Of a stretch of DNA of 64,000 nucleotides, positions 1-64,000 are shown piece after piece (positions within the stretch are counted from its first letter, which is position 1; the number at the start of each line of letters is the position of its first letter). Source of the DNA: Escherichia phage HY03; sequence record NC_031047.1, one strand, 5' to 3'. The position numbers and the translations under genes were made by a program. Under the pieces are notes generated by a model. That model worked only from the letters and a program-made list of their open reading frames with translations. It ran no database searches and was not told the origin of the DNA.

Positions 1-2
1 GA

Positions 3-206
3 AACGAAATTACTGGTGGAAAACCTGCAGAGTATAAAAAGAGCGCTATTGTTCGTCAATATGCTCGTGATGCTAAAACAGTAACAAAAGAAATTGAAAT
101 TAAAGGTCTGTGGCCTACTAACGTGGGTGAACTTCAATTAGATTGGGATTCAAACAATGAAATCCAAACCTTTGAAGTAACTCTTGCTCTCGATTATTGG
201 GAATAA
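3..206 (+). CDS. 19: tail tube protein gp19, C-terminal fragment (5' end outside window)
   Basis: Open frame from window edge to TAA at 204-206 (ends ...EVTLALDYWE); sits immediately upstream of the portal gene as in T4-type phages. Confidence 0.6.
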   Translation, partial: NEITGGKPAEYKKSAIVRQYARDAKTVTKEIEIKGLWPTNVGELQLDWDSNNEIQTFEVTLALDYWE

Positions 207-238
207 AATGAATGGGGAGAAATCCCCATCCTGCTTAA

Positions 239-1863
<1,625 letters not shown>

Positions 1864-1864
<1 letters not shown>

Positions 1865-2103
1865 TGGAAGGTTTAATTGAAGCTATTAAATCAAACGACC
1901 TCGTAGCCGCTCGTAAATTATTTGCTGAAGCCATGGCTGCAAGAACGACTGATTTAATTAAAGAAGAAAAAATCGCTATCGCTCGTAATTTCTTAATCGA
2001 AGGTGAAGAACCTGATGACGAGGATGATGACGAAGACGAAGATAGTGATGATAAAGACGACAAAAAAGACAAAGACTCTGACGAAGACGAGGATGATGAA
2101 TAA
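1864..2103 (+). CDS. 67: prohead core protein gp67 (acidic C-terminal tail)
   Basis: 79-aa ORF overlapping gp20 stop; poly-Asp/Glu tail; T4 gene order 20-67-68-21. Confidence 0.85.
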
Positions 2104-2528
2104 TGCTTCTGATCCCTGAAACTCATGAATTAGTTCTCGAGAATGTCGAAGCACTTATTCCTGAAGCACAGGGTCGCTTTGACGAATTGTCTTCTGCTTT
2201 AAATAAAGACGATATAAATACAATTGTCGAGAATATGCTTGATGATGAAACTGATTTAGCGGTTGCATTAGCTTCTATTAATGAAAATATGCCGTTAAAT
2301 GAATTTATCGTTAAACATGTTTCTGCCCGTGGTGAAATTACTCGCACTAAAGATCGCAAAACCCGCGAACGTAATGCATTTCAAACTACCGGGTTGTCTA
2401 AAGCAAAACGTAGACAAATTGCTCGTAAAGCTACCAAAACGAAGATTGCCAATCCAGCAGGTCAATCTCGTGCTCAGCGTAAGCGTAAAAAAGCTCTTAA
2501 ACGCCGTAAAGCATTAGGATTAAGCTAA
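2103..2528 (+). CDS. 68: prohead core protein gp68
   Basis: 141-aa ORF in conserved position with basic C-terminus. Confidence 0.85.
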
Positions 2529-3166
2529 TGAATGAACCCCAATTACTAATTGAAACTTGGGGTCAACCTGGCGAAATTATTGATGGCGTACCAATGCTTG
2601 AATCTCATGATGGAAAAGACTTAGGTTTAAAACCGGGTTTATACATCGAAGGAATATTCATGCAAGCGGAAGTCGTCAATAGAAATAAACGTCTTTATCC
2701 AAAACGTATATTAGAAAAAGCGGTAAAAGACTATATTAATGAGCAAGTTTTAACTAAACAAGCTCTCGGAGAATTAAATCATCCTCCACGCGCTAATGTT
2801 GACCCGATGCAAGCCGCTATCATTATAGAAGATATGTGGTGGAAAGGAAATGACGTATACGGACGAGCTCGTGTTATTGAAGGTGACCACGGTCCTGGAG
2901 ATAAATTAGCAGCTAATATTCGTGCCGGATGGATTCCAGGAGTTTCTTCTCGTGGATTAGGTTCATTGACTGACACAAATAAAGGTTATCGTATCGTAAA
3001 CGAAGGATTCAAATTAACTGTAGGTGTTGATGCAGTATGGGGTCCAAGTGCTCCAGATGCATGGGTAACTCCTAAGGAAATTACAGAATCACAGACGGCG
3101 GAAGCCGATACAAGTGCCGATGACGCCTATATGGCTCTCGCAGAGGCCATGAAAAAAGCGTTATAA
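2528..3166 (+). CDS. 21: prohead core scaffold protease gp21
   Basis: 212-aa ORF, same length and position as T4 gp21. Confidence 0.9.
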   Translation: MNEPQLLIETWGQPGEIIDGVPMLESHDGKDLGLKPGLYIEGIFMQAEVVNRNKRLYPKRILEKAVKDYINEQVLTKQALGELNHPPRANVDPMQAAIIIEDMWWKGNDVYGRARVIEGDHGPGDKLAANIRAGWIPGVSSRGLGSLTDTNKGYRIVNEGFKLTVGVDAVWGPSAPDAWVTPKEITESQTAEADTSADDAYMALAEAMKKAL

Positions 3167-3196
3167 ATATTATTATCTAAACAACAGGACTACAAA

Positions 3197-4006
3197 ATGC
3201 TTAAAGAACAACTGATTGCCGAAGCGCAGAAAATTGATGCTTCCGTTGCTCTTGATAGTATTTTCGAATCAGTTAATATTTCTCCGGAAGCAAAAGAAAC
3301 TTTCGGCACTGTATTCGAAGCTACCGTCAAGCAGCACGCCGTTAAATTAGCTGAATCTCATATCGCTAAAATTGCTGAAAAAGCAGAAGAAGAAGTAGAA
3401 AAAAATAAAGAAGAAGCAGAAGAAAAAGCTGAGAAGAAAATCGCTGAGCAAGCTTCTAAATTCCTTGACCATCTTGCAAAAGAATGGCTCACTGAAAATA
3501 AATTAGCAGTAGATAAAGGTATCAAAGCCGAACTGTTTGAATCCATGCTTGGTGGATTGAAAGAGCTCTTCGTTGAACACAACGTTGTTGTTCCAGAAGA
3601 ATCAGTTGATGTTGTAGCTGAAATGGAAGAAGAACTGCAAGAACATAAAGAAGAATCAGCTCGTCTGTTCGAAGAACTCAATAAGCGTGACGCATATATC
3701 AATTATGTGCAGCGTGAAGTGGCATTGAGCGAAAGTACTAAAGATCTGACTGAGTCTCAAAAAGAAAAAGTCTCTGCTCTGGTCGAAGGTATGGATTATT
3801 CAGATGCATTCTCAAGTAAATTGAGTGCAATCGTAGAAATGGTGAAGAAATCTAATAAAGATGAAAGCACTATTACTGAGAGTATAAATACTCCTGATAC
3901 TGAAGCAGCCGGACTGAATTTCGTCACTGAAGCTGTAGAAGATAAATCTGCACAAGGTGCAGAAGATATTGTAAGTGTATATGCGAAAGTCGCATCTCGT
4001 TTCTAA
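3197..4006 (+). CDS. 22: prohead scaffolding core protein gp22
   Basis: 269-aa Glu/Lys-rich coiled-coil protein in T4 gp22 position. Confidence 0.9.
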   Translation: MLKEQLIAEAQKIDASVALDSIFESVNISPEAKETFGTVFEATVKQHAVKLAESHIAKIAEKAEEEVEKNKEEAEEKAEKKIAEQASKFLDHLAKEWLTENKLAVDKGIKAELFESMLGGLKELFVEHNVVVPEESVDVVAEMEEELQEHKEESARLFEELNKRDAYINYVQREVALSESTKDLTESQKEKVSALVEGMDYSDAFSSKLSAIVEMVKKSNKDESTITESINTPDTEAAGLNFVTEAVEDKSAQGAEDIVSVYAKVASRF

Positions 4007-4024
4007 TTTTAAAGGTTAACACAA

Positions 4025-5590
4025 ATGACTATCAAAACTAAAGCTGAACTTTTGAACAAATGGAAGCCATTACTGGAAGGTGAAGGTTTACCGGAAATTG
4101 CTAATAGCAAACAAGCGATTATCGCTAAAATCTTTGAAAACCAGGAAAAAGATTTCCAGACAGCTCCGGAATATAAAGACGAAAAAATTGCTCAGGCATT
4201 CGGTTCTTTCTTAACAGAAGCTGAAATCGGTGGTGACCACGGTTACAATGCTACCAACATCGCCGCAGGTCAGACTTCTGGCGCAGTAACTCAGATTGGC
4301 CCAGCTGTTATGGGTATGGTACGTCGTGCTATTCCTAACCTGATTGCTTTCGATATTTGTGGTGTTCAGCCAATGAACAGCCCGACTGGCCAGGTATTCG
4401 CGCTGCGCGCAGTATATGGTAAAGATCCAATCGCTTCCGGCGCTAAAGAAGCATTCCACCCAATGTATGGTCCAGATGCAATGTTCTCTGGTCAGGGTGC
4501 TGCTAAGAAATTCGCTGCTTTGAAAGCAAGTGATACTCTTGAAGTCGGAACTATTTACACTCACTTCTTCCAGGAAACTGGTACAGTATATCTGCAAGCT
4601 ACAGCAGCTAAACAAATTGATTCAGGCGCATCTGACGCAGACAAATTAGATGCTGAAATTAAGAAACAAATGGAAGCTGGTGTACTGGTAGAAATCGCTG
4701 AAGGTATGGCTACTTCTATCGCTGAACTTCAGGAAGGTTTCAACGGTTCTACCGATAACCCATGGAATGAAATGGGCTTCCGTATCGATAAACAAGTTAT
4801 CGAAGCTAAATCTCGTCAGCTGAAAGCTGCTTACTCTATTGAATTAGCACAAGACCTCCGCGCTGTTCATGGTATGGATGCTGATGCTGAACTGTCTGGT
4901 ATTCTGGCTACAGAAATTATGCTGGAAATCAACCGCGAAGTTGTTGATTGGATTAACTACTCCGCTCAGGTTGGTAAATCTGGTATGACCCTGACTCCGG
5001 GTTCTAAAGCTGGTGTATTTGACTTCCAGGACCCAATCGATATTCGTGGTGCTCGCTGGGCAGGTGAATCCTTTAAAGCTCTGTTGTTCCAGATTGACAA
5101 AGAAGCAGTTGAAATTGCTCGTCAGACTGGTCGCGGCGAAGGTAACTTCATTATCGCTTCCCGTAACGTAGTTAACGTTCTGGCTTCAGTTGATACCGGC
5201 ATTTCTTATGCTGCACAGGGTCTGGCTACCGGCTTTAACACTGATACTACCAAGTCAGTATTTGCTGGTGTTCTGGGTGGTAAATACCGTGTATATATCG
5301 ACCAGTATGCTAAACAGGATTATTTCACTGTAGGTTATAAAGGTCCGAACGAAATGGATGCTGGTATTTACTACGCTCCATATGTAGCTCTGACTCCGCT
5401 GCGTGGTTCCGATCCGAAGAACTTCCAACCGGTAATGGGATTCAAAACTCGTTACGGTATCGGTATCAACCCATTTGCAGAATCCGCTGCTCAGGCTCCG
5501 GCTTCTCGCATCCAGAGCGGTATGCCTTCTATTCTGAATAGCCTTGGTAAAAATGCTTACTTCCGCCGTGTATATGTTAAAGGTATCTAA
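4025..5590 (+). CDS. 23: major capsid protein gp23
   Basis: 521-aa ORF; length and sequence match T4 gp23. Confidence 0.97.
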   Translation: MTIKTKAELLNKWKPLLEGEGLPEIANSKQAIIAKIFENQEKDFQTAPEYKDEKIAQAFGSFLTEAEIGGDHGYNATNIAAGQTSGAVTQIGPAVMGMVRRAIPNLIAFDICGVQPMNSPTGQVFALRAVYGKDPIASGAKEAFHPMYGPDAMFSGQGAAKKFAALKASDTLEVGTIYTHFFQETGTVYLQATAAKQIDSGASDADKLDAEIKKQMEAGVLVEIAEGMATSIAELQEGFNGSTDNPWNEMGFRIDKQVIEAKSRQLKAAYSIELAQDLRAVHGMDADAELSGILATEIMLEINREVVDWINYSAQVGKSGMTLTPGSKAGVFDFQDPIDIRGARWAGESFKALLFQIDKEAVEIARQTGRGEGNFIIASRNVVNVLASVDTGISYAAQGLATGFNTDTTKSVFAGVLGGKYRVYIDQYAKQDYFTVGYKGPNEMDAGIYYAPYVALTPLRGSDPKNFQPVMGFKTRYGIGINPFAESAAQAPASRIQSGMPSILNSLGKNAYFRRVYVKGI

Positions 5591-5605
5591 TCTTTGACGA
5601 TTTAA

Positions 5606-5621
5606 GGGACCTTCGGGTCCC
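5606..5621 (+). terminator. stem-loop GGGACC-UUCG-GGUCCC after gene 23
   Basis: Perfect GC stem with UUCG-type loop followed by a T-rich run. Confidence 0.7.
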
Positions 5622-5638
5622 TTTAGTTGTTTTTATGG

Positions 5639-5646
5639 TATAAATA
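5639..5646 (+). promoter_or_regulatory. late promoter TATAAATA upstream of gene 24
   Basis: Exact TATAAATA 28 nt upstream of the gp24 ATG. Confidence 0.65.
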
Positions 5647-5673
5647 AATCATATAAACCAAAAGGAAAGCGCA

Positions 5674-6957
5674 ATGGCTAAAATCAACGAACTTTTGCGC
5701 GAATCAACCACAACGAATAGCAACTCAATCGGTCGCCCAAATCTCGTTGCTTTGACTCGCGCTACCACTAAATTAATATATTCTGACATTGTAGCAACGC
5801 AAAGAACTAATCAACCTGTTGCTGCTTTTTACGGTATCAAATACCTTAACCCAGACAATGAATTTACATTTAAAACTGGTGCTACTTATGCTGGCGAAGC
5901 TGGATATGTAGACCGAGAACAAATCACAGAATTAACAGAAGAGTCTAAATTAACTCTCAATAAGGGCGATTTATTCAAATATAATAATATCGTTTATAAA
6001 GTATTAGAAGATACACCATTTGCTGATATTGAAGAAAGCGATTTAGAATTAGCTCTTCAGATTGCAATTGTTCTTTTAAAGGTTCGTCTATTTTCTGACG
6101 CAGCGTCAACAAGCAAATTTGAAAGCTCTGATAGTGAAATTGCGGATGCTAGATTCCAGATTAATAAATGGCAAACCGCAGTTAAATCTCGTAAACTTAA
6201 AACTGGTATCACAGTTGAATTAGCACAAGATTTAGAAGCAAATGGATTCGATGCTCCTAATTTCCTGGAAGATTTGCTTGCAACTGAAATGGCGGATGAA
6301 ATCAATAAAGATATTTTACAGTCTTTGATTACAGTATCAAAACGCTATAAAGTTACAGGAATTACTGATACTGGATTCATTGATTTGAGCTATGCATCTG
6401 CACCTGAAGCTGGTCGTTCATTATACCGAATGGTATGTGAAATGGTTTCACATATCCAAAAAGAATCAACTTATACAGCAACGTTCTGTGTTGCTTCAGC
6501 TCGTGCCGCTGCGATTCTTGCTGCATCAGGTTGGTTAAAACATAAACCAGAAGATGATAAATATCTTTCACAAAATGCCTACGGGTTCTTAGCTAATGGT
6601 TTACCGCTTTATTGCGATACTAACAGCCCATTAGATTATGTAATCGTTGGTGTAGTAGAAAATATCGGCGAAAAAGAAATTGTTGGATCAATTTTCTATG
6701 CTCCGTATACAGAAGGTCTTGACTTAGATGACCCTGAACATGTAGGTGCATTTAAAGTTGTAGTTGACCCAGAAAGTTTGCAGCCATCTATCGGTTTATT
6801 AGTTAGATATGCTTTATCAGCAAATCCTTACACTGTAGCAAAAGATGAAAAAGAAGCAAGAATAATTGATGGTGGAGACATGGATAAAATGGCGGGTCGT
6901 TCAGATTTGTCTGTTTTATTAGGTGTTAAGCTACCAAAAATTATCGTTGATGAATAA
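5674..6957 (+). CDS. 24: capsid vertex protein gp24
   Basis: 427-aa gp23 paralog in conserved position. Confidence 0.95.
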   Translation: MAKINELLRESTTTNSNSIGRPNLVALTRATTKLIYSDIVATQRTNQPVAAFYGIKYLNPDNEFTFKTGATYAGEAGYVDREQITELTEESKLTLNKGDLFKYNNIVYKVLEDTPFADIEESDLELALQIAIVLLKVRLFSDAASTSKFESSDSEIADARFQINKWQTAVKSRKLKTGITVELAQDLEANGFDAPNFLEDLLATEMADEINKDILQSLITVSKRYKVTGITDTGFIDLSYASAPEAGRSLYRMVCEMVSHIQKESTYTATFCVASARAAAILAASGWLKHKPEDDKYLSQNAYGFLANGLPLYCDTNSPLDYVIVGVVENIGEKEIVGSIFYAPYTEGLDLDDPEHVGAFKVVVDPESLQPSIGLLVRYALSANPYTVAKDEKEARIIDGGDMDKMAGRSDLSVLLGVKLPKIIVDE

Positions 6958-6963
6958 AACAAA

Positions 6964-6979
6964 GGGACCTTTCGGTCCC
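6964..6979. terminator. bidirectional stem-loop GGGACC-UUUC-GGUCCC between convergent gene 24 and rnlB
   Basis: Perfect 6-bp GC stem flanked by A-run and T-run. Confidence 0.7.
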
Positions 6980-6986
6980 TTTTTAT

Positions 6987-7990
6987 TTAACTTACCAATT
7001 CAATCCAAGCCGGACGAAGTACATCTTGTACCATTTTAACTAATTCCTTTTTAACCAAAGAAGGATTATCTGCTTGAGTTAGAGTAATACCTTCACGAGA
7101 AGTTTCTTCCAAAATATCTTGAACAGTTAGTCCCATCACCTTTCCAAAATCCTTCGAACCAATTTCACCAATTTTAGAAATAACGTTATTTACTCGGTTC
7201 AGTGTAACGTAGCAAGCTAAAATTCCCACCAATTTGTTATCAGCTTCTGATAGTTCAACTTTAGCTTTAATAGGCTTATCAGACTTTTTCTTTTCACTAA
7301 ATTTGGAATTCTTGCATTTGATGGCTACACGATTTCCATTATGAAGCCAAGAAGGATAACAAGGTTTCAATACATATCCTTCAGCGGTAAATACTTCGCC
7401 TTTGGCTTCAGCTTTCCAAACACATTTGTTAGCGTCAACTAATCCAGCATGGTCTACCGTAAAATTATAATCCTGTACGACAGAATCTAAATCATTTGGC
7501 AATTTAATAAGTTCTTCAAATTTACCACGACCTAAAAGTGGAGCCATTTTAAATTTAAATGTATTACAGAATGATTCCATCATATAATCATCGACATAAG
7601 TCACATCACCACTTTCTGTAGTGACAATAATGTCAAATACATAAAAATCTTTACGCCATAATCGACATTCTTCTGAATGCCAGGTCCAGCGAATTCGCCA
7701 AAGACTTGATAAGATACAACCGCTGAGGTTTCCATAATATCTTGTACTGCTTTAATAGAATCTTCGTAATTCTTTAGAATAATTTCATACCCAAAGAAAT
7801 CTTCAGCAGGAAGAATCGGTCCAGTACGTTTAGCGCAAGTTACTTTATCACGCTCAATAATCAATGAGAAATTTGTGCCGTGAATCTTTTCACGAGCTAC
7901 CCACTCCCCACCAGTCAATCCCAAGCTATAAAGTTTTTCAATAAATTTAGAGTTGTAATGATTTTCAAGACTGCTATACTTTTTAAACAT
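6987..7990 (-). pseudogene. rnlB: RNA ligase 2 (Rnl2) split into two ORFs by a frameshift near 7653-7657
   Basis: N-terminal ORF 7601..7990 carries ligase motif I (REKIHGTN, Lys35); C-terminal ORF 6987..7604 continues in another frame starting at GTG; the switch maps to the GGCGT segment. Confidence 0.6.
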
Positions 7991-7999
7991 AATTAATCC

Positions 8000-8278
8000 T
8001 CAAAATGTAATTTCTAACCAATCACCATCACGCTGATCACTATTGACTTTAAAGCTGAATCCTTCTTTTCTCAGCCAATCACCAATTTCTTCAGTAATCA
8101 ATTTATCACGAGCAATACAATAATAACTAAAATGTGTTTTACCTTGTTCAGCTGCTTTATTAGCAAGTTCCGAAAAATCTTTAATAAAACACTCTAGCTT
8201 AAACTGTTTACTTTTAAGTGCTTTTTCGCGCAATTGATTAGCAAAAGATTCATTTTCATAAAGATCATACTGTTCCAT
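8000..8278 (-). CDS. hypothetical protein (24.2-like position)
   Basis: 92-aa ORF between rnlB and hoc. Confidence 0.6.
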   Translation of the reverse strand: MEQYDLYENESFANQLREKALKSKQFKLECFIKDFSELANKAAEQGKTHFSYYCIARDKLITEEIGDWLRKEGFSFKVNSDQRDGDWLEITF

Positions 8279-8480
8279 TTTTCACCTTTTTATTGATATG
8301 TCTTTTTCTATAGACGACTTTTTCTCGAGTTTCAAATTTATTTTTAGCAGTCATAGCTCGAGCCCATAATACAGCCACTTCTTTTGCCTGTAAGTTTAAT
8401 TCACGAGCAATTTCAATGAATGACTTTCCAGACTCATGAAGAGTAAACACCACAACCTCAGTTCTCATAATCAATCTCAT
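8265..8480 (-). CDS. hypothetical small protein with helix-turn-helix-like segment (24.3-like position)
   Basis: 71-aa ORF; segment SFIEIARELNLQAKEVAVLWARA resembles an HTH. Confidence 0.5.
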   Translation of the reverse strand: MRLIMRTEVVVFTLHESGKSFIEIARELNLQAKEVAVLWARAMTAKNKFETREKVVYRKRHINKKVKNGTV

Positions 8481-8547
8481 GTTATCGAGTTGATGCCATT
8501 ATATACATCATTTTCTGAGTATGTTTTGTGTGCTTTCAAAATGAAGA

Positions 8548-8565
8548 AAGGGGCCGAAGCCCCTT
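8548..8565 (-). terminator. stem-loop downstream of hoc (UUCG loop on the minus strand)
   Basis: AAGGGGC-CGAA-GCCCCTT inverted repeat just 3' of the hoc stop. Confidence 0.6.
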
Positions 8566-8575
8566 ATGATTATGA

Positions 8576-9706
8576 TTATGGATAGGTATAGATGATACCA
8601 GTTTCTAAAGCAGTTTTATGAATGATGTATCCATTACGCGATTCTTGAACATCAACTTCTGGATATTCTTTCATCATCTTCTGAAGAGTGTAACGATGTA
8701 GGTAATATTTACTATCTGGGTCGTCAGTTTTCCAATCTTTACCTTCTTCGGTCATTTTTTGGATTTCATCCATAACCCACCAACCGCACCAGATATAAGC
8801 TGAAGTACGATGTGGAAGAGGATGAACATAAGGTAGTTCACCTTCTGGTTCTGGAGCAACTTTATCAGTTACCTGAACTTGACCTTCTGCTGTAATAGTT
8901 TTGCTATCGTAATCAGTTGCAGTAACGACAGCAGTAACTTCAATAGTTTGACTTCCAACAGATGAGGTATCGACAGTATATACGTTAGTTGACCCTTCTA
9001 CAGGAGAAGAATCTTTCTTCCATGAGTAAGTAATTTGTGCTTCTTCTGGAGCACCCGTAACATTAGCCGTAAATGTAGCCGAAGCATCTTGCTGAACATT
9101 AATAGAAGGAGGAGTCAATGTAACCTGTGGATTCATTGTCTTCTTATTAACTGTCAATGATACTTCATTAGAAGTAACTTCCTTTTCATTGTAATTTTCA
9201 GCAGTTACTTGGGCTACGCATTTAATTCTTTTTACTCCACTTGTAGTTGGAGTATAGCTAAATGTAGAGTTAGTTTCTCCACCAACTTGTGAATCATCTA
9301 CATACCACTGATACGTAGCCGATGCGCCTGGTGGCTGCGAATCTAAGGCAGCAGTAAATTGAACAGCTGTTCCAATTACTCCAGCGTCAGGGCTATTAGG
9401 AGTTACAGCTAAGGTGGTCGTTTGTGTCTTATTTTGAACTGTGATAGTTGTAGTAGCTTCTGCTGTTTCAGCATCAGTATCTGGAACTGTATTTGTTGCA
9501 ACTACTTTAATAGTCTTTTGTCCAGCAGGTCCTTTTAATACATAATCAAAAGTTGCTTCAGCTCCATCTTGTGGAGCATCATCTACAGTCCAAGCATATG
9601 TAATAGTTCCGCCTCCAGTTTCACCACTGGGTGTAGCAGTAAACTGCTTAGTTTCATCAATAACCCCTGTCGGTGTTTTAGGAGTTATATCAACTGTAAA
9701 AGTCAT
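8576..9706 (-). CDS. hoc: Hoc, outer capsid protein with Ig-like domains
   Basis: 376-aa Thr/Val-rich repetitive protein in conserved position. Confidence 0.9.
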   Translation of the reverse strand: MTFTVDITPKTPTGVIDETKQFTATPSGETGGGTITYAWTVDDAPQDGAEATFDYVLKGPAGQKTIKVVATNTVPDTDAETAEATTTITVQNKTQTTTLAVTPNSPDAGVIGTAVQFTAALDSQPPGASATYQWYVDDSQVGGETNSTFSYTPTTSGVKRIKCVAQVTAENYNEKEVTSNEVSLTVNKKTMNPQVTLTPPSINVQQDASATFTANVTGAPEEAQITYSWKKDSSPVEGSTNVYTVDTSSVGSQTIEVTAVVTATDYDSKTITAEGQVQVTDKVAPEPEGELPYVHPLPHRTSAYIWCGWWVMDEIQKMTEEGKDWKTDDPDSKYYLHRYTLQKMMKEYPEVDVQESRNGYIIHKTALETGIIYTYP

Positions 9707-9715
9707 AAGTTATCC

Positions 9716-10396
9716 TTATTTTAATGTTACGAAAGAAGAGTTGCGTGTTTCACGAATTAAAACTGATCCGTCACGGTTAATGTAATAAATTAAGCTAAAT
9801 AAAGTTTGGTGTGCTGACGCATGTTCAAAACTAGTTGGGTGAGATTTCCAATCTGGGGTTTCAGCAATCCATTGATAAATCCACCAAGGAACAGTGCAGA
9901 ATCCTGGATTTTTTCCAATCAGCTGAAGATTCGGACTAAAGTTTTCCGGAAGAGTAAATACAGACGGCTTTTCAGATTCAATAATCTCAGCTACAGCCTG
10001 TTCGAATTTTTCTTCAACAAAAGGAGTATCTTCAATTAAAACAGTGGTATTTTCAGGAATTTTATCCGTTTCTACTACTTCAATTTTAATGTCAGATTTA
10101 ACCGGAGAATCAATCAGAAGTGCTGCCTCTGGATTGACTTCTTCATCGTCATATTTTAATCCGTCTGCGGCATCAGCAGCATCAATTAAGTCTTTAATAG
10201 ATAACCCATCAGTCTCTGGCATAGGTTCACTAGCGAGCTTCTGGAGAGCTTCTTCAATATCATTAACGATATTATCAAAAGATTTATTCTTTTTGACCTT
10301 TATACCAAACTGTTCAGCATATTCAGCTAATTTAGCTTTAGCTTCTTTATTATCATCAAGAGCCTTCAGCTCTGCAATATAATCTTTATCTATCAT
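9716..10396 (-). CDS. inh: Inh, inhibitor of prohead protease
   Basis: 226-aa ORF adjacent to hoc as in T4. Confidence 0.8.
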   Translation of the reverse strand: MIDKDYIAELKALDDNKEAKAKLAEYAEQFGIKVKKNKSFDNIVNDIEEALQKLASEPMPETDGLSIKDLIDAADAADGLKYDDEEVNPEAALLIDSPVKSDIKIEVVETDKIPENTTVLIEDTPFVEEKFEQAVAEIIESEKPSVFTLPENFSPNLQLIGKNPGFCTVPWWIYQWIAETPDWKSHPTSFEHASAHQTLFSLIYYINRDGSVLIRETRNSSFVTLK

Positions 10397-10409
10397 AATA
10401 TTTCCTCAG

Positions 10410-10417
10410 TATAAATA
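10410..10417 (+). promoter_or_regulatory. late promoter TATAAATA upstream of segE-uvsW
   Basis: Exact TATAAATA 29 nt upstream of the segE ATG. Confidence 0.55.
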
Positions 10418-10445
10418 TAGATATATTTATTACTCGGAAAATAGT

Positions 10446-11063
10446 ATGTACCACTTTGTATATGAAACAACAAATCTAATAAATGGTAAAAAGTATATAG
10501 GAAAACACTCTACTGATGACTTGAATGATGGTTACCTTGGTTCCGGTAAGGCAATTCAGCAGGCTATAAAGAAATATGGTGAAAACAATTTCTCTAGAAC
10601 AATACTAAAAGAGTTTAAAACTTCCGAAGAAGCGTACATGTATGAAGAAGAAATTATAACTCCTGAACTAATAAAAAGCAAAAATTATTATAATATGAAA
10701 CCTGGTGGAATTGGTGGAATTGTTATGACTACAGAGGTTATAGCAAAGATGAAAGAATCTTCCGCTAAAAGATTTGAAAACTCACCAGGCACGGTATTAG
10801 GTAAAACTTGTTACACCAATGGAACTAAAAATATTTTTATTAAACCTGGAGAACTTGTTCCAGAAGGATTTGTAAAAGGGATGGTTCATCCTAATAGAAA
10901 GTCCAGAAAAGGATGTAAAGTCAAACCGACTACCACAGGAACTTTTTGGGTCAATAATGGCGCAATAAATAAATTAATACAACCAGACGGTATTATTCCC
11001 GACGGATTTATTAAAGGTCGTCTCATGAAAAGAGATTCTAAAGGCAAATTTAGTAAGGCATAA
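10446..11063 (+). CDS. segE: GIY-YIG homing endonuclease (SegE-like)
   Basis: N-terminal GIY-YIG motif (YETTNLINGKKYIGKHS) with Gly-rich DNA-binding repeats; hoc/inh-uvsW position. Confidence 0.8.
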   Translation: MYHFVYETTNLINGKKYIGKHSTDDLNDGYLGSGKAIQQAIKKYGENNFSRTILKEFKTSEEAYMYEEEIITPELIKSKNYYNMKPGGIGGIVMTTEVIAKMKESSAKRFENSPGTVLGKTCYTNGTKNIFIKPGELVPEGFVKGMVHPNRKSRKGCKVKPTTTGTFWVNNGAINKLIQPDGIIPDGFIKGRLMKRDSKGKFSKA

Positions 11064-11065
11064 TT

Positions 11066-12574
11066 ATGGATATTAAAGTACATTTTCACGACTTCAGTCA
11101 TGTACGCATCGATTGTGAAGAGAGCACGTTCCACGAATTAAGAGATTTCTTTTCGTTTGAGGCCGATGGATATAGATTTAACCCTCGCTTCAGATATGGC
11201 AACTGGGATGGACGAATCCGTCTTTTAGATTATAATCGTCTTCTTCCATTCGGCTTAGTCGGGCAAATTAAAAAGTTCTGTGATAACTTTGGCTATAAAG
11301 CCTGGATTGACCCACAAATTAACGAAAAAGAAGAATTATCAAGAAAAGATTTTGATGAATGGCTTTCTAAATTAGAAATCTATTCAGGAAATAAAAGAAT
11401 TGAACCACACTGGTATCAAAAAGATGCAGTGTTCGAAGGATTAGTTAATCGTCGTAGAATTCTTAATCTTCCAACATCCGCTGGTAAATCGTTAATTCAA
11501 GCTTTGCTTGCGCGATATTATTTGGAAAATTATGAAGGTAAAATTCTTATCATTGTTCCAACAACTGCTCTAACAACTCAGATGGCTGATGACTTCGTTG
11601 ACTATCGTTTATTCAGTCATGCAATGATAAAGAAAATTGGTGGCGGAGCATCAAAAGATGATAAATATAAAAATGATGCACCAGTCGTTGTTGGTACATG
11701 GCAAACTGTAGTAAAACAACCGAAAGAATGGTTCTCACAGTTTGGAATGATGATGAATGATGAATGCCATCTTGCTACAGGAAAAAGTATTTCATCTATC
11801 ATATCAGGTTTAAATAACTGCATGTTCAAATTTGGTCTATCTGGTTCATTACGTGATGGCAAAGCCAATATCATGCAGTATGTTGGAATGTTTGGTGAAA
11901 TATTTAAGCCAGTAACGACTTCTAAGTTAATGGAAGATGGACAAGTAACTGAGCTAAAAATTAATAGTATTTTTCTTCGCTATCCCGATGAGTTCACTAC
12001 TAAATTAAAGGGAAAAACTTATCAAGAAGAAATAAAAATTATTACGGGGCTTAGTAAAAGAAATAAATGGATCGCTAAATTGGCTATTAAGCTTGCACAA
12101 AAAGATGAAAACGCTTTTGTCATGTTTAAACACGTATCGCACGGTAAAGCTATTTTCGATTTAATTAAAAATGAATACGATAAAGTTTATTACGTATCAG
12201 GGGAAGTTGATACCGAAACCCGCAACGTAATGAAAACCTTAGCTGAAAATGGTAAAGGAATAATTATAGTAGCTAGTTATGGTGTATTTTCTACTGGTAT
12301 TTCAGTTAAAAATCTGCATCACGTTGTTTTAGCGCACGGTGTTAAATCAAAAATCATTGTATTACAAACAATCGGTCGTGTATTACGTAAGCATGGTTCT
12401 AAGACAATAGCAACGGTCTGGGACCTCATTGATGACGCGGGCGTAGTTTCTAAATCAAAAACATCTTCTAAAAAATACTCGCATTTAAACTATCTTTTAA
12501 AACATGGACTTGATCGTATTCAGCGTTATGCTGATGAGAAGTTTAATTATGTGATGAAAGAGGTTAAACTTTGA
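11066..12574 (+). CDS. uvsW: UvsW RNA-DNA and DNA-DNA helicase
   Basis: 502-aa SF2 helicase (Walker A PTSAGKS, DECH box). Confidence 0.95.
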   Translation: MDIKVHFHDFSHVRIDCEESTFHELRDFFSFEADGYRFNPRFRYGNWDGRIRLLDYNRLLPFGLVGQIKKFCDNFGYKAWIDPQINEKEELSRKDFDEWLSKLEIYSGNKRIEPHWYQKDAVFEGLVNRRRILNLPTSAGKSLIQALLARYYLENYEGKILIIVPTTALTTQMADDFVDYRLFSHAMIKKIGGGASKDDKYKNDAPVVVGTWQTVVKQPKEWFSQFGMMMNDECHLATGKSISSIISGLNNCMFKFGLSGSLRDGKANIMQYVGMFGEIFKPVTTSKLMEDGQVTELKINSIFLRYPDEFTTKLKGKTYQEEIKIITGLSKRNKWIAKLAIKLAQKDENAFVMFKHVSHGKAIFDLIKNEYDKVYYVSGEVDTETRNVMKTLAENGKGIIIVASYGVFSTGISVKNLHHVVLAHGVKSKIIVLQTIGRVLRKHGSKTIATVWDLIDDAGVVSKSKTSSKKYSHLNYLLKHGLDRIQRYADEKFNYVMKEVKL

Positions 12575-13263
12575 ATTATAAATTAATATACGATAATTTA
12601 ATTAATAGAGCCCAGAATCGGGCTCGCCTTAATGGATACACTGAAACTCATCATATAATTCCTAGATGTATGGGCGGTACAGATGATAAGTGTAATTTGG
12701 TAGAACTAACAGCTGAAGAGCATTTTATAGCTCATAAACTTTTAGCTAAAATTCATCCAAACCATTACGGTATAATTAAAGCCGTTATATGTATGGGGAT
12801 GAATTCAAAAACTCATGAAAGACACGTTAATAAATCTTACGCCTGGGAACGTCGTAAAATGGCAGAACTTCAATCAGGTGAAGGTAATCCATTTTACGGA
12901 AAACACCATACGGAAGAACATAAACAATATATGTCAAAACTCATGAAAAATCGTCCAATTACGTGGGGAAGTAAAATTAGTAAAACTAAAAGAATGAACC
13001 CAACAAAATGGACTGAAGAAGCTAAAAGATTGCATTCTATCAATCAATCAGGTAAAAATAATGGCATGTATGGAAGGAAACATTCCGCTAAATCTATTCA
13101 GAAAATTAAAGATAACATGCCAGATAATTCAGGAGCTAATAACCCAGCTGCTAAACCTATAGAAGTAAATGGTGTTAAGTATAAATGCATGAAAGATGCT
13201 TCTAAAGCTACTGGATTATCAATGTACAAACTAAGAATACTTAGAAAAACAGTTAATTTATAA
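12571..13263 (+). CDS. HNH homing endonuclease, free-standing, with repeated Gly-rich DNA-binding modules
   Basis: HNH motif THHIIPRCMGG...NLVELTAEEH; TTG start overlapping uvsW stop with GAGG RBS; no ORF at this position in T4 as I recall it. Confidence 0.8.
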   Translation: MNYKLIYDNLINRAQNRARLNGYTETHHIIPRCMGGTDDKCNLVELTAEEHFIAHKLLAKIHPNHYGIIKAVICMGMNSKTHERHVNKSYAWERRKMAELQSGEGNPFYGKHHTEEHKQYMSKLMKNRPITWGSKISKTKRMNPTKWTEEAKRLHSINQSGKNNGMYGRKHSAKSIQKIKDNMPDNSGANNPAAKPIEVNGVKYKCMKDASKATGLSMYKLRILRKTVNL

Positions 13264-13277
13264 GGGCTTCGGCCCTT
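13262..13277 (+). terminator. stem-loop AAGGGC-UUCG-GCCCUU between the HNH gene and uvsW.1
   Basis: Perfect stem with UUCG tetraloop directly after the HNH stop. Confidence 0.5.
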
Positions 13278-13288
13278 TGGAGAAAAAG

Positions 13289-13519
13289 ATGTTACTAGAA
13301 TTTAAACAATTTCTTTATGAAGCTTCTATTGATGAATTTATGGGTAAAATTGCCTCTTGCCAAACATTAGAAGGTCTAGAAGAACTTGAAGCTTATTACA
13401 AGAAAAGAGTTAAAGAAACTGAATTAAAAGATACTGATGACATCTCTGTGAGAGATGCTTTGGCAGGAAAAAGAGCTGAATTAGAAGATTCAGACGATGA
13501 AGTAGAAGAAAGCTTTTAA
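13289..13519 (+). CDS. uvsW.1: UvsW.1-like small acidic protein
   Basis: 76 aa from ATG 13289 (ORF track begins at upstream TTG); GGAG RBS. Confidence 0.75.
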   Translation: MLLEFKQFLYEASIDEFMGKIASCQTLEGLEELEAYYKKRVKETELKDTDDISVRDALAGKRAELEDSDDEVEESF

Positions 13520-13574
13520 ATTAAAAAAGGCCCAACCAAAAAGGAAGGGCCAAAACTATAGACTAAAGGTCACA

Positions 13575-13742
13575 CTATAGCAAAAGTTGTGTTTCATTTA
13601 ATTGTTCTTCCGAACTTTCTGAAACTGGTAGTTCTTTAATGTAATTATAGCAAGGCCCAGGATGTACAGGACCTTTGTCTGTTTCAACAACCAATGCAGA
13701 ATCGATTGGAGTTTTACAGACAACACAAATCTTATCTGACAT
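13575..13742 (-). CDS. small Cys-rich protein (uvsY.-2 position)
   Basis: 55 aa from internal ATG with AGGAG RBS; CxxC...C motif. Confidence 0.6.
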   Translation of the reverse strand: MSDKICVVCKTPIDSALVVETDKGPVHPGPCYNYIKELPVSESSEEQLNETQLLL

Positions 13743-13865
13743 GATTGTCTCCTTTTGAATATAGTAATATTTATAAACCCATTTTAATCCGCATTTCTTG
13801 TACACGGATTAAGCAAGCTTCCATCTCTGCTAATAGTCGAAATACTTCTTTATAATCTGTCATAT

Positions 13866-14093
13866 TTACCCCATATCTCTCATATGCATATCAATGCCCA
13901 TATCTTTAGAATAAAAATATTCATCAAGATATCCGGCAAATTTTCCTTTAATATAAAGGACATCTTCACCACACGGGTGGTCGGCCAGGATACGAATATC
14001 CTGACGCTTAAGATTATGCTTTTTCATTAAGAATTGAATCTCAGTTTCAAATTCTTCTTCATAATTAAAAGCATCATCAATGCTATATCTCAT
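13866..14093 (-). CDS. UvsY.-1-like protein
   Basis: 75-aa ORF immediately downstream of uvsY. Confidence 0.7.
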   Translation of the reverse strand: MRYSIDDAFNYEEEFETEIQFLMKKHNLKRQDIRILADHPCGEDVLYIKGKFAGYLDEYFYSKDMGIDMHMRDMG

Positions 14094-14506
14094 TATTTTC
14101 CAGCCTCAAATGCCCGCATGTCTTGAATATGCTTAATAGCAAATCCACGTGATTTAATAGCATCAAGAGCTCCGCTACAGAAATCTAATAAAATTCCCCA
14201 ATATTGTAATGAAGTATCAACCTTTAAAACATCCTTATCAGCTGATAGAACTGTCTTCATTTCTGATTTCTCGTAACGATCCATACTAAATTCATCACCA
14301 TCTCCTCGTCCCGAGTAGTAGTCTAATCTAGCTTTAAGAGCAACTTTTTTCTGTGCGTCAATTCTAAGCATTTCCTTTTTAATACTTGAATGCTTATTAA
14401 GCCATTTACTATATAACATCACATTATTAGCTGCTTCATACTGTAATTTAGTCGAATCTATAAACACATCTTTCTTCAATTCTTCTTGAAGATCTTCTAA
14501 TCTCAT
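14093..14506 (-). CDS. uvsY: UvsY recombination mediator
   Basis: 137-aa ORF matching T4 UvsY. Confidence 0.95.
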   Translation of the reverse strand: MRLEDLQEELKKDVFIDSTKLQYEAANNVMLYSKWLNKHSSIKKEMLRIDAQKKVALKARLDYYSGRGDGDEFSMDRYEKSEMKTVLSADKDVLKVDTSLQYWGILLDFCSGALDAIKSRGFAIKHIQDMRAFEAGK

Positions 14507-14546
14507 ATTGTTCTCTATTCAATTGTTATTGGATGGACTTAGATTC

Positions 14547-14572
14547 ATTATACCACGTTTTAACGTGAAGCA
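14547..14572 (-). promoter_or_regulatory. candidate MotA-dependent middle promoter for uvsY
   Basis: Minus strand reads TGCTTCA, 13 nt, TATAAT, about 40 nt upstream of the uvsY ATG. Confidence 0.4.
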
Positions 14573-14971
14573 TTATACCCTATTACTCGAAGCCAGTTGC
14601 AGTTTTATCTGCTCAATATCATCAGGGTTATCGATGACCGAAAAGCGTATTTCTACTATCAGAGTATAATCATCATAAACTGGTATCACATTAACTGATA
14701 ATTTATCAATACGTGGCTCATAGTTTCTTACTGCGCTTTCGATATTGCGCTCAACTGTGTCAGCAGTAAGAGGAGTCATATTTTCAAAAAGCTGGTCTGA
14801 TAAATCACATCCAAATTCAGGGTCAAACGGTCTTGAACCTTTTCTTGTTGTAATAATTCCCAAAAGACTGTTTTTAATTGACCTTAATCCAAGTGATCTG
14901 GAAACATCTTTGTTCCAATCCATTTTCATTTCCGGGTCAATATCAGAATAAAGCTTATTAATATTTGCCAT
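14573..14971 (-). CDS. 25: baseplate wedge protein gp25
   Basis: 132-aa ORF matching T4 gp25. Confidence 0.9.
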   Translation of the reverse strand: MANINKLYSDIDPEMKMDWNKDVSRSLGLRSIKNSLLGIITTRKGSRPFDPEFGCDLSDQLFENMTPLTADTVERNIESAVRNYEPRIDKLSVNVIPVYDDYTLIVEIRFSVIDNPDDIEQIKLQLASSNRV

Positions 14972-15597
14972 TATAGTAACTCAAAGAACTCTTTGAGGCC
15001 TCTTATTACATGAGCATGGGTTTTTCCACACTCTGGACATTTAATTGGAACAGCCAAATAGACGGTAGGTTTTAAAAGCATATCTTTTATAGCTACAATA
15101 TCTGACTCTGTGATGATAGAATATAAATCTTCTAGTTCCTTTTCATTTAAGTCTTCAACTGGAATGCTTTCCCCGTTAGCATGAATCGTTTCTATGCATG
15201 ATACTATCATGTGGGCTATATTTTTATCATCAAAAATTTTAGGGTATCGGAATTTAATTTTAATGTCACCCAGTGTATACCAGAGGTCTTCTGGTGCATC
15301 TATTTGTGTATGTAATAGATTTATATGGGTTGGTATTTCAGTTCCACAGGTGCACTTCCAGGAGTTTTCGTGATTAACTTCGCCGAGAGAATGTGCCCAT
15401 AAATGAATCAACAATAGTTCTGATTCTTGGCGGTTTAAATCTTTTGCATTTGTGCAGTCTTTGATTAGCTTTTTAACAATTACTTCTACAGAACCATTAT
15501 TTTTGGCAGTAATAAGTTCTAGATATTCTTTAAGCGTGAATGCGCGACAATTGATTATTTTAGAACCAACTCTCACATCAAATTTGTATTCATACAT
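14971..15597 (-). CDS. 26: baseplate hub protein gp26
   Basis: 208-aa ORF in conserved position. Confidence 0.9.
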
Positions 15598-15618
15598 ATT
15601 TAGCTCCTTTATTTATCA

Positions 15619-15626
15619 TATTTATA
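15619..15626 (-). promoter_or_regulatory. late promoter TATAAATA on the minus strand for genes 26-25
   Basis: Plus-strand TATTTATA, 22 nt upstream of the gp26 ATG. Confidence 0.6.
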
Positions 15627-15630
15627 AATA
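15623..15630 (+). promoter_or_regulatory. late promoter TATAAATA for gene 51, overlapping the divergent gene 26 promoter
   Basis: TATTTATAAATA composite element; gp51 ATG at 15648. Confidence 0.6.
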
Positions 15631-15647
15631 GAATAAAAGGAGCATCT

Positions 15648-16397
15648 ATGGCAAACATTATTCGTTGTAAATTACCAGATGGTGTTCATCGTTTTAAACC
15701 ATTTACGGTAGAAGATTATCGAGATTTTTTGTTAGTTCGAAACGATATAGAACATCGGTCACCACAAGAACAAAAAGAAGTAATTGCTGATTTAATTGCT
15801 GATTATTTTGGAGACTATCCGAAGACTTGGCAACCATTTATATTTTTGCAGGTATTTGTAGGGTCGATAGGTAAAACTAAAGTACCGGTCACATTTGTAT
15901 GCCCAAAATGTAAAAAAGAAAAGACAGTTCCATTTGAAATATATCAAAAAGAATTAAAGGAACCTATTTTTGACGTAGCTAATGTTAGAATTAAATTAAA
16001 TTTTCCTTCTGAGTTTTATGAAAATAAAGCAAAGATGATTACTGAAAATATTCATTCTGTTCAAGTAGATGAAATATGGTATGATTGGAAGGAAATTAGT
16101 GAATCAAGTCAAATAGAACTTGTTGACGCCATTGAGATAGAAACATTAGAAAAAATTCTCGATGCAATGAATCCTATTAATTTAACACTGCATATGTCGT
16201 GTTGTAATAAGTATGTAAAAAAATACACTGATATAGTAGATGTGTTTAAGCTATTAGTTAACCCAGATGAAATATTTACTTTTTATCAAATTAATCACAC
16301 ACTTGTAAAAAGTAATTATAGCTTAAATTCAATAATGAAAATGATTCCTGCTGAGCGCGGATTCGTATTAAAACTGATTGAGAAGGATAAACAATAA
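15648..16397 (+). CDS. 51: baseplate hub assembly protein gp51
   Basis: 249-aa ORF in conserved position. Confidence 0.9.
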
Positions 16398-17572
16398 TGA
16401 GTATGTTGCAACGCCCCGGATATCCAAATCTCAGCGTTAAATTATTTGAGAGTTATGACGCTTGGAGTAATAATAGATTTGTTGAATTAGCTGCTACTAT
16501 TACCACATTAACTATGCGGGATTCTCTTTATGGTCGAAATGAAGGAATGCTACAGTTTTATGATTCTAAAAATATCCATACAAAAATGGATGGAAATGAA
16601 ATAATTCAGATTTCTGTAGCTAACGCAAACGATATTAATAATGTTAAAACACGAATTTATGGATGTAAGCATTTTTCTGTATCTGTAGATTCAAAGGGCG
16701 ATAACATCATTGCTATTGAATTGGGAACTATTCATTCCATAGAAAATCTTAAATTTGGCAGACCGTTTTTCTCTGATGCAGGTGAATCTATAAAAGAAAT
16801 GCTTGGTGTCATTTATCAAGACCGCACATTATTAACTCCAGCAATAAATGCTATAAATGCTTATGTTCCTGATATTCCATGGACTAGTACATTTGAAAAT
16901 TATTTGTCCTATGTAAGAGAAGTTGCTCTAGCTGTAGGAAGTGACAAATTTGTATTTGTGTGGCAAGACATCATGGGAGTTAACATGATGGATTATGATA
17001 TGATGATAAATCAAGAACCATATCCAATGATTGTAGGTGAGCCATCTTTAATAGGTCAATTCATCCAAGAATTAAAATATCCATTGGCATATGATTTTGT
17101 TTGGTTGACTAAATCAAACCCGCATAAACGTGATCCAATGAAAAATGCTACTATCTATGCTCATTCGTTTTTAGATTCTTCACTGCCAATGATTACTACA
17201 GGAAAGGGTGAAAACTCTATTGTAGTGTCAAGGTCAGGTGCTTATTCTGAAATGACTTATAGGAATGGATATGAAGAAGCTATTCGTCTTCAAACTATGG
17301 CGCAATATGACGGCTATGCTAAATGTTCTACTGTCGGTAATTTTAACTTGACACCTGGCGTTAAAATTATTTTTAATGATAGTAAAAACCAATTTAAAAC
17401 AGAATTTTACGTTGATGAAGTTATCCACGAATTATCCAATAATAATTCAGTAACTCATCTATATATGTTCACTAATGCAACGAAACTGGAAACAATAGAC
17501 CCAGTTAAGGTTAAAAATGAATTTAAATCTGATACTACCACTGAAGAAAGTAGTTCTTCCAATAAGCAATAA
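16397..17572 (+). CDS. 27: baseplate hub protein gp27
   Basis: 391-aa ORF matching T4 gp27. Confidence 0.95.
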
Positions 17573-18050
17573 AGAAGTTTCTATTCCTAAAATGGGTCTT
17601 AAACACTATAACATTTTAAAAGATGTTAAAGGTCCTGATGAAAATTTAAAACTTTTGATCGATTCTATTTGTCCGAATTTGTCACCGGCAGAAGTTGATT
17701 TCGTTTCTATTCATTTATTGGAATTTAATGGAAAGATTAAATCTCGTAAAGAAATAGATGGTTATACTTATGACATTAATGATGTTTATGTGTGCCAAAG
17801 ATTAGAATTTCAATACCAAGGAAATACATTTTATTTTAGACCTCCTGGAAAATTTGAGCAATTTTTGACAGTAAGCGATATGTTATCTAAATGCTTGCTT
17901 AAGGTCAATGATGAAGTTAAAGAAATTAATTTTCTTGAGATGCCAGCATTTGTATTAAAATGGGCAAATGATATTTCTACAACTTTAGCAATTCCTGGCC
18001 CTAATGGTCCAATAACTGGAATTGGCAATATTATTGGATTATTTGAATGA
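17517..18050 (+). CDS. 28: baseplate hub distal subunit gp28
   Basis: 177-aa ORF overlapping the gp27 3' end. Confidence 0.85.
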
Positions 18051-19819
18051 AAAAGCCACAAGAAATGCAAACGATGCGTAGAAAAGTTATTTCAGATAAT
18101 AAACCAGTTCAGGAAGCGGCTAAATCCGCTTCTAATACTTTATCTGGACTTAACGATATATCTACGAAATTGGATGATGCTCAAGCTGCTTCTGAATTAA
18201 TTGCTCAAACTGTCGAAGAAAAATCGAATGAAATAATTGGAGCAATTGACAATGTAGAAAGCGCAGTGAGTGATACTACTGCTGGTTCTGAGTTAATTGC
18301 TGAAACTGTTGAAATTGGCAATAATATTAATAAAGAAATCGGCGAATCGCTCGGGAGCAAATTAGATAAATTAACAAGTTTACTAGAGCAAAAAATTCAG
18401 ACAGCTGGAATTCAACAGACTGGAACTAGTTTAGCCACGGTTGAAAGCGCTATTCCTGTTAAAGTTGTTGAGGACGATACAGCTGAATCTGTGGGTCCTT
18501 TATTACCGGCTCCTGAAGCAGTTAATAATGATCCTGATGCTGATTTTTTCCCTACCCCTCAGCCAGTTGAACCCAAACAAGAATCGCCAGAAGAAAAACA
18601 GAAAAAAGAAGCATTTAATTTAAAATTATCTCAAGCTTTAGATAAATTAACAAAGACTGTTGATTTTGGATTTAAAAAATCCATTTCAATTACTGATAAA
18701 ATATCAAGTATGCTATTTAAGTATACTGTCAGTGCTGCTATTGAAGCTGCTAAAATGGTTGCATTAATAATGGCTGTTGTTATTGGAATAGACCTACTGA
18801 TGGTTCATTTTAAATATTGGTCAGATAAATTTTCAAAAGCCTGGGATTTGTTTAGCACTGATTTTAAAACTTTTTCAAGCGAAACCGGAACTTGGGGTCC
18901 TTTATTACAGAGCATCTTTGAATCTATTGATGAAATTAAAAAGTTCTGGGAAGCTGGAGACTGGGGTGGATTGACAGTAGCTATTGTGGAAGGACTTGGA
19001 AGTGTTCTTTATAATTTAGGAGAACTTATTCAACTTGGAATGGCTAAATTATCAGCAGCAATTCTTCGAGTTATTCCTGGTATGAAGGATACCGCTGATG
19101 AAGTAGAAGGAAGAGCATTAGAAAATTTCCAAAATTCTACTGGAGCATCTCTCAATAAAGAAGACCAAGAAAAAGTAGCAAATTATCAAGATAAACGAAT
19201 GAATGACGATCTTGGTCCAATAGCAAAAGGATTAGATAAAATTGCTAATTGGAAAACCCGTGCATCTAACTGGATTCGTGGTGTTGATAATAAAGAAGCA
19301 TTGACAACCGATGAAGAACGCGCAGCAGAAGAAGAAAAATTAAAGCAACTTTCACCAGAAGAAAGAAAAAACGCTTTAATGAAGGCTAATGAAGCTCGTG
19401 CTGCGATGATTCGTTTTGAAAAATATGCCGATTCAGCTGATATGAGTAAAGACTCAACAGTTAAATCAATTGAAGCCGCTCATGAAGACCTTAAAAAACG
19501 GATGAATGACCCGGATTTAAATAATTCACCTGCAGTTAAAAAGGAGCTTGCTTCTAGATTTGCTAAAATTGATGCTACTTATCAAGAGCTTAAGAAAAAT
19601 CAACCTGAGGCCAAACCTGAAACTTCTGCTAAATCGCCAGAAGCAAAACAAGTCCAGGTAATAGAAAAGAACAAAGCGCAACAAGCTCCTGTTCAACAAG
19701 CATCTCCTTCAATCAATAATACTAATAATGTTATTAAGAAAAATACTGTCGTTCATAATATGACACCTGTTACGAGTACAACTGCTCCTGGTGTATTTGG
19801 CGCGACTGGAGTTAATTAA
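18047..19819 (+). CDS. 29: tail length tape-measure / baseplate hub protein gp29
   Basis: 590-aa ORF in conserved position. Confidence 0.9.
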   Translation: MKKPQEMQTMRRKVISDNKPVQEAAKSASNTLSGLNDISTKLDDAQAASELIAQTVEEKSNEIIGAIDNVESAVSDTTAGSELIAETVEIGNNINKEIGESLGSKLDKLTSLLEQKIQTAGIQQTGTSLATVESAIPVKVVEDDTAESVGPLLPAPEAVNNDPDADFFPTPQPVEPKQESPEEKQKKEAFNLKLSQALDKLTKTVDFGFKKSISITDKISSMLFKYTVSAAIEAAKMVALIMAVVIGIDLLMVHFKYWSDKFSKAWDLFSTDFKTFSSETGTWGPLLQSIFESIDEIKKFWEAGDWGGLTVAIVEGLGSVLYNLGELIQLGMAKLSAAILRVIPGMKDTADEVEGRALENFQNSTGASLNKEDQEKVANYQDKRMNDDLGPIAKGLDKIANWKTRASNWIRGVDNKEALTTDEERAAEEEKLKQLSPEERKNALMKANEARAAMIRFEKYADSADMSKDSTVKSIEAAHEDLKKRMNDPDLNNSPAVKKELASRFAKIDATYQELKKNQPEAKPETSAKSPEAKQVQVIEKNKAQQAPVQQASPSINNTNNVIKKNTVVHNMTPVTSTTAPGVFGATGVN

Positions 19820-19827
19820 GGAATAAT

Positions 19828-20922
19828 ATGGCAATTGTTAAAGAAATAACTGCTGATTTAATTAAAAAGTCTGGCGAGACAATTTCAGCTGGACAGAGTA
19901 CTAAATCAGAAGTAGGAACTAAAACATACACAGCCCAGTTTCCAACTGGGCGTGCTAGTGGGAATGACACTACAGGGGACTTCCAGGTAACAGATCTATA
20001 TAAGAATGGATTATTATTTACTGCATACAATATGTCATCTAGGGATTCTGGAAGTCTCAGAACGATGAGATCTAACTACTCTTCTTCATCTTCTAGTATT
20101 TTACGTACAGCCAGAAACACTATCAGTAATACAGTATCAAAACTGTCAAATGGATTAATATCAGATAATAATTCAGGAACAATAAGTAAAGCCCCTGTTG
20201 CAAATATTCTTTTACCAAGATCTAAATCTGATGTTGATACATCATCACATAGATTTAATGATGTTCAAGAAAGTCTTATCAGCAGAGGCGGAGGTACTGC
20301 TACTGGTGTGCTAAGTAATATTGCTTCAACTGCAGTATTTGGGGCACTGGAAAGTATAACACAAGGTATAATGGCTGATAATAATGAGCAGATTTATACT
20401 ACAGCCAGAAGTATGTATGGTGGTGCTGAGAATAGAACTAAAGTGTTTACATGGGATTTGACTCCACGTTCAACAGAAGATTTAATGGCTATTATTAATA
20501 TCTATCAGTATTTTAACTATTTTTCTTATGGTGAAACGGGCAAATCTCAATATGCTGCTGAAATAAAGGGGTATTTAGATGATTGGTATCGTTCTACGTT
20601 AATTGAACCTTTATCTCCGGAAGACGCAGCTAAAAATAAAACACTATTTGAGAAAATGACATCGAGTTTAACTAACGTTTTAGTAGTTTCAAACCCGACA
20701 ATTTGGATGGTGAAAAACTTTGGTGCAACATCTAAGTTTGATGGAAAAACTGAAATATTTGGTCCATGCCAAATACAGAGCATCAGATTTGATAAAACAC
20801 CTAATGGTAACTTTAACGGATTAGCTATTGCTCCAAACCTCCCTAGTACATTTACTCTTGAGATTACTATGAGAGAAATTATCACGTTAAACCGTGCTTC
20901 TTTATATGCGGGGACTTTTTAA
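19828..20922 (+). CDS. 48: baseplate tail-tube junction protein gp48
   Basis: 364-aa ORF in conserved position. Confidence 0.9.
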   Translation: MAIVKEITADLIKKSGETISAGQSTKSEVGTKTYTAQFPTGRASGNDTTGDFQVTDLYKNGLLFTAYNMSSRDSGSLRTMRSNYSSSSSSILRTARNTISNTVSKLSNGLISDNNSGTISKAPVANILLPRSKSDVDTSSHRFNDVQESLISRGGGTATGVLSNIASTAVFGALESITQGIMADNNEQIYTTARSMYGGAENRTKVFTWDLTPRSTEDLMAIINIYQYFNYFSYGETGKSQYAAEIKGYLDDWYRSTLIEPLSPEDAAKNKTLFEKMTSSLTNVLVVSNPTIWMVKNFGATSKFDGKTEIFGPCQIQSIRFDKTPNGNFNGLAIAPNLPSTFTLEITMREIITLNRASLYAGTF

Positions 20923-21845
20923 TGTATTCTTTAGAGGAATTTAATAATCAAGCAATAAACGCAGATTTCCAACGTAATAATATGTTTAGCTGCGTTTTTG
21001 CGACAACTCCATCAACTAAAAGCTCTTCGTTGATAAGTTCAATTAGCAACTTTTCTTATAATAACTTGGGCTTAAATTCAGATTGGTTAGGATTGACTCA
21101 AGACGATATTAATCAGGGAATTACTACGCTAATTACTGCTGGCACACAAAAACTGATAAGAAAATCAGGGGTTAGTAAATATCTTATTGGTGCCATGAGT
21201 CAACGTACAGTTCAAAGCTTATTAGGCTCATTTACAGTTGGTACATATTTAATTGACTTCTTTAACATGGCATATAACTCATCTGGATTGATGATATACT
21301 CCGTAAAAATGCCAGAGAATAGATTATCCTATGAAACTGACTGGAACTATAATTCTCCTAATATTCGCATAACCGGAAGAGAATTAGACCCTTTGGTTAT
21401 TTCATTTAGAATGGATTCAGAAGCTTGTAACTATCGTGCAATGCAAGACTGGGTTAACTCCGTTCAAGACCCAGTAACTGGATTACGCGCTTTGCCGCAA
21501 GATGTCGAGGCAGATATTCAGGTTAATCTTCATTCTCGCAATGGATTGCCTCATACTGCGGTGATGTTCACCGGATGCATTCCAATATCAGTGAGCGCTC
21601 CTGAGTTATCATATGATGGAGATAACCAAATAACTACATTTGATGTTACTTTTGCGTATAGAGTGATGCAGGCTGGAGCGGTTGATAGGCAAGCTGCGCT
21701 TGAATGGCTTGAATCTGCTGCTATAAATGGTATTCAAAGCGTTCTCGGAAATAGTGGAGGTGTTACTGGACTATCTAATTCGCTTTCACGACTTAGTAGA
21801 CTAGGAGGAACCTCAGGAAGCATTTCAAATATTAGTATACTATGA
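20922..21845 (+). CDS. 54: baseplate tail-tube initiator gp54
   Basis: 307-aa ORF in conserved position after gp48. Confidence 0.9.
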   Translation: MYSLEEFNNQAINADFQRNNMFSCVFATTPSTKSSSLISSISNFSYNNLGLNSDWLGLTQDDINQGITTLITAGTQKLIRKSGVSKYLIGAMSQRTVQSLLGSFTVGTYLIDFFNMAYNSSGLMIYSVKMPENRLSYETDWNYNSPNIRITGRELDPLVISFRMDSEACNYRAMQDWVNSVQDPVTGLRALPQDVEADIQVNLHSRNGLPHTAVMFTGCIPISVSAPELSYDGDNQITTFDVTFAYRVMQAGAVDRQAALEWLESAAINGIQSVLGNSGGVTGLSNSLSRLSRLGGTSGSISNISIL

Positions 21846-21894
21846 CAGGGATTGTCAATTCGCAGAGTAAAATATTAGGAGCAATATAACAACG

Positions 21895-21911
21895 GGGACC
21901 TTTCGGTCCCC
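21895..21911. terminator. bidirectional stem-loop GGGGACC-UUUC-GGUCCCC between gene 54 and a convergent gene
   Basis: Perfect 7-bp GC stem. Confidence 0.7.
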
Positions 21912-21917
21912 ATATTT

Positions 21918-22208
21918 TTATTTGCGGAATGAAATGAAAGCAGAAACTGAAGCAACTAAACTGTCTTCAATATAAACTTCAATTTTTACCGGAGCTTCTG
22001 ACTCAAATTTACCTGTTACTACACCCTGAAAAATACTTTCAGTCTGTTCTGGCTTTGAAAAATTTTCAGAAGGAAAAATTCCGAACTTTTTATCTGTTCC
22101 AAAAATTTTAATAAATTCATCGTAAACCGCTTCGTTAAAAGCATTATCAGCAGGAATAACGCCTTCAACTACAAGTTCTTGACCTAAAAAGCGTAAAGAA
22201 GATTTCAT
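21918..22208 (-). CDS. hypothetical early protein
   Basis: 96-aa ORF with GAGGA RBS and its own minus-strand early promoter. Confidence 0.6.
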   Translation of the reverse strand: MKSSLRFLGQELVVEGVIPADNAFNEAVYDEFIKIFGTDKKFGIFPSENFSKPEQTESIFQGVVTGKFESEAPVKIEVYIEDSLVASVSAFISFRK

Positions 22209-22239
22209 TTTGTGTTCCTCATGTTATGTCAGTAAGACT

Positions 22240-22269
22240 ACTATAACACAACACGAGGGACTTGTAAAC
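22240..22269 (-). promoter_or_regulatory. T4-type early promoter on the minus strand
   Basis: Minus strand reads GTTTAC, 18 nt, TATAGT upstream of the 96-aa gene. Confidence 0.6.
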
Positions 22270-22591
22270 TACATTTTGAACTTTTTAGTACGCGTAATAG
22301 GCATGCGTCGATTTTATACTGTTTCATTGTTTGAAGAGCAGTATCAAAAACAGCATTAATGACACCAATTGGATTTCCACCCAAGTTTTTAAGCTTAACT
22401 AATGATAGTTTCTAGTTTCTCATTAACACCTATCATTACGATATGCATCATTTTGTCGCCTGGTTTAACGTTTTATCTGTATCACCGCCAGAGGTGTATG
22501 TACAAAATCTAAATCCAGGAAGCACGCTTTCTTCGCCGGCTTGAATAGCAAAAATTTGTGGTATTTTATGCTTAGGATTTAAGTTAACAAC

Positions 22592-22607
22592 CGGCGCCGA
22601 AGCGCCG
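22592..22607 (-). other. GC stem-loop with UUCG loop 3' of the 214-aa ORF
   Basis: CGGCGC-CGAA-GCGCCG; no U-tract on either strand. Confidence 0.4.
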
Positions 22608-22636
22608 TCAAATAATTATGTAATAAGTTCCATGAT

Positions 22637-23281
22637 TTATCCTTGAACGAACTTGTAAGGCATGTTTGCAATATCTATGCAAGACGCAATAATTCCAAGA
22701 GATGATTCTACTTTCTGTTTAACATTTGATGAAACAAATGATGCAAAGTCAACTCTGTCTTCTATTTCAATATCACCTGTCATTGCAACTACTTCACCAG
22801 TTTCCATTAGACGGTCACCGTCATAAATTACTGATTCGGTGAGTTCTTCCGTAGTCATAACTTCAGCTTGAATGAGTTTTGTATTATTAAATGTTGTTCC
22901 GTCATTATTAGAAGCATCAGTTATTTTATTAACTTTGACCATCAATCCACGTGGTAGAATAACTTCAGCTTCTGTTGCTATTCCGAGACTTCCTGGATAT
23001 ACAACATTAACTTTATGAGCTCCATCAATTGCCCATCCTATTTGAACTTTAACGTATTCAGGATTTTCTTTATACGCTCTTATTTCGTTTGGATTAATAG
23101 TTATTCCTTCTTCATTTTTATCAACTGTCAATTCATTACGAGCTTCTGGTTCTAAAAGACCGATACCAGCATGTGTAATTCCAAAACGTCCAAAAATGAT
23201 AGGAGTTAAAGAAGTAGATACAAAATTTCTGAAATAGAACACTTTATTTTTAACTAATGCTTCGTATATAGGAGCAGTCAA
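22637..23281 (-). CDS. hypothetical protein, possibly a 5'-truncated gene remnant at the synteny breakpoint
   Basis: 214-aa ORF whose only start is TTG without RBS; in-frame stop 6 codons upstream; abuts the divergent 116-aa gene. Confidence 0.45.
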   Translation of the reverse strand: MTAPIYEALVKNKVFYFRNFVSTSLTPIIFGRFGITHAGIGLLEPEARNELTVDKNEEGITINPNEIRAYKENPEYVKVQIGWAIDGAHKVNVVYPGSLGIATEAEVILPRGLMVKVNKITDASNNDGTTFNNTKLIQAEVMTTEELTESVIYDGDRLMETGEVVAMTGDIEIEDRVDFASFVSSNVKQKVESSLGIIASCIDIANMPYKFVQG

Positions 23282-23282
23282 T

Positions 23283-23633
23283 ATGAAAGGTAATGTTTAT
23301 TTAGTAGTTCATGATTTAACATTCTATTTTAATCATAATGATACTGTTATTTCTGAACGTGTAATTAATTTGCTTTATCAGCATGCAGATTATGTTTATG
23401 TCGAAAACGAATATGGTCATTGGCAATTTCTCAAAAATCGTTCATTTGGTTTAGATGGTTACGAATATTTTGATCGTAAAGACCTTTTAGATACAATTCC
23501 GTTATCTACACAATATCAAAATCATAAGTCTTTACATAAATGCCGGCTAATTCGAAATGCTGAATCCGCGTATGAAGCAATTGATTTATGGCGTAAACGC
23601 CGTGAACAGATTGATGCTTTAAAAGAATATTAA
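23283..23633 (+). CDS. hypothetical protein
   Basis: 116-aa ORF with AGGAG RBS, immediately upstream of the structured RNA locus. Confidence 0.65.
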   Translation: MKGNVYLVVHDLTFYFNHNDTVISERVINLLYQHADYVYVENEYGHWQFLKNRSFGLDGYEYFDRKDLLDTIPLSTQYQNHKSLHKCRLIRNAESAYEAIDLWRKRREQIDALKEY

Positions 23634-23639
23634 GAAACC

Positions 23640-23940
23640 GGGTCGCTACCGGTAAGTCGTCGGACTGATGTTCCCTGGAGTATAGTTTCCTCCCACAGTT
23701 TTACTGTGTTCTGGCTCTTTACTATTACAGCAGAAACGGCGCACCGAATTATCGATTCGAGGAAATATCTTTGCCATAAGCCGAGTAGCGTTTTTGACGG
23801 AACGTTCGGATATGGTCGAGATATGGCCTTTTAAAAATATTGAGTAGCGTCAACTACTTAATAACCGGGTTCAAATCCCGGCGTTTCGTACAAACACTTG
23901 CCTTAGCAGGTGGAACCCCGACAAGGTTGCCGCAAGGCTT
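23640..23940 (+). ncRNA. structured non-coding RNA locus (tRNA-cluster remnant or stable small RNA); contains a tRNA-like T-arm
   Basis: 300 nt without ORF, GC-richer than flanks, several hairpins, canonical T-arm CCGGG-TTCAAAT-CCCGG at 23865-23881, GNRA-capped helices. Confidence 0.4.
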
Positions 23941-23969
23941 AGCCCTGACCGAAAGGTTGGGGCTTTTTA
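23941..23969 (+). terminator. intrinsic terminator: 10-bp stem, GAAA loop, U5 tail
   Basis: AGCCCTGACC-GAAA-GGTTGGGGCT followed by TTTTT. Confidence 0.8.
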
Positions 23970-24043
23970 GTTTGAATCACTCAGAGAATGCTGTTACGGA
24001 TAATAAATAATTAATAACCAATAAATTATTTCAAGGATTTTAA

Positions 24044-24607
24044 ATGAAAACCTATGCCGAATTTTTAACTGAAGCAGCAAAATTACCATCTGAAGCAGAT
24101 CTTACTAAAGTATTCTTCCACTTGGACCCAAAAGACCGGGGCGATTTTCTTAAGTGGAAAGCTAAAGCTATTGAAATGTATAACATCGATAACAGTTCTT
24201 TTACGATGAGCCAAGAAAATAGTTTCAATAAAGCATTTTTCAAAATTTCTAAGAAATTGGCATCTGGCGCTCAGGTTTCTAAATCTGCATTAGCTACTCC
24301 TGAACGTGCACCTGTTAAAATTTCTAAGAATATGTTTGACACTAAAAAATATGTCAATGCTTTGAATAAAGCTCTTGATGCATTGGATGATGCAAAGAAG
24401 GCAGCCCGCGATCTTCAAGACGTGTATACCGATTTTGATCGTAAAACTAAAGGTTCTATTTCAAATAGCGAACGCAATAGTGTAAGTGTTTATTCTGATA
24501 GCCTTGATGTTCTTGGCGATGCATATACTGAAATTAAAAATCGTATTAACACCGCATCTAAGCTAAAAGCTGCTGCAGAAGCTATAATAACTAAACTAGG
24601 TAAATAA
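24044..24607 (+). CDS. internal protein-like capsid-targeted protein (N-terminal CTS MKTYAEFLTEA)
   Basis: 187-aa ORF beginning with the T4 IP capsid-targeting sequence, predicted gp21 cleavage after LTEA. Confidence 0.8.
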   Translation: MKTYAEFLTEAAKLPSEADLTKVFFHLDPKDRGDFLKWKAKAIEMYNIDNSSFTMSQENSFNKAFFKISKKLASGAQVSKSALATPERAPVKISKNMFDTKKYVNALNKALDALDDAKKAARDLQDVYTDFDRKTKGSISNSERNSVSVYSDSLDVLGDAYTEIKNRINTASKLKAAAEAIITKLGK

Positions 24608-24615
24608 TTTTAAAT

Positions 24616-24640
24616 CCCTATCTAAATGATAGGGCTTTTT
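24616..24640 (+). terminator. stem-loop CCCTATC-TAAAT-GATAGGG with T-run
   Basis: 7-bp stem then CTTTTT. Confidence 0.6.
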
Positions 24641-24762
24641 GGTATCTAGGCCTTTCCGGGCCTCTCTAGGCATCATTTAGTTTATATCCTTTATAATATA
24701 TTATCCTACCTTTTAATTGCCCCTCCCCGCCCTAAAATTCCCTAAAAATTTTTCACAAAACT

Positions 24763-24792
24763 GTTTACATCCCTGTTCTTCTATGGTACTAT
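24763..24792 (+). promoter_or_regulatory. T4-type early promoter (GTTTAC, 18 nt, TACTAT) with A/T-rich UP region
   Basis: Part of the repeated promoter-leader cassette family. Confidence 0.7.
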
Positions 24793-24835
24793 ATCAATAT
24801 CAACTACTGATACAGAAAACAACTTGGAGAATAAA

Positions 24836-25099
24836 ATGGATAATTACGGTGAACTGTTCAACTTCTTTATGAAATGTGTTTCAGAAGATTTCGGTCGTAC
24901 AGTGAATGATATTAAAGTTATCGGTCCTGATCATCCGATGTTTGAAACTTACGCAGTAATGGGTAATGAAGATGGTCAGTGGTATACTGTAAAGGTTGTG
25001 ATTAACATGTTCACTGCTGAAGGTTATGTTAAACTGTCTTCTAAAGTTTACCATGATAACGATGAAATCGCAGAAGAATATTTCAATAATATGAAATAA
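24836..25099 (+). CDS. hypothetical protein
   Basis: 87 aa from ATG with GGAGA RBS (ORF track starts at upstream TTG). Confidence 0.65.
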   Translation: MDNYGELFNFFMKCVSEDFGRTVNDIKVIGPDHPMFETYAVMGNEDGQWYTVKVVINMFTAEGYVKLSSKVYHDNDEIAEEYFNNMK

Positions 25100-25167
25100 T
25101 TGTGTACAAACACCAAGGACGGTGTTATTATAGACTTATCAAAACAAATACAGAAACGGAGAAATAA

Positions 25168-25332
25168 ATGACTACTTTAATTATTTGGTTTGACGAAAAT
25201 GAAGAAACATACTGCGTGAACATTGGCGAAAGCCCAATGCCAGAATTTGAATCTTCGGATAAAAACTCGGTTGTATCTTGGGCTGAAGGTTATAAAGCAG
25301 CAAAAGGCGATGTTGAAATAGTTTACAAATAA
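25168..25332 (+). CDS. small acidic hypothetical protein (54 aa)
   Basis: ATG with GGAG RBS at 7-nt spacing; below the ORF track length cutoff. Confidence 0.45.
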   Translation: MTTLIIWFDENEETYCVNIGESPMPEFESSDKNSVVSWAEGYKAAKGDVEIVYK

Positions 25333-25375
25333 TACTCTTATGGATTTTAAATCTTAATTAACCTAAGGAAATACT

Positions 25376-25969
25376 ATGAACACACTGAAGAAAATTGTTG
25401 AGTTTATTCGCACTAAACTTGGTTCTGCTATGGCTAAAAATTTATCCGTTGAAGAACAGTATACTGCTGCGGCAGCAAAACTACTTGATAAGATTAAAGA
25501 TCTAAAAACTGCTTCTGTTAAATCTATTAATGAAGAAAAGCGTATTCGTGAACTTATTGTCGAAAAGAATAAGCAGGCCGAATCAAAAGAGCGTGAAATT
25601 CGCAAGCTTCTTTCTGAAGGTCAAGATGTAACAATGCATGCTAAACTTGGTTTGCTATATCGTCGAACAGCTGAACAGTTGACTACTAAAGCTGATGGTT
25701 ATGCTGAAATGCGAATTGAAATCGCCAAGAAAGTAGTTGAGTTAGATGATGCTCGCCAAGAACTTGCAGTTAAATTGGAATATATCCGTGAAACTCGTGC
25801 AGCAAATGCCCTTGGAATTAGTACTGCTGATGATGTAGTTGAAATTGCAGCGCTGACTAAGGTTGATATTGAAGATACTCTTGCTCGAGTTGAAACCTTT
25901 AATGGTAATATTTCTGGGGTTGAAACTACCTCTGCCGATGTTCAGGAATACATTAATTCTCTGAAATAA
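25376..25969 (+). CDS. coiled-coil protein, tentatively PspA/IM30 (Vipp1)-like
   Basis: 197-aa all-helical heptad-rich protein whose pattern resembles PspA; assignment from memory only. Confidence 0.5.
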
Positions 25970-26010
25970 TGATAAGGGGCTTAGGCCCCTATTACTTGGA
26001 GTAAATAGGA

Positions 26011-26619
26011 ATGAAAATGCAAAGTGATTTCAATTCAATGTTTGAAGAGTTCCAAAGACAGGTTGATGTTCCAGACCAATTGCTAAATGCTCTTAAACGC
26101 ATGGCAGAAGGACGTAATTATTATTGGGGTTCTTCATATGAAACAGACGAAAGCCTTTCTGGAAGATTTTCCAGAGGTAAAAAGTCTTTAATACGTCCTG
26201 GAATACTTATTAACAGTATTGAATCAATTTATTCATTGACATGCGATTTTGATGTTGAATTTACTGATTTCATTTCTCCTGAATGGACAGTTTGTTATTT
26301 AAACGACGATTTTGATTATCTCGGTGTTTATAGTTTAAGTGACGCATGGTTTAAACGTAACTTACAAAAGTCAAATTTATTCTATATTGATACTACAGTA
26401 AAATTTCAGGGAAAGAAATATTTCTTTACTCTTATAGTTGATTCTGAAACGAAGCATGAAAATAAACGTATTCTTAGTAAAAGAAATATCTTGAATATTG
26501 TTGATGATCTTTTTGATAAATTAGTGGAAAATCCTAATTTTGAAAGTGATTTATTACTAGAAAAATTTGTTAAGGAATGTAGAGAATATGTCAAAACCAT
26601 CACTATACCTTCCAAGTAA
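26011..26619 (+). CDS. hypothetical protein with C-terminal FVKECRE motif
   Basis: 202-aa ORF; C-terminal motif shared with the next three genes. Confidence 0.65.
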   Translation: MKMQSDFNSMFEEFQRQVDVPDQLLNALKRMAEGRNYYWGSSYETDESLSGRFSRGKKSLIRPGILINSIESIYSLTCDFDVEFTDFISPEWTVCYLNDDFDYLGVYSLSDAWFKRNLQKSNLFYIDTTVKFQGKKYFFTLIVDSETKHENKRILSKRNILNIVDDLFDKLVENPNFESDLLLEKFVKECREYVKTITIPSK

Positions 26620-26980
26620 ACCGTTGAAGTATGAATTAAAGCGTCAGATAATTTCTACTGATGTATTAATAGGTCCTGTTATACTTATATCATTTGTAAT
26701 TCTATTGATTATTGGAGGTGTTTTAGATGTTATGACTGATATTGATTCTGGCGAAATACTTGTGTTAATGCTAATTCTTCCATTAATAGTTCCATTTTTA
26801 TTAGTACCTATAAATTGGGTAGGATACTGGTATCAAGGAAGGCATTATCGTAAACGTGTACGTGATTGGAAAGCACAGTGTAAAAAGATTAAAAAGGAAC
26901 ACCAGCTTAAACTTGCTGCGTATGAATTTGATGAAATTATGAAATTTGTTAAGGAATCACGATGCAAAAGCCAAAACTAA
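26588..26980 (+). CDS. small membrane protein (2 predicted TM helices), paralog family
   Basis: 130 aa from ATG; hydrophobic core; C-terminal FVKESRCK motif. Confidence 0.65.
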   Translation: MSKPSLYLPSKPLKYELKRQIISTDVLIGPVILISFVILLIIGGVLDVMTDIDSGEILVLMLILPLIVPFLLVPINWVGYWYQGRHYRKRVRDWKAQCKKIKKEHQLKLAAYEFDEIMKFVKESRCKSQN

Positions 26981-27324
26981 ATAAAGTCAAATATTCGCTT
27001 CCTGAGTCATTTTTAATTTTTGCTGTGGCGTTGGCTGCAGCTCTTGCAGGTAGTATTTTTGGATTGTTAATTGACTGTCTTATTTTAAACATCGACGACA
27101 CAGTAAATATAACAGAAGTTTGGAGTGAGCTTTGTTATACTAAAATTATTTCATTGTTTTCATTCTTTGGTACAATGTTATATTTTCATTATGATAATTT
27201 TAAAATAAATTGGCAAAGAAAAAAGGATTACAAAATACAATTAAAAGAATATAACAACTACGTGTCTTATATTGAAAAAGAATCAATGGAAGAGTTTGTG
27301 AGTGATTGTAGGAAAATCAAATGA
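26962..27324 (+). CDS. small membrane protein, paralog family
   Basis: 120 aa; TM segments; C-terminus EEFVSDCRKIK. Confidence 0.65.
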   Translation: MQKPKLNKVKYSLPESFLIFAVALAAALAGSIFGLLIDCLILNIDDTVNITEVWSELCYTKIISLFSFFGTMLYFHYDNFKINWQRKKDYKIQLKEYNNYVSYIEKESMEEFVSDCRKIK

Positions 27325-27809
27325 TTTTAAAAACTCGCTGGTATGATTTAGATGATGGGGATGATGGCATTTCAGTTGATAGAGTTGATTGGAATGGTTG
27401 TTCCGAAGATACAAAGAAACGATTAATTAGGGAGTTTAGAATGGGATATCAAGCAGCTAAACCATTTACTGTAACAGATGATAAATTCGTGTGTATTCAA
27501 AATGGTCGCGCTAAGTTAACGAATGCCGATTGGTTCACAGATAAGAAGGTTATTCTGTGGTATATCATTAGTCTTCCTATATCATCGTTCGTATTTTACT
27601 TTTTTATAAAAAATCCAATGGACAGAATAGGAGATTGGGTTCTTTTAACTATACTTGTTAATATTTTTACAGCAGCAGTATTATCAGGAATATGGCGTAT
27701 GTTCATTGAAATGCCATGGCGTTTACGCAGACAGCAAAAGATTTTTGATGAAAAGAAATATGCTCAAAATTTAAATAACTTTATCACTGAATGCAGGAAA
27801 TTAAAATGA
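27321..27809 (+). CDS. small membrane protein, paralog family
   Basis: 162 aa; TM segments; C-terminus NNFITECRKLK; ATGA overlap with previous gene. Confidence 0.65.
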   Translation: MILKTRWYDLDDGDDGISVDRVDWNGCSEDTKKRLIREFRMGYQAAKPFTVTDDKFVCIQNGRAKLTNADWFTDKKVILWYIISLPISSFVFYFFIKNPMDRIGDWVLLTILVNIFTAAVLSGIWRMFIEMPWRLRRQQKIFDEKKYAQNLNNFITECRKLK

Positions 27810-28246
27810 AAACATTATCAGCTGGTATTATCTTCATGACAGAAGATAAAGATTTATTTATGGGTCGGGTTACTGGTTCTCGTAAGCCTGGAATGATGGC
27901 ACATCGCTGGGATATTCCAAAGGGACGTGTAGAAAGTTCTGATTTGAATGCACTGGAAGCTGCAAAAAGAGAATGCTTAGAAGAGACCGGTTTTAGCAAT
28001 TATAATCCAGACCTTCTAGAAGACCTAGGTGTATTTAAATATTCTAGTAATAAAGACTTACAGTTATTTTATTATACGATTCCAGTAGAGCATGAGATGT
28101 TTAGAAATTGCCATTGTGAGTCTTATTTTGAAAATAAAGATGGTGTTATGATTCCAGAGATGGACGCTTTTGCTCTTATTCCTCGTACTCAGTGGCAATA
28201 TGTGATGGGTCCTTCACTTTACCGAATAATGAACAACCTCTTTTAA
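27791..28246 (+). CDS. nudE: Nudix hydrolase NudE (e.1)
   Basis: 151 aa; Nudix box GRVESSDLNALEAAKRECLEETGF. Confidence 0.85.
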   Translation: MQEIKMKTLSAGIIFMTEDKDLFMGRVTGSRKPGMMAHRWDIPKGRVESSDLNALEAAKRECLEETGFSNYNPDLLEDLGVFKYSSNKDLQLFYYTIPVEHEMFRNCHCESYFENKDGVMIPEMDAFALIPRTQWQYVMGPSLYRIMNNLF

Positions 28247-28777
<531 letters not shown>

Positions 28778-28781
28778 AGCT

Positions 28782-28811
28782 GTTTACTTTCTCTTAGAAT
28801 TGTGATAGTAT
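28782..28811 (+). promoter_or_regulatory. early promoter (GTTTAC, 18 nt, TAGTAT)
   Basis: Directly after the e stop, upstream of the second IP-like gene. Confidence 0.65.
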
Positions 28812-28870
28812 ATTCACAGTTACTTGAATAGACAATTACCAATTAAAATATTTACATTTAAAGGAAACAC

Positions 28871-29344
28871 ATGAAAACATATCAAGAATTTATTACTGAA
28901 GCAGCTATTAATTCTCAAATTATTGCTGAATCTTTTACTGATCTTTTGAAATTTAAAAAAGGACAGAAAATCACTGCTGTATTGGATGATGGTACAGAAG
29001 TTGAGATGGATGTACAGGGATATAATTATGCAGTAGATGGAAAACTGTATAATAAATCTCATGCTAAATTTGATTCATTTGACGACTTTGTTAATACAGT
29101 TGAAGATGAAAAAACTCGTCGATCCATTGCAACTGGTGATGCTAAGGTTCTTATGGCACATGGTCATGAACGCATTCGCGCTAAACAGAATAAAATGGGT
29201 GAAGATAATTTTGCATTAGTTGGTTATCAATCTGGTAAGCAAACTTATGGCTATCAGCGTACTGCTACCATGTATAATAAAAATGGTAAAATCGCTTTCG
29301 TGAATAGTAAAGGTTCTATTCAGTACGTTAAATCGTTCAAATAA
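28871..29344 (+). CDS. internal protein-like capsid-targeted protein (CTS MKTYQEFITEA)
   Basis: 157 aa with canonical IP capsid-targeting sequence. Confidence 0.8.
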   Translation: MKTYQEFITEAAINSQIIAESFTDLLKFKKGQKITAVLDDGTEVEMDVQGYNYAVDGKLYNKSHAKFDSFDDFVNTVEDEKTRRSIATGDAKVLMAHGHERIRAKQNKMGEDNFALVGYQSGKQTYGYQRTATMYNKNGKIAFVNSKGSIQYVKSFK

Positions 29345-29437
29345 TATGGGAACAACCTGGACCTCATGATTCTGTGAGGGATTCCCGCCAACCTGTAATA
29401 AGGTCGAGCCCAAGTGCGGTAATGGGTAAATACAGAA

Positions 29438-30025
29438 ATGGACAATTCATGCGCCATGGAATGGCCCAAACCTAGAGAGAACAAAATGAGAACATTTTTA
29501 ACTGGTCCTTATCTATCCCTGATGAATGCTTTTACACACCATTCTGATGCTAGAGTAGAAGAAATTTGTAAAAACGATTATATCCCGCCATTTGAAGACT
29601 TACTTAAGCAGTATTGCACACTTCGACTAGATGGTGGACGTCAATCCGGTAAATCAACTGCAGTAACTAATTTTGCCGCTAATTGGTTGTATGACGGTGG
29701 AACAGTTATTGTTCTTTCTAATACTTCAGCTTACGCTAAAATTTCTGCAAATAGCATCAAAAAGGAATTTTTGCGTTATTCTAATGATGATATACGTTTT
29801 CGTTTATTTACTGATTCTGTGCGCAGTTTTATCGGTAATAAAGGAAGCAAGTTCAGAGGTTTAAAGCTTTCGCGAATTTTGTATATAATTGATGAGCCTG
29901 TCAAATCTCCTGATATGGATAAGATTTATAGTGTCCATATTGACACTGTACACTGCTGCTGTAATATTAAATGTTGTATTGGTGGTATTACTCGTCCACA
30001 GTTTTTCGTAATCGGAATGCAATGA
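29438..30025 (+). CDS. hypothetical P-loop protein at the position where T4 has denV
   Basis: Walker A-like GGRQSGKST; start ambiguous (ATG at 29438, 29456 or 29486); no similarity to endonuclease V as recalled. Confidence 0.55.
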   Translation: MDNSCAMEWPKPRENKMRTFLTGPYLSLMNAFTHHSDARVEEICKNDYIPPFEDLLKQYCTLRLDGGRQSGKSTAVTNFAANWLYDGGTVIVLSNTSAYAKISANSIKKEFLRYSNDDIRFRLFTDSVRSFIGNKGSKFRGLKLSRILYIIDEPVKSPDMDKIYSVHIDTVHCCCNIKCCIGGITRPQFFVIGMQ

Positions 30026-30351
30026 TGACAGACACTCAGCTTTTCGAATATCTTTATTTTTCGCCAAAAACTATTAAAAATAAATTAGTGAATCATTTTG
30101 AAATTTTGGCAAATAACAACGTCTTGAGCGAATTTTATCCTAAGCAATACAAATTACAAAAAGGCGTATTCAAAGGATGCAGAGTTTTGTGTACTGCTCC
30201 TAATGCACGGCTAATGAATAAAATTCCATATTTTACCATGGAATTTATTGATGGGCCTTTTAAAGGACTAATCACCCAAAGTTTAATGGCATATGATTCT
30301 GAGCCATTTTTAATTAAAGAACAATCTTGGATAAATTTATTTTCTAATTGA
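30025..30351 (+). CDS. hypothetical protein
   Basis: 108 aa from ATG overlapping the upstream stop (ATGA). Confidence 0.55.
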
Positions 30352-30358
30352 GGTTTAT

Positions 30359-30721
30359 ATGAAAGCATATCAAATTCTTGAAGGCACACATAAAGGTACT
30401 ATTTATTTTGAAGATGGTATTCAAGCACGAATTATCGTTTCTAAAACCTTTAAAGAGGACTCTTTTGTAGACCCAGAAATTTTCTACGGTTTGCATGCCC
30501 GTGAAATTGAAATTGAGCAACAGCCTACAGTTAAAATTGAAGGTGGTCAACACCTGAACGTTAACGTTCTGCGTCGTGAAACTCTGGAAGATGCAGTTAA
30601 GCATCCGGAAAAATATCCGCAGCTGACCATCCGTGTATCCGGTTATGCAGTTCGCTTTAACTCTCTGACTCCGGAACAGCAGCGCGACGTTATCGCTCGT
30701 ACCTTCACCGAGAGTTTGTAA
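30359..30721 (+). CDS. autonomous glycyl-radical cofactor (GrcA/YfiD-like)
   Basis: C-terminal 60 aa nearly identical to E. coli GrcA glycyl radical domain ([39 protein letters not shown]); T4 encodes a known homolog (Y06I). Confidence 0.9.
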
Positions 30722-30942
30722 TGGCAAAGATAATTATTGAAGGTTCTGAAGATGTGCTAAATGCTTTCGCCGAATGGTTTAGTAATTCAGGCGAACAGCA
30801 ATTTAACGAAGCATGGAACATGGGTGATATTGATGGAATTTATCCCACGACAGAAATTTCTGTTCAAGGATATGGAATTCATGAGCCTATTCGTTTAGTT
30901 GAATATGATTTAGGTACTGGTGAGGAAGTAAAATATGATTGA
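30721..30942 (+). CDS. hypothetical protein
   Basis: 73-aa ORF with ATGA coupling to upstream gene. Confidence 0.55.
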   Translation: MAKIIIEGSEDVLNAFAEWFSNSGEQQFNEAWNMGDIDGIYPTTEISVQGYGIHEPIRLVEYDLGTGEEVKYD

Positions 30943-31201
30943 AGATATTAAGGGTTATAAGCCACATACTGAAGAGAAAATCGGTAAAGTGAATGCTATT
31001 AAAGACGCTGAAGTTCGTTTAGGACTTATCTTTGATGCTTTATACGATGAATTCTGGGAAGCACTAGATAATTGTGAAGACTGTGAATTCGCGAAGAATT
31101 ATGCTGAAAGCCTCGATCAGTTAACTATTGCTAAAACGAAACTCAAAGAAGCCAGTATGTGGGCTTGCCGTGCTGTGTTCCAACCAGAGGAAAAATACTA
31201 A
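30935..31201 (+). CDS. hypothetical protein (vs.4/Acb2 position, unverified)
   Basis: 88-aa ORF; size and position similar to T4 vs.4. Confidence 0.5.
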
Positions 31202-31479
31202 TGGCTCAATTAAGCGCAGGGTTTGGTTATGAGTATTATACTGCCCCTCGTCGTGTATCTGTTGCTCCTAAGAAAATTCAAAGTCTTGATGACTTCCAGG
31301 AAGTAGTTCGTAACGCTTTCCAGGACTATGCACGTTATCTTAAAGAAGATTCACAGGACTGTCTCGAAGAAGATGAAATTGCTTACTATGAGCAGCGTCT
31401 TGAACAGCTCAAAAATCTACATGAGGTTCGTGCAGAAGTTTCAAAGTCTATGAATAAATTGGTCAGATTTAAAGAATAA
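31201..31479 (+). CDS. hypothetical protein
   Basis: 92 aa from ATG overlapping the upstream stop. Confidence 0.5.
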
Positions 31480-31481
31480 CT

Positions 31482-31511
31482 GTTTACTTTTCCTCTTGAC
31501 TGTGGTATAAT
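31482..31511 (+). promoter_or_regulatory. early promoter (GTTTAC, 18 nt, TATAAT) upstream of regB
   Basis: Consensus T4 early promoter with extended -10 TGTGGTATAAT. Confidence 0.7.
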
Positions 31512-31538
31512 TTTTCTATCAGTTAAGAGGAGAATAAC

Positions 31539-32000
31539 ATGACTATCAACACAGAAGTTTTTATTCGTCGAAATAAGCTCCGTCGTCACTTTGAGTCGGA
31601 GTTTCGTCAAATTAACAATGAGATTCGTGAGGCATCAAAAGCAGCAGGGGTCTCATCGTTTCATCTAAAATATTCTCAACATCTTCTTGATCGCGCAATT
31701 CAACGGGAGATTGATGAGACATACGTTTTTGAATTATTCCATAAAATAAAAGACCATGTTTTAGAAGTTAATGAATTCCTGAGTATGCCTCCGCGTCCTG
31801 ACATTGACGAGGATTTTATTGATGGGGTTGAATATCGTCCTGGACGTTTAGAAATCACAGATGGAAATCTTTGGCTTGGATTTACAGTTTGTAAACCTAA
31901 CGAGAAGTTCAAAAACCCGTCACTTCAATGTAGGATGGCAATTATCAACAGTCGTCGTTTACCAGGAAAGGCTTCTAAAGCAGTAATTAAAACTCAATGA
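31539..32000 (+). CDS. regB: RegB site-specific endoribonuclease
   Basis: 153-aa ORF matching T4 RegB in length and position. Confidence 0.85.
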   Translation: MTINTEVFIRRNKLRRHFESEFRQINNEIREASKAAGVSSFHLKYSQHLLDRAIQREIDETYVFELFHKIKDHVLEVNEFLSMPPRPDIDEDFIDGVEYRPGRLEITDGNLWLGFTVCKPNEKFKNPSLQCRMAIINSRRLPGKASKAVIKTQ

Positions 32001-32007
32001 GGTAAGC

Positions 32008-32553
32008 ATGAGAAAAGCACTACTCGCTGGTCTATTGGCCATTTCAATGATGGCACATAGCTCCGAGCATACTTTCAGTAATGTCCAACTCGATAACATG
32101 CGTTACGCGTATCAATTCGGGGAACAATTTTCTAAGGATGGAAAATATAAAACACACAAAAATATCCACAAGAGCGGATTAGGTCATATAATGGCTGCTA
32201 TTTTATGGCAAGAAAGCTCTGGCGGAGTTAATTTAAAATCTAAACCAAAGCATCACGCTTATGGAATGTTCCAAAATTATTTGCCTACTATGCGAGCGAG
32301 AGTTAAGGAACTTGGTTATAATATGACCGATGCTGAAATAAAAAGAATGTTGAATAAACGATCCAATTCAGCTTCCTGGGCGTACATTGAACTTTCTTAT
32401 TGGTTAAATATACACAAGGGAGATATAAGAAAAGCAATATCCTCTTATAATTCGGGATGGAATGTTAAAGCTGGTTCTAAATATGCTTCTGAAGTCCTAG
32501 AAAAGGCTAATTACCTTAAAAATAATAAACTTTTGGAAATAGTAAATGACTAA
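32008..32553 (+). CDS. secreted lytic transglycosylase-like protein (vs.1 position)
   Basis: Signal peptide MRKALLAGLLAISMMAHS; SLT-type catalytic motif ILWQESSG. Confidence 0.65.
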   Translation: MRKALLAGLLAISMMAHSSEHTFSNVQLDNMRYAYQFGEQFSKDGKYKTHKNIHKSGLGHIMAAILWQESSGGVNLKSKPKHHAYGMFQNYLPTMRARVKELGYNMTDAEIKRMLNKRSNSASWAYIELSYWLNIHKGDIRKAISSYNSGWNVKAGSKYASEVLEKANYLKNNKLLEIVND

Positions 32554-32893
32554 AATTTTGGTTTTATGTATAGGATTAATTTCATTTTCTGCTTCTGCGT
32601 CAGCAGATACATCATATACTGAAATTAGAGAATATGTAAACCGCACTGCGGCAGATTATTGTGGGAAAAATAAAGCATGCCAAGCTGAATTTGCGCAGAA
32701 ATTAATATATGCATATAAAGACGGAGAAAGAGATAAATCAAGCAGATACAAAAATGATACTTTATTAAAACGATATGCTAAAAAGTGGAATACCTTAGAA
32801 TGTTCAGTTGCGGAGGAGAAAGATAAAGCCGCTTGTCATTCAACGGTTGACCGTTTGGTAGATTCTTATAATCGAGGATTGAGTACTAAATGA
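32546..32893 (+). CDS. small Cys-rich protein with signal peptide (vs position)
   Basis: 115-aa ORF; N-terminal hydrophobic leader; position of T4 vs. Confidence 0.5.
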   Translation: MTKILVLCIGLISFSASASADTSYTEIREYVNRTAADYCGKNKACQAEFAQKLIYAYKDGERDKSSRYKNDTLLKRYAKKWNTLECSVAEEKDKAACHSTVDRLVDSYNRGLSTK

Positions 32894-33357
32894 TTGTAAA
32901 ATATATCAAGGGCGATATTGTCGCCCTTTTCACTGAAGGTAAAAATATTGCGCATGGATGCAATTGTTTTCATACGATGAAAGCTGGAGTCGCAGGTCAA
33001 TTAACCAAAGCTTTCCCTAAAATTTTGGAAGCTGATAAATTACAGACTGAATGGGGTGATGTAACTAAACTTGGTTCTTATTCAGTCTATGAAAAATACT
33101 TTAGGACTCATAAAGCTTACTGCTTTAATCTTTATACTCAATTTCAACCAGGGCCAAATTTTGAATATTCCGCTTTAATGAATTGTATGTTAGAATTAAA
33201 TGAGTTTGGTGAAAATAAACTGATTAAACCTACAATCTATATGCCTAGGATTGGTGCAGGCATAGGTAAAGGGAACTGGGATATTATTGAGGGGATTTTA
33301 GATACATATTCCTCTAAATTAGAAATTGTGATTGTTGATTGGGAACCATTATTATGA
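32890..33357 (+). CDS. macro-domain-like protein (putative ADP-ribose binding/hydrolase), tk.4 position
   Basis: Motifs AHGCNCFHTMKAGVAGQL and IGAGIGKG resemble macro-domain signatures; assignment tentative. Confidence 0.5.
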   Translation: MIVKYIKGDIVALFTEGKNIAHGCNCFHTMKAGVAGQLTKAFPKILEADKLQTEWGDVTKLGSYSVYEKYFRTHKAYCFNLYTQFQPGPNFEYSALMNCMLELNEFGENKLIKPTIYMPRIGAGIGKGNWDIIEGILDTYSSKLEIVIVDWEPLL

Positions 33358-33566
33358 ATATACATTATCCACATCCATATGACCCAAAGAATAAGGCAGT
33401 AATTATTCGTCAATGGGAACGCATTTGCCGTACTAAATGCCCAATTAATAGTCCGCATGATGTAGATAAAGACTATATTGGAACATTCGTTGAATATACC
33501 TTTATTGATAAGAAAGGTCGTAAACAACACGTAGAAGAATATTGCTTAAAGGTGCAATGGTTATGA
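33354..33566 (+). CDS. hypothetical protein
   Basis: 70 aa from ATG overlapping the upstream stop; Cys/His-rich. Confidence 0.5.
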   Translation: MNIHYPHPYDPKNKAVIIRQWERICRTKCPINSPHDVDKDYIGTFVEYTFIDKKGRKQHVEEYCLKVQWL

Positions 33567-33748
33567 GTCTGAGTAAAGGACAAAAAGATAAATTGTTTGA
33601 GCTTATCCATGAACTTCTAGATGAGCATACAGAAGCAAACACCTTTTATGATGAATACGGCCCGCTATCTCCCGAACAGCAAGAAGAATTTGCTGACCGG
33701 TTTGATAAGAAAGAAAACGAATTAATAGCTTATGTGAATACGCTTTAA
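33563..33748 (+). CDS. hypothetical protein
   Basis: 61 aa from ATG overlapping the upstream stop. Confidence 0.45.
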   Translation: MSLSKGQKDKLFELIHELLDEHTEANTFYDEYGPLSPEQQEEFADRFDKKENELIAYVNTL

Positions 33749-33757
33749 GAAGGTGAT

Positions 33758-34339
33758 ATGGCGAGTTTAATTTTTACTTATGCAGCAATGAATGCTGGAA
33801 AATCTGCTTCTCTTTTGACTGCTGCGCATAATTATAAAGAACGTGGAATGAGTGTATTAGTTCTTAAGCCTGCTATTGATACTCGTGATTCTGTCTGTGA
33901 AGTCGTTTCTCGCATTGGAATTAAACAGGAAGCTAATATTATTACGGATGATATGGATATTTTTGAGTTCTATAAATGGGCTGAAGCACAAAAAGATATT
34001 CATTGCGTATTTGTAGATGAAGCTCAGTTTTTAAAAACTGAACAAGTGCATCAATTGAGTCGAATTGTTGATACATATAATGTTCCTGTTATGGCTTATG
34101 GATTAAGGACTGATTTCGCTGGAAAATTATTTGAAGGTTCTAAAGAACTTTTGGCGATTGCAGATAAACTTATTGAACTAAAAGCAGTTTGTCATTGTGG
34201 TAAAAAAGCTATTATGACAGCTCGATTAATGGAAGATGGAACACCAGTTAAAGAAGGTAATCAAATCTGTATTGGTGATGAAATTTATGTTTCTTTGTGC
34301 AGAAAACATTGGAATGAATTAACTAAAAAGCTCGGTTAG
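33758..34339 (+). CDS. tk: thymidine kinase
   Basis: 193 aa; P-loop GKSASLL; Zn-ribbon CHCG...C; matches T4 Tk. Confidence 0.95.
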   Translation: MASLIFTYAAMNAGKSASLLTAAHNYKERGMSVLVLKPAIDTRDSVCEVVSRIGIKQEANIITDDMDIFEFYKWAEAQKDIHCVFVDEAQFLKTEQVHQLSRIVDTYNVPVMAYGLRTDFAGKLFEGSKELLAIADKLIELKAVCHCGKKAIMTARLMEDGTPVKEGNQICIGDEIYVSLCRKHWNELTKKLG

Positions 34340-34381
34340 TGCAAAAGTTATAAATAGGTTTATCTAACTAAAGGGGTATAT

Positions 34382-34594
34382 ATGTTACAATTAACTGAAA
34401 AGCAACTTCGCAATCTTACTGTTCTTCAATTAGATGAAATTCGTAGGGAAGTTGGAAATATCATTTCAGCTTTGCGTCGAGAAGTATCACTCAACCAATC
34501 TCCGGCAGACTATACTAGATTGCGAAATTTTGAAAAATACCTTGATAAAGTTAAGGCCGTGCATCGGCATAAAGTAAATACAGGGCAAAAATGA
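34382..34594 (+). CDS. hypothetical protein (rI.-1 position)
   Basis: 70-aa ORF between tk and rI. Confidence 0.55.
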
Positions 34595-34606
34595 TAGGAG
34601 GCCTTT

Positions 34607-34900
34607 ATGGCCTTAAAAGCAACGGCACTATTTGCCATGCTAGGATTGTCATTTGTTTTATCTCCATCGATTGAAGCGAATGTCGATCCTCATTTTGATA
34701 AATTTATGGAATCTGGTATTAGACATGTTTATATGCTTTTTGAAAATAAAAGCGTAGAATCATCTGAACAGTTCTATAGTTTTATGCGAACGACTTATAA
34801 AAATGACCCGTGCTCTTCCGATTTTGAATGTATAGAGCGAGGCGCGGAGATGGCACAATCATACGCTAGAATTATGAACATTAAATTGGAGACTGAATGA
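34607..34900 (+). CDS. rI: RI lysis-inhibition regulator (periplasmic antiholin)
   Basis: 97 aa with signal-anchor sequence; matches T4 RI length and position. Confidence 0.8.
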   Translation: MALKATALFAMLGLSFVLSPSIEANVDPHFDKFMESGIRHVYMLFENKSVESSEQFYSFMRTTYKNDPCSSDFECIERGAEMAQSYARIMNIKLETE

Positions 34901-35283
34901 AATTCAGCGACTTTTCACAAAGTGGAAAACCTTCAAAGGCAGATGAATACTTAGGTTTATTAATGGCTGCGCAAGCTTATTTTCATTCTGCGCATTTTGA
35001 AACTAAAAGTTATGCTAGACACAAAGCATACGATTTTATTTTCTCTGAGTTGCCAGATTTGATTGATAAATTTGGTGAGCAATATTTGGGGTATTCTGGT
35101 AGAAAATACACGCCTTCAATTCCAGATGCTAGTAAACTTCCTACCGACACAATTAAAATGATTGATCGCATACTAGACCAATCTAACAGCATTTATAAAG
35201 AAATGCCTCCAGCTATCCAAAGCACGATAGATGATATTACTGGAATGTTTTACCAGAGTAAGTATCTTCTTTCCCTCGAATAA
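34897..35283 (+). CDS. hypothetical protein (rI.1 position)
   Basis: 128-aa ORF with ATGA overlap with rI. Confidence 0.6.
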
Positions 35284-35287
35284 CATT

Positions 35288-35310
35288 AGTCTCCTTCGGG
35301 AGACTTTTTT
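35288..35310 (+). terminator. intrinsic terminator AGUCUCC-UUCG-GGAGACU with U6
   Basis: Perfect 7-bp stem, UUCG loop, TTTTTT. Confidence 0.75.
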
Positions 35311-35320
35311 CATTTTACCG

Positions 35321-35350
35321 GTTTACTTTCCGTTTGAGCTGTGGTACTAT
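35321..35350 (+). promoter_or_regulatory. early promoter (GTTTAC, 18 nt, TACTAT) with conserved leader
   Basis: Member of the repeated cassette; leader TGGTACTATACAACTATC. Confidence 0.7.
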
Positions 35351-35378
35351 ACAACTATCGGATAAAGAGGAGAACATC

Positions 35379-35567
35379 ATGAAAATTGAAGCACTTAATC
35401 AAGAAGGAAATATCTACGTCATCATTAATGGTGATTTTTTCGTCGACATGGATGAAGTTACCAGTGAAGAACTTGTAGAACTTCTTAAGAAACGTTATAA
35501 TATGTGTGATGAAGTTGCAACTCACATGGCGTGTGCAATATTCTCTCTTTCATATGTGGTGGAATAA
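35379..35567 (+). CDS. hypothetical small protein
   Basis: 62 aa from ATG with GAGGAG RBS. Confidence 0.6.
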
Positions 35568-35770
35568 TGATTAGTATCGAACAAGCGGATAAGATTAAAG
35601 AATTGGTAGCTTTAATTCGTAAAGCAGATGAAGAGCTGATTGACTTTGCTTGGTATTCATCGGGTATTTCGAATAAAGGCATTAAAGACTTTGAAACTAA
35701 AGTGGATAATGCTATAGAAGCGTTAGATATGTTTCTTGATGAAATTATTGATCATAATACGAGAGTTTAA
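35567..35770 (+). CDS. hypothetical small protein
   Basis: 67 aa; ATG overlaps the upstream stop. Confidence 0.55.
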   Translation: MISIEQADKIKELVALIRKADEELIDFAWYSSGISNKGIKDFETKVDNAIEALDMFLDEIIDHNTRV

Positions 35771-35772
35771 GT

Positions 35773-35973
35773 ATGTTAACACGTGAACAGTTTGAAAAAA
35801 TCATTAAATTAGCACGTGATGTTGAAATAGATTCATACCAATTGGCAGTTGAGCATTGTGAAGGATATTCATACGACGGTATAGAAGCAGCTAAAAAGGA
35901 TTTGGATAAATCTAAAGCTAAGTTAGTTCAATATCTTGAAATGATTAGGTGGAATAATGAAAACTGTAGTTAA
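35773..35973 (+). CDS. hypothetical small protein
   Basis: 66-aa ORF. Confidence 0.55.
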   Translation: MLTREQFEKIIKLARDVEIDSYQLAVEHCEGYSYDGIEAAKKDLDKSKAKLVQYLEMIRWNNENCS

Positions 35974-36967
35974 GTCTTATTTTGGTAGTCATCTTTATGG
36001 AACTTCTACTCCAGAATCTGATGTAGATTTTAAAGAAATCTTTGTTCCTCCTGCTCGTGATATTCTTATCGGAAATGTTAAAGAGCATATGAGTAAAAAC
36101 ACTAACAACACATCATCTAAAAACACCAAAGATGATATTGACCATGAACTATACAGTCTTAAATATTTCTTTAAATTAGCAGCAGATGGTGAAACTGTAG
36201 CATTGGATATGCTCCACACTCCACCTGAACTGGTAGTTAAATCTGATTTGCCTGATGTATGGAAGTTTATTCAAGACAATCGTTCTCGTTTTTATACGAC
36301 TAACATGAAATCCTATTTAGGATATGTTCGCAAGCAAGCTTCTAAATACGGTGTTAAGGGTTCTCGTTTGGCCGCATTACGTGATGTATTGAAAGTAGTT
36401 AATCAAATCCCCGATCAGTGGGTTGATTATCAAGAAGGAATCCCTGATAGACTTCGTCGTACTAAGGTAGAAGATATCAAACACAGACTCCCTGAAAACG
36501 AATTCTGTGAATGGGTGTTCCATAATCATGAGAAAACAGGCCCACAGACGTTTTACACAGTGTTGGGTCGTAAATATCAGACAACTCTTTCTCTTATTGA
36601 GCTTAAGCAGTCACTGAATAAATTAGATGCTGAATACGGTGAACGCGCTCGTAAGGCCGAAGCCAATGAAGGCATTGACTGGAAAGCTCTGAGTCATGCT
36701 TGTCGTGGTGGACTCCAACTATTGGAAATTTACAAAACTGGTGACTTGGTTTATCCACTTCAAGACGCTCCATTTATTCTCGACGTGAAGTTGGGTAAAC
36801 ATCCATTTAAAACCGTTCAAGAGTTTTTGGAAGATGTGGTCGATCAAGTAGAAGCAGCATCTACTGAAGCTTCTAAGAACGGTATGCCTAAAACAGTAGA
36901 CATGAGTTTCTGGGATGACTTCCTTGAGAAGGTCTATCTTGAAAACCACCGAAGTTATTATAAATGA
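35957..36967 (+). CDS. nucleotidyltransferase-fold protein (Pol-beta-like NTase motif GS...SD.D)
   Basis: N-terminal GSHLYGTSTPESDVD matches the minimal NTase signature; 336 aa with helical C-terminal domain. Confidence 0.65.
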   Translation: MKTVVKSYFGSHLYGTSTPESDVDFKEIFVPPARDILIGNVKEHMSKNTNNTSSKNTKDDIDHELYSLKYFFKLAADGETVALDMLHTPPELVVKSDLPDVWKFIQDNRSRFYTTNMKSYLGYVRKQASKYGVKGSRLAALRDVLKVVNQIPDQWVDYQEGIPDRLRRTKVEDIKHRLPENEFCEWVFHNHEKTGPQTFYTVLGRKYQTTLSLIELKQSLNKLDAEYGERARKAEANEGIDWKALSHACRGGLQLLEIYKTGDLVYPLQDAPFILDVKLGKHPFKTVQEFLEDVVDQVEAASTEASKNGMPKTVDMSFWDDFLEKVYLENHRSYYK

Positions 36968-36969
36968 TA

Positions 36970-36993
36970 GGGAGCCTTCGGGCTCCCTTTTTT
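36970..36993 (+). terminator. intrinsic terminator GGGAGCC-UUCG-GGCUCCC with U6
   Basis: Perfect 7-bp stem, UUCG loop, TTTTTT. Confidence 0.75.
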
Positions 36994-37018
36994 ATTTCAA
37001 AAATTTTTTCACAAAGTG

Positions 37019-37048
37019 GTTTACAAGCATAAAGCTTTATGGTACTAT
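37019..37048 (+). promoter_or_regulatory. early promoter (GTTTAC, 18 nt, TACTAT) with conserved leader
   Basis: UP element AATTTTTTCACAAAG; leader TGGTACTATACAACTATCAA. Confidence 0.7.
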
Positions 37049-37084
37049 ACAACTATCAAAACAAACACTTAAACGGAAAACAAA

Positions 37085-37234
37085 ATGAAAATTACACCAA
37101 TTGAAGTAAAAAAGTTGATTGACACAGAAGAAATTTCAGAGTGTTTTGAAAGTTTCTTAGAAGATGCAACTGAAGATAATGCAGTTTATCTCGCTCAGAA
37201 AATTATCGAAACTTATTTGGAGAAGAATCAATGA
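37085..37234 (+). CDS. small acidic hypothetical protein (49 aa)
   Basis: ATG downstream of early promoter; ATGA overlap with next gene. Confidence 0.45.
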   Translation: MKITPIEVKKLIDTEEISECFESFLEDATEDNAVYLAQKIIETYLEKNQ

Positions 37235-37494
37235 CAGTTTACGTAGATGTTTTAATGAATCATGGATGGAAACTTCGCGGTCATCCAACTAAAAATTGTC
37301 ATATGTTCACTGATGGAGATATTGAAGAGCTTCACGAAATGGCAGAAGCAATAGGAATGAAACGTTCTTGGTTTCAAGATAAACGCATTAAACATTATGA
37401 CTTACACGCTCGGCGACGCCAAAAAGCTGTAGAACTTGGAGCTGTAGAAGTATCTCGTCGCGAAGCAGTAAAAATTTGGCAAACATTAAAATAA
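37231..37494 (+). CDS. hypothetical protein (conserved His/Cys-containing small protein)
   Basis: 87-aa ORF. Confidence 0.6.
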   Translation: MTVYVDVLMNHGWKLRGHPTKNCHMFTDGDIEELHEMAEAIGMKRSWFQDKRIKHYDLHARRRQKAVELGAVEVSRREAVKIWQTLK

Positions 37495-37497
37495 ATT

Positions 37498-37527
37498 GTT
37501 TACAGCAGGGTAGTAGTGTGATACTAT
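37498..37527 (+). promoter_or_regulatory. early promoter (GTTTAC, 18 nt, TACTAT)
   Basis: Upstream of the ATPase gene; leader ...TTGGAGAATAAAATG shared with the gene at 24836. Confidence 0.65.
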
Positions 37528-37563
37528 TACCCTATCAAAACAAATGTAAAATTGGAGAATAAA

Positions 37564-38532
37564 ATGAAAACTGTAACTATCAATAAGGGTATCTACTTTG
37601 GTAAAGAAATCTCTGGAACTTTTGAGCTCTTAGGTGAATGGTTCCCAGATAATGCTCCGGTAGATGCACAAGGAGATGGTAAAGTTTTTGTTGAAATTGA
37701 CGGTAAACGTCGCGGTGTTTGGGTTTACAAATCAGACATTTCATATGATGGTGTAAAAGTTGAAGAAGTTAAAGAATCATATGAAGATATGAAAACCCGC
37801 ATTAATAAAAGATTTAATGTTATGGGAATGATGACGAATGGTATTATTAACGGAAACATTCGTTCATTAATTATCTCTGGTGCGGCGGGTATTGGTAAAA
37901 CGTATTCTTTAGATAAAGCTTTAAATAAAGCAAATGATAATGGATACATTGAATATAAAAGCATTAACGGTAAAATCTCTGGTATCGGTCTTTATGAACA
38001 GCTCTGGAATAATCGTGAAGAGAATTCTGTCCTTTTGATTGATGATGTGGATGTTTTCTCTGATATGGACATTCTTAATCTTCTGAAAGCTGCTCTGGAC
38101 ACTGGAGAGACCCGTAAAGTCTGCTGGAGCACCGCATCTTCTTACTTAGAAGAAAAAGGCATTGAGCGTGAGTTTGAATTTAAAGGAACGATTGTTTTTA
38201 TCACAAACGTTGACATTGACCGCGAATTAGACCGTGGTACTAAACTTGCTCCACATTTACAAGCATTAGTGTCCCGCTCAGTTTATTTAGATTTGGGTGT
38301 TCACACTAATGAAGAAATTATGGTCAGGGTTGAAGATGTTATTCTTTCAACCGACATGATGCAAAAGCGTGGTCTTTCTGATGAAGAAACTTATAAAGCA
38401 TTATCATGGATGAAAGTCAATGTTAACCGTTTACGTAATGTTTCACTGCGTACTGCACTTTATCTTGCTGACTTTATTATGACCGACAAAAACGGTTGGG
38501 AAGAAATTGCTGAGGTTACTCTTCTGAAATAA
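37564..38532 (+). CDS. P-loop NTPase / AAA-type ATPase, unknown function
   Basis: Walker A GAAGIGKT and Walker B LLIDDVD; 322 aa from ATG. Confidence 0.7.
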   Translation: MKTVTINKGIYFGKEISGTFELLGEWFPDNAPVDAQGDGKVFVEIDGKRRGVWVYKSDISYDGVKVEEVKESYEDMKTRINKRFNVMGMMTNGIINGNIRSLIISGAAGIGKTYSLDKALNKANDNGYIEYKSINGKISGIGLYEQLWNNREENSVLLIDDVDVFSDMDILNLLKAALDTGETRKVCWSTASSYLEEKGIEREFEFKGTIVFITNVDIDRELDRGTKLAPHLQALVSRSVYLDLGVHTNEEIMVRVEDVILSTDMMQKRGLSDEETYKALSWMKVNVNRLRNVSLRTALYLADFIMTDKNGWEEIAEVTLLK

Positions 38533-38631
38533 ATTCATAAGAGGACTTCTAAGACAAAAAGGCAGTTCAGAAATAGATTATATGGACTGCCATTAAAAAG
38601 ATGACTAGAATTAAACTGGTAAATGGAGGTA

Positions 38632-38937
38632 ATGATGTTATACTCAAAGGCTCGTGAAATTTACGAAACTAAGATTAAAGAAGCTGTATTTCAGTTCGCA
38701 ACAACAATGCGATGGACAAATGATTGGGAATATTCAAAAAATCATAAGAAGCCCATGGTGACAAGAAAGGCTCATATGTTAGTGTTAATAGACCGTGAGC
38801 AGATTAAAGCCCGAGAAGCCCTCCAGAATCATAAAAAGGCTGCCTTTGAATGGTTTATGGATAACACTGCTCCTGAGACTAAGAAAGTAGTGAGCGCATG
38901 GTTCAGTGGAAAAAATTGTGAAAGAAGTTTCTTTTAG
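38632..38937 (+). CDS. hypothetical protein
   Basis: About 101 aa; GGAGG RBS precedes ATG 38632/38635. Confidence 0.55.
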   Translation: MMLYSKAREIYETKIKEAVFQFATTMRWTNDWEYSKNHKKPMVTRKAHMLVLIDREQIKAREALQNHKKAAFEWFMDNTAPETKKVVSAWFSGKNCERSFF

Positions 38938-38939
38938 TT

Positions 38940-38969
38940 GTTTACAAGACTGTTCCTCTGTGGTACTAT
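38940..38969 (+). promoter_or_regulatory. early promoter (GTTTAC, 18 nt, TACTAT) with conserved leader
   Basis: Third exact copy of TGGTACTATACAACTATCAA. Confidence 0.7.
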
Positions 38970-38997
38970 ACAACTATCAACTACGGAGGAACACAAA

Positions 38998-39525
38998 ATG
39001 AACGCTAAAGATATTTTCAACCTGGTAAATTACAACGATGGTAAATTTAAATCTGAAGCACAAAGCAAGTTCTTTAATGACATCTCAATCGGAGGTGAAA
39101 TCACGGTTGATGGAGGACAAATTTACAAATCCCGTTGGAATTGGATCGTTATTATCGATGAGATTGGTATTGTAGAAATTTACAAGAATACGAATAAAAA
39201 TCGTACATTACACTGGTCTCGTGATACTAACGAACAGTACAAAAAGGATAAAGCATCTAAATTATCTCGTGTAACTCAAGAAGATATTGAGTTCATCAAG
39301 AAAGATATTTTAATGTATGATAACTTAATTGCTGAAGAGCAAGCTGTTATTGATAAATTTGACGAGATTAAAGCTTCTCGTGAAATTCCTGATTTTATGA
39401 AAGAATCAGTAAATGAACGATACACTCTCATTTCAGAGCGTATTGAAACTTACAAAAAGCAAAGAGCTGAACGCCAAAATACTCTTCGGAAGTTTGAAGA
39501 ACGGTTAAAGACGGTACTCGCATAA
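38998..39525 (+). CDS. hypothetical protein
   Basis: 175 aa from ATG with GGAGGA RBS (ORF track begins upstream inside the promoter). Confidence 0.65.
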   Translation: MNAKDIFNLVNYNDGKFKSEAQSKFFNDISIGGEITVDGGQIYKSRWNWIVIIDEIGIVEIYKNTNKNRTLHWSRDTNEQYKKDKASKLSRVTQEDIEFIKKDILMYDNLIAEEQAVIDKFDEIKASREIPDFMKESVNERYTLISERIETYKKQRAERQNTLRKFEERLKTVLA

Positions 39526-39526
39526 C

Positions 39527-39551
39527 TGCTTTATACCAAGGATGGTATAAT
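39527..39551 (+). promoter_or_regulatory. candidate MotA-dependent middle promoter (TGCTTTA, 12 nt, TATAAT)
   Basis: MotA-box-like sequence positioned about -30 relative to a TATAAT. Confidence 0.45.
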
Positions 39552-39580
39552 GGTTCTAAGCCCTTTTAATTGAGATTATT

Positions 39581-39988
39581 ATGAAACAGTTGATAATTAA
39601 AAGATTGAATTTATTGATATGTTGTTTATGTATAGCAATTGCATATGGTTATTACGCAATTAATGATTATATGCATTATAAAGATTATGATGTTACTGTA
39701 GTTAATACTATTACAGGAACACAAGGAAAGGGGTCTAGTTTATCGTTTATTGCTATATATGAACTCAAAGACGGTTATAGATTTAGTGAATATATTTCCC
39801 CAGAGATGTATTCTTCAATAGAAAAAGGCGATAATATTACTGTAAGTTTACGTCCTTTTGACGTAAAACAGACATTGTTTGATAATATTGTTTGGTTCTT
39901 TGGAATGGTATTAGTTCAATCTGTGTGTGGTGCTTATATAGTCTGTTCCATCATATTCTGTGTATTTAGTAAAATTGAAATTGAGTGA
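39581..39988 (+). CDS. small membrane protein
   Basis: 135 aa with N- and C-terminal hydrophobic helices. Confidence 0.6.
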   Translation: MKQLIIKRLNLLICCLCIAIAYGYYAINDYMHYKDYDVTVVNTITGTQGKGSSLSFIAIYELKDGYRFSEYISPEMYSSIEKGDNITVSLRPFDVKQTLFDNIVWFFGMVLVQSVCGAYIVCSIIFCVFSKIEIE

Positions 39989-39995
39989 GGAAAAT

Positions 39996-40883
39996 ATGTC
40001 AGTAGCAATTAATAATGTCAATGCAGTAATTAAATCTTTAGTTAATAAAAAATCAAATGAATGGACTGTACTTCAACGCGACGAGTCAGATAAATTTTTT
40101 CATAAATTTAACCCAGTACTAAATTTAAATGTTATTGATAAAGATGTTCATGCTGAAATTTTAGATAAGTTTAAAGTTGATATTGGATTTGGATTAGAAA
40201 AACATTTACAACGAACAAACGGGTCTGGAATGCTTTTATCTAATCGCATCATGAAAGCCCTTAATAAAATTGGAGCATTGTCTCGTATTAATGCGAGTGA
40301 AATCCTTCGCAATTATAATAAAGGATACGACCTTTATGGTCGACTAATGCCGAAATTATCATTTGACCAAATGATCGCAGATTTGTGGGAAAATCAACGA
40401 CGATTATTAGCATTAGGCGCTCGATTGGCTAAAGGTCTAGATAAACAAATGATTTTTAAGACCAATAATACAGAAGACCTTAAATGCTTTAAATTTAGCA
40501 CTCGTGGAGATGATTATTACGTCAGAGCTCACTCTACAGATTATGTTAATATGGGGCATCATCTCTGTTTAGCTTTTGAAATTTTAAAAGAAGCTGGAAC
40601 ATTAGAATATGTGTCTGGTGCTAAATGTCCGATTGGTTCAAATTGCATTTTAATTTATCGCCCGGATGAATCCAGTTCATCTAAATTACCTACAAAACCT
40701 GTACCAGTTCGCAGTAATGAAAAACATTCTGAACAAATTGCTTATTTTAATAAGCAGATTGAAGAGCTAAATATTTCTATTCAGCAATATGATGATGAAA
40801 TTTTCAGACTATCTGGATTGAGTAGTAAAGCTAAATCTGAACGTGAAAAATTAATTAAAATTGTTGATTTACTTAAATCTTAA
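39996..40883 (+). CDS. hypothetical protein with C-terminal coiled coil
   Basis: 295 aa from ATG. Confidence 0.6.
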   Translation: MSVAINNVNAVIKSLVNKKSNEWTVLQRDESDKFFHKFNPVLNLNVIDKDVHAEILDKFKVDIGFGLEKHLQRTNGSGMLLSNRIMKALNKIGALSRINASEILRNYNKGYDLYGRLMPKLSFDQMIADLWENQRRLLALGARLAKGLDKQMIFKTNNTEDLKCFKFSTRGDDYYVRAHSTDYVNMGHHLCLAFEILKEAGTLEYVSGAKCPIGSNCILIYRPDESSSSKLPTKPVPVRSNEKHSEQIAYFNKQIEELNISIQQYDDEIFRLSGLSSKAKSEREKLIKIVDLLKS

Positions 40884-40891
40884 GGAACACC

Positions 40892-41915
40892 ATGAAAACT
40901 CGTTCTCAAATTGAAGATATGGTTCGTAATGCCAGTTATACTCGTGATGTTATGACATTTTTGTGTGAAAATAATTTAGACCCTGATAAAGTTAATCGTG
41001 TTATTTATCACTTTAAGTATACGAATAGCAGTGAATGGTTACGTCATTTTAGTAAAGCGGGGTATATTACACAAATGACTGCTCGTGAACAGCTCACCGA
41101 TTTCTGTAAAACTATTGATTATAAAAATCCTCTATTTGTTCGAGGCGTTGGTCAAAGTAAGACTGATCTATCAACTGGATTTTTTTAATCCAAATCATTA
41201 TCGTCTTGAATGGAGATTTATTGCTTTATTCCGTAAACAATTAAAGCAAATTTTGTCTACTGCTAGTCGATTAAAAGGCTCTGATATTAACTTAAAGAAT
41301 CTGAAATTTGATGGTTATACTCTTCAGATGGAAGTAAGACCGTTAAAAGAAAATAATAGAACTGCACGAATTAGCTTTAAACCTAATACAAAAAATTCTC
41401 TTTCAATTTGCGAATGCCTTAAATCGCAGTTGACAGAAGCATTTAAGTATATGGATGTTGTTGCTGCTGTTCAATCTAAGATTTTACCTCGTTTTGAGCG
41501 AAATTGGGAACATACAACAACATATGAACTTGATATGATCGTTTCATTTAAATATGAATTTTTGAGAAAGGATGAAATTGTTCAAGAGAAAAAGCAGGAA
41601 GTGCAAGATACCTTAAATTCATCTAATTACTCATCAAACGATCCTAAATTTTGGATGTATAGCTCAAGCAATATAGATGCATGTAAACTTAATAAAGTGA
41701 GTTTTCTTCCTACTGAAAATTCAAATTTTAAACCTGTTGAAAAATGGCACGCGGATGCGATTGAGAAGTCTATCAAGGCAGTAGATGATGAACTCGTTAA
41801 AGCAACTAATGAAGTGTTAGAAGCTGAAAAGATGCTAGAAAAAGCTCAAGAAAAAGTCAAAAATCTCACGAAGCAACGTTCTAAACTGAACAATGCACTA
41901 AATGCACTAAACTAG
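40892..41915 (+). pseudogene. hypothetical gene interrupted by a frameshift at a T7 homopolymer (41180-41186)
   Basis: ORF 40892..41188 and overlapping ORF 41085..41915 are in adjacent frames; deleting one T fuses them into one reading frame of about 337 aa; downstream frame has no ATG until 41328. Confidence 0.5.
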
Positions 41916-41944
41916 TTTACTTCGCCACAAGGATGTGGTATAAT
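41915..41944 (+). promoter_or_regulatory. early promoter (GTTTAC, 18 nt, TATAAT)
   Basis: Extended -10 TGTGGTATAAT. Confidence 0.7.
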
Positions 41945-41972
41945 GTTCTTACTTTCTACTGAGGAGATTAAT

Positions 41973-42899
41973 ATGACTCGTAAACATTATATTGATTATT
42001 TTGACAGTCTTATTACTAAACACCGTAATTATCAGATCGGACGCAGAGCAGTAATCAATAATATTCTTCGTGATTTCCTTCAATATGTTGGCCAGGAAAA
42101 TCATATCTGTAAAGATACTCAAAACGCTTATTCTCATTCGTTAGGCAATTTGCTTCAATGGTTTAAACGTTCTCGTCTGTTATCTTCTACTGTAGCTAGT
42201 GATAACATTAAAAACTTTATGAAGCCGAGCTTCATTAAATCTGAGACATCTATAACCGATTTGGTTGAATTTACTATTGTTAACGATGTTAAAAAGACCC
42301 ATTTGGCTGATTGGTTATCTACCATTCCCGAAACTAAATTTGCTGATAAATTCGCTTGTCAATTCAATGACCAAGTGAATATGCTTTTTAAGCATGCTCG
42401 TAAACTATTTACCGCGGGCGATGACCGTACAAATACAGTTCATGTTAAGGATTGGGTTATTGCTGATGAAGTAACACGCAAGCCAGGTGGTTCATCAGTA
42501 TTAATTAATATCCAGGTTCCTTATTATTACTCACATAATCTCGGCACCATGACAGCTAGAGAAATTAATAAGCACAACAAAATTATTCGTTCGTTGTCTT
42601 ATAAACTCTGCACGATGGTGGAGATGATGGACGTAGTGGAAATGTATGACGAAACCGAAGATAATGGTTCAATGCTGTACAGTTCACGCATTCTAATTAA
42701 ACTGAAGAACCCTAATACATATAAGCAAGTTGTAAAAGAACCTAAAGCAGAAAAGGCTGATAATCTGAGTGAAGAACGTGAATATCTCAATGCTCGTTTG
42801 ATTGAAGTTGAAGCCCAAATTGCAGAACACACCAAATTGTTAAAAGCTCTTAATGCAAAAGCAAATGGTTTACGCAATGCTATTGAGGTATTGAAATGA
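41973..42899 (+). CDS. hypothetical protein with C-terminal coiled coil
   Basis: 308 aa from ATG with GAGGAG RBS. Confidence 0.6.
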   Translation: MTRKHYIDYFDSLITKHRNYQIGRRAVINNILRDFLQYVGQENHICKDTQNAYSHSLGNLLQWFKRSRLLSSTVASDNIKNFMKPSFIKSETSITDLVEFTIVNDVKKTHLADWLSTIPETKFADKFACQFNDQVNMLFKHARKLFTAGDDRTNTVHVKDWVIADEVTRKPGGSSVLINIQVPYYYSHNLGTMTAREINKHNKIIRSLSYKLCTMVEMMDVVEMYDETEDNGSMLYSSRILIKLKNPNTYKQVVKEPKAEKADNLSEEREYLNARLIEVEAQIAEHTKLLKALNAKANGLRNAIEVLK

Positions 42900-43210
42900 A
42901 AAAGCGTCTATTAGAAGACATTGCAGCTTCAAGTAATTCTAGTCTAATTAAAATTATTATGGCTGGTGAAGAAGACGATTTGGAAATGCGTGGAAAGATT
43001 CATGGTTGTGATGATTATAGCCCTCCTGTTAATTGGGATTCTGTAATGGTCATGGTTAAACGTCGCGAAAGGGCTTCTAAAAACGTTCCTAATTGTCCTG
43101 AATGCGGTACTGAACAGGTACAATTAGTTCATTGGCAGACTAGTAATCTTCGTTATAAATGTCGCCATTGTAAACACCGATTTGACCGAGAAGAAAATGA
43201 CCAAGCGTAA
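42896..43210 (+). CDS. zinc-ribbon protein
   Basis: 104 aa; CPECG...CRHCKH four-Cys motif. Confidence 0.55.
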
Positions 43211-43439
43211 AGAATATATGGAGGCTGCTGAAAAGGCAGTCCGTGAATTAGCAATAGCTTATTATAATGAACATGGTAAATTTCCTGATAGATACAGCGT
43301 GCTTAAATCTGCTTTAACTCGTTCATATAAAAATATGCTATCAGAAGTAAGTGATATTATATACAAACATAAAGAACAAACGGGCCAAAGTCTTGATTAC
43401 GACGAGACTTTTAAACAAGTACTAGGAATTAAGGAATAA
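43182..43439 (+). CDS. hypothetical protein (start uncertain)
   Basis: 85-aa ORF; candidate ATGs at 43182, 43197, 43218. Confidence 0.5.
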
Positions 43440-43440
43440 T

Positions 43441-43704
43441 ATGTTTAAAGTATATGGTTATGATAGCAACATTCATAAATGCGTGTATTGCGATAATGCA
43501 AAACGTCTTTTGACCGTGAAGAAACAGCCGTTTGAATTTATCAACATTATGCCGGAAAAAGGTGTTTTTGATGATGAGAAAATTGCTGAGCTTCTGACTA
43601 AACTAGGTCGTGATACTCAAATCGGCTTGACAATGCCTCAGGTATTTGCTCCTGATGGAAGTCATATTGGTGGATTTGACCAATTGCGGGAATACTTTAA
43701 ATGA
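43441..43704 (+). CDS. nrdC: thioredoxin/glutaredoxin NrdC
   Basis: 87 aa; active site CVYC; matches T4 NrdC. Confidence 0.9.
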   Translation: MFKVYGYDSNIHKCVYCDNAKRLLTVKKQPFEFINIMPEKGVFDDEKIAELLTKLGRDTQIGLTMPQVFAPDGSHIGGFDQLREYFK

Positions 43705-43916
43705 TGCTCGAAGGAACTGATTATATTCACGATTACCGCGGAAGCGCGGTATATGTAGGTGATGAAGTTGCAGTTTATTATGGGTATGGAACTTTGATGA
43801 CAGCAAAGGTTATTCAAATTAAAAATAATCGTGCTAAACTTGAAGTTTATTATTCTAATGGTGAAAAGTCCATTTCTAAGTGGAAATACGGCGATTGTAT
43901 GGTCAAACTGGGGTAA
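43701..43916 (+). CDS. hypothetical protein
   Basis: 71-aa ORF with ATGA overlap with nrdC. Confidence 0.5.
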   Translation: MMLEGTDYIHDYRGSAVYVGDEVAVYYGYGTLMTAKVIQIKNNRAKLEVYYSNGEKSISKWKYGDCMVKLG

Positions 43917-43917
43917 A

Positions 43918-44089
43918 TATGATTTACGATATTAATGTAGCAAGAGCTCCGTCAATGGTTACTATTCCTGCTGAAGAATTAGATCGTCTTCATAAAATTG
44001 AAGAACTTCTTTGGGAAATTGAATCTGATTTGCCATCAGGATTAGAATCCTGGATTGATTATGAAGAACTTAATAAGCTTCGGGGTTAA
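43918..44089 (+). CDS. hypothetical small protein
   Basis: 57 aa from ATG just after the upstream stop. Confidence 0.45.
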
Positions 44090-44211
44090 ACCCTGGTGGG
44101 CGGTTAGATGGGAAACTGTAGAGCCAGAGCCGGAAGAACCGGTTTACACTGATGAAGAAACAGTATATAATGAACCTACAATAAATGACTTAATTGATAT
44201 GGAGATGGGAC

Positions 44212-44658
44212 ATGATTACAGTAGATAAGTGGTTTAGAATTAATCGTGCTGATAAAGGGCTGTGTAATTACTGGCCGGAACTTAGTGCAGGTACTGTCTT
44301 TAAAGTTCGTGAACTTGCAAAAGAATGTGAAGATGACATAGAACCTGATACTGGAATTATTGAAATTGAACTTTCTGATGGAAAGATTATTAACATCTAT
44401 GATAAGCCAATTACGTATTGGTGCTTGTGGAATACTGAATCCGCAGAAAATGGCGAAATTGAAGAAGTTGTAGAACGAATTGATCAAGTTATTCGGAAGC
44501 CTGAAGCCGCTTTTCAAGGTGAACGTATTTCATATGCATTAGCTAAATTAGCTGCACAAGAAAATAATGATGGTTATGAAGGAAATTTAATGCAAGCTGC
44601 GGCAGAATATATTGAATGGCTTGAAACTCAAATTTCTTTTTCTGACCGAGCGTTTTAA
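44212..44658 (+). CDS. hypothetical protein
   Basis: 148 aa from ATG with GGAG RBS. Confidence 0.6.
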   Translation: MITVDKWFRINRADKGLCNYWPELSAGTVFKVRELAKECEDDIEPDTGIIEIELSDGKIINIYDKPITYWCLWNTESAENGEIEEVVERIDQVIRKPEAAFQGERISYALAKLAAQENNDGYEGNLMQAAAEYIEWLETQISFSDRAF

Positions 44659-44706
44659 TACTTGAAATAATAAATACCCTTATCTATTTAAGGTAAGGGT
44701 TTTATT

Positions 44707-45180
44707 ATGTTATTGACTGGCAAATTATACAAAGAAGAAAAACAAAAATTTTATAATGCACAAAACGGTAAATGCTTAATTTGCCAACGAGAACTAAATC
44801 CTGATGTTCAAGCTAATCACCTCGACCATGACCATGAATTAAATGGACCAAAAGCAGGAAAGGTGCGTGGATTGCTTTGTAATCTCTGCAATGCCGCAGA
44901 AGGTCAAATGAAGCACAAATTTAATCGTTCTGGCTTAAAGGGACAAGGTGTTGATTATCTTGAATGGTTAGAAAATTTACTTACTTATTTAAAATCCGAT
45001 TACACCCAAAATAATATTCACCCTAACTTCGTTGGAGATAAATCAAAGGAATTTTCTCGTTTAGGAAAAGAGGAAATGATGGCTGAGATGCTTCAAAGAG
45101 GATTTGAATATAATGAATCTGACACCAAAACACAATTAATAGCTTCATTTAAGAAGCAGCTTAGAAAGAGTTTAAAATGA
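44707..45180 (+). CDS. 49: endonuclease VII (Holliday junction resolvase) gp49
   Basis: 157 aa; Cys4 Zn site and HNH-like core; matches T4 gp49. Confidence 0.9.
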   Translation: MLLTGKLYKEEKQKFYNAQNGKCLICQRELNPDVQANHLDHDHELNGPKAGKVRGLLCNLCNAAEGQMKHKFNRSGLKGQGVDYLEWLENLLTYLKSDYTQNNIHPNFVGDKSKEFSRLGKEEMMAEMLQRGFEYNESDTKTQLIASFKKQLRKSLK

Positions 45181-45714
45181 CAATTGAAAAAGAAATTGAA
45201 GGATTGATTCATAAAACTAATAAAGACCTTTTAAACGAGAATGCTAATAAAGATTCTCGTGTTTTTCCAACTCAACGGGACCTTATGGCCGGTATTGTGT
45301 CTAAACACATTGCCAAAAATATGGTCCCGTCTTTTATTATGAAAGCGCATGAAAGCGGAATTATTCACGTGCATGATATTGATTATTCTCCTGCTCTTCC
45401 GTTTACCAATTGCTGTTTAGTCGATTTAAAGGGGATGCTTGAGAATGGATTTAAATTAGGCAATGCTCAAATTGAAACGCCTAAATCTATTGGCGTTGCT
45501 ACTGCAATTATGGCACAAATTACAGCACAAGTTGCTTCACACCAGTATGGCGGAACTACATTTGCGAATGTCGATAAAGTTCTTTCTCCTTATGTTAAAC
45601 GTACATACGCTAAACATGTTGAAGATGCAGAAAAATGGCAAATCGCTGATGCGTTGAATTATGCTCAATCTAAAACAGAAAAAGATGTATACGATGCATT
45701 CCAGGCGTATGAGT
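45177..45714 (+). CDS. nrdD: anaerobic ribonucleotide reductase NrdD, exon 1
   Basis: ATG overlapping gp49 stop; exon ends at U 45714 by predicted group I splice site; frame is restored at 46748. Confidence 0.7.
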
Positions 45715-46747
45715 TAATTTAATTCAGGCTCATGTAAAACCGGTCTAAACGGGGAACCTCTCTAGTAGACAATCCCGTGCTAAATGTTCTTTTGAACTAA
45801 ATGCCTAACGACTAACCGTGATGAATGTAGCGGTGTAGAATAGAAGCTAATGCTATTCGAAACGGCCGGCATCGAAAGATGAAGATATAGTCTAATCTGC
45901 ATGGCGACATGCAGCAGTCATCTTGTATAAATAAGATTATCTTATGAATACGAGGTGAAACAATGAAATGGATAAAAAGACGTTGTACTAAAATAAAAGA
46001 TAAAGACGCATTTACATACTTAGTTAAGTTTTCTAATGGCGACATTTATATCGGTTATAAAAAATTTAGAACAATTAAAAACAAGCCCACAAACTGGAAA
46101 ACTTACACAACGTCATCTAAGTATATAAATGAACGCTTAAAAACTGATACACCTACTAAATGGATAATTTTAAAAACATTTGATAGTTATAAAGATGCAT
46201 TAAAACATGAAGAAGAGGTCATACGTAAATATTTTTATAGCAAAAAATGTTTAAATAAATCCATAGGCGGTAAAAAGTTTTATAAGCATCCGGATACTGA
46301 AGAACATATTCAAAAATTAAGAGATGCTCATAAGGGTAAAGTGTTATCCGAATCTCATAAAAACAATATAAAATCTTCTGTGGCTGAATATTATGCTAAA
46401 AACAGAAGATCTAAGGAACATGTGCAAAATAATATCAATAGTCGAAAAAGTAAAAAACAAGTATCGATAAAGCTTAAAAATAAAACTTTTAGAAGTTTTA
46501 AAAAAGCAGCGGAATATTTAAATTGCACTGAAAGTGAAGTCGAAACTCATCCTCTTGTTTTGAGTATTAAGACTACTATTCATAAAGTTCCTGAATATGT
46601 GGTTGTTGACGGTATTAAGTATACGTCTTATATAGAAGCAGCTAAAGCGCTAAATTTTCATCCTAGCACTATAAAAGAACGTTGCATATCTATGGACTAT
46701 CCAAATTTTGTTGTTTCATATAAACGGGCATGAATTTGCGACTCATG
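45715..46747 (+). mobile_element. group I self-splicing intron in nrdD carrying I-TevII
   Basis: Predicted 1033-nt intron (exon 1 ends in U, intron ends in G, frame restored); same length as the T4 nrdD intron as recalled. Confidence 0.65.
45963..46733 (+). CDS. intron-encoded GIY-YIG homing endonuclease I-TevII
   Basis: 256-aa ORF inside the intron with GIY-YIG N-terminal motif and basic C-terminal DNA-binding region. Confidence 0.85.
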   Translation: MKWIKRRCTKIKDKDAFTYLVKFSNGDIYIGYKKFRTIKNKPTNWKTYTTSSKYINERLKTDTPTKWIILKTFDSYKDALKHEEEVIRKYFYSKKCLNKSIGGKKFYKHPDTEEHIQKLRDAHKGKVLSESHKNNIKSSVAEYYAKNRRSKEHVQNNINSRKSKKQVSIKLKNKTFRSFKKAAEYLNCTESEVETHPLVLSIKTTIHKVPEYVVVDGIKYTSYIEAAKALNFHPSTIKERCISMDYPNFVVSYKRA

Positions 46748-48039
46748 CTGAATATAATGATGAAGTAAATACACTTTTCAGCTCTAATGGACAGACTCCT
46801 TTTGTAACAATTACATTTGGTACGGGAACTGACTGGACTGAACGAATGATTCAGAAAGCAATTCTGAAAAATCGTATTAAAGGTCTTGGTCGTGATGGGA
46901 TAACTCCTATTTTCCCTAAGCTTGTTATGTTTGTTGAAGAAGGTGTTAATCTTTACAAAGACGATCCGAACTATGATATTAAGCAGCTTGCTCTAGAGTG
47001 CGCAAGCAAAAGAATGTATCCTGATATTATTTCAGCTAAGAACAATAAAGCTATCACTGGTTCATCTATTCCTGTTTCTCCGATGGGATGCCGTAGTTTC
47101 TTGAGTGTATGGAAAGATTCGACTGGTAATGAAATTCTTGATGGACGTAATAATCTTGGTGTTGTAACACTGAATCTTCCTCGTATCGCATTAGATTCTT
47201 ATATTGGAACACAGTTCAATGAACAGAAATTTGTTGAATTGTTCAATGAACGAATGGATTTGTGTTTTGAAGCTTTGATGTGTAGAATTAGTTCCTTAAA
47301 AGGAGTTAAAGCTACTGTTGCTCCTATTCTTTACCAAGAAGGTGCATTCGGGGTTCGTCTTAAACCTGATGACGACATAATTGAGTTATTTAAAAACGGT
47401 AGAAGTTCAGTGTCCCTAGGATACATTGGTATTCATGAATTGAATATTCTTGTCGGTCGTGATATTGGACAGGAAATTTTAACTAAAATGAATGCCCATC
47501 TTAAACAGTGGACTGAAAGAACTGGATTTGCTTTTAGTTTATATTCGACTCCTGCTGAAAACCTTTGTTATCGCTTCTGTAAACTTGATACAGAAAAATA
47601 TGGAAGCGTAAAAGATGTTACCGATAAAGGTTGGTACACTAATAGTTTCCATGTTTCAGTAGAAGAAAATATTACTCCGTTTGAAAAGATTTCTCGTGAA
47701 GCGCCATATCATTTCATTGCGACAGGTGGTCACATTTCTTATGTTGAACTTCCTGATATGAAAAATAACTTAAAAGGTCTTGAGGCCGTATGGGATTATG
47801 CTGCACAGCATTTAGATTATTTTGGTGTTAATATGCCAGTAGATAAATGTTTTACATGTGGAAGTACCCATGAAATGACTCCTACTGAAAACGGATTTGT
47901 TTGTTCTATTTGTGGAGAAACTGATCCTAAAAAGATGAACACCATAAGAAGAACATGCGGATATCTTGGAACTCCTAGCGTTGTCCCATGGAATTTAGGT
48001 AAAATGAAAGAAATGGTAAAACGAGTAAAACATGCATAG
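46748..48039 (+). CDS. nrdD: anaerobic ribonucleotide reductase NrdD, exon 2
   Basis: Continues exon 1 frame; C-terminal Cys cluster (CFTCGS...CSICG). Confidence 0.7.
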
Positions 48040-48862
48040 GTATTATATAATTTATAAAATAACAAATATAATTAATTCAAAGGAATATATCGGTGCGCAT
48101 AGCACCGATAACATAAATGACGGTTATATGGGGTCAGGAACATTGATTCGTGCCGCTTTATTAAAATATGGTAGAAAAAATTTTAATAAAGAAATTTTAC
48201 ATGTTTTTGATAATGAAAAACAAATGTATGATAAAGAAGCTGAACTCGTAACCGAAGAGTATTGTCTAAAAGAAAATACATATAATATTAAACCTGGTGG
48301 CAAAGGTGGAACTGCCTATGAACAGACGCTTGAACATCGCCGCAAAAATAGCTTAGCAAATAAAGGTAAAAAGAGAACAGCAGAAACTAAAATAGCTATT
48401 TCAAATGCTTTAAAGAAATATAAACGTACGTCAGAACATCAAGCAAACTTAAATAAAGCTGTAAGCATAGCCATGAAGCGAAAAGATGTTAGAAGTAAAT
48501 TAACTGGAGCGCGTTCTGAGAAAGATAAATTATCTATATCAAATGGTGTTAAAAAATATTACAATTCTTTGAGCGAAGAAGAACGTGAACTTCATCGCAA
48601 GCGAATTATTGAAGGTAAAAAGAATTCTCCCATGACATTGGAATCCAGACAAAAGCTTTCAAAAGCTTTAAAAGGACTTCAAGTTGGTTCAAAAAATCCA
48701 ATGTATGGAAAAATTTCTCCAACTAGCAAAACCGTTTCAGTTGACGGTATTAAATATGATTCAATTAAAAAGTGCTCAAATGCCATAAAAGTTTCTAGAC
48801 ATCTTATACTAAAACGCTGTAATTCTACTGATGAAGCTTGGAAAAATTGGATATTATTATGA
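48032..48862 (+). CDS. free-standing GIY-YIG homing endonuclease (Seg-like) between nrdD and nrdG
   Basis: N-terminal YIIYKITNIINSKEYIGAHS motif plus repeated Gly-rich DNA-binding modules; 276 aa. Confidence 0.8.
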   Translation: MHRYYIIYKITNIINSKEYIGAHSTDNINDGYMGSGTLIRAALLKYGRKNFNKEILHVFDNEKQMYDKEAELVTEEYCLKENTYNIKPGGKGGTAYEQTLEHRRKNSLANKGKKRTAETKIAISNALKKYKRTSEHQANLNKAVSIAMKRKDVRSKLTGARSEKDKLSISNGVKKYYNSLSEEERELHRKRIIEGKKNSPMTLESRQKLSKALKGLQVGSKNPMYGKISPTSKTVSVDGIKYDSIKKCSNAIKVSRHLILKRCNSTDEAWKNWILL

Positions 48863-49329
48863 ATTATGATAGATTTTATCCTTGCGATTTTGTTAATGGT
48901 CCTGGGTGCAGGACCGTTCTTTTTGTTACTGGATGTTTGCATAAATGCGAAGGGTGTTATAATAAATCAACATGGAATGCTAGAAATGGTATTCCATTCA
49001 CTGGTGAAACACTAGAGCAATTAATTGAATGTTTGAATAATGATTATATAGAAGGATTGACTATAACTGGAGGAGACCCTCTCTATCCTGATAACCGAGA
49101 TGTTATTCATTGCATTGTTCAAACAGTAAAAAATCTTTATCCAAATAAAAGCATTTGGTTGTGGACAGGATATAAGTTTGAGGATATTAAACAACTAGAA
49201 ATGCTTAAATATGTTGATGTTATTATTGATGGGAAGTATGAGAAAAATCTTCCGACTAAAAAGCTGTGGCGAGGATCAGATAATCAGCGACTTTGGTCAA
49301 ATACCGATGGGGTGTGGAAACATGATTAA
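48859..49329 (+). CDS. nrdG: anaerobic RNR activating enzyme NrdG (radical SAM)
   Basis: 156 aa from ATG; Cys cluster CDFVNGPGCR...CLHKCEGC. Confidence 0.85.
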   Translation: MNYDRFYPCDFVNGPGCRTVLFVTGCLHKCEGCYNKSTWNARNGIPFTGETLEQLIECLNNDYIEGLTITGGDPLYPDNRDVIHCIVQTVKNLYPNKSIWLWTGYKFEDIKQLEMLKYVDVIIDGKYEKNLPTKKLWRGSDNQRLWSNTDGVWKHD

Positions 49330-49444
49330 ATTGAATTATATTATGGACACTATAAATGATATGATTTTTCATTTTGGTCCAGAGTTTTATTCACAATATA
49401 GTTTAGTGCTTATCAATGCTTGGTTAATCAATTAAGGGTAAAAT

Positions 49445-49657
49445 ATGTATAAATTTCGTAAAGGTTTAGCTGATTTTCTTACAACTGTAACATTCTTTTT
49501 GTTTATGGCAGTTGGAGCTATTTTTCTTATTCCTTTTATTGCTATATTTTTCGTGATTAGTTTGATTTCTCCAGAAAAAGGACTGTCTTCTAGTGAGTTC
49601 AATGAGCGTCTGGATAAAATTACTAACAAACTGAATGCTGCTCTTAGTAAGGAATAG
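49445..49657 (+). CDS. small membrane protein
   Basis: 70 aa with a long hydrophobic helix. Confidence 0.5.
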   Translation: MYKFRKGLADFLTTVTFFLFMAVGAIFLIPFIAIFFVISLISPEKGLSSSEFNERLDKITNKLNAALSKE

Positions 49658-49659
49658 TT

Positions 49660-49968
49660 GTGAAACAGAACAAGATTGAAGTCTATGGAATTCCAGATGA
49701 AGTAGGTCGTTGTCCTGGATGTCAATCAGTTACAAAACTTCTAAAGGAGCTCAATGCTCCTTTTACTTTCTATAAAGTTCTTACAAATAATGGTAAGATT
49801 GAGTATGATCGTCCACTGATTGTATCTCTTGCTAAACGCGCTGGATTCACATCTCTTAATATTCGTTATCCAGTCATTTTCATTAATGATTCTAGACAAA
49901 AGAATATTAAACACTTCAAAGAAACTCTCATTTCACTTGGATATGATAGAGATATCATAGAAGATTAA
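49660..49968 (+). CDS. nrdH: glutaredoxin-like protein NrdH
   Basis: GTG start; CPGC redox motif; 102 aa. Confidence 0.7.
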   Translation: MKQNKIEVYGIPDEVGRCPGCQSVTKLLKELNAPFTFYKVLTNNGKIEYDRPLIVSLAKRAGFTSLNIRYPVIFINDSRQKNIKHFKETLISLGYDRDIIED

Positions 49969-49972
49969 GACG

Positions 49973-49990
49973 GGCCCTCTGGGCCTTTCT
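49973..49990 (+). terminator. stem-loop GGCCC-UCU-GGGCC with U-rich tail
   Basis: Directly after the nrdH stop. Confidence 0.55.
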
Positions 49991-50066
49991 TTCTCGCATT
50001 CTGTATATTACCATTCTAAGCTATCGTTCCTTTCTTATCATTCCCTAAAATAATTTTCACAAAGTT

Positions 50067-50096
50067 GTTTACAACGAGCTCAAACTGTGGTATTAT
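50067..50096 (+). promoter_or_regulatory. early promoter (GTTTAC, 18 nt, TATTAT) with conserved UP element
   Basis: UP region CCCTAAAATAATTTTCACAAAG matches the cassettes at 24.7 and 37.0 kb. Confidence 0.65.
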
Positions 50097-50126
50097 TAAC
50101 ACATGAATTGCCTTTGAGGAATTGAT

Positions 50127-50309
50127 ATGGTTATGATTGATAAAGAAATTAAAAAGGGACAGTATTATCTTATTAATGATAATGTTGTTCGCGTTACTTA
50201 CGTAAATGGTTATGATGTTTATTATCTTATACTTAAGTTACATAAACACATGATTTGTGACCGTGCTGTATTTAGTTCAGTTGCTAAGGAAATTAAACTC
50301 CATGGGTAA
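50127..50309 (+). CDS. hypothetical small protein
   Basis: 60-aa ORF downstream of an early promoter. Confidence 0.5.
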   Translation: MVMIDKEIKKGQYYLINDNVVRVTYVNGYDVYYLILKLHKHMICDRAVFSSVAKEIKLHG

Positions 50310-50595
50310 AACGTATCGTCGTAAAGACTTAAAAGTGCGTGATTATGACTATTTCGGAAAGCGTAAAGCTCCTGATGGGGTAAGTCATAAAGATATGGTT
50401 GAAAACATTTTTCGCTCAGATAAATGGCGACGTATGCGAGGTGTTGATTCAGAGGTTAAGAATGAATTGAATCGTCAATTACGTGGTGAAGTAAGAAAGT
50501 TGAAAAAATCAGTTTACATTGACGATGATTTTGATTATAATATTTCTCAACGAGTTGCTAAACGTAAATCAAACGAGTGCTATCGTTACAGCTGA
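50302..50595 (+). CDS. hypothetical basic protein
   Basis: 97 aa from ATG overlapping the upstream stop. Confidence 0.5.
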   Translation: MGKTYRRKDLKVRDYDYFGKRKAPDGVSHKDMVENIFRSDKWRRMRGVDSEVKNELNRQLRGEVRKLKKSVYIDDDFDYNISQRVAKRKSNECYRYS

Positions 50596-50602
50596 GGAAA
50601 AT

Positions 50603-50734
50603 ATGAATATCAAACGAATGCTTTTTAAGCAGGGGTTATATACTTTAAATGTTACTCCAAAAGGCGATACGACCAAGTGGTCAGTAAATGACTGGATTAA
50701 ATTTATTGATGAAAACGGTAACTGGAAAATTTAA
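50603..50734 (+). CDS. hypothetical small protein (43 aa)
   Basis: ATG with GAGGAA RBS. Confidence 0.4.
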   Translation: MNIKRMLFKQGLYTLNVTPKGDTTKWSVNDWIKFIDENGNWKI

Positions 50735-50935
50735 ATGAATCCTGAATCTAAATTATCGCAGCGAATTGCTGAAGAACGCGCCAAATTTTTCCAGAACATG
50801 AAACACAATGGTATTGAGGATGAAGTTTTTCTAAATTGGTTCTGGAATAATAAGTATGCAGCATGTGAAGGAGCTTTGTCATTGTCAGTCGCAATGATGT
50901 ACGAAGGCTGGAAGGGTGCCAAAAAGTTTAGCTAA
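50735..50935 (+). CDS. hypothetical small protein
   Basis: 66-aa ORF. Confidence 0.5.
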   Translation: MNPESKLSQRIAEERAKFFQNMKHNGIEDEVFLNWFWNNKYAACEGALSLSVAMMYEGWKGAKKFS

Positions 50936-50952
50936 GGGCTTCGGCCCTTTTT
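50934..50952 (+). terminator. intrinsic terminator AAGGGC-UUCG-GCCCUU with U-run
   Basis: Perfect stem, UUCG loop, TTTTT. Confidence 0.7.
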
Positions 50953-50987
50953 GGATAATAAAATTTTAACGTAATTGAGGATAATGT

Positions 50988-51314
50988 ATGACTATTCAAA
51001 TTAAAAACGTCATTAATTCTTACGCATATGATAAAGTAGTTTCTTTGCTAGAAAAAGGCGATATTGTAACTCCTCAAATTTTGGATAAATGGGAAAAAGA
51101 GCTTCATCAGATGATGAAACAGAATGATCAGAAGATTGGACGCAATACTGTCCGTGAATTGTTGGTTCAATATATCTTGTCAGAATTTGATGTTAAAGCT
51201 TTTGGTGTAGAATCTAAAGCTTATCAAAAGCATGAAATTTCCGATAAAACTATTCGTCGCATGAAAAATCAACGCAAGAAAAAATTTGCAGACCTGAAAA
51301 TTACTAAGGTATAA
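50988..51314 (+). CDS. hypothetical protein
   Basis: 108-aa ORF. Confidence 0.55.
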   Translation: MTIQIKNVINSYAYDKVVSLLEKGDIVTPQILDKWEKELHQMMKQNDQKIGRNTVRELLVQYILSEFDVKAFGVESKAYQKHEISDKTIRRMKNQRKKKFADLKITKV

Positions 51315-51316
51315 TT

Positions 51317-51532
51317 ATGAACGAAGCTCTTATTAACGATTTGCGTCTTGCTGGATATGAAGTAAATACAAATGGCATTGGTTTAACTCAAATTGAAGGA
51401 AACGGATTCATCCTTGAGTATGAATTTAGCCAATGGTGGTTATATGCTAATTACGGCGAATTGATTGAATATGTTGACCAATTTGATTCACTAGATGCAG
51501 CTCTTGAAGCGGCTAAGTTGATGAATGTATGA
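51317..51532 (+). CDS. hypothetical acidic small protein
   Basis: 71-aa ORF. Confidence 0.5.
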   Translation: MNEALINDLRLAGYEVNTNGIGLTQIEGNGFILEYEFSQWWLYANYGELIEYVDQFDSLDAALEAAKLMNV

Positions 51533-51798
51533 AATTTATTAATATTTCTATTACTATTGAAAATTATGGCATTTTCTATGTTGACCAATGCATGAAAATT
51601 TCATTTTTCCCAAATAAGACTGGTGTTGGATATTGGGAAAGTCATGTTTCTGAATTAAATGAAAGTGAATATGTTAGCACACATGAAAAGTTTTTAGACT
51701 TTTTATATCATGCTGATTTAACTAGTCATTATATAGATATTCATGAATTTAAAAAGATGATGGAGAAAGTATTCCAAGCATACTGTTTACTTAGATAA
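51529..51798 (+). CDS. hypothetical protein
   Basis: 89-aa ORF with ATGA overlap. Confidence 0.5.
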   Translation: MKFINISITIENYGIFYVDQCMKISFFPNKTGVGYWESHVSELNESEYVSTHEKFLDFLYHADLTSHYIDIHEFKKMMEKVFQAYCLLR

Positions 51799-51811
51799 CT
51801 GATATCCTCTA

Positions 51812-51839
51812 TGCTTTAAGATAGATCTTCAAATATTAT
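51812..51839 (+). promoter_or_regulatory. candidate MotA-dependent middle promoter upstream of gene 55
   Basis: TGCTTTA, 15 nt, TATTAT about 40 nt upstream of the gp55 ATG. Confidence 0.4.
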
Positions 51840-51876
51840 GATATAATAGATCTATGAATTGAGCTAAGAGGTGAAA

Positions 51877-52434
51877 ATGTCAGAAACTAAGCCTAAATAT
51901 AATTACGTAAACAATAAAGAGCTTTTACAAGCTATTATTGATTGGAAAACAGAATTAGCAAATAATAAAGACCCAAATAAAGTAGTTCGTCAGAATGATA
52001 CTATCGGATTAGCCATTATGCTTATTGCAGAAGGCTTATCTAAACGTTTCAACTTTTCAGGATACACCCAGTCTTGGAAACAAGAAATGATTGCAGATGG
52101 TATAGAAGCTTCTATTAAGGGGCTTCATAATTTTGATGAAACGAAATATAAAAACCCACATGCGTATATAACTCAAGCTTGTTTTAATGCATTCGTCCAA
52201 CGTATTAAAAAAGAACGTAAGGAAGTTGCAAAGAAATATAGTTACTTCGTTCACAATGTCTATGACAGCCGTGACGACGATATGGTTGCGTTAGTAGATG
52301 AAACTTTTATTCAAGACATCTACGATAAAATGACGCATTACGAAGAATCAACCTATAGAACACCGGGGGCTGAAAAGAAAAGTGTTGTAGACGATTCTCC
52401 TAGTTTGGATTTTTTATATGAGGCTAACGATTAA
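51877..52434 (+). CDS. 55: late-transcription sigma factor gp55
   Basis: 185 aa from ATG; matches T4 gp55. Confidence 0.95.
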
Positions 52435-52636
52435 CCTCTCCGGATTCTTGGAAGAAATACCTGAAGTTGAAGCTATTCCCTATTTACTTAAAATGTATCT
52501 CAGGGAAGTTTTAGCTCTTGACATTGATATTGATCCAGAAAATCCGTATGATACCGCTTTTAAATCTAATGGTGTAGAATTAAACTATCGGTATCATTTA
52601 ACAGATGATGATTTTTATTTTATATTAGAGAAATAA
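52418..52636 (+). CDS. hypothetical acidic small protein
   Basis: 72-aa ORF overlapping the gp55 3' end. Confidence 0.45.
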
Positions 52637-52637
52637 T

Positions 52638-52955
52638 ATGACTGATAAACCCGAAATTAATGATGAAGTGGAAAAGCTTATTTCTTCTATTGAAGAAAAG
52701 AACCGTCTTGAAGCAGAAAGAAAAGCAAATAAGTTATTGTCTAAAAACAAACGCGAACTGAATCGTCTTTATAAGCACGCTCAGATTGCGGCTGAAAATA
52801 ATAATTTTGCTCAATACGAGTATGCTATCAAGAAAAGTCGGGATATTCTAAAACAGCCATATAACGATGAACTCATCAGTATTCTTTGGAAGACTACTAG
52901 ATCGCAGATTGAGGATATGATTGATGCTTACACACGTAAAATTCAAGCGTCTTAA
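52638..52955 (+). CDS. hypothetical protein
   Basis: 105-aa ORF. Confidence 0.55.
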   Translation: MTDKPEINDEVEKLISSIEEKNRLEAERKANKLLSKNKRELNRLYKHAQIAAENNNFAQYEYAIKKSRDILKQPYNDELISILWKTTRSQIEDMIDAYTRKIQAS

Positions 52956-53127
52956 AATTAATGCAGGATTTACTGAATCTTTGAACGGTCATCTTTGCGT
53001 GAAAATTTCTGAAAAAGAATACCACGATAGTTCAATTAAAGAAGTTAATCCTCCTATTGTAAGAGCAGACCCTAATATGAAAGTGTGGGTTGATTCTTAT
53101 CAAGTCAAAAAATGGTGGCAGTTATGA
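52924..53127 (+). CDS. hypothetical small protein
   Basis: 67 aa from ATG. Confidence 0.45.
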   Translation: MLTHVKFKRLKINAGFTESLNGHLCVKISEKEYHDSSIKEVNPPIVRADPNMKVWVDSYQVKKWWQL

Positions 53128-53302
53128 AAGATGAACACCAGACTTCTGAAATAGATTATAATAAAATTCGTTCCTCTAAAGTAGAAATGATGAGACGCTT
53201 TAAAGAGTCTCATGATAAAGCTAAAGCAGAAGGAACTATAACATATAAGCGTATAAAAATTTAGAAGCTCTAACGAGCCTTTGTATGGGCGTATTATGCG
53301 GA

Positions 53303-53320
53303 TAGGAGCTTCGGCTCCTA
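53303..53320 (+). other. stem-loop UAGGAGC-UUCG-GCUCCUA upstream of agt
   Basis: Perfect 7-bp stem with UUCG loop. Confidence 0.5.
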
Positions 53321-53372
53321 TATTGCTTTATAAATTTTTTGATAAAATAAACCAAAACAAAGAGGATATTAA

Positions 53373-54575
53373 ATGAAAGTATGCATTTTTCTGGCTCGGG
53401 GTCTTGAAGGTTGTGGTGTAACTAAATTTTCTCTTGAGCAGCGTGATTGGTTTATTAAAAATGGTCATGAAGTAACTTTGGTTTATGCTAAAGATAAATC
53501 ATTTACTCGTACAAGTTCTCATGACCACAAATCATTTTCAATTCCAGTTATTTTAGCTAAAGAATACGATAAAGCACTTAAACTGATTAATGATTGTGAT
53601 ATTCTAATTATTAATTCTGTTCCTGCTACTTCCGTTCAAGAAGCCACGATTAATAACTATAAAAAACTTTTAGATAATATTAAACCTTCTATTCGTGTTG
53701 TAGTTTATCAGCATGATCATTCTGTTCTTTCTTTGCGTCGAAATTTGGGATTAGAAGAAACTGTTCGTCGAGCTGATGTTATTTTTAGTCATTCTGATAA
53801 TGGCGATTTTAATAAAGTTCTGATGAAAGAATGGTATCCAGAAACTGTTTCTCTGTTTGATGATATTGAAGAAGCACCAACAGTATATAATTTTCAGCCT
53901 CCTATGGATATTGCGAAGGTTCGGTCAACTTATTGGAAAGATGTTTCTGAAATTAACATGAACATCAACCGTTGGATTGGTCGTACGACTACATGGAAAG
54001 GTTTTTATCAGATGTTTGATTTTCACGAAAAATTCTTAAAACCTGCTGGTAAATCCACTGTAATGGAAGGTCTTGAACGTTCCCCTGCTTTTATTGCAAT
54101 TAAGGAAAAAGGTATTCCGTATGAATATTATGGTAATCGTGAGATTGATAAAATGAATCTCACGCCGAATCAACCGGCACAAATCCTAGATTGTTATATT
54201 AATAGTGAAATGCTTGAACGAATGAGTAAATCTGGCTTTGGATATCAGTTGAGTAAACTTAACCAGAAATACTTACAACGCTCACTCGAATATACTCATC
54301 TTGAATTAGGTGCTTGCGGTACAATTCCTGTTTTCTGGAAATCAACAGGTGATAATTTAAAATTCCGTGTTGATAATACTCCTTTGACCTCACATGATAG
54401 CGGTATCATTTGGTTTGATGAAAATGACATGGAATCAACATTCGAGCGTATTAAAGAACTGTCATCTGACCGAGCTCTTTATGACCGTGAGCGAGAAAAA
54501 GCATATGAATTTTTGTATCAGCATCAAGATTCAAGCTTCTGCTTTAAAGAACAGTTTGACATTATTACAAAATAA
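53373..54575 (+). CDS. agt: DNA alpha-glucosyltransferase
   Basis: 400-aa ORF matching T4 alpha-gt in length and position next to gene 47. Confidence 0.85.
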   Translation: MKVCIFLARGLEGCGVTKFSLEQRDWFIKNGHEVTLVYAKDKSFTRTSSHDHKSFSIPVILAKEYDKALKLINDCDILIINSVPATSVQEATINNYKKLLDNIKPSIRVVVYQHDHSVLSLRRNLGLEETVRRADVIFSHSDNGDFNKVLMKEWYPETVSLFDDIEEAPTVYNFQPPMDIAKVRSTYWKDVSEINMNINRWIGRTTTWKGFYQMFDFHEKFLKPAGKSTVMEGLERSPAFIAIKEKGIPYEYYGNREIDKMNLTPNQPAQILDCYINSEMLERMSKSGFGYQLSKLNQKYLQRSLEYTHLELGACGTIPVFWKSTGDNLKFRVDNTPLTSHDSGIIWFDENDMESTFERIKELSSDRALYDREREKAYEFLYQHQDSSFCFKEQFDIITK

Positions 54576-54590
54576 AGGGCTTCGGCCCTT
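54575..54590 (+). terminator. stem-loop AAGGGC-UUCG-GCCCUU after agt
   Basis: Perfect stem with UUCG loop. Confidence 0.6.
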
Positions 54591-54614
54591 TAGCTTTATA
54601 CAGAGTTTGATATA

Positions 54615-54755
54615 ATGATATTTCTTGGATATGTGATACTTTTTCTTGCATTTTATCTATTCGCTAGAGCATGTTGGATTGGGTTCTTTAGCACTCCAGA
54701 TGGATTTATTTCAATAATTTTATTTTGCATTTCAATGACGGTTCTTGATATATGA
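54615..54755 (+). CDS. small hydrophobic membrane peptide (46 aa)
   Basis: ATG after TATAAT-like element; stop overlaps the gp47 start (ATGA). Confidence 0.45.
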   Translation: MIFLGYVILFLAFYLFARACWIGFFSTPDGFISIILFCISMTVLDI

Positions 54756-55771
54756 AAATTTTAAATTTAGGTGATTGGCATTTAGGCGTTAAAGCTGATG
54801 ATGAGTGGATTCGCGGTATTCAAATTGATGGAATTAAACAAGCAATAGAATATTCTAAGAAAAATGGAATTACTGTATGGATTCAATATGGTGATATTTT
54901 TGATGTGCGAAAAGCAATCACACATAAAACTATGGAGTTTGCCCGTGAAATAGTTCAAATGCTTGATGACGCTGGAATCACATTACATACTATTGTAGGA
55001 AATCACGATCTCCACTACAAAAATGTAATGCATCCAAATGCCTCTACTGAGCTTTTGGCTAAATATCCTAATGTTAAAGTATATGATAAGCCTACTACAG
55101 TAGATTTTGACGGATGTTTGATTGATTTAATTCCTTGGATGTGCGAAGAAAATACTGGTGAAATTCTTGAGCACATCAAAACTTCATCTGCTTCTTTTTG
55201 TGTTGGTCACTGGGAACTGAATGGATTTTATTTTTATAAAGGAATGAAATCTCATGGTCTTGAACCCGATTTCCTTAAGACTTATAAAGAGGTGTGGTCT
55301 GGTCACTTCCATACTATCTCTGAGGCTGCTAACGTCAGATATATTGGGACACCATGGACACTAACTGCCGGTGACGAGAATGACCCTCGTGGGTTCTGGA
55401 TGTTTGATACAGAAACAGAACGAATGGAATTTATTCCAAACAATACTACCTGGCATCGTAGAATTCATTATCCATTTAAAGGAAAAATTGACTATAAAGA
55501 TTTTACAAATCTATCAGTACGTGTTATAGTAACTGAAGTAGACAAAAATCTGACGAAGTTCGAATCTGAACTAGAAAAAGTTGTGCATTCATTACGAGTT
55601 GTGTCAAAGATTGATAACTCTGTCGAGTCAGATGACAGTGAAGAAGTTGAAGTTCAATCGCTTCAGACATTAATGGAAGAGTATATTAATGCAATTCCAG
55701 ACATCACTGATTCTGACCGTGAAGCACTTATTCAATATGCAAATCAGCTATATGTAGAGGCAACACAATGA
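54752..55771 (+). CDS. 47: recombination endonuclease subunit gp47 (Mre11-like)
   Basis: 339 aa; phosphoesterase motifs (GDWH, GDIFD, GNHD). Confidence 0.95.
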   Translation: MKILNLGDWHLGVKADDEWIRGIQIDGIKQAIEYSKKNGITVWIQYGDIFDVRKAITHKTMEFAREIVQMLDDAGITLHTIVGNHDLHYKNVMHPNASTELLAKYPNVKVYDKPTTVDFDGCLIDLIPWMCEENTGEILEHIKTSSASFCVGHWELNGFYFYKGMKSHGLEPDFLKTYKEVWSGHFHTISEAANVRYIGTPWTLTAGDENDPRGFWMFDTETERMEFIPNNTTWHRRIHYPFKGKIDYKDFTNLSVRVIVTEVDKNLTKFESELEKVVHSLRVVSKIDNSVESDDSEEVEVQSLQTLMEEYINAIPDITDSDREALIQYANQLYVEATQ

Positions 55772-56031
55772 CTTTTGATGAATTTAAAAATGTTATGATG
55801 AGTCAGCATTTTGAATGCGAAGTAAAAGATGATATTGGGCATAAAGAAATTATTGAATACTGGTTTGAACCGCTAGAAGTTGAAGATAATTGTATTAAAA
55901 AGGTTACAGTCTGCACTGACTGGGCTGTATCTTTTAACTTCAACATTTTAGATAATGACACACCTAAATCATTACGAAATATGGCTGTATCTTGTATTAA
56001 GGATGCATACTGTGAAGTTTTCGACATTTGA
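55768..56031 (+). CDS. hypothetical protein (46.x position)
   Basis: 87-aa ORF. Confidence 0.55.
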   Translation: MTFDEFKNVMMSQHFECEVKDDIGHKEIIEYWFEPLEVEDNCIKKVTVCTDWAVSFNFNILDNDTPKSLRNMAVSCIKDAYCEVFDI

Positions 56032-56218
56032 CATTAATGATGAATTCATAGCAAATATTGATTACACCGAAGAAGATTCTAGATATGTTGGAATAATTTA
56101 TATCACATCAAAAGCAGCACAAGGCGTTGTTTGCACGGCTGAATTTGATGAATACTTTTTAGATTATGATGATATGATAGAATGGTCTAAAAGATACATT
56201 AAAAGGAATCTTTTGTGA
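56003..56218 (+). CDS. hypothetical protein (46.x position)
   Basis: 71 aa from internal ATG. Confidence 0.45.
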   Translation: MHTVKFSTFDINDEFIANIDYTEEDSRYVGIIYITSKAAQGVVCTAEFDEYFLDYDDMIEWSKRYIKRNLL

Positions 56219-57897
56219 AGAATTTTAAACTAAACCGAGTTAGGTATCAAAATATAATGTCAGTAGGTGGAAATCCTATTGACATTCAATTAGATAAGGT
56301 TCAAAAAACTCTTATTACTGGACGAAATGGCGGTGGTAAGTCTACTATGTTAGAAGCCATCACATTTGGGCTTTTTGGCAAGCCATTTCGCGATGTAAAG
56401 AAAGGTCAATTAATAAACAGCACAAATAAGAAAGAACTTTTAGTTGAACTGTGGATGGAATATGATGAGAAAAAGTATTATATCAAAAGAGGACAAAAAC
56501 CAAACGTTTTCGAAATCACCGTTAACGGTACACGTCTTAATGAATCTGCCAGCAGTAAAGATTTCCAAGCAGAATTTGAACAGCTTATCGGAATGTCATA
56601 TGCCAGTTTCAAGCAGATTGTTGTCCTTGGTACAGCAGGGTATACCCCTTTCATGGGTTTGTCGACCCCTGCGCGAAGAAAGCTTGTGGAAGACCTGCTC
56701 GAGGTAGGAACATTAGCTGAAATGGATAAGCTTAATAAAGCACTAATACGTGAATTAAATTCACAAAACCAAGTGCTTGATGTTAAAAAAGATAGTATTA
56801 TCCAACAAATTAAAATATATAATGATAATGTTGAACGCCAGAAAAAATTGTCTGGTGACAATCTTACTCGTCTTCAAAATATGTATGATGATTTGGCAAA
56901 AGAAGCTAGAACGCTAAAATCGGAAATAGAAGAAGCTAATGAAAGATTAGTTAATATTGTTTTGGATGAAGACCCTACTGATGCATTTAATAAAATCGGT
57001 CAAGAAGCAGTTTTGATTAAATCAAAAATTGACTCGTATAATAAAGTCATTAATATGTATCACGAAGGTGGATTATGTCCAACCTGTTTGTCACAATTAA
57101 GTTCCGGTGATAAAGTTGTTTCTAAAATTAAAGATAAAGTTTCTGAATGTACGCATTCGTTTGAACAGCTTTCAACACACCGTGATAATTTAAAAGTTCT
57201 TGTTGATGAATACCGAGATAATATTAAAACCCAGCAGTCGTTGGCAAATGATATTCGCAATAAAAAGCAATCTCTGATCGCAGCAGTAGATAAAGCTAAA
57301 AAGGTTAAAGCGGCTATAGAAAAAGCATCTTCTGAGTTTATTGACCATGCTGATGAAATAGCACTGCTTCAAGAAGAACTTGATAAAATTGTTAAGACAA
57401 AAACTAATTTAGTAATGGAAAAATACCACCGAGGAATTTTGACTGATATGCTCAAAGATTCTGGTATTAAAGGTGCTATTATTAAAAAGTACATTCCATT
57501 ATTTAATAAGCAGATTAACCATTATCTTAAAATAATGGAAGCGGATTATGTGTTTACATTAGATGAAGAATTTAATGAGACAATTAAATCCCGTGGTCGT
57601 GAAGATTTTAGTTATGCTTCATTTAGTGAAGGTGAAAAGGCACGAATCGATATTGCTCTTTTATTTACTTGGCGTGATATTGCTTCTATCGTATCTGGTG
57701 TTAGTATTAGTACATTAATTCTTGATGAAGTGTTTGATGGGTCATTTGATGCCGAAGGTATTAAAGGTGTAGCTAATATTATAAATTCAATGAAAAACAC
57801 TAATGTTTTTATAATTTCGCATAAAGACCATGACCCGCAAGAATATGGTCAGCATCTTCAAATGAAGAAAGTCGGTCGATTTACTGTAATGGTTTAA
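56215..57897 (+). CDS. 46: recombination endonuclease subunit gp46 (Rad50-like ATPase)
   Basis: 560 aa; Walker A GRNGGGKST, central coiled coil with CPTC zinc hook, signature FSEGE, Walker B LILDE. Confidence 0.95.
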   Translation: MKNFKLNRVRYQNIMSVGGNPIDIQLDKVQKTLITGRNGGGKSTMLEAITFGLFGKPFRDVKKGQLINSTNKKELLVELWMEYDEKKYYIKRGQKPNVFEITVNGTRLNESASSKDFQAEFEQLIGMSYASFKQIVVLGTAGYTPFMGLSTPARRKLVEDLLEVGTLAEMDKLNKALIRELNSQNQVLDVKKDSIIQQIKIYNDNVERQKKLSGDNLTRLQNMYDDLAKEARTLKSEIEEANERLVNIVLDEDPTDAFNKIGQEAVLIKSKIDSYNKVINMYHEGGLCPTCLSQLSSGDKVVSKIKDKVSECTHSFEQLSTHRDNLKVLVDEYRDNIKTQQSLANDIRNKKQSLIAAVDKAKKVKAAIEKASSEFIDHADEIALLQEELDKIVKTKTNLVMEKYHRGILTDMLKDSGIKGAIIKKYIPLFNKQINHYLKIMEADYVFTLDEEFNETIKSRGREDFSYASFSEGEKARIDIALLFTWRDIASIVSGVSISTLILDEVFDGSFDAEGIKGVANIINSMKNTNVFIISHKDHDPQEYGQHLQMKKVGRFTVMV

Positions 57898-57952
57898 TTT
57901 ATAAGAGATTATGCTTTAATTTATTAGAGTATAATCTCTATGGAGGAAAAAC

Positions 57953-58141
57953 ATGGAATATTCAACTGGACAGCATCTATTAACTATTCCTGAAATAAAA
58001 CGATATATTCTGAGAAATAATTTTTCTAACGAAGAGCATATAGTTACTGAATCTATGCTTAGGAATGCATTTAAATCAGAATATACAAAAATAATGTCCA
58101 ATAGAAATGAAGCTTGGACTGTTACTGATTATTATGACTAA
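57953..58141 (+). CDS. hypothetical small protein (45.2 position)
   Basis: 62-aa ORF. Confidence 0.5.
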   Translation: MEYSTGQHLLTIPEIKRYILRNNFSNEEHIVTESMLRNAFKSEYTKIMSNRNEAWTVTDYYD

Positions 58142-58150
58142 AGGTGTATT

Positions 58151-58540
58151 ATGACTAAAATTACTGTGAATTATACTGTTGATGTAAAAGATATTCAGCC
58201 AAAACACGTGCGTTCTGAATCAAATCCACAAAACCAAAATAAAATTCGTCGAGCATGGGTTTTGTCTCTTTCTGATAACGCAATGGAAGTTATTCAGAAC
58301 AAAATTAAATCTGCACCTGCTCGTCATGCGTATTATGAAGCTATCGATCGTGAAGTAAGTAATAAATGGATTGAACTAATGCGCAAACATACTACAGAAT
58401 CTCTAAACGCTGGTGCTAAATTTATTATGACTTCATGTGGTGAACGCCTTGAAGATGATTATTGCGGTAATGCAGATGAACGTCTAATTGTTGCTGCTCA
58501 AATTATTGCGGAAACAATTGCGGCTGATTTTAATCGTTAA
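58151..58540 (+). CDS. rpbA: RNA polymerase binding protein RpbA
   Basis: 129-aa ORF upstream of gene 45 as in T4. Confidence 0.8.
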
Positions 58541-58595
58541 TTGCTTTATTAAATTAGTTATAAAAATAAATCTCATTTGAATTGAAGGAAATTAC

Positions 58596-59282
58596 ATGAA
58601 ACTGTCTAAAGATACACTGAATATTTTGAAAAATTTCGCTACTATTAACTCCGGTATTATGCTTAAATCCGGTCAATTTATTATGACTCGCGCAGTTAAT
58701 GGTACAACTTATGCGGAAGCAAATATTTCTGACGTTATTGATTTTGATGTAGCAATTTACGATTTGAACGGTTTTCTCGGTATTCTGTCTTTAGTTAATG
58801 ATGATGCAGAAATTTCCCAGTCAGAAGATGGTAATATTAAAATTGCTGATGCTCGCTCAACAATTTTTTGGCCAGCAGCCGATCCGAGTACAGTAGTTGC
58901 TCCTAATAAACCAATTCCATTCCCGGTAGCATCTGTTGTTACTGAAATTAAAGCTGAAGACCTTCAACAACTGTTGCGTGTATCTCGTGGTCTGCAAATT
59001 GATACAATTGCTATCACGGTAAAAGAAGGTAAAATCGTAATTAACGGTTTTAATAAAGTAGAAGATTCTGCTCTGACCCGTGTTAAATATTCTTTGACTC
59101 TTGGTGATTATGATGGTGAAAATACATTTAATTTCATTATCAATATGGCAAATATGAAAATGCAACCAGGAAATTATAAACTTCTGCTCTGGGCAAAAGG
59201 TAAACAAGGTGCTGCTAAATTTGAAGGTGAACACGCGAATTATGTAGTAGCTCTTGAAGCTGATTCTACCCACGACTTTTAA
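58596..59282 (+). CDS. 45: sliding clamp gp45
   Basis: 228 aa; matches T4 gp45. Confidence 0.95.
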   Translation: MKLSKDTLNILKNFATINSGIMLKSGQFIMTRAVNGTTYAEANISDVIDFDVAIYDLNGFLGILSLVNDDAEISQSEDGNIKIADARSTIFWPAADPSTVVAPNKPIPFPVASVVTEIKAEDLQQLLRVSRGLQIDTIAITVKEGKIVINGFNKVEDSALTRVKYSLTLGDYDGENTFNFIINMANMKMQPGNYKLLLWAKGKQGAAKFEGEHANYVVALEADSTHDF

Positions 59283-59285
59283 TAG

Positions 59286-59299
59286 AGGGCTTCGGCCCT
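59286..59299 (+). terminator. stem-loop AGGGC-UUCG-GCCCU after gene 45
   Basis: Perfect stem with UUCG loop. Confidence 0.6.
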
Positions 59300-59333
59300 T
59301 TATAATTTACACTAAAACTTGAATGAGGAAATT

Positions 59334-60293
59334 ATGATTACTGTAAATGAAAAAGAACACATTCTTGAACAGAAATATCGTCCATCTACTATCGATGAAT
59401 GTATTCTTCCCGCCTTTGATAAAGAAACCTTTAAATCTATTACAAGTAAAGGTAAGATTCCACATATTATTCTTCATTCTCCTTCTCCGGGAACAGGTAA
59501 AACAACTGTAGCAAAAGCATTGTGTCATGATGTAAATGCTGATATGATGTTTGTGAATGGATCAGATTGTAAAATTGATTTCGTTCGCGGTCCTTTGACC
59601 AATTTTGCTAGTGCAGCTTCATTTGATGGTCGTCAAAAAGTAATCGTTATTGATGAATTTGACCGTTCAGGGTTAGCAGAGTCTCAGCGACATCTTCGTT
59701 CCTTTATGGAAGCTTATAGTTCAAACTGTAGTATTATTATTACTGCTAACAATATTGATGGTATTATTAAACCACTTCAGTCACGCTGCCGAGTTATTAC
59801 ATTCGGTCAACCGACCGATGAAGATAAAATTGAAATGATGAAGCAGATGATTCGTCGATTGACTGAAATCTGCAAGCGTGAAGGAATTGCTATAGCTGAT
59901 ATGAAAGTTGTAGCAGCTTTGGTTAAAAAGAATTTTCCTGATTTTCGTAAAACTATTGGCGAGCTCGATAGTTATTCATCTAAAGGTGTTTTGGATGCTG
60001 GTATTTTATCACTGGTTACTAACGATCGTGGTGCTATTGATGATGTTCTTGAGTCTCTCAAAAATAAAGATGTTAAACAGCTCAGAGCTTTAGCACCAAA
60101 ATATGCAGCTGATTATTCGTGGTTCGTAGGTAAACTTGCCGAAGAAATCTATACACGCGTAACTCCGCAAAGTATTATTCGTATGTATGAAATTGTTGGT
60201 GAAAATAACCAGTATCATGGAATTGCGGCTAATACTGAATTACATTTAGCATATCTTTTCATTCAATTGGCATGTGAAATGCAGTGGAAGTGA
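59334..60293 (+). CDS. 44: clamp loader large subunit gp44
   Basis: 319 aa from ATG; Walker [15 protein letters not shown] box. Confidence 0.95.
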
Positions 60294-60294
60294 T

Positions 60295-60858
60295 ATGAGC
60301 TTATTTGAAGATGATATTCAATTAAACGAGCATCAAGTTGCTTGGTATTCAAAAGATTGGACAGCTGTCCAATCTGCTGCTGATTCTTTTAAGGAAAAAG
60401 CTGAAAATGAATTTTTTGAAATAATTGGAGCGATCAATAATAAAACTAAATGCTCTATTGCTCAAAAAGATTATTCAAAATACATGGTTGAGAATGCATT
60501 ATCACAATTTCCTGAGTGCATGCCAGCTGTATATGCTATGAATTTAATTGGATCAGGTTTAAGCGATGAAGCCCATTTTAATTATCTGATGGCTGCTGTT
60601 CCTCGTGGTAAAAGATATGGTAAATGGGCAAAACTGGTTGAAGATTCTACCGAAGTATTGATTATTAAGTTACTTGCTAAGCGGTATCAAGTTAATACAA
60701 ATGATGCAATTAACTATAAATCAATTCTTACTAAAAATGGAAAACTTCCTTTAGTATTAAAAGAACTAAAAGGTTTAGTCACGGATGATTTTTTGAAAGA
60801 AGTGACTAAGAACGTAAAAGAACAGAAACAACTCAAAAAACTAGCATTGGAATGGTAA
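60295..60858 (+). CDS. 62: clamp loader small subunit gp62
   Basis: 187 aa from ATG just after the gp44 stop. Confidence 0.9.
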
Positions 60859-60859
60859 A

Positions 60860-61228
60860 ATGATTGAAATTACTCTTAAAAAACCTGAAGATTTTCTGAA
60901 AGTTAAAGAAACTCTGACTCGTATGGGAATTGCTAATAATAAAGATAAAGTTCTGTATCAATCCTGTCATATTCTCCAGAAAAAAGGACTATACTATATC
61001 GTTCATTTTAAAGAAATGCTTCGTATGGATGGTCGCCAGGTTGAAATGACAGAAGAAGATGAAGTTCGTCGTGATTCGATTGCATGGCTGTTAGAAGATT
61101 GGGGACTGATTGAAATCGCTCCCGGTCAAAGAACTTTTATGAAAGATTTAACTAATAACTTCCGAGTTATTTCTTTTAAACAAAAACACGAATGGAAACT
61201 CGTTCCTAAATATACGATTGGTAATTAA
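60860..61228 (+). CDS. regA: translational repressor RegA
   Basis: 122-aa ORF between 62 and 43. Confidence 0.9.
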   Translation: MIEITLKKPEDFLKVKETLTRMGIANNKDKVLYQSCHILQKKGLYYIVHFKEMLRMDGRQVEMTEEDEVRRDSIAWLLEDWGLIEIAPGQRTFMKDLTNNFRVISFKQKHEWKLVPKYTIGN

Positions 61229-61230
61229 GC

Positions 61231-61248
61231 AAGGGGCTTCGGCCCCTT
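61231..61248 (+). terminator. stem-loop AAGGGGC-UUCG-GCCCCUU after regA
   Basis: Perfect 7-bp stem with UUCG loop. Confidence 0.6.
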
Positions 61249-61267
61249 AATTGGAGTATAATATATC

Positions 61268-61306
61268 AAGAGCCTAATAACTCGGGCTATAAACTAAGGA
61301 ATATCT
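61268..61306 (+). promoter_or_regulatory. gene 43 translational operator (hairpin plus RBS bound by gp43)
   Basis: Hairpin GAGCC-UAAUAACUC-GGGCU directly 5' of the gp43 Shine-Dalgarno and ATG, as in the T4 gp43 autoregulatory site. Confidence 0.5.
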
Positions 61307-64000
61307 ATGAAAGAATTTTATATCTCTATTGAAACAGTCGGAAATAACATTGTTGAACGTTATATTGATGAAAACGGAAAGGAACGTACTCGCGAAGTAG
61401 AATATCTTCCAACTATGTTTAGACATTGTAAGGAAGAGTCAAAATACAAAGACATTTATGGTAAAAACTGCGCTCCTCAAAAATTTCCATCAATGAAAGA
61501 TGCTCGAGACTGGATGAAGCGAATGGAAGACATCGGTCTCGAAGCTCTCGGTATGAACGATTTTAAACTCGCTTATATCAGTGATACATATGGTTCAGAA
61601 ATTGTTTATGACCGAAAATTTGTTCGTGTAGCTAACTGTGACATTGAGGTTACTGGCGATAAATTTCCTGACCCAATGAAAGCAGAATATGAAATTGATG
61701 CTATCACTCATTATGATTCAATTGACGACCGTTTTTACGTCTTTGATTTGTTGAATTCAATGTACGGTTCAGTATCAAAATGGGATGCAAAGTTAGCTGC
61801 TAAGCTTGACTGTGAAGGTGGTGATGAAGTTCCTCAAGAAATTCTTGACCGAGTAATTTATATGCCATTTGATAATGAGCGTGATATGCTCATGGAATAT
61901 ATCAATCTTTGGGAACAGAAACGACCTGCTATTTTTACTGGTTGGAATATTGAGGGATTTGACGTTCCGTATATCATGAATCGCGTTAAAATGGTTCTCG
62001 GTGAACGTAGTATGAAACGCTTCTCTCCAATCGGTCGAGTAAAATCTAAACTAATTCAAAATGTGTACGGTAGCAAAGAAATTTATTCTATTGATGGCGT
62101 ATCTATTCTTGATTATTTAGATTTGTATAAGAAATTCGCATTTACTAATTTGCCGTCATTCTCTTTGGAATCAGTTGCTCAACATGAAACCAAAAAAGGT
62201 AAATTACCGTACGATGGTCCTATTAATAAACTTCGTGAAACTAATCATCAACGATACATTAGTTATAACATCATTGACGTAGAATCAGTTCAAGCAATTG
62301 ATAAAATTCGCGGGTTTATCGATCTAGTTTTAAGTATGTCTTATTATGCTAAAATGCCTTTTTCTGGTGTAATGAGTCCTATTAAAACTTGGGATGCTAT
62401 TATTTTTAACTCATTGAAAGGTGAACATAAGGTTATTCCTCAACAAGGTTCGCACGTTAAACAGAGTTTTCCGGGTGCATTTGTGTTTGAACCTAAACCA
62501 ATTGCTCGTCGATATATTATGAGTTTTGACTTGACGTCTCTGTATCCTAGCATTATTCGTCAGGTTAACATTAGTCCTGAGACTATTCGTGGGCAGTTTA
62601 AAGTTCATCCAATTCATGAATATATTGCAGGAACAGCTCCTAAACCGAGTGATGAATATTCTTGTTCTCCGAATGGATGGATGTATGATAAGCATCAAGA
62701 AGGTATCATTCCAAAGGAAATCGCTAAAGTATTTTTCCAGCGTAAAGACTGGAAAAAGAAAATGTTCGCTGAAGAAATGAATGCCGAAGCTATTAAAAAG
62801 ATTATTATGAAAGGCGCAGGGTCTTGTTCAACTAAACCAGAAGTTGAACGATATGTTAAGTTCAGTGATGATTTCTTAAATGAACTATCGAATTACACCG
62901 AATCCGTTCTCAATAGTCTGATTGAAGAATGTGAAAAAGCGGCTACACTCGCTAACACAAATCAACTGAACCGTAAAATTCTTATTAACAGTCTTTATGG
63001 CGCTCTTGGTAATATTCATTTCCGTTACTATGATTTGCGAAATGCTACTGCTATCACAATTTTCGGCCAAGTTGGTATTCAGTGGATTGCTCGTAAAATT
63101 AATGAATATCTGAATAAAGTATGCGGAACTAATGGCGAAGATTTCATTGCAGCAGGTGATACTGATTCGGTATATGTTTGTGTAGATAAAGTTATTGAAA
63201 AAGTTGGTCTTGACCGATTCAAAGAGCAGAACGATTTAGTTGAATTCATGAATCAGTTCGGTAAGAAAAAGATGGAACCTATGATTGATGTTGCATATCG
63301 TGAGTTATGTGATTATATGAATAACCGCGAGCATCTGATGCATATGGACCGTGAAGCTATTTCTTGCCCTCCACTTGGTTCAAAGGGTGTTGGTGGATTT
63401 TGGAAAGCGAAAAAGCGTTATGCTCTGAACGTTTATGATATGGAAGATAAACGATTTGCTGAACCACATCTAAAAATCATGGGTATGGAAACTCAGCAGA
63501 GTTCAACACCAAAAGCAGTGCAAGAAGCTCTCGAAGAAAGTATTCGTCGTATTCTTCAGGAAGGTGAAGAGTCTGTCCAAGAATACTACAAGAACTTCGA
63601 GAAAGAATATCGTCAACTTGACTATAAAGTTATTGCTGAAGTAAAAACTGCGAACGATATAGCGAAATATGATGATAAAGGTTGGCCAGGATTTAAATGC
63701 CCGTTCCATATTCGCGGTGTGCTAACTTATCGTCGAGCTGTTAGTGGTCTGGGTGTAGCTCCAATTTTGGATGGAAATAAAGTAATGGTTCTTCCATTAC
63801 GTGAAGGAAATCCATTCGGTGACAAGTGCATTGCTTGGCCATCGGGTACAGAACTTCCAAAAGAAATTCGTTCTGATGTGCTATCTTGGATTGACCACTC
63901 AACTTTGTTCCAAAAATCGTTTGTTAAACCGCTTGCAGGTATGTGTGAATCGGCTGGCATGGACTATGAAGAAAAAGCTTCGTTAGACTTCCTGTTTGGC
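61307..64000 (+). CDS. 43: DNA polymerase gp43 (runs to window edge; stop codon not in window)
   Basis: 898 in-frame codons from ATG 61307 with no stop; 3'-5' exonuclease and family B polymerase motifs (DIE, SLYPS, NSLYG, DTDS). Confidence 0.95.
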   Translation, partial: MKEFYISIETVGNNIVERYIDENGKERTREVEYLPTMFRHCKEESKYKDIYGKNCAPQKFPSMKDARDWMKRMEDIGLEALGMNDFKLAYISDTYGSEIVYDRKFVRVANCDIEVTGDKFPDPMKAEYEIDAITHYDSIDDRFYVFDLLNSMYGSVSKWDAKLAAKLDCEGGDEVPQEILDRVIYMPFDNERDMLMEYINLWEQKRPAIFTGWNIEGFDVPYIMNRVKMVLGERSMKRFSPIGRVKSKLIQNVYGSKEIYSIDGVSILDYLDLYKKFAFTNLPSFSLESVAQHETKKGKLPYDGPINKLRETNHQRYISYNIIDVESVQAIDKIRGFIDLVLSMSYYAKMPFSGVMSPIKTWDAIIFNSLKGEHKVIPQQGSHVKQSFPGAFVFEPKPIARRYIMSFDLTSLYPSIIRQVNISPETIRGQFKVHPIHEYIAGTAPKPSDEYSCSPNGWMYDKHQEGIIPKEIAKVFFQRKDWKKKMFAEEMNAEAIKKIIMKGAGSCSTKPEVERYVKFSDDFLNELSNYTESVLNSLIEECEKAATLANTNQLNRKILINSLYGALGNIHFRYYDLRNATAITIFGQVGIQWIARKINEYLNKVCGTNGEDFIAAGDTDSVYVCVDKVIEKVGLDRFKEQNDLVEFMNQFGKKKMEPMIDVAYRELCDYMNNREHLMHMDREAISCPPLGSKGVGGFWKAKKRYALNVYDMEDKRFAEPHLKIMGMETQQSSTPKAVQEALEESIRRILQEGEESVQEYYKNFEKEYRQLDYKVIAEVKTANDIAKYDDKGWPGFKCPFHIRGVLTYRRAVSGLGVAPILDGNKVMVLPLREGNPFGDKCIAWPSGTELPKEIRSDVLSWIDHSTLFQKSFVKPLAGMCESAGMDYEEKASLDFLFG

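Follow-up and report, generated by a model that had tools for sequence, protein, structure and literature searches.

The gene for RNA ligase 2 (Rnl2), rnlB (T4 gp24.1), was split between two reading frames at positions 6987-7990 on the minus strand of the window, the whole 64,000-nt stretch of DNA that was analysed. The split was traced to the loss of one nucleotide at an exactly defined site of an otherwise 100% conserved gene and is no chance pattern. Shigella phage S2_01 has an intact rnlB of 1005 nt, and in the alignment with it the window gene, with 1004 nt, showed 0 mismatches and one gap. At gene position 338, GGCGATAAAG of S2_01 corresponded to GGCG-TAAAG in the window. The missing base was the A of codon 113 (GAT, Asp, reduced to G-T), between window positions G7654 and T7653, and was located outside any homopolymer. 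The intact 334-codon frame carries GGCGATAAAG, and the deletion allele reads GGCGTAAAG at the site, which gives GGC GTA AAG ATT in frame 0. The same position (7653..7654, minus strand) was obtained from alignments with S2_01 and with the phages vB_EcoM_DalCa and vB_EcoM_ACG-C40, as well as from a three-way alignment with S2_01 and T4. A preliminary description of this DNA had mapped the frame switch to the segment GGCGT at 7653-7657, ascribed it to a 1-nt deletion and proposed a nucleotide alignment as the check. Run against S2_01 and T4, this alignment upheld the proposal, with the single-base gap in codon 113. The event is of an ordinary type, being either a single-base frameshift in a seemingly dispensable, known phage gene or a one-base error in the consensus. 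Judged from the sequence, the odds between a real mutation and a consensus error appear to be near even.

The rnlB locus and its two reading frames

The window comes from a T4-like (Tequatrovirus) genome, and its positions 1-23,280 were colinear with T4, roughly from gene 21 to alt. Within a conserved block, rnlB was flanked by gene 24 (5674-6957, plus strand) and 24.2 (8000-8278, minus strand), with 24.3 (8265-8480, minus strand) and hoc (8576-9706, minus strand) beyond the latter. A terminator scan of both strands predicted a bidirectional intrinsic terminator hairpin at 6961-6982, where gene 24 and rnlB converge. The homologous hairpin in phage DalCa is annotated as a rho-independent terminator. 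rnlB was the final gene of its transcription unit, just before the terminator, and a premature stop would therefore have no polar effect downstream. The homing endonuclease gene segD, which fills ~790 nt of the interval from gene 23 to gene 24 in T4, was absent at window positions ~5,601-5,662, and the aligned blocks of genes 23 and 24 were only ~60 nt apart. Its absence is ordinary presence/absence variation of a mobile element. The RnlA-RnlB toxin-antitoxin system of E. coli is unrelated to the phage gene rnlB.

The two ORFs were exactly as they had been described, 7601..7990 with 129 aa and an ATG start and 6987..7604 with 205 aa and a GTG start. Their previous assignment to rnlB was borne out by the matches to PDB 2hvq, PF09414, PF18043 and TIGR02307. 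ORF 7601-7990 showed a clean match to T4 RNA ligase 2 (PDB 2hvq) over residues 1-112 (E 1.3e-72) and diverged thereafter, and ORF 6987-7604 matched residues 130-334 (E 8e-134). The NCBIfam model TIGR02307 for the Rnl2 family, comprising 326 positions, was matched from 1 to 118 in ORF 7601-7990 and from 133 to 326 in ORF 6987-7604. Taken across both ORFs, the 2hvq and TIGR02307 matches amounted to homology over the whole length of T4 Rnl2. Profile positions 2-81 of the 171 in PF09414 (RNA_ligase) were present in ORF 7601-7990, the match being cut at 81. PF18043 (T4_Rnl2_C, the Rnl2 C-terminal domain) was detected with 84 bits in ORF 6987-7604, apart from the catalytic N-terminus. TIGR02307 scored 166 bits in the N fragment, below its curated cut-off of 197.15 bits, 252 bits in the C fragment and 463 bits in the intact S2_01 protein. 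A single uninterrupted ORF of ~334 codons at the family cut-off was not present at the locus.

The 5' part of rnlB (7601..7990, minus strand) encodes Rnl2 residues 1-112 followed by 17 out-of-frame residues and stops at the TGA at 7603-7601. The 18 out-of-frame codons counted in the preliminary description are these 17 sense codons and the stop. The frame-0 product holds motifs I (K35, REKIHGTN), Ia (R55) and III (E99). The motif I pattern KxHGxN was found with EKIHGTN at residues 34-40 of this ORF, which verified the catalytic lysine K35 that had been placed there. The native sequence is picked up again at codon 114 (AAA, 7652-7650) in the -1 frame. This frame (6987..7751, minus strand) is open from ~7751 to the TAA stop at 6989-6987 and holds motifs IIIa (F119/D120), IV (E204) and V (K225/K227) and the C-terminal domain. 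None of these three motifs was on the polypeptide that carries K35, and all were confined to the -1 frame. In this frame, no start codon precedes the GTG at 7604-7602 (Val130), which shares bases with the upstream stop (GTGA) and opens the ORF 6987..7604 (minus strand, residues 130-334). This GTG "start" is simply the first start codon that an ORF finder meets, and the 205-aa fragment is putative.

Catalysis by Rnl2 requires the N-terminal domain, residues 1-243, together with K35, R55, E99, F119 and K225/K227 (PMC3149579). The catalytic residues of the window gene are divided between the frames and, going by this published structure-function work, neither ORF would therefore be an active ligase. 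Since the nucleotidyltransferase motifs are not all in one polypeptide, the locus as written reads as rnlB by descent, but as a disrupted copy of the Rnl2 family.

Distribution of the allele and other indels in the window

The deletion was searched for in phage records with a 131-nt probe across the site and was present in 0 of the 469 matching records. The best 45 of these 469 matched with 99.2%, i.e. they were identical but for the extra base, and none matched with 100%. An exact 35-mer with the deletion had no match in IMG/VR, in the GTDB genome contigs, comprising one genome per species, or in the JGI metagenome contigs.

Disruptions of rnlB at other positions were detected in several relatives. 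The gene of ACG-C40 (L003, 1611-2615) carries W215* (TGG to TGA at codon 215) and that of DalCa (L002, 1611-2615) carries G283* (GGA to TGA at codon 283). The hoc gene of ACG-C40 is split too. The rnlB homologues from IMG/VR were single ORFs in 36 of 38 cases. Two of the 38 were frameshifted at other sites, L038 near codons 207-227 and L044 near codons 91-98. In GenBank, rnlB halves are annotated as separate adjacent CDSs ("RNA ligase 2" and "RNA ligase 3"). The positions and the mutation types differ, and each disruption of rnlB is therefore independent. Such recurrent independent disruption is consistent with dispensability of rnlB. In T4, it is Rnl1 (rnlA), working with polynucleotide kinase, that repairs the anticodon loop of tRNAs. 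The substrate of Rnl2 is nicked duplex RNA, which it seals, and the role of the enzyme in infection is unknown (PMC3884662). The preliminary description had left the choice between a true pseudogene and an error in the sequence, and both explanations are live. It had equated the pseudogene with a "loss of tRNA/RNA repair capacity", which was overstated, as tRNA repair is assigned to Rnl1 and the kinase.

Frameshifts in the 64 kb were identified with tblastn, with every ORF of 50 aa or more in the references S2_01, T4 and ELT1 as query. One further split gene was detected, the homologue of nrdC.5 (phrog_2351; 40,892-41,915, plus strand). It was represented by ORFs of 98 aa and 276 aa with a frame change at ~41,180, and its counterpart in ELT1 is one ORF of 339 aa. 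The split was caused by one additional T in a T run, with T7 in the window versus T6 in phage G28 and otherwise identical sequence over 150 nt. The T7 indel was a singleton in the phage collection. The gene nrdC.5 has no known function and is presumably non-essential in T4.

Two other window-specific indels were natural alleles common to phages SG1 and JEP6. Gene 54 (20,922-21,845, plus strand), encoding the essential baseplate/tail-tube initiator protein, showed a GT insertion at 21,835-21,836 compared with T4 and S2_01. Its product comprises 307 aa, ending in ...SISNISIL, versus 320 aa in T4. The GT allele was 100% identical in SG1, JEP6 and BYEP01/02, and close sequences were present in G8, F1 and FN. 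This makes it a natural gp54 variant with a short C-terminus and not an error. The second indel was located in an A run at 27,608 (ORF 27,321-27,809, plus strand), with A6 in the window versus A5. The additional A joins e.2 (309 nt in T4 and ELT1) and the next small ORF (ELT1_148, 192 nt) into an ORF of 162 aa. SG1, JEP6 and numerous other records had the A6 allele as well, and it is therefore a natural variant. As these indels are natural alleles, the assembly is not riddled with indel errors. A generally error-ridden assembly was rejected, since the tblastn scans and three-way indel censuses revealed only rnlB and the nrdC.5 homologue as split by singleton indels.

A break in synteny was located at 23,280/23,281 (context 22,637-23,633). 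Window positions 1-23,280 follow T4 from ~101 to 124 kb and end inside alt, which was represented by its C-terminal 214 aa only (ORF 22637-23281, minus strand). From 23,281 onwards, the order is inverted compared with T4 and comprises e.8 / e.x, nudE, e, tk, nrdC, nrdD, a-gt and further genes up to gene 43 (T4 ~70.7 kb down to ~27 kb). The junction joins the interior of alt in inverted orientation to the region beside e.8 and sits 2 nt ahead of the ATG of a phrog_3355 ORF. It was spanned by 0 of 424 matching phage records and is either a large inversion/rearrangement or an assembly mis-join.

Origin of the deletion and fate of the reading frame

A genuine and very recent loss-of-function mutation, in a gene that the phage can spare, stands about an even chance of being the correct explanation. 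It implies that the deletion is present in the phage DNA rather than in the consensus only, as we infer. The loss of one A in codon 113 would shift the frame, and ribosomes starting at the normal ATG would yield the 129-residue product. This product would keep the AMP-accepting K35 and motif III and would be devoid of motifs IIIa, IV and V and of the C-terminal domain, and could neither self-adenylylate nor seal RNA. The mutation was perhaps fixed in isolation or propagation of the phage. In 10.4 kb aligned with S2_01 at 99.54% identity, the gap in rnlB was the sole gap, and in the three-way comparison with S2_01 and T4 it was the only window-specific 1-nt deletion in positions 1-23,280. The position of the lost A outside a homopolymer counts for a real mutation, homopolymers being the usual context of indel errors. 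The window gene is 100% identical to the intact allele and shows no secondary decay, and the event would therefore be either extremely recent or unreal. The latter possibility, that the phage has an intact 1005-nt rnlB and that one base was dropped in sequence calling or polishing, falls a little short of an even chance. It is favoured by the deletion being a singleton in each collection searched and by the rest of the gene being base-for-base the same as the intact allele. The second singleton indel, T6 to T7 at 41,180, lies in a homopolymer, which is a typical context of sequencing errors. The unique junction at 23,280/23,281, which truncates alt, could be a mis-join of contigs. In nanopore data, the glucosyl-hydroxymethylcytosine of T-even DNA impairs base-calling in the vicinity of C and G, and the sequence just before the deleted A is GGCG. 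The singleton allele, the T7 indel and the unspanned junction, which lowers the trust in the assembly, count against a real mutation. However, a consensus error is at odds with the non-homopolymeric position of the A and with the 10.4 kb without a further indel, and the remaining ORFs shared with the references were all in frame. In addition, both singleton indels were located in genes not known to be essential. The window is rich in essential structural and replication genes, and random errors would not be expected to hit only genes outside this group.

Two further readings concern what might still be made from the deletion allele. The deletion creates GTA_AAG, which may permit a leaky -1 slip and thereby some full-length 334-aa Rnl2(D113V), an outcome that is improbable. 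The single tRNA-Lys of E. coli would slip from AAG to AAA and bring back the native frame at codon 114. The product would amount to a few percent of the normal level and might preserve some ligase function. The deletion would then be a down-tuning allele with a low level of Rnl2(D113V) and not a null allele, for which the chance is slim. No stop interrupts the -1 frame at the site, and translation with a slip simulated at AAG gave 334 aa with D113V as the sole change; the junction peptide would be NVDYGVKDFYVFD. Residue 113 is variable in homologues (D, E, A, K, P, H), and the conserved residues 114-120 (KDFYVFD) would be kept by the slip. Also in favour of slippage, A_AAG is a -1 shift-prone tetranucleotide in E. 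coli that was seen to offset a nearby frameshift mutation (PMC5009743), and single-bp deletions in E. coli showed 1-10% aggregate suppression by unprogrammed -1 slippage (PMC10861913). However, the tandem heptamer X_XXY_YYZ was absent. The sequence is C_GTA_AAG, in which only A_AAG can re-pair, the P-site codon GTA being unable to do so on CGT. The 20 nt upstream held no GGAGG- or AGGA-like element as a Shine-Dalgarno-like stimulator, and the downstream 84 nt folded no better than shuffles (z = -0.79). The split-frame arrangement was conserved in no relative (0 of the 469 phage records) and is therefore not an evolved recoding signal. Slippage would also be a side effect of a real deletion and not another origin for it. 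Programmed -1 recoding was rejected, with heptamer, stimulatory structure and conservation all lacking; slippage, if it occurs, would at best be incidental leakiness. It is extremely improbable that the 129-aa N-fragment and a 205-aa C-fragment re-initiated at the GTG form an active ligase. The overlap of stop and GTG (ATGTGA) resembles a translational-coupling junction, but residues 113-129, including motif IIIa (F119/D120), are in neither fragment, and F119 is the residue that stacks on the adenine of AMP (PMC3149579). A usable Shine-Dalgarno sequence at the right spacing was not found ahead of the GTG, and no relative was split at the codon-113 position among the 469 phage records and the IMG/VR homologues. 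With motif IIIa missing from both products, a split two-subunit enzyme is near excluded by sequence.

Significance and comparison with known systems

If the deletion is real, the phage would be a natural rnlB knockout and would contribute one more independent disrupted rnlB allele. It would support dispensability of Rnl2 in ordinary growth and could be used directly as a strain to study what Rnl2 does. A deletion that is an error would only call for one base to be put back into the record. Either way, one disrupted rnlB gene should be annotated and not two "RNA ligase" genes. Should slippage take place, a low level of RNA ligase 2 would be retained, and the locus would represent a natural indel with compensatory frameshifting in a T-even phage.

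The site differs from a programmed -1 signal in having neither heptamer nor stimulatory element nor conservation. It resembles corrective -1 frameshifting at A_AAG in E. coli, in that a Z_ZZN sequence is in frame right after the 1-nt deletion and the native frame lies at -1. As in ACG-C40, DalCa, L038 and L044, rnlB of the window was interrupted in an otherwise intact T4-like genome, but the deletion in codon 113 differs from these four in site or type. Among the closest known systems is T4 Rnl2 itself (gp24.1; PDB 2HVQ/1S68). The gene is in the same position as in T4, in the order gene 24, convergent terminator, rnlB, 24.2, 24.3 and hoc, and each half showed ~97-98% protein identity. As in T4, the locus encodes all nucleotidyltransferase motifs and the C-terminal domain. 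In contrast to the 1005-nt rnlB of T4, the window gene comprises 1004 nt, with the A missing from codon 113, and its K35 and E99 are encoded in one frame and F119/D120, E204 and K225/K227 in another.

Follow-up and report, generated by a model that had tools for sequence, protein, structure and literature searches.

Does the open reading frame (ORF) that separates the helicase gene uvsW from uvsW.1 in Escherichia phage HY03 represent a mobile gene inserted into a T4-type operon, and how is it fitted there? The window analyzed here is a 64,000-nucleotide stretch of the phage genome (NC_031047.1). An earlier note on this DNA, made by reading the sequence, had proposed a free-standing HNH homing endonuclease gene at this place. 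We find that the ORF probably belongs to a ~689-nt cassette with a free-standing, MobE-like gene for an HNH homing endonuclease, set in uvsW just before its last five codons and mobile by cleavage and repair. The gene is ordinary in kind: its family is known, and it has been annotated before, though not characterised.

A predicted HNH endonuclease of the Mob family

The 230-aa ORF starting at a TTG over the uvsW stop was borne out (Table 1). Its HNH motif, HHIIPRCMGGTDDKCNLVELTAEEHFIAH (residues 27–55), is intact; H28, N42, H51 and H55 were invariant and H27 nearly invariant in a family alignment of 43 sequences. The AlphaFold model of the product (overall pLDDT 86) has a beta-beta-alpha topology, with strands at residues 25–28 and 43–46 and a helix at residues 48–61 (pLDDT >93 there), and phmmer aligned the motif to the HNH domain of the group II intron maturase 6me0. 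With a conserved His (general base), Asn and His (metal ligand) on a predicted beta-hairpin followed by a helix, the product is assigned to the HNH (beta-beta-alpha-metal) nuclease superfamily.

The HMM and protein searches that had been proposed as a check gave a match to PHROG 655 “homing endonuclease” at 1.6e-61, and the Gly-rich modules described in the note proved to be NUMOD3 (PF07460), which scored 51.8 bits (cut-off 20.4) in two stretches. Pfam HNH (PF01844) stayed below its gathering threshold (16.8 vs 21.4 bits, E 0.0079); this model performs poorly on HNH domains of the Mob type, and most homologs also fail to match it. Residues 157–216 gave an alignment with 1i3j, the DNA-binding domain of I-TevI. 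The N-terminal 124 aa were ~48% identical to MobE of RB7/RB3, with no similarity beyond. This combination of a shared N-terminal HNH domain and a member-specific C-terminal domain places the predicted product in the T4 Mob family (MobA–E-like). To this family, a classic model of selfish DNA, the gene would add a member that is uncharacterised but whose insertion site is defined; current understanding of homing is unchanged by it.

Anatomy of the insertion

In T4 (NC_000866), T2, RB14 and AR1, uvsW is followed directly by uvsW.1, as the note had stated for T4, and the uninterrupted junction reads ATGAAA, then ACAGTTAATTTATAA-GGGCTTCGGCCC; the gene is present in T6. T2, RB14 and AR1 served as the junction reference, the T4 RefSeq record having known sequence errors there, and a first MAFFT alignment of HY03 with T4, which misplaced the left flank, was set aside.

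Comparison of the junctions places the insertion inside the reading frame of uvsW, directly upstream of its final five codons, and delimits a predicted cassette of ~689 nt (12560–13248). The gene is thus extra to T4 as claimed, but its site is not intergenic. In HY03 a surrogate uvsW tail, GAG GTT AAA CTT TGA (EVKL*, 12560–12574), replaces the native ACA GTT AAT TTA TAA, and the native TVNL* tail with its stop is now read in frame as the endonuclease C-terminus. The cassette supplies this replacement tail, which holds the putative Shine-Dalgarno sequence for the weak TTG start. Positions 13246–13276 are 100% identical in phages without the gene. Since the endonuclease ORF uses the former uvsW tail and stop as its own end, the insert leaves both the native UUCG hairpin and the ribosome site of uvsW.1 untouched. 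The note had located this hairpin correctly, at the end of the ORF and before the uvsW.1 ribosome-binding site (RBS), but it is not part of the insert: GGGC(UUCG)GCCC (fold −9.5 kcal/mol, z −1.4) is unchanged in T2, RB14 and AR1, native to all T-evens and outside the inserted DNA.

Two other carriers retain the duplicated tail more faithfully: a perfect 17-nt repeat, ATTAAACAGGTGGAAAT, stands at both gene ends in SP18, and AAAAGAGGTTAAATT at both gene ends in PM2, whereas the two tail copies that flank the gene in HY03 have diverged.

Table 1 Features of the segE–uvsW.1 region of the HY03 window.
Feature	Position	Strand	Description
T4-type late promoter consensus TATAAATA	10410..10417	+	Upstream of segE; presumed driver, putative function
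segE-like GIY-YIG homing endonuclease gene	10446..11063	+	5′ side of uvsW; Pfam SegE_GIY-YIG 6.6e-09
uvsW helicase gene, host of the insertion	11066..12574	+	502 aa; Pfam UvsW_N 8.3e-44, ResIII, Helicase_C
Diverged tract of the uvsW 3′ end, linked to the endonuclease gene	12434..12559	+	Roughly 125 nt; segments A and B
Left end of insert	12557..12574	+	Shine-Dalgarno AAAGAGG (12557–12563) within surrogate uvsW tail; reading and alignment to T2, RB14, AR1, T4
HNH homing endonuclease ORF	12571..13263	+	230 aa; TTG start overlapping uvsW stop
Internal mRNA hairpin GAGCCC-AGAAUC-GGGCUC	12608..12625	+	Codons 13–19 of HNH ORF
HNH (beta-beta-alpha-metal) catalytic motif	12637..12735	+	Residues 23–55: YTETHHIIPRCMGGTDDKCNLVELTAEEHFIAH
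NUMOD3 repeat 1	12850..12936	+	Residues 94–122; Pfam PF07460
NUMOD3 repeat 2	13039..13125	+	Approximately residues 157–185; second Pfam stretch
C-terminal helix-turn-helix-like module	13147..13224	+	Residues about 193–218; putative resemblance to I-TevI DNA-binding domain
Right end of insert	13246..13263	+	Native uvsW tail AAA ACA GTT AAT TTA TAA (KTVNL*)
GGGC(UUCG)GCCC hairpin	13264..13275	+	Directly after HNH ORF TAA; between uvsW and uvsW.1 in gene-less phages
uvsW.1	13279..13519	+	RBS GGAG 13279–13282, ATG 13289, 76 aa; Pfam UvsW-1 1.7e-30

Distribution among phages and the linked tract in uvsW

Across the phage collection, the uvsW–uvsW.1 junction was uninterrupted in 449 records, and the HNH gene was present in 47, T6 among them. 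An ortholog at this position in T4 or in most close relatives had been named as the finding that would speak against an insertion; because T4 lacks the gene and uninterrupted records outnumber carriers to this extent, the proposal stands. Orthologs at tblastn E ≤ 1e-40 were found in 73 phage records, and a helicase/uvsW annotation adjoined the ortholog in 60/60 of the matches listed. Orthologs occupied the same junction in seven genera, so the gene is an old resident polymorphism and not a recent novelty. Nor is it new to annotation: T6 and about 46 further public genomes already have it annotated, as a homing endonuclease in T6, PST, ACG-C40 and others. The IMG/VR scan returned two close orthologs only, both isolate genomes, plus distant paralogs, and told nothing more about distribution. 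A literature search found no paper describing the gene; in the genome paper of UFV-AREG1 both neighbouring “helicase” CDS are listed, with no remark on the CDS that they enclose.

On the left of the insertion, the 3′ end of uvsW forms a diverged tract. Identity to phages without the gene falls there to 35–37/60 and then 49–50/60, against about 58/60 elsewhere, and the tract is nearly identical among carriers. Segment A (about 12434–12486) has many amino-acid changes; segment B (about 12487–12559) has 11 changes, mostly synonymous. Segment A is also found in a few gene-less genomes.

The segment A haplotype occurred in 51 records, 47 of them (47/51) with the gene, and OES_C-1 is a gene-less recombinant that keeps part of the linked tract. 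The same left-sided pattern as in Tequatrovirus was present in Klebsiella phages, where Roth04 and Roth20 matched at 54, 48 and 43 of 60 positions near the gene, at about 59/60 elsewhere and at 60/60 in the right flank. We read the diverged tract as a footprint of co-conversion and/or target immunity. A tract so sharp and one-sided in two genera would point to where the cleavage site should lie, the uvsW target site being placed from polymorphism patterns only; the cassette would also explain why T-even phages have two haplotypes of the uvsW 3′ end and UvsW C-terminus. Patchy distribution, a linked flanking haplotype, a duplicated target tail and one decayed copy (the gene is frameshifted in BF15) were thus found together as comparative footprints of homing, in keeping with the mobile-gene insertion first suggested.

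Part of this pattern would also fit a resident gene that is no longer mobile, whether domesticated or decaying. Such a gene would have been at this locus, inherited mostly vertically, before the genera of Tevenvirinae diverged, and most lineages, T4 included, would have lost it through an exact deletion between the two copies of the uvsW tail. Orthologs share one site in seven genera and between genera their divergence roughly tracks that of UvsW, so that vertical persistence over a long time, with a loss now and then, could account for much of the distribution without frequent homing; the direct repeats of the uvsW tail that flank the gene could mediate clean loss, and the frameshifted BF15 copy and the partial tract in OES_C-1 would agree with it. 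We nevertheless consider a purely resident gene unlikely. The dN/dS ratio of the ORF was 0.06–0.35, and purifying selection was strong even among near-identical Tequatrovirus copies (0.06 for HY03 vs T6); the catalytic residues of the family are invariant; and within genera, carriers and non-carriers are ~97–99% identical, with a sharp difference only in the tract beside the gene. Divergence confined in this way is a pattern of gene conversion, not of old vertical descent.

Comparison with segE, MobE and other known systems

The free-standing gene for MobE, an HNH homing endonuclease of T4/RB3, lies between nrdA and nrdB, and MobE was shown to nick T2 nrdB and promote homing (Wilson & Edgell 2009, PMC2790892). 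The HNH ORF resembles it in the N-terminal HNH domain (about 48–50% identical over 124–134 aa), in a cassette that may be promoterless and whose start overlaps the stop of the upstream gene, in a stem-loop about 30 nt into the ORF at homologous codons, and in polymorphisms of the neighbouring host gene linked to endonuclease presence. It differs in lying in the uvsW tail instead of the nrdA/nrdB spacer, in being inserted within host coding sequence with the tail replaced, in starting with TTG in place of ATG, in a hairpin without a U-tract, and in a C-terminal half made of two NUMOD3 repeats and a putative I-TevI-like helix-turn-helix; the HNH ORF is, moreover, known from sequence alone. I-TevI (1i3j/1t2t) and I-HmuI (1u3e) likewise have a nuclease domain, NUMOD3-type helices and a C-terminal helix-turn-helix, with weak structural scores for the full-length model; both are intron-encoded, and the nuclease of I-TevI is of the GIY-YIG type. 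MobA of T4 reportedly travels with the gene 60 bypass cassette, an observation attributed to Bonocora et al. 2011. There too an HNH Mob endonuclease comes with additional DNA that changes its host gene at the target site, although the additional DNA of the HNH ORF consists of a five-codon replacement and a diverged 3′ tract, with no translational bypass and the gene unsplit.

SegE of T4, a GIY-YIG endonuclease inserted between inh and uvsW, cleaves uvsW of phages lacking SegE (PMC2988022). The HNH endonuclease would target the same host gene from the other end, and a linked diverged tract also lies beside segE, at the uvsW 5′ end. The two differ in that SegE belongs to an unrelated nuclease family, that segE is truly intergenic and that it is gained and lost independently: segE is annotated in T4, RB14 and AR1, and all four combinations of segE and HNH gene presence exist. 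In HY03, uvsW is bracketed by these two different endonuclease genes.

Such bracketing, together with the purifying selection on the HNH gene, might suggest that the protein serves mainly in competition between phages (localised marker exclusion or the cutting of co-infecting relatives) or in some service to the host phage, and less in the spread of its own gene, the tight fit to uvsW then reflecting selection on the phage and not on a selfish element. T4 seg and mob endonucleases do cause marker exclusion (Edgell review, PMC2988022). Exclusion and homing are, however, two outcomes of one cleavage-and-repair event, so the competition reading is not really distinct from homing, and the sequence gave no sign of a function beyond site-specific DNA cutting; a separate role of this kind appears very improbable.

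Expression and proposed mechanism

The late operon of the note is presumptive, being based on textbook knowledge of uvsW and on one late-promoter consensus. This consensus, TATAAATA at 10410, was the sole exact match on the plus strand in 10300–13300, with none on that strand between 10418 and 13300. Sigma-70-like sites were no commoner than in shuffles, and a sigma-70 scan is uninformative for a T4 late region. We presume a transcript from the 10410 promoter that covers segE, uvsW, the endonuclease gene and uvsW.1.

Direct reading of the sequence places the TTG (12571–12573) over the uvsW stop TGA (12572–12574); with respect to uvsW the HNH ORF is in the −1 frame. No in-frame ATG occurs upstream of the HNH motif. 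The Shine-Dalgarno sequence ends 7 nt before the TTG. The TTG start is credible because six other lineages start at the same NTGA overlap, with TTG, GTG or ATG; each of the seven lineages has a purine-rich Shine-Dalgarno sequence upstream. A chance or mis-called ORF, or one made only as a UvsW fusion by frameshifting and not from the TTG, might be suspected from the unusual start and the −1 overlap with the uvsW stop, but is scarcely conceivable given family E-values of 1e-61, 73 orthologous records and a start at the identical codon in seven lineages. A direct reading of the junction showed that the canonical slippery heptamer is absent, and with the start codons conserved a frameshift fusion to UvsW was rejected.

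For a mobile HNH cassette, the favoured explanation, we propose the following course. The gene would have no promoter of its own and would share one transcript with segE and uvsW, begun at the 10410 late promoter, and the endonuclease would be translated at a low level through coupling to uvsW termination, perhaps further damped by an internal hairpin that is the counterpart of the mobE internal terminator. During mixed infection, the NUMOD3 and helix-turn-helix modules would attach to an uninterrupted uvsW at its 3′ end, and the HNH domain would nick or cut it. T4 recombination repair would then copy into the recipient the cassette together with about 125–200 nt from the 3′ end of the donor uvsW. 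Carrier genomes may be guarded against self-cleavage by their diverged tract and split junction. Such an anatomy would fit an endonuclease gene into an essential-pathway operon at almost no cost, by way of a replacement tail with a ribosome site, a weak TTG, a damping hairpin and read-out through the host stop.

We tentatively raise a further possibility, that the mobile unit extends beyond the endonuclease ORF. It would be a cassette rewriting the C-terminus of the invaded helicase and about 125 nt of its 3′ coding sequence, with its own RBS hidden in the altered tail and the host stop and UUCG hairpin borrowed. If so, with segE at the other end, two independent endonucleases would enclose the whole of uvsW, which could be carried in trans. 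As a separate matter, the conserved internal hairpin, without a U-tract in seven genera, may be a general regulatory RNA element of the Mob family, which could act in mRNA stability, pausing or translational damping and not as a classical terminator.

Because the loops differ in length, MAFFT did not align the stems in register, and the internal hairpin was assessed instead by folding each lineage separately, by sliding-window ranking and by synonymous resampling. It ranked first among the local folds of the ORF in 7/7 lineages (ORF nt about 25–60), with differing stem sequences, compensatory changes, G-U pairs and GNRA loops across them. In 6/7 lineages it was more stable than almost all synonymous resamples, and in HY03 only marginally better than them (215/2000). 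The terminator hairpin of RB3 mobE lies in homologous codons (SRAQARE vs NRAQNRA). After the stem, HY03 has GCCUUAAUGG, no U-run follows in any of the seven lineages, and the mobE sequence is CCUUUAUCU; a terminator role is uncertain because the mobE-type U-tract is lacking. Rfam gave no match in 12300–13600, and a terminator scan flagged the internal hairpin on the minus strand only. An 11-bp hairpin was present at the same ORF position in three paralogs from IMG/VR (L020–L022).

Insertion site and gene order

The window belongs to a mosaic T4-like phage of the genus Tequatrovirus and is approximately 96–97% identical to its nearest deposited relatives. Direct reading agreed with the earlier note on a 230-aa ORF whose TTG start codon (12571-12573) overlaps the uvsW TGA (12572-12574). 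A good Shine-Dalgarno sequence, AAAGAGG (12557-12563), lies 7 nt 5' of the TTG. On the 3' side, the TAA of the ORF is followed by the hairpin GGGC-UUCG-GCCC (13264-13275), which was correctly placed just before the uvsW.1 ribosome-binding site, then GGAG and the uvsW.1 ATG.

Features of the uvsW region and of the diverged uvsW 3' tract (segments A and B) linked to the HNH gene
Feature	Coordinates	Strand	Remarks
hoc	8576..9706	-	
inh	9716..10396	-	
segE-like GIY-YIG gene	10446..11063	+	
uvsW	11066..12574	+	
Segment A	~12434-12486		many amino-acid changes
Segment B	~12487-12559		11 changes, mostly third-position
HNH ORF	12571..13263	+	230 aa
uvsW.1	13289 (true ATG)..13519	+	

In T4, T2, RB14 and AR1, uvsW directly precedes uvsW.1 without the HNH gene. 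The T2, RB14 and AR1 junction reads ...AATTACGTAATGAAA ACA GTT AAT TTA TAA GGGCTTCGGCCC TTTGGAG..., and that of the window ...AATTATGTGATGAAA GAG GTT AAA CTT TGA-[ORF]-AGA AAA ACA GTT AAT TTA TAA GGGCTTCGGCCC. This comparison places the insert (12560-13248, 689 nt, by alignment to uninterrupted junctions) inside uvsW, ahead of its last five codons. The mobile-gene insertion previously proposed was thus upheld, but its position is within uvsW and not between uvsW and uvsW.1. The insert supplies a surrogate uvsW tail (EVKL* replacing TVNL*) that creates the Shine-Dalgarno sequence of the HNH ORF, and the ORF itself runs in frame into the native uvsW tail, whose stop codon it uses. Since 13246-13276 (31 nt, including the UUCG hairpin) is 100% identical in phages without the HNH gene, the hairpin is host sequence outside the mobile gene, and not the end of the insert as had been thought. 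Copies of the uvsW tail flank the HNH gene on both sides, as a perfect 17-nt repeat in SP18 and as AAAAGAGGTTAAATT in PM2. The surrogate tail of the window, KEVKL, is of the PM2 type and not the Tequatrovirus type, which suggests a diverged donor for the left end of the insert.

The T4 RefSeq record NC_000866 contains old sequence errors at this junction (locus L001, 4170-4200; TTTAATAAGCTTCGG in place of TTTATAAGGGCTTCGG) and annotates uvsW and uvsW.1 as a single 587-aa fusion, which matters to anyone taking T4 as the comparison. In PM2 (locus L095, 1-1804), uvsW seems to be broken into two CDS annotated 'DNA helicase'; an additional hypothetical ORF of 291 aa (46..921) overlaps the break and may be another mobile insertion in uvsW. 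Downstream of uvsW.1, between the minus-strand uvsY.-2 and uvsY.-1, 13735-13900 showed 21-39/60 identity to T4, T6, T2, RB14, NIC06P2 and BF15 and 48-55/60 to AR1 and SYGD1; an extra 30-aa ORF is annotated in the matching region of SYGD1, and the stretch appears to be a local replacement or small-ORF swap.

Domain organization of the protein

The protein has the modular layout usual for phage homing endonucleases: an HNH nuclease domain, then two NUMOD3 repeats, then a helix-turn-helix. HMM searches against Pfam gave two NUMOD3 stretches (51.8 bits vs a cut-off of 20.4), a sub-threshold HNH match (16.8 vs 21.4) and a weak match to the I-TevI DNA-binding domain, and PHROG 655 ('homing endonuclease') covered residues 1-217 (1.6e-61). 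H28, N42, H51 and H55 were invariant in the family alignment (n=43 sequences) and H27 nearly so; with these intact catalytic residues and the two NUMOD3 stretches, the HNH motif and repeated DNA-binding modules noticed earlier were borne out. In the AlphaFold model (pLDDT 86.4), the catalytic residues lie on strand 25-28, strand 43-46 and helix 48-61, a predicted beta-beta-alpha-metal topology. Against PDB sequences, residues 23-55 aligned to an HNH domain, and the stretch 157-216 aligned to 1i3j, the DNA-binding domain of I-TevI (E 0.006). Fold searches with the whole model gave weak matches: I-HmuI, HNH domains and the DNA-binding domain of I-TevI were among them, but so were many unrelated weak matches with equal or better scores.

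MobE of RB7/RB3 was approximately 48% identical to the N-terminal 124 aa (tblastn, with pairwise alignment in agreement), the likeness ending past the first NUMOD3 motif in the pairwise alignment. The gene conforms closely to the MobE paradigm and is an uncharacterised member of a known homing endonuclease type. Many public genomes, T6 among them, already list it as a homing endonuclease, 'mobD', 'mobile endonuclease E' or a hypothetical protein; a paper on the gene itself was not found in the literature.

Distribution

The insert was present in 47 of the 747 phage records matching the flanks, and the same 47 had at least 95% protein identity to the HNH ORF by tblastn. These carriers include T6, PST, EC121, ACG-C40 and UFV-AREG1. 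The T2-type junction was uninterrupted in 449 records, and T4 likewise has no gene there, in line with the earlier note. With a diverged ortholog as the query, full-length orthologs were found in 73 records, and 60/60 matches listed adjoin uvsW. Seven genera were inspected: Tequatrovirus, Gaprivervirus (SP18), Dhakavirus (UP19), Moonvirus (NM4.3), a Klebsiella group (Roth04), Gualtarvirus (Rgz1) and Bragavirus (PM2). In all seven, the start codon (TTG, GTG or ATG) overlaps the stop of uvsW within an NTGA. Because endonuclease divergence between genera roughly tracks that of UvsW, the association with this site is considered old, with spread mainly within genera. All four presence/absence combinations of segE and the HNH gene occur, so the two move independently.

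Expression and the internal hairpin

Only one exact T4-type late-promoter match lies on the + strand within 10300-13300, at 10410 on the 5' side of segE. The HNH gene accordingly resembles a promoterless cassette, as has been described for seven of the T4 seg and mob genes (Edgell review, PMC2988022). Two 7/8 matches inside the ORF, at 12577-12584 and 13180-13187 (TATAAATT, TATAAATG), probably reflect chance in an AT-rich genome; the second, about 100 nt upstream of uvsW.1, could in principle restore its independent late transcription.

A stable hairpin, GAGCCC-AGAAUC-GGGCUC, lies within the ORF at 12608-12625, and among 30-nt local folds across the ORF the strongest was at ORF nt ~25-60 in 7/7 lineages. 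Stem sequence varies between lineages, G-U pairs occur in several stems, and the loop is GAAA in four lineages; this indicates a coding-strand element at the RNA level. Synonymous resamples matched or beat native stability in 0-63/2000 cases in six lineages and in 215/2000 in the window, where the peptide is itself shaped by the palindrome, hence the weaker result. T4 mobE carries a stem-loop 27 nt past its AUG, a weak (30-50%) intrinsic terminator that limits mobE transcripts (Wilson and Edgell, PMC2790892). The RB3 mobE hairpin occupies homologous codons (SRAQARE in mobE, NRAQNRA in the HNH ORF), making the internal hairpin its counterpart. Unlike in the mobE terminator, a U-tract 3' of the hairpin was found in none of the seven lineages, and the element may act on termination, pausing, mRNA stability or translation.

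Three paralogous HNH genes on metagenomic phage contigs of IMG/VR (L020, L021 and L022; 41-48% identity) form a perfect stem of 11 bp, closed by a GAAA/GGAA loop, at the corresponding position (ORF nt 36-65). The hairpin was not found at that position in paralogs L014, L016, L017 and L019, and it is thus a trait of a Mob-family sub-clade.

Flanking tracts, selection and proposed homing

In sliding comparisons of Tequatrovirus uvsW, carriers and non-carriers (phages with an uninterrupted junction) were approximately 97% identical save for the last ~125 nt before the insert, where identity fell to 35-37/60 and 49-50/60 while carriers remained near-identical among themselves. No carrier-linked diverged tract was found on the right flank (uvsW.1). 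Klebsiella phages Roth04 (carrier) and Roth20 (non-carrier) repeat this pattern independently: identity was 57-60/60, mostly 59-60, over most of uvsW, then 54, 48 and 43 of 60 across the final 200 nt before the gene, and 60/60 again in uvsW.1.

The segment A haplotype occurred in 51 records, namely the 47 carriers and four others (OES_C-1 [locus L011, 2000-2170], OES_C-2, OES_C-3 and LH2). These four lack the HNH gene and arose either by recombination or by gene loss. In OES_C-1 the change to non-carrier sequence falls precisely on the boundary between A and B, which makes it a recombinant; by identity classes, OES_C-2, OES_C-3 and LH2 are probably the same. All four could serve as natural substrates for finding where cleavage occurs.

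The HNH gene is under purifying selection (dN/dS 0.06 for the window vs T6, 0.07-0.37 between genera). BF15 (locus L010, 2501-3190) has a decaying copy, in which a 4-nt deletion cuts the protein to 195 aa. The tract, the selection and the decayed copy would be expected of an endonuclease gene spread by gene conversion with flanking donor sequence, and would also fit protection of its own genome by target-site changes with occasional decay.

We propose that the HNH gene is co-transcribed late with uvsW and translated at a low level from its TTG, coupled to uvsW. The NUMOD3 and helix-turn-helix modules would bind the uninterrupted uvsW 3' end, and the HNH domain would nick or break the DNA, with the uvsW side of the junction the likeliest place, since the linked tract lies on that side only. 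Repair from a carrier genome would copy the cassette, and carriers would be immune through their split junction and variant tract. Three points are modestly new: the replacement of the uvsW tail by one that contains a ribosome site; the recurrence of the one-sided tract in two genera, which narrows down the probable target; and the internal hairpin, which is shared across the family and lacks a U-tract.

At the opposite end of uvsW, the first ~170 nt (11046-11218) showed identities of 38-47 of 53-60 between phages with segE (the window, T4, T6, RB14 and AR1) and without it (T2, NIC06P2, SYGD1 and BF15), the remainder of uvsW being ~97% identical. This segE-linked tract mirrors the HNH-linked one and fits the published SegE target, which lies in uvsW (PMC2988022).

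Follow-up and report, generated by a model that had tools for sequence, protein, structure and literature searches.

Symmetric bidirectional promoters have been described for sigma-70 RNA polymerase in E. coli. By definition, transcription starts divergently on the two sides of an element that is shared and pseudo-symmetric, the preferred spacings of the starts being 10, 18 or 23 bp (PMC12825309). One polymerase binding event excludes the other at these promoters, and the effects of exclusion were measurable only at high promoter activity (Warman et al., NAR 2026, PMC12825309). Basal activity was too low for the two directions to compete, and competition appeared only when one of them was strongly activated (PMC12825309).

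The late promoters of phage T4 carry their box at −13 to −6 (PMC1524935), and an A/T-rich segment, where the DNA melts, follows right after it (PMC2988020). Cryo-EM structures of T4 late complexes show a bubble extending from −12 to +2, in which gp55 binds flipped bases of the non-template strand at −12, −9 and −8; the duplex upstream is contacted by gp33, with gp45 forming a ring around the DNA beside it (PMC7892883). The gp45 clamp extends the upstream footprint by 13 bp (PMC2988020) and, according to the literature, its activation is strand-polar. According to a review of late transcription, some of the 50 T4 late sites listed lack proof of activity in vivo, and primer extension does not distinguish initiation from RNA processing (PMC2988020).

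The closest described locus is the junction between genes 26 and 51 of T4, whose shared two-way late promoter is already known and has been annotated since 1991. The GenBank record M77695 (genes 25, 26 and uvsY), which corresponds to Gruidl et al. (1991, Virology 184:359), annotates two overlapping TATA_boxes, that of gene 51 at 768..774 and that of gene 26 at 772..779, and states no evidence for them. Going by its title, that paper deals with a gene 26/25 unit that overlaps the uvsY unit. Both 8-mers are also annotated as promoters in the records of Escherichia phage Lutter and Yersinia phage fPS-90, in the latter each with the label 'predicted late promoter', and for RB69 a +/− pair of late promoters (118620/118672) spanning the 26/51 spacer was predicted by Nolan et al. 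(2006). T4 RefSeq and AF158101 were without promoter features in the copies examined, and the string of the 12-mer that contains both boxes was not found in phage papers with searchable text. A paper by Scarlato et al. (1989, Virology 171:475) reportedly has a title stating that 'overlapping promoters direct divergent transcription of the base plate gene cluster'.

The window analysed here is a stretch of 64,000 nucleotides from Escherichia phage HY03 (NC_031047.1), and all positions refer to it unless another record is named. It belongs to a Tequatrovirus: many genomes of this genus matched positions 14900-16500 at about 98% identity, and RB32 and RB33 were two of the best matches. Judging from this identity, the genome should encode gp55, gp33 and gp45. 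The source is a close relative of T4 and not T4 itself; nothing is different at the 26/51 locus, where spacer, boxes and overlap are the same. The genes on both sides of the junction and the end of the right-hand unit are the following.

14573-14971, minus strand: gene 25, baseplate wedge subunit, 132 aa; its start overlaps the gene 26 stop (TAATG)
14971-15597, minus strand: gene 26, hub assembly protein, 208 aa, 100% identical to T4 gp26; PF12322 E = 8.8e-64
15648-16397, plus strand: gene 51, hub assembly protein according to the T4 annotation, 249 aa; PF12322 E = 4.9e-54
16397-21845, plus strand: genes 27, 28, 29, 48 and 54, overlapping or abutting ORFs after gene 51
21892-21913, readable on both strands: terminator-like G+C-rich hairpin GGGGACCTTTCGGTCCCC between the end of gene 54 and the converging genes on the alt side

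The first-pass annotation of this DNA had named the flanking genes 26/25 and 51, and these names hold. The 208-aa ORF is gene 26 by its identity to the T4 protein and gene 25 follows from the overlap with its stop codon, while the 249-aa ORF belongs to the same Pfam baseplate family as gp26 and stands where relatives annotate gene 51. The ORFs after gene 51, of 391, 177, 590, 364 and 307 aa, are genes 27, 28, 29, 48 and 54. Both gp26 and gp51 matched PF12322 (T4_baseplate) over their full length, a pairwise BLASTP comparison gave 18% identity (E = 4e-4), and a gp26 HMM matched gp51 proteins at 1e-12 to 1e-18. By these matches, the two proteins are evidently head-to-head paralogues, with the palindrome at the centre of the pair. 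The hairpin at 21892-21913 probably ends the P51 unit. From P51 to this hairpin, no other box with at most one mismatch was found ahead of a Shine-Dalgarno sequence and start codon. Since P51 is the only consensus-like box placed for this block, genes 51 to 54 appear to be P51-dependent.

The control region between the two gene sets contains the following elements.

15601-15648, both strands: imperfect 48-bp dyad with 24-nt arms and zero gap, 71% complementary, centre 15624/15625
15604-15609, minus strand: Shine-Dalgarno AAGGAG of gene 26, marked as ribosome_binding_site in M77695
15617-15610, minus strand: variant box GATAAATA, a second gene 26 TATA_box in the T4 annotation
15613, minus strand: predicted P26 start (A) from the −13 to −6 rule, with a 16-nt leader AAUAAAGGAGCUAAAU
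15619-15630, both strands: palindromic 12-mer TATTTATAAATA, two perfect late-promoter boxes with the central TATA common to both
15626-15619, minus strand: P26 late-promoter box TATAAATA (−13 to −6), facing genes 26 and 25
15623-15630, plus strand: P51 late-promoter box TATAAATA (−13 to −6), facing genes 51-27-28-29-48-54
15636, plus strand: predicted P51 start (A) from the −13 to −6 rule, with a 12-nt leader AAAGGAGCAUCU
15637-15642, plus strand: Shine-Dalgarno AAGGAG of gene 51, beginning at +2 of the predicted transcript

We conclude that the 12-mer is very probably a shared two-way late promoter, made of two perfect gp55-type boxes placed back to back with their first four bases in common. 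The first-pass annotation had described overlapping divergent late promoters sharing a palindromic element, with a 4-nt overlap between the minus-strand and plus-strand boxes. The palindrome is found exactly at 15619-15630 and the overlap is the TATA at 15623-15626; both boxes agree with the depositors' annotation in T4 M77695, with that in fPS-90 and Lutter, and with the 2006 RB69 prediction. Read in reverse orientation, the TATA_boxes of M77695 are the same bases as the HY03 12-mer. The comparison with the T4 26/51 intergenic region, which the first-pass annotation had named as a check, gave a 50-bp spacer identical base for base to T4 NC_000866 116429-116478, with the same two boxes annotated. 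With the same position, the same sequence and an identical gp26, the pair is orthologous to P26/P51 of T4.

An overlap of 4 nt is the maximum possible for two perfect divergent TATAAATA boxes. The sequence at 15595-15650 reads catATTTAGCTCCTTTATTTATCATATTTATAAATAGAATAAAAGGAGCATCTatg, and each strand carries its perfect 8-bp box just upstream of, and co-oriented with, late (virion) genes, as fits a location at −13 to −6. Downstream of the plus-strand box follows GAATA and downstream of the minus-strand box TGATA, 4/5 A/T in each case, which agrees with the A/T-rich segment of late promoters. The P51 box is separated from the gene 51 ATG by 17 nt and the P26 box from the gene 26 ATG by 21 nt. 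At the other single boxes in the window this distance is 25-29 nt, and by that measure the 26/51 control region is unusually compressed. The 48-bp dyad is centred in the 12-mer and covers the whole control region, and an SD-like motif occurred at the corresponding place in every related spacer aligned. A cruciform or RNA-structure reading of the palindrome was set aside: it is pure A/T, 12 bp long and without a loop, and the predicted P26 and P51 transcripts do not overlap.

Chance has to be considered for a short A/T-only element. In the window, TATAAATA was observed 13 times for 10.1 expected and the exact 12-mer once for 0.05 expected, with at least one copy of the 12-mer in 5 out of 100 shuffles. 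Composition by itself is weak evidence for the site; its position and its conservation are decisive. Indeed, 10 of the 13 perfect 8-mers were wholly non-coding (binomial P = 3.7e-7, with non-coding DNA, taken as that outside long ORFs, making up about 13% of the window), and 9/13 sat 14-30 nt upstream of the ATG of an ORF on the same strand.

Conservation was assessed on 53 gene 26/51 spacers, those of 12 reference genomes at genus level and those of 41 loci on viral contigs that a gp26 alignment had retrieved; redundant genomes are included in these counts. The divergent 26/51 layout was constant throughout the survey, with a spacer of 45-70 bp. The exact 12-mer was present in 49 of these 53 spacers (24 distinct 60-mers) and spans at least ten genera (Tequatro-, Karam-, Moon-, Mosig-, Jiaoda-, Marfa-, Dhaka-, Gapriver-, Muldoon- and Lazarusvirus). 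The spacers that carry it include those of loci with 27-29% gp26 identity and that of an Acinetobacter phage. The bases immediately beside the 12-mer reached 0.1-0.3 bits and the four positions on either side 0.1-0.7 bits; the 2.0 bits within the 12-mer are a product of anchoring the alignment on the exact match, so that the informative figure is 49/53.

The exceptions are instructive as to what is kept. Aeromonas phage 25 has a shorter palindrome, TATTTAAATA, and two deep-branching loci have TATAAATATTTATA, in which the same boxes are crossed; one of these loci also has CATTTATAAATA. In Krischvirus (GEC-3S, KFS-EC) an extra T lies inside the palindrome (TATTTTATAAATA); the plus-strand box is perfect, and no minus-strand box within one mismatch was found in the 26/51 spacers of these two phages. 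A gene 26 promoter at this spot is therefore not indispensable. For RB49, Nolan et al. (2006) listed only a plus-strand site (Pl:106751) near the expected 26/51 junction, its position being judged from GEC-3S. As far as the aligned spacers indicate, the conserved feature is two opposed boxes, usually in their tightest packing.

Comparable arrangements exist at other divergent late junctions. The spacers between T4 genes 4 and 53 and between Aeh1 gene 4 and a 48-like gene are 47-52 bp long and contain two late boxes and two Shine-Dalgarno sequences in a mirror layout, as at 26/51. The geometry, however, differs. In the T4 gene 4/53 spacer (NC_000866 77338-77384) two perfect boxes are crossed with a 7-bp gap, TATAAATA-GATAATA-TATTTATA, which puts the predicted starts at a distance of only 4 bp and each box inside the leader of the other. 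In the Aeh1 gene 4/48-like spacer (NC_005260 122786-122837) a 14-bp palindrome, TATTTAGCTAAATA, consists of two abutting copies of CTAAATA, which is the late consensus of Aeh1 itself; it coincides with a site predicted as an overlapping +/− pair by Nolan (2006). Where late genes diverge, a compact shared promoter seems to be the usual arrangement.

We also looked at IMG/VR contigs for the 12-mer between two Shine-Dalgarno motifs (CTCC..TATTTATAAATA..GGAG). Among the matches listed there were more than 120 such SD-flanked 12-mers, some of which may be chance matches in A/T-rich phages. Gene 26/51 junctions made up 13 of the 80 SD-flanked loci taken from these listed matches. At the other SD-flanked loci, flanking proteins matched virion-structural PHROGs families in six of nine sampled cases (tail tube, baseplate tail-tube cap, head-tail adaptor, virion structural protein). 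In environmental contigs, the genes beside the palindrome had almost no Pfam matches, and PHROGs was more informative.

The published structures of late complexes allow a proposal as to how the two promoters might work. P26 would give rise to a transcript from about 15613 carrying genes 26 and 25, and P51 to one from about 15636 carrying genes 51, 27, 28, 29, 48 and 54; in both, the Shine-Dalgarno sequence would lie almost at the 5' end. The gp55-RNA polymerase would recognise each box only after melting, through flipped non-template bases, and activation would require gp33 and a gp45 sliding clamp docked just upstream. Since clamp activation is strand-polar, P26 and P51 would have to use clamps of opposite orientation, the one for P51 lying over the first codons of gene 26 and the one for P26 over the first codons of gene 51. 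By computation, 23 bp separate the predicted starts, the predicted bubbles extend over 15624-15637 for P51 and 15612-15625 for P26 with a 2-bp overlap at 15624-15625, and the equivalents of −35 fall at 15601 and 15648. The upstream duplex computed for each complex consists of the box, the start site and the early transcribed DNA of the other promoter.

With starts 23 bp apart, overlapping bubbles and each complex covering the other promoter, only one open complex should fit on a DNA molecule at once. The first-pass annotation had predicted mutually exclusive occupancy by the gp55 late transcription complex; for P26 and P51 open complexes on one DNA molecule, we regard such exclusion, steric as well as topological, as a sound structural inference. 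It would apply per DNA copy at one moment, not across the infected cell. After promoter escape, either direction would be able to fire again, and since many genome copies are present late in infection, both units would be expressed in every cell regardless. At low occupancy the consequences of exclusion may be negligible. Of this account, the sequence with its location, its conservation, its identity to T4 and the earlier annotation are direct observations; the box position, the size of the bubble, the contacts of gp55, gp33 and gp45 and the polarity of the clamp come from published work; the exact starts, the steric exclusion and any effect on expression are what we infer.

Like the sigma-70 bidirectional promoters of E. 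coli, P26/P51 has a pseudo-symmetric shared element, which would melt and give divergent starts in the 23-bp spacing class. Measured against the definition of these promoters, the symmetry is seen in the sequence itself, whereas the 23-bp spacing is a prediction. Exclusion by a single polymerase binding event would likewise be common to both. Unlike the sigma-70 pairs, the HY03 promoters would depend on the specificity factor gp55 reading an 8-bp box, have no −35 element, would be activated by a strand-polar sliding clamp and are perfect consensus in both halves.

Could only one of the two boxes be at work, the other being a by-product of the near-palindromic TATAAATA, with gene 26 transcribed from GATAAATA (15617-15610) or by another route? 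Krischvirus, which retains the plus-strand box alone, would fit this reading, as would the second gene 26 box that the T4 depositors annotated at GATAAATA and the reservation in the review that some listed late sites lack proof of activity in vivo. The minus-strand half that is not shared, TATT at 15619-15622, is however invariant in the 24 distinct spacers, in which the positions directly left of it are variable, each box has a Shine-Dalgarno sequence and an ATG at a distance that would work, and lineages without the 12-mer, Krischvirus aside, keep two boxes in another arrangement. As to GATAAATA, it sits 9 bp nearer to gene 26 than the P26 box, is confined to the T4 genus and missing from the spacers of other genera, and its predicted start, 15604, is the last base of the gene 26 Shine-Dalgarno. 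Because of this restricted occurrence and of a start inside the Shine-Dalgarno, the overlapping box is the better candidate for P26, and GATAAATA is probably not the main gene 26 promoter. All in all, we hold a single working box to be very improbable. Still less credit can be given to the idea that the palindrome is kept mainly as a site for a dimeric DNA-binding protein that co-regulates both operons, such as T4 DsbA, which we consider extremely unlikely. The perfect dyad symmetry and exact conservation of the palindrome would fit such a site, and DsbA was reported to bind A/T-rich sites overlapping late promoters, two such promoters being noted in the late-transcription review. Yet the two promoter boxes account for all 12 bases, conservation ends abruptly at the box edges, and DsbA binding is weak (micromolar Kd) and had no effect in vitro. 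Moreover, the deviating lineages keep two boxes while changing the palindrome (TATTTAAATA, TATAAATATTTATA and, in Aeh1, TATTTAGCTAAATA), which fits a constraint on promoters and not a fixed protein site.

Another reading takes the symmetry chiefly as a relic: an ancient inverted duplication would have produced the paralogues 26 and 51 together with a mirrored promoter, leader and Shine-Dalgarno, and the overlap would have no selected role. The full-length PF12322 matches of both proteins, the BLASTP and HMM scores given above and a spacer that is a zero-gap 24+24-nt dyad centred in the 12-mer all speak for it. The symmetric parts are, however, exactly the functional ones (box and Shine-Dalgarno), and similar compact symmetric spacers occur between genes of different annotated roles (T4 4/53, Aeh1 4/48), so that symmetry does not require duplication. 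We see a relic of this kind as possible, though on balance rather unlikely; it concerns the origin of the element and is compatible with the two-way promoter explanation. Within the latter, it may be asked whether the invariant 4-nt overlap, and with it the 23-bp spacing of the starts, is itself under selection as a toggle, each firing committing a genome copy to either the 26-25 or the 51-54 unit. Since gp45 activation is strand-polar, the choice would follow the clamp-loaded strand and hence the polarity of the local replication fork or nick. Were this true, the ratio of hub-assembly to hub-structural protein would be coupled to replication and its variability damped. Slippage by (TA) to TATTTATATAAATA or a duplication of TATA would spare both boxes, and neither was seen in the 24 distinct spacers, which is a point for selection on the overlap; against it, other box geometries work in some lineages. 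We judge the toggle to be improbable.

Some further observations concern other parts of the window. Two perfect TATAAATA boxes stand in tandem on the plus strand at 28249-28269, 13 bp apart, ahead of a 164-aa ORF (28283-28777) which, from its first residues, we take to be T4 lysozyme (gene e); the annotation of relatives has a soluble lysozyme or endolysin here. On the minus strand, a perfect TATAAATA at 13768-13775 is followed after 25 nt by an ATG that has AAGGAG in front of it. The frame begins with MSDKI and stands at the position of T4 uvsY.-2, and this box is likely a late promoter inside the uvsY-distal cluster, to judge from its placement. A 230-aa ORF with NUMOD3 motifs (12571-13263, plus strand; Pfam E = 7.7e-14), between the uvsW helicase gene and a uvsW.1-like ORF, looks like a free-standing homing endonuclease. 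Its region was fully matched in 47 out of 498 Tequatrovirus records, with the annotation 'homing endonuclease' or 'mobile endonuclease E'.

Downstream of the gene 54 block, the window has a breakpoint at 23281-23282 (context 21900-30000) relative to every sequenced relative. Positions 21900-23280 were 98-99% identical to the region of alt (RNA polymerase ADP-ribosyltransferase). The minus-strand ORF at 22637-23281 comprises only 214 codons of an Alt-like protein; T4 Alt has about 680 aa. From 23283 on, the window follows relatives in their e/ipIII/nudE region (about 60-68 kb in Shfl2), in inverted orientation. Of the 848 matching records, not one ran continuously across the 23281-23282 junction, which could be a real rearrangement or an artefact of assembly or a chimera. 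A sequence near 23.85 kb resembles a tRNA, yet ARAGORN predicted no tRNA genes between 21500 and 29000.

In conclusion, the shared late promoter at the 26/51 junction of phage HY03 is that of T4. What is new here is the depth of conservation of the 12-mer and its paralogue context, both incremental additions, together with the comparable compact build of other divergent late junctions; a statement that the exact palindrome is conserved across T4-like phages was not found in the accessible literature. The exact palindrome ranks among the most conserved non-coding features of the 26/51 locus across these phages. For the annotation of the window, one 12-bp element fixes the starts of two late units with eight baseplate genes, 25 and 26 to the left and 51, 27, 28, 29, 48 and 54 to the right. 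The 26/51 spacer is also a clean natural substrate for asking whether polymerase competition, as measured at sigma-70 bidirectional promoters, operates with a clamp-activated, −35-less sigma factor.

Follow-up and report, generated by a model that had tools for sequence, protein, structure and literature searches.

We analysed a 64,000-nt stretch of Escherichia phage HY03 (NC_031047.1; hereafter the window, with all positions given for the whole stretch), whose sequence identifies the phage as a member of Tequatrovirus, the T4-like phages. The features considered here (Table 1) surround a junction whose neighbourhood matches ~760 phage records at 80-99% identity. Gene 54 is the last late gene of the left arm, as we call the part of the window to the left of the junction. 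Its product is 13 residues shorter than that of T4 and has the same length as that of Salmonella phage SG1, and an exact look-up of the window gp54 found no identical protein on record. Past a hairpin terminator shared with gene 54 lies alt.-3, for which a promoter scan identified a sigma-70-like promoter on the minus strand (TTTACA-17-TATAGT, extended TG, 10/12 matches, 22268-22240). A first-pass annotation of this DNA had described a minus-strand early gene with its own early promoter at this place, and alt.-3 is that gene. The degenerate copy of the alt 5' end that comes next is the equivalent of T4 alt.-2/alt.-1, which, according to the T4 record, arose long ago by duplication of the beginning of alt. 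It is followed by a minus-strand open reading frame (ORF) of 214 codons that abuts a divergent gene of 116 aa, as had been stated at first pass and as the ORF list agrees, and by homologues of rnaD and rnaC.

Table 1. Position and basis of assignment of the features around the junction in the 64,000-nt window.
Feature	Position	Strand	Basis
Gene 54 (baseplate-tail tube initiator)	20922..21845	+	tblastn with T4 gp54: 96.7% identity, no stops; collinear in relatives
Bidirectional hairpin terminator, gene 54 (+)/alt.-3 (-)	21894..21911		both strands score terminator-like: GGGGACCTTTCGGTCCCC then T run
alt.-3 homologue, 96 aa, DUF5498	21918..22208	-	Pfam PF17602, E = 5e-64; 99% identical to T4 alt.-3
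Degenerate alt 5' copy (T4 alt.-2/alt.-1 equivalent)	22280..22633	-	tblastn with T4 Alt 1-117: 51% identity, 6 stops
alt 3' remnant (codons 484-697 and stop); 214-aa ORF from TTG	22637..23281 (alt homology to 23280)	-	SG1 alt match
Breakpoint, non-homologous join	23280..23281		three-way alignment; T4 ~124.1 kb joined to 71.17 kb
116-aa accessory gene, phrog_3355	23283..23633	+	PHROG match; G4498 annotation
rnaD and rnaC homologues (T4 stable RNA species 2 and 1)	23633..23971	+	89.8% identity to T4 71168-70827

A blastn dot-plot of the window against T4 20-128 kb resolved two blocks, in which window 1-23048 corresponds to T4 100918-123862 (+) and window 23633-64000 to T4 71168-27200 (-). By gene order, window 1-23280 is collinear with T4 from gene 20 to gene 54, alt.-3, the alt.-2/alt.-1 remnant and the 3' end of alt, and window 23280-64000, the right arm, is collinear in reverse with T4 from the tRNA-Arg/rnaD boundary to gene 43. 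This is the single change of orientation in the whole window. The remaining discontinuities with T4 are simple insertions or deletions, mostly of homing-endonuclease genes that are present in one and absent from the other, and the gene contents of the two arms do not overlap. The corresponding T4 region (NC_000866, 121.7-127.2 kb) reads gene 54 - alt.-3 - alt.-2 - alt.-1 - alt - alt.1 - gene 30. From gene 54 to the alt 3' end, with alt.-3 and the degenerate alt copy in between, the window agrees with T4 in gene order and strand, but its alt ends at codon 484, after which inverted tRNA-Arg-distal DNA replaces the alt 5' part, alt.1 and gene 30.

On the basis of these alignments, the join is one end of a ~53-kb block (T4 ~71.17-124.1 kb) that is flipped with respect to all sequenced Tequatrovirus examined. 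The block contains the tRNA cluster, genes 57, 1, 3, 2, 4, 53 and 5 through 54, alt.-3 and the 3' third of alt. In every relative for which both arms were located (JEP6 and F26, for example) the arms lie on opposite strands. The first-pass annotation had reported a late and an early module joined in the same orientation, and the one orientation break in the dot-plot against T4 bears this out. More than a simple fusion of the two modules, the arrangement is that of a ~53-kb inversion, with the spacer between tRNA-Arg and the 116-aa gene as the right partner.

To position the join, we aligned the window with SG1 alt and with the tRNA-Arg spacer of G4498 (three-way alignment). The window tracks alt antisense through ...GGAGCAGTCA and then switches to ...ATATGAAAGG. 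Left-arm homology ends, and right-arm homology begins, at 23280, where a single A is common to both parents. No similarity between the parental sequences around the join extended beyond this 1 nt in the three-way alignment, and we therefore regard the join as non-homologous and not as the product of recombination between inverted repeats, which would require a shared sequence in inverted orientation at the two breakpoints. The left break falls at alt codon Met484 and the right break 2 nt before the ATG of the 116-aa gene, ~15 nt past tRNA-Arg. There are no Ns and no padding at the join. A site-specific invertible segment of the Gin/Cin/Hin type, with an invertase gene and paired crossover sites, seems unlikely from this end, where the neighbours (alt.-3, the alt remnant and the 116-aa gene) resemble no such system; the other end of the segment lies beyond the window. 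Nor did the sequence give evidence of an engineered restriction-site join, as it reads CAATATG and not the NdeI site CATATG.

The 214-aa ORF corresponds to residues 484-697 of the 697-aa SG1 Alt and aligns with T4 Alt 482-682, the comparison that had been proposed at first pass; no full-length protein of the ORF's own size was matched. Its DNA is identical to SG1 alt at 644/645 nt, and the encoded protein is the same as SG1 Alt over residues 485-697 (100% amino-acid identity). The sole mismatch is the first base of the first codon, which is ATG (Met484) in SG1 and TTG in the window, and the TTG start was created by the join, being the Met484 ATG minus its A. Together with a phrog_802 match at E = 8e-76 (profile positions 480-674 of 674), the SG1 match places the ORF in the Alt family by descent. 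The first-pass annotation had suspected a recombination junction truncating a gene, possibly alt, or otherwise a chimeric assembly, and alt is indeed the gene that was cut.

In full-length Alt the Pfam ADP-ribosyltransferase domain covers profile positions 1-195 (T4 residues 374-614, SG1 residues 378-627). The 214-aa ORF passes the gathering score of PF03496 with profile positions 102-195 of 196 only, and the complete domain with its R - S-T-S - E-x-E motif is absent. The join splits the domain between the Arg motif and the STS motif. The STS and E-x-E (EAE) motifs are kept, and the Arg motif (VYRAQ) is lost, 4 residues before the break (GITVYRAQS/MTAP, with the slash at the break). The remnant is without the N-terminal 483 residues of Alt and with them the first half of the ADP-ribosyltransferase fold, including the Arg motif. 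The N-terminal region of Alt directs packaging of the protein into the head, and Alt is dispensable in the laboratory.

We found no Shine-Dalgarno sequence in the 20 nt upstream of the TTG (AATAAACATTACCTTTCATA), and the promoter scan returned no credible promoter for the ORF. Read directly on the minus strand, an in-frame stop lies upstream at 23297-23299. The TTG start, the missing ribosome-binding site and this stop had all been described correctly at first pass; the accompanying statement that the ORF has no ATG holds as far as codon 114, which is the first ATG, and the other in-frame starts inside the ORF are a GTG at codon 14 and a TTG at codon 51. Exact look-ups of the possible truncated products (214, 201 and 101 aa) found none on record. 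Because it has half of the catalytic domain, no N-terminal 483 residues, no credible promoter and no ribosome-binding site, the 214-aa ORF is, as judged from its sequence, a dead remnant of Alt and not a functional member of the family. It retains the STS and E-x-E motifs of Alt, the packaged RNA polymerase ADP-ribosyltransferase of T-even phages (PF03496, phrog_802), and differs from it in its missing N-terminal part and Arg motif and in its lack of expression signals.

On the other side of the join, the 116-aa gene is found in relatives 18 nt downstream of tRNA-Arg, with which a cluster of ten tRNA genes ends (G4498 annotation), and in some relatives a GIY-YIG gene lies ~95 nt upstream of it. 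T4 is without the 116-aa gene, and its tRNA-Arg is directly followed by rnaD and rnaC. In the window, the DNA upstream of position -2 of the 116-aa gene is wholly replaced. The gene nevertheless has a Shine-Dalgarno sequence (AGGAG, 23270-23274, 8 nt before the ATG), which comes from the alt antisense strand; alt breakpoints that give such a sequence make up 1.0% (5-mer) to 3.1% (any 4-5-mer) of the total. The rnaD/rnaC homologues are no longer joined to the tRNA operon that precedes them in T4, and a terminator-like hairpin is located at 23941-23964. ARAGORN detected no tRNA anywhere in the window. An Rfam scan of the window gave no matches, and the structured region at 23.6-24.0 kb is assigned to rnaD/rnaC by homology to T4.

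In a tblastn comparison, 33 of the 37 T4 proteins tested, essential ones included, were full-length and free of stops. Of the four exceptions, alt is interrupted by the join, rnlB carries a frameshift, gene 67 aligns over residues 1-50 of 80 only, and gene 54 is shorter than in T4. Gene 30, as annotated in T4, is upstream of alt in the direction of transcription and is unaffected. The frameshift in rnlB results from a private 1-nt deletion around window position 7647. Over this 161-nt stretch 38 relatives are at least 99% identical, and the 12 relatives listed match over 162 nt with one difference (99.4%), so that these 12 are without the deletion. The deletion could be a consensus error.

We searched phages, E. 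coli genomes and plasmids for the arrangement by megablast with a 601-nt probe centred on the join. Of the phage records, 433 match the probe in one half or in both, and none of the 433 spans the join; complete E. coli assemblies and plasmids gave no match. An exact scan of viral, metagenome and genome contig collections for a junction 24-mer found no occurrence. The reciprocal junction predicted for an inversion (tRNA-Arg ... GAGGAAA / TACTTTGAGC ... alt 5' part, or in longer form tRNA-Arg ... AAGTGAGGAAA / TACTTTGAGCAC ... alt 5' part, alt.1, gene 30) was likewise absent from these collections when a gap of 0-6 nt was allowed. For the viral collection these negatives are weak, as the native contexts, used as a positive control, were found exactly in only 2 and 4 viral contigs.

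The native neighbourhood is present in all 15 listed public contigs whose 116-aa or 187-aa protein is identical to that of the window; in the ten listed with an identical 116-aa protein, the gene is native, downstream of trna.2-4 genes (10/10). Six of these ten stop 0.3-1.2 kb beyond the 116-aa gene, and three start 6.5-7.8 kb beyond it. A relative collinear with the window across the join, which the first-pass annotation had named as counter-evidence, was found neither among the 433 phage records nor in the contig collections or the listed contigs. A literature search for inversions in Tequatrovirus yielded just laboratory uses of the word, and to our knowledge no large inversion is known within the genus.

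We consider a real recent inversion and a flipped contig to be about equally likely explanations of the join. Our tentative preference, held at a little under an even chance, is for an inversion that truly happened in the phage, very recently in evolutionary terms, through two breaks and non-homologous end joining. Of the two breaks, one would have occurred just 3' of tRNA-Arg, a region prone to SegB-type double-strand breaks, and the other inside the dispensable alt at codon Met484; non-homologous joining of the ends would then have flipped the ~53-kb block. The resulting phage would be alt-null yet viable, and the reciprocal junction, between tRNA-Arg and the alt 5' part, would lie ~30 kb past the left end of the window. 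A genuine inversion is favoured by the single orientation break between arms that are otherwise collinear with T4, by the location of both breaks in dispensable DNA with clean sequence on either side, and by SG1, JEP6, F26 and VEc20 being close relatives on either flank alike, as would be expected of a single genome. Alternatively, and with nearly as much probability, the phage has the normal gene order and an intact alt, and the join is an artefact of assembly or of the record, in which one piece of a circularly permuted genome was flipped or a chimeric read or amplification chimera was incorporated. Joining contig A to the reverse complement of contig B produces exactly one internal junction, the second being hidden at the record ends, and end-to-end concatenation predicts the absence of homology at the join. 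The arrangement is unique, being seen in no other record among hundreds of relatives and in none of the collections searched, which counts against a real inversion, as do the private frameshifting deletion in rnlB and the absence of a SegB-like motif at the alt break. Many of the matches are to fragmentary Tequatrovirus records (111-155 kb), and the listed contigs show that assemblies of relatives often break near the 116-aa gene; these contig ends are, however, on the other side of that gene and not in the tRNA-Arg spacer. A chimera made in a De Bruijn graph is ruled out because such an assembler needs a shared k-mer (~21 nt or more) and the join has an overlap of 1 nt. The join contains no Ns or padding, the sequence is otherwise of high quality, and all essential genes tested are intact. 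Both breaks happen to be harmless, and under an artefact the good Shine-Dalgarno sequence supplied to the 116-aa gene by alt antisense would be a coincidence of 1-3%. The alt remnant equals the intact alt gene except for the junction base, and this complete lack of decay fits a very recent event and an artefact equally well. Inverted chimeric joins from assembly, scaffolding or whole-genome amplification resemble the join in the window in that they too connect distant inverted loci with 0-1 nt of overlap and are unsupported by relatives; the window differs from them in its freedom from Ns, the lack of a shared k-mer, its high quality and its harmless breakpoints.

Two further explanations are much less probable. 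A chimera of two co-occurring T4-like phages, each contributing one arm in a co-assembly, is improbable. The nearest whole-arm relatives do differ between the left arm (AV121, KFS-EC3, T6) and the right arm (ELT1, IME537, JB75, with G4498 nearest to its first 4 kb at 99.5%), but T-even genomes are mosaic and their segment-wise neighbours normally differ. Moreover, SG1 matches both sides at the join (644/645 nt on the left and 301/301 nt on the right), JEP6, F26 and VEc20 rank high on both sides, and arms that have no gene content in common give no positive sign of two genomes; a k-mer shared at the join is lacking for this chimera also. Very improbable indeed is that the window shows the normal, conserved organisation of a T4-like lineage in which the 214-aa ORF is a bona fide gene for a small ADP-ribosyltransferase (ModA/ModB size class). 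The 214 open codons, a size similar to that of small phage ADP-ribosyltransferases and the Pfam gathering score would agree with such a protein. However, the arrangement occurs in no relative examined, and the ORF is identical in nucleotide sequence to the 3' end of a 697-aa gene. By size class and domain, a stand-alone enzyme was rejected: the ORF has half of the Pfam profile and no Arg motif, the TTG that the join produced is its only upstream start and is preceded by no Shine-Dalgarno sequence, and no product of 214, 201 or 101 aa is on record.

With regard to the breaks proposed for a genuine inversion, SegB is a homing endonuclease with the core GGTTCRANTCC that cuts the tRNA-Arg gene of T2L among other tRNA genes (PMC2330249), and SegB-dependent breaks drive structural rearrangements in T6 and T4 (PMC13096335). 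In the parental sequence on the right side, the T-psi-C motif of tRNA-Arg (GGTTAGAATCC) matches this core with one mismatch ~30 nt from the break. On the alt side the best match has 2 mismatches and lies 80 nt from the break, and there is no SegB-like motif at the break itself. We found no segB gene in the 64-kb window. SegB (GIY-YIG) is a candidate trigger of the right break, and the nearness of this core, like the GIY-YIG gene of some relatives, speaks for a genuine inversion; the published SegB rearrangements are tandem amplifications formed by homologous or microhomology-based recombination and not inversions.

Since both breaks are harmless and the tested essential genes are intact, the inversion is expected to be tolerated. 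A little more tentatively than for the inversion as such, HY03 may be a viable, natural and alt-null Tequatrovirus in which the 53-kb block with the tRNA cluster and late genes 57A through 54 is inverted, a homing-endonuclease-type break having been joined to a break in alt. A genuine inversion would be, as far as is known, the first large one in the otherwise rigidly syntenic Tequatrovirus, and would imply that the T-even architecture tolerates the flip of a third of the chromosome. In nature, such a phage would then manage without alt and without having the 116-aa gene and rnaD/rnaC linked to the tRNA cluster, and T-even phages would be capable of blunt end joining, for which homing-endonuclease breaks may provide the starting point. 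If the record is instead an artefact, our analysis would provide a precise flag, namely that the orientation of the source record is suspect at 23280/23281, and a gene annotation of the 214-aa 'ADP-ribosyltransferase' would be unwarranted. Either way, the join does not point to a molecular system of a new kind.

A genuine inversion would also alter the transcriptional context of the genes concerned. Genes 20-54 would be co-directional with the early and replication genes (e through 43), and the phage would offer a natural experiment on whether T4 development depends on how the early and late modules are oriented to each other. The alt gene would be split and inactive, and alt.-3 would retain its own promoter. 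The 116-aa gene, rnaD/rnaC and the e.x genes would lose the tRNA cluster that is upstream of them in relatives. On the plus strand, the region from the terminator to 23283 contains weak sigma-70-like matches only, and no TATAAATA late promoter was found between 21.0 and 25.5 kb. Two such late-promoter motifs are located further downstream, just upstream of gene e, at 28249 and 28262.

The right-hand breakpoint lies in the spacer between tRNA-Arg and a 116-aa gene. Upstream of the 116-aa gene, some metagenomic relatives carry a GIY-YIG (SegB-like) gene that ends about 95 nt away from it, a placement that agrees with the segB - tRNA-Arg order of T4. Thus, in part of the population a homing endonuclease gene adjoins the right-hand breakpoint locus.

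The window carries the 116-aa gene and a 187-aa gene, one on each side of homologues of the T4 stable RNAs rnaD and rnaC, whereas T4 has neither gene at this locus. Other relatives have a 157-aa gene or nothing in the position of the 187-aa gene, indicating that this is a hypervariable spot. Within the rnaD/rnaC homologues lie, at 23868, a perfect tRNA-like T-arm motif (GGTTCAAATCC) and, at 23941-23964, a hairpin resembling a terminator; the stretch has no match among Rfam families. Two short hypothetical CDSs annotated over it in relatives, for example the related phage G4498, are probably spurious. Six of the ten public contigs shown with an identical 116-aa gene (L007-L016) end 0.3-1.2 kb downstream of that gene, and three more near-complete metagenomic contigs (166-168 kb) start 6.5-7.8 kb downstream of it. 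Assemblies therefore appear to break often in this variable tRNA-e region.

Coordinates of the features described (window positions unless a contig is named; L024 and L026 are contigs of metagenomic relatives)
Feature	Position	Strand	Identity or family
Sites of T4 genes missing from the window	5601-5662, 35947-35966, 41976-41992, 53357-53382		
rnlB (RNA ligase 2) lesion	7640-7655 (ORF region 6990-7990)	minus	
230-aa ORF with HNH motif	12571-13263	+	
116-aa accessory gene	23283-23633	+	phrog_3355
Homologues of rnaD and rnaC	23633-23971	+	89.8% identity
187-aa accessory gene	24044-24607	+	phrog_2280
GIY-YIG (SegB-like) gene, about 235 aa	L024 688-1395; L026 2-715		

The T4 genes segD, mobD (with mobD.1 and mobD.2), nrdC.4 and mobB are missing from the window, and unrelated sequence occupies the position of mobC (48014-48851). 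These differences are the usual T-even presence/absence variation of homing-endonuclease genes. Between uvsW (11066-12574) and a uvsW.1-like ORF (13277-13519), at a site where T4 (about 114175) has no insert, the window has a 230-aa ORF that contains an HNH motif (THHIIPRCMGG...NLVELTAEEHFIAH). We consider this ORF to be probably a free-standing homing endonuclease.

A 1-nt deletion breaks rnlB into two frames (GGCG-TAAAG versus TGTGATAAAG in T4), at a site outside any homopolymer run. The surrounding 161-nt stretch has at least 99% identity in 38 related records. The 12 listed records do not have the deletion, as each aligns to the stretch across 162 nt with one difference. The deletion is a private mutation that turns rnlB into a pseudogene, or else an error in the consensus.

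Follow-up and report, generated by a model that had tools for sequence, protein, structure and literature searches.

HY03 counterparts of the T4 stable RNAs rnaD and rnaC

A structured locus of Escherichia phage HY03 very probably consists of orthologues of two stable RNAs of phage T4, rnaD and rnaC, with a conserved trailer and the tRNA-operon terminator behind them. The orthology itself (23630-23746 with T4 rnaD, or species 2 RNA; 23752-23890 with T4 rnaC, or species 1 RNA) is almost beyond doubt. Positions are those of the window, the whole 64,000-nucleotide stretch of HY03 DNA analysed here (record NC_031047.1). The locus is laid out as follows.

23283-23633, plus strand: 116-aa ORF (phrog_3355), lying between tRNA-Arg and rnaD in this sub-lineage
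23630, plus strand: 5' end of rnaD, overlapping the stop codon of the upstream ORF if this end is homologous to that of T4
23630-23746, plus strand: near-certain rnaD orthologue, from T4 colinearity, covariance model R2 and compensatory pairs
23752-23890, plus strand: near-certain rnaC orthologue, 139 nt, from T4 identity, model R1, minimum free energy (MFE) and compensatory pairs
23892-23969, plus strand: conserved 3' trailer ending in a predicted intrinsic terminator, from conservation, a terminator scan and MFE (z = -3.5)
23895-23912, plus strand: trailer hairpin CACUUGC, CUUA, GCAGGUG; Mosigvirus copies have A-U for a G-C pair, a compensatory change
Between 23912 and 23941, plus strand: conserved GGAACCCCGACAAGG, then a small GCAA hairpin, by the order of parts within the trailer
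23941-23969, plus strand: predicted intrinsic (Rho-independent) terminator, with a 10-bp stem at 23941-23964, a GAAA loop and U5 at 23965-23969, from the terminator scan

Identity of the locus

The sequences of both T4 RNAs date from the 1970s, and the T4 reference genome annotates rnaC and rnaD. The HY03 locus is colinear in alignment with these misc_RNA features, the gene order downstream is colinear with T4 (e.8, e.6 and following), and the records of phages RB6, RB27 and ATK48 label the corresponding stretch rnaC/rnaD. The locus is a rediscovery of known T4 RNAs: the first-pass annotation had guessed at a stable small RNA, and the comparison with T4 species 1 and 2 that it suggested settles the identity directly. 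In T4, rnaC has been confirmed by Northern blot, both RNAs are classed as late RNAs, and both accumulate as discrete stable species (PMC9697503). Reviews give their function as unknown (PMC3014915), and the T4 NAD-cap preprint makes no mention of either.

The locus is 89.8% identical to T4, compared with 92.5-96% for the neighbouring genes e.8-e.5. Since conservation among these close relatives is not above that of adjacent genes, the case for selection rests on distant genera and on covariation, and not on identity to T4. Base composition does set the locus apart, as had been remarked earlier, with a G+C fraction of 0.42-0.47 over 23600-23999 against 0.26-0.36 in the flanks.

The Rfam scan that the first-pass annotation had proposed gave 0 matches in the whole window, and only chance-level matches at E values up to 10; no family, including tmRNA, Y RNA-like, hammerhead, ROOL and GOLLD, reaches its gathering threshold there. 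Neither rnaC nor rnaD has an Rfam family. The same annotation had outlined the terminator with its 10-bp stem, GAAA loop and U5, and our scan recovers it at the same place. Phages D5505 and G4500 carry ARNOLD-based terminator annotations at the corresponding element, the surrounding 4-kb region holds 7 terminator-like sites against 2.2 expected, and the trailer is conserved even in phages without rnaC.

The description of the stretch as free of ORFs also stands, in that 23634-24043 contains no ORF of 60 aa or longer and only chance ORFs of 34-56 aa. It is hardly credible that the 42-aa ORF at 23706-23834 and the 56-aa ORF at 23840-24010 yield real products. Both ORFs exist and appear as hypothetical proteins in phage G4498 (MK327939), but the first starts inside a hypervariable rnaD hairpin in whose place T4, JS98 and W70 have unrelated sequence, and the second runs through the terminator, with 1-nt indels that shift the frame of many homologous trailers (76-nt versus 77-nt forms). 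Substitutions preserve pairing and not codons, and T4 is annotated here with RNAs.

Predicted folds of rnaC and rnaD

Covariance models R1 (rnaC) and R2 (rnaD) were searched against fetched loci. On HY03 rnaC, R1 scores 165.6 bits (E = 4e-41), and T4 scores equally. The HY03 RNA matches T4 rnaC (about 139-140 nt) at 136 of 139 bases (97.8%), in its predicted fold and in its place after rnaD and before the terminator that precedes e.8; it differs by three substitutions, including a T-loop G to A change (UUCGAAU to UUCAAAU), and the T4 operon has tRNA genes whereas the HY03 window has none. In the comparison across phages, rnaC comes out as a tRNA-shaped (cloverleaf-like) four-way junction: it has a T arm, a stem like that of an acceptor, an arm like that of an anticodon and, in the D arm's place, an arm of 65 nt.

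23753-23759, plus strand: 5' strand CGAUUCG of the predicted acceptor-like stem, pairing with CGUUUCG at 23882-23888 around two central U.U mismatches
23760-23832, plus strand: predicted long arm in the D arm's place, with apical loop UUGACG; 19 of 25 pairs in helices 2-4 compensatory
23794-23799, plus strand: loop UUGACG, complementary at 6/6 positions to CGUCAA at 23848-23853
23839-23863, plus strand: predicted anticodon-like arm of 9-10 bp (GTAG, CGTCAA, CTAC), with the 6-nt loop CGUCAA at 23848-23853; 7 of 9 pairs compensatory
23865-23881, plus strand: predicted T arm, CCGGG at 23865-23869, UUCAAAU at 23870-23876 and CCCGG at 23877-23881

Several of these elements had been read off the sequence before. 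The T arm CCGGG-TTCAAAT-CCCGG and the 7-nt acceptor-like strand CGTTTCG that follows it (23882-23888) are present, and the lack of a D arm and the 6-nt anticodon-like loop were found again.

The predicted MFE of rnaC is -50.5 kcal/mol (z = -5.3), a value that 0 of 200 shuffles equalled. Compensatory changes affect 25-29 of 50 pairs, 96-98% of cells are paired against about 40% in slid-partner controls, and the covariation score was reached by 0 of 500 shuffles. The RNA keeps to a length of 138-141 nt in Tequatro-, Mosig-, Dhaka-, Karam-, Kanagawa- and Winklervirus and in Klebsiella phages. An A-U pair of the acceptor-like stem is G-C in 14 of the 20 distinct sequences, and the third pair of the T stem is G-C, A-U or U-A depending on the genus. 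The T arm is contiguous with the 7-nt acceptor 3' strand (23865-23888), and the pairs of this unit covary. The T loop is non-canonical in Kanagawavirus and Winklervirus copies (UGCAUGC, UGCAUCC), so not every copy is a complete tRNA mimic.

The two 6-nt hairpin loops of rnaC are predicted to form a kissing-loop contact, because they are complementary and change together. All 20-23 distinct sequences keep 6/6 Watson-Crick complementarity, and both loops remain constant while their stems are replaced. UUGACG occurs with CGUCAA in 16 sequences and UUGGCG with CGCCAA in 5 Klebsiella-phage sequences, one A-U pair having become G-C in these 5, and mixed genotypes were found in 0. The loops are unpaired in the model behind the alignment, so the alignment is not biased toward loop-loop pairing; the covariation is confined to one clade and thus represents a single evolutionary event. 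We think that this pairing is new.

Two complementary, co-varying loops on different arms could also pair between molecules, head to tail, and build dimers or rings in the manner of phi29 pRNA or the ROOL/GOLLD nanocages, with assembly as the functional form of rnaC. ROOL and GOLLD often lie beside tRNA islands, their architecture depends on conserved loop-loop pairing, and the kissing loops that hold them were first read as tertiary contacts (PMC12286853); RNAs of less than 200 nt can form cages (bioRxiv 10.64898/2026.07.01.735769). Like these and phi29 pRNA, rnaC is a phage-encoded structured RNA of unknown or structural role, but it has no sequence, model or Rfam similarity to ROOL or GOLLD, and its 139 nt compare with roughly 600-800 nt. 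Closure within one molecule is plausible on geometric grounds, with about 19 bp running away from the junction and a return path of about 22 bp via the kiss. The tightly fixed total length also speaks against assembly, which we regard as an unlikely functional form.

For rnaD, model R2 gives 114.8 bits on the HY03 copy (E = 1e-26). The likeness to T4 rnaD (119 nt) comprises the 5' 45-49 nt or so (96% identity over 49 nt), the 3' 27 nt (93%), the overall fold and the place immediately upstream of rnaC. The centre is not alignable: about 45 nt of the HY03 copy form an unrelated hairpin. The RNAs differ as well in that T4 rnaD ends in an encoded CCA and lies 1 nt after tRNA-Arg, whereas HY03 rnaD ends in CCG and follows the 116-aa ORF. 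The conserved fold comprises a P1 hairpin, a closing helix, P3, P4/5 and a variable tip.

23637-23653, plus strand: predicted P1 hairpin ACCGG, GUCGCUA, CCGGU, with compensatory changes at 5/5 pairs across homologues
23656-23662, plus strand: 5' strand GUCGUCG of the predicted closing helix, pairing with 23737-23744 (CGGCGCAC, one bulged C) in the RNAalifold consensus
23685-23717, plus strand: hypervariable apical hairpin CACAG, UUUUA, CUGUG with its flanks, replaced in relatives

Compensatory changes were found at 7 of 22 rnaD pairs among close homologues and at 13 of 22 when distant homologues were added, and the folding energy is unremarkable against shuffles (z = -0.45). Covariation, though not energy alone, thus argues for the predicted structure. 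The closing helix hardly varies; Kanagawavirus copies have C-G in place of a G-C pair. In T4, JS98, W70 and others, the apical hairpin is of unrelated sequence and yet still self-complementary.

The conserved motif CUGAUG...GAAAC suggested a hammerhead or a C/D-type k-turn in rnaD. We rejected both: the matching stems are absent, no Rfam ribozyme matches, and the internal loop GACUGA/GAAA is not kept in the distant copies of KaAlpha, CIP9, PEi20 and L018. A heteroduplex of rnaD with rnaC through the P1 loop was likewise set aside, as only 5 nt are complementary, partly within an rnaC stem, and each RNA occurs without the other in several genera.

Relation to tRNAs and distribution among phages

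The likeness of rnaC to canonical tRNAs, especially those of class II with their long variable arm, lies in its 7-position acceptor-like stem joined to a 5-bp T stem, its UUCAAAU loop, its predicted four-way junction and, in other phages, its tRNA-like spacing to neighbouring tRNAs. It differs from them in having a 65-nt arm instead of a D arm, a 6-nt anticodon-like loop, two acceptor U.U mismatches and no encoded CCA. The first-pass view that this is no canonical tRNA agrees with ARAGORN, which at default settings finds 0 tRNA genes in the window, and with Rfam, where no tRNA match appears even at E up to 10. In tmRNA (its tRNA-like domain) and the Y-RNA-like YrlA RNAs, an acceptor/T-arm mimic is fused to a non-tRNA body. 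rnaC likewise carries such a mimic on a non-tRNA body but has no Rfam match to either, no G3.U70 and no CCA.

It had also been suggested that the locus is a decayed tRNA cluster, which would imply tRNA genes drifting neutrally. The T arm and acceptor-like stem persist in rnaC, ARAGORN with a lowered threshold reports a pseudo-tRNA at 23797-23891, other annotators label the corresponding stretch tRNA-Lys or tRNA-Asn, and model R1 weakly matches T4 tRNA-Ser (13 bits, E about 0.5). Together these observations make an ancient class II tRNA origin of rnaC possible. Neutral decay is nevertheless very improbable, being contradicted by covariation: the sequences are conserved in at least seven Tevenvirinae genera with their helices kept by compensatory substitutions, the length of rnaC is fixed and its loops are constant across the phage groups named above, and the compensatory pairs (29 of 50 in rnaC, 13 of 22 in rnaD) indicate structural selection on both RNAs, which argues that they are not a decayed tRNA cluster. 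The accumulation of the T4 RNAs as discrete stable species (PMC9697503) points the same way. The alternative acceptor stem of the ARAGORN pseudo-tRNA (ACGGAACG with CGUUUCGU, 95 nt) is weaker in CIP9-type copies and lost in the distant homologues KaAlpha and PEi20; unlike it, the terminal CGAUUCG/CGUUUCG pairing covaries. We discarded as spurious a permuted-tmRNA call, made by ARAGORN only at a 90% threshold, that spans rnaD and rnaC and 'encodes' a chance ORF.

Each of the two RNAs can occur without the other, nearly always within a tRNA array or next to one, and rnaD is also present in Vequintavirinae; its core had 0 matches across 185,579 bacterial genomes scanned. Outside this genus, rnaC occupies a 'tRNA slot', 4-9 nt from the adjoining tRNAs. 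In KaAlpha it lies at 1428-1566, between tRNA-Trp (which ends at 1423) and tRNA-Gly (which starts at 1572); it is flanked by tRNA-Phe and tRNA-Trp in LC53 and by tRNA-Trp and tRNA-Gly in VIPECLUMC02. rnaD nearly always follows a tRNA, directly 3' of tRNA-Arg (T4, JS98), tRNA-Met (W70), tRNA-Asn (KaAlpha) or tRNA-His (CIP9), and in PEi20 it ends 1 nt before tRNA-Asp. The HY03 copy is not directly after a tRNA gene; this placement is a feature of context and not a defining one for rnaD.

The locus had been described as lying where T4 has its tRNA cluster. This holds only approximately: the T4 counterpart is the region just downstream of tRNA-Arg, where the operon ends, and the window itself contains no tRNA gene. 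The reason for this absence is an apparent, unique junction of inversion type at 23280/23281, which may be a true inversion or an artefact of assembly, where a truncated antisense alt fragment stands in place of the upstream tRNA operon and its promoters. The 116-aa ORF that follows is also found upstream of rnaD in G4498 and D5505, and its phrog_3355 family occurs at the end of a tRNA array in a Karamvirus. No match to the late-promoter consensus TATAAATA was found on the plus strand within 10 kb upstream, and sigma-70-like matches inside the upstream ORF are at chance level. Transcription of rnaC and rnaD from this arrangement in HY03 is putative.

Possible roles of the two RNAs

The two RNAs would be cut from a polycistronic transcript by host tRNA-processing enzymes, with RNase P acting at the 5' side of the acceptor/T-arm minihelix of rnaC and endo- and exonucleases elsewhere. 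For T4 rnaD and rnaC, we take the processing enzymes to be RNase P, RNase E and RNase III, as in the T4 literature of the 1970s-80s. The products may accumulate because their compact folds resist decay, and they probably do not decode, rnaC having neither a 7-nt anticodon loop nor an encoded CCA.

A purely cis-acting module of the tRNA operon, serving in cutting, 3' protection or insulation of downstream genes with no function in trans, would account for several observations. The RNAs are always part of a tRNA array or stand at its end, rnaD adjoins the 3' ends of tRNAs, the operon finishes with the trailer and terminator, and T4 deletions spanning the rnaC/rnaD region are viable on laboratory hosts. 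Such a module would hardly need 6+6 nt of complementary loops and a conserved junction core, which exceed the needs of a processing signal; rnaC sits mid-array in Karamvirus, where spacers of 4-9 nt suffice elsewhere; a 351-nt ORF parts rnaD from any tRNA in the HY03 lineage; and the RNAs persist as abundant stable products, unlike degraded spacers (PMC9697503). We judge a solely cis-acting role to be quite improbable. The distribution of the RNAs (independent modules, tRNA-slot placement, rnaD in Vequintavirinae) also argues against a mere spacer and for a function in trans.

The E. coli tRNA-operon spacers 3'ETS-leuZ and ITS-metZWV act as RNA sponges. rnaC and rnaD resemble them as non-tRNA operon segments that are released by processing and persist, but are far more structured. 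The trailer at 23892-23969 resembles 3'ETS RNA in build (5' hairpin, single-stranded stretch, terminator).

Our best guess, and a tentative one, is that rnaC and rnaD act as structured mimics of tRNA, binding or titrating some host or phage factor in a manner that depends on the host. A speculative elaboration would make rnaC no mere remnant of the tRNA operon: its body would be closed or multimerised by the conserved 6-bp loop-loop contact and, together with rnaD, would serve in trans late in infection as a decoy, or as a scaffold, for some host factor that binds tRNA. Such a factor might be, for instance, a defence nuclease directed against tRNAs or a processing enzyme. In the boldest version, a doubtful one, rnaC would form a ring or cage like ROOL/GOLLD. 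If true, the decoy or scaffold reading would explain why rnaC and rnaD move as independent modules between the tRNA arrays of different genera and even families, and why an rnaD change accompanies adaptation to a new host.

Such a change is on record: in the T4-like phage BW-1, one rnaD SNP was common to all three lines that had become more virulent on ECOR34 (PMC12685909). This SNP maps to the variable part of rnaD, and it could be a pre-existing variant of the stock. As a published convergent mutation during host adaptation (PMC12685909), it stands beside the argument from distribution.

The question of what rnaC and rnaD do is about 50 years old. With no Rfam model to find them, the annotation of hundreds of phage genomes regularly overlooks them or labels them wrongly as hypothetical proteins, tRNA-Lys or tRNA-Asn. 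The models given here offer mutable targets: the covarying kissing loop predicted in rnaC, its conserved junction core, and the rnaD scaffold with its hypervariable tip.

Identity of the RNA locus

The source of the window is a T4-like phage (Tequatrovirus). Its non-coding locus matches Escherichia phage vB_EcoM_G4498 with 100% identity across 336 nt, and relatives were found in 818 phage records. The counterpart of this locus in the T4 reference genome bears two genes annotated as misc_RNA, located right after tRNA-Arg on the minus strand, rnaD (71053-71171; "small, stable RNA; species 2 RNA") and rnaC (70908-71046; "species 1 RNA"). A four-way alignment was colinear throughout, starting at base 1 of rnaD and running through the terminator. 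The rnaC copies of the window and T4 are identical at 136/139 positions, and the two rnaD copies have their first ~45 nt and last ~27 nt in common, with unrelated centres. Several GenBank records (RB6, RB27, and ATK48) also carry rnaC/rnaD labels on the matching stretch. The element is therefore of an already known kind, the T4 species 1 and 2 RNAs with their operon terminator, and the first-pass annotation was right to suggest a stable small RNA. During T4 infection, RNAC was detected by Northern blot, and both RNAs were classed as late (PMC9697503). Their role is given as unknown (PMC3014915; PMC12685909).

Features of the locus and its left flank (window coordinates)
22637-23281, minus strand: C-terminal 214 codons of alt (ADP-ribosyltransferase), left flank of the junction
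23280-23283: junction
23283-23633: 116-aa ORF, phrog_3355 (unknown function), 5' of rnaD, right flank of the junction
23630-23746, plus strand: rnaD
5 nt: spacer between rnaD and rnaC
23752-23890, plus strand: rnaC
23892-23969: trailer (conserved stretch 3' of rnaC) and terminator
up to 24043: A+T-rich spacer containing the following ORF's ribosome-binding site

The individual sequence features noted earlier were all found in place. These are the T arm (CCGGG, TTCAAAT, CCCGG; 23865-23881), the acceptor-like 7-nt strand CGTTTCG immediately 3' of it (23882-23888), the anticodon-like hairpin (GTAG, CGTCAA, CTAC) with its 6-nt loop at 23848-23853, and the terminator at 23941-23969 (10-bp stem, GAAA loop, T5), which was the top match of a terminator scan. 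Inspection of 23634-24043 bore out the absence of a D arm and of any real ORF, with only chance ORFs of 34-56 aa, and the locus has a G+C content of 0.42-0.47 versus 0.26-0.36 in its flanks. ARAGORN called no tRNA gene in the whole 64-kb window, and a scan against Rfam 15 gave 0 matches at gathering thresholds and only chance-level ones at E up to 10.

In most public records the locus is unannotated. The G4498 record (MK327939) places two "hypothetical proteins" over it, and a "tRNA-Lys" is called there in G4500 (MK327945; a 94-nt stretch within rnaC), G2133 (MK327928), and phage 55 (OQ599310), as is a "tRNA-Asn" in AV114 (OR352944).

Conserved structures of rnaC, rnaD, and the trailer

We gathered rnaC homologues from GenBank phages, IMG/VR, and metagenomes for alignments and a covariance model (R1). 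The RNAalifold consensus of rnaC is a four-way junction.

Elements of rnaC
Acceptor-like stem: CGAUUCG with CGUUUCG, two central U.U mismatches
Long arm: ~65 nt, replacing the D arm
Anticodon-like arm: 9-10 bp, 6-nt loop
T arm: fourth arm of the junction

Compensatory changes were found in 18/50 pairs among 16 distinct sequences (alignment A5; 98% of cells paired), in 25/50 among 23 (A8; 98%), and in 29/50 among 20 (A9; 96%), the last being a more diverse set from Tequatro-, Mosig-, Dhaka-, Karam-, Kanagawa-, and Winklervirus and Klebsiella phages. Fitting to the model, as done for A8 and A9, favors the model's helices; the same picture emerged from A5, a plain MAFFT alignment. When the 3' partners were slid by 1-3 columns only ~40% of cells paired, and none of 500 shuffles equaled the covariation score. 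The length of rnaC is 138-141 nt in every lineage, and its single-sequence fold has an energy of -50.5 kcal/mol (z = -5.3). Helices kept by compensatory change exclude decaying pseudogenes, and with them the earlier suggestion of a decayed tRNA cluster.

The apical loop of the long arm (UUGACG, 23794-23799) and the anticodon-like loop (CGUCAA, 23848-23853) are exact reverse complements. Both stay constant even as their supporting stems change in sequence; the anticodon-like stem, for instance, reads GAGUAG/CUACUU in the window and UUGUGA/UCGCAA in comparison locus L055. In five sequences from one Klebsiella-phage clade (L043, L044, L049, L050, and L052) the loops read UUGGCG and CGCCAA, an A to G change in one being matched by U to C at the pairing position of the other, and no mixed combination occurred among the rnaC sequences compared. 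This covariation is not built in, since the loops are unpaired positions in the aligning model. Because it represents one evolutionary event, the sequence evidence that the two loops pair with each other is good without being overwhelming. A single molecule could make the contact, with ~19 bp leading out from the junction, ~22 bp leading back (helix 4, the 6-bp kiss, and the anticodon-like helix), and a 3-nt bulge as a hinge, a geometry that would fit the tightly conserved length of rnaC. Head-to-tail pairing between molecules is also possible. We found no prior description of this contact; the older T4 literature, which lay outside the search, may contain an earlier mention.

In T4-like rnaC, an internal strand, ACGGAACG (23798-23805), can also pair with the acceptor 3' strand, CGUUUCGU (23882-23889), displacing the 5' terminus, which accounts for the pseudo-tRNA calls. 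GCGUUU-type strings occur three times in rnaC. An alternative conformation through this pairing is conceivable; distant homologues do not conserve it. The sole off-target match of R1 was the class II tRNA-Ser of T4 (6118-6206 of locus L003; 13 bits, E ~0.5), which hints faintly at a long-variable-arm tRNA as the ancestor of rnaC.

Elements of rnaD
P1: 5' hairpin
Closing helix: GUCGUCG with CGGCG(C)AC
P3: short helix
UG/CA step
GUAAG/CUUAC-type helix
Apical hairpin: hypervariable

Among 24 distinct rnaD sequences, one of them from Vequintavirinae phage W70 (alignment A4), 7/22 pairs were compensatory. A search with the rnaD covariance model (R2) added weak yet consistently placed copies in KaAlpha (25.7 bits), CIP9 (19.7 bits), PEi20, and Klebsiella phages L043 and L044 (29-35 bits), and it showed that phage A5-4, of the Vequintavirinae, has a second copy. 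Their addition raised the compensatory pairs to 13/22, among them 5/5 of P1, 3/4 of P3, and one in the closing helix swapped from G-C to C-G. Almost all copies keep the stretches AAGUCGUC, UCCCUG, CACA, and GGCGC.

The 45 nt 3' of rnaC are almost invariant, ACACUUGCC(U)UAGCAGGUGGAACCCCGACAAGG, and are retained in phages without rnaC (JS98 and IME341). In Mosigvirus copies, a G-C pair of the first trailer hairpin is replaced in a compensatory manner by A-U, and the trailer with its terminator has the layout of a 3'-external-spacer RNA. D5505 (L001, 3444-4020), G4500, HP3, YUEEL01, and many others have an extra 157-aa ORF 3' of rnaC, with a copy of the terminator hairpin on either side, apparently a cassette whose insertion duplicated the terminator; this ORF is missing from the window and G4498.

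Placement among tRNA genes

The two RNAs are independent modules. In Dhakavirus JS98 and IME341, rnaD and the trailer occur without rnaC, and Gaprivervirus TH54 likewise has rnaD without rnaC. In TH54, two tandem ~40-nt hairpin repeats with cores CGGACGGUGCGUCCG and CGGAUGGUGCAUCCG follow rnaD in place of rnaC (L022, ~1620-1700). The tRNA arrays of Karam-, Kanagawa-, and Winklervirus and the Klebsiella phages contain rnaC and weak rnaD-like copies at separate places, whereas the two RNAs are adjacent in T4; no rnaD match was found in the Winklervirus LC53. The Vequintavirinae phages have rnaD only, W70 in one copy directly after tRNA-Met (L023, 1992-2093) and A5-4 in two (L045, 1477-1578 and 2371-2491). 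The central hairpin of W70-type rnaD resembles that of Karamvirus KaAlpha and, together with the occurrence of homologues in these rV5-like phages, suggests horizontal movement of the module between phage families. The rnaD core was absent from the bacterial genomes of 185,579 species scanned.

Outside Tequatrovirus, rnaC sits within tRNA arrays at tRNA-like spacing, as in LC53, VIPECLUMC02, and KaAlpha, where it occupies 1428-1566 between tRNA-Trp (ending at 1423) and tRNA-Gly (starting at 1572). Similarly, rnaD begins 0-8 nt after a tRNA in T4, JS98, W70, KaAlpha, and CIP9, and the PEi20 copy ends 1 nt ahead of tRNA-Asp. From this placement, host tRNA-processing enzymes would be expected to cut both RNAs out of the transcript. 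Such processing agrees with classic T4 work, in which species 2 and 1 reportedly arose from a dimeric precursor, the 5' end depended on RNase P, and RNase III cut the long arm in vitro.

In the closest relatives the phrog_3355 ORF comes after tRNA-Arg, and in G4498, D5505, and G4500 it is preceded by 10-11 tRNA genes. The same family also lies at the 3' end of a Karamvirus tRNA array (VIPECLUMC02, L058, 1959-2333) and seems to accompany tRNA clusters repeatedly. In the window, its start abuts the truncated alt, followed leftward by gp54 and gp48; because of this junction, the whole tRNA cluster is missing from the 64 kb and the usual tRNA-operon promoters do not lie upstream of rnaD/rnaC. In T4, the minus strand carries both the tRNA genes and rnaC/rnaD. 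The arrangement in the window is of the inversion type, since alt and the rnaD/rnaC match are both on the minus strand in the SG1 record and on opposite strands here. Each flank is colinear with T4-like genomes for >10 kb, and the junction itself is spanned by no public phage record; it may be a real inversion, a recombinant, or an assembly artefact.

Possible roles of rnaC and rnaD

Decoding tRNAs and members of any Rfam family were excluded as identities for rnaC and rnaD. Protein genes were likewise excluded, as both G4498 "hypothetical proteins" are broken in relatives by indels and the rnaD swap. The best-supported reading is that they are stable structured tRNA-operon RNAs, putatively tRNA-like binding partners or decoys. 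The earlier observation was confirmed and its interpretation partly supported. The invariant loops and junction core, and the horizontal spread of the modules, with rnaD present in a further phage subfamily, hint at a host-dependent role in trans. So does an rnaD SNP that is the only change common to three independently evolved lines of the T4-like phage BW-1, all of which gained virulence on ECOR34 (PMC12685909); this SNP may be standing variation in the stock.

This analysis adds covariation-backed structural models of both RNAs, the rnaC loop-loop contact, their modular placement in tRNA slots, and a record of mis-annotations, making the old question of their role somewhat easier to test. 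A bolder reading is that rnaC may self-assemble through its complementary loops. ROOL and GOLLD are likewise phage RNAs, often near tRNA islands, and form cages held by kissing loops (PMC12286853).
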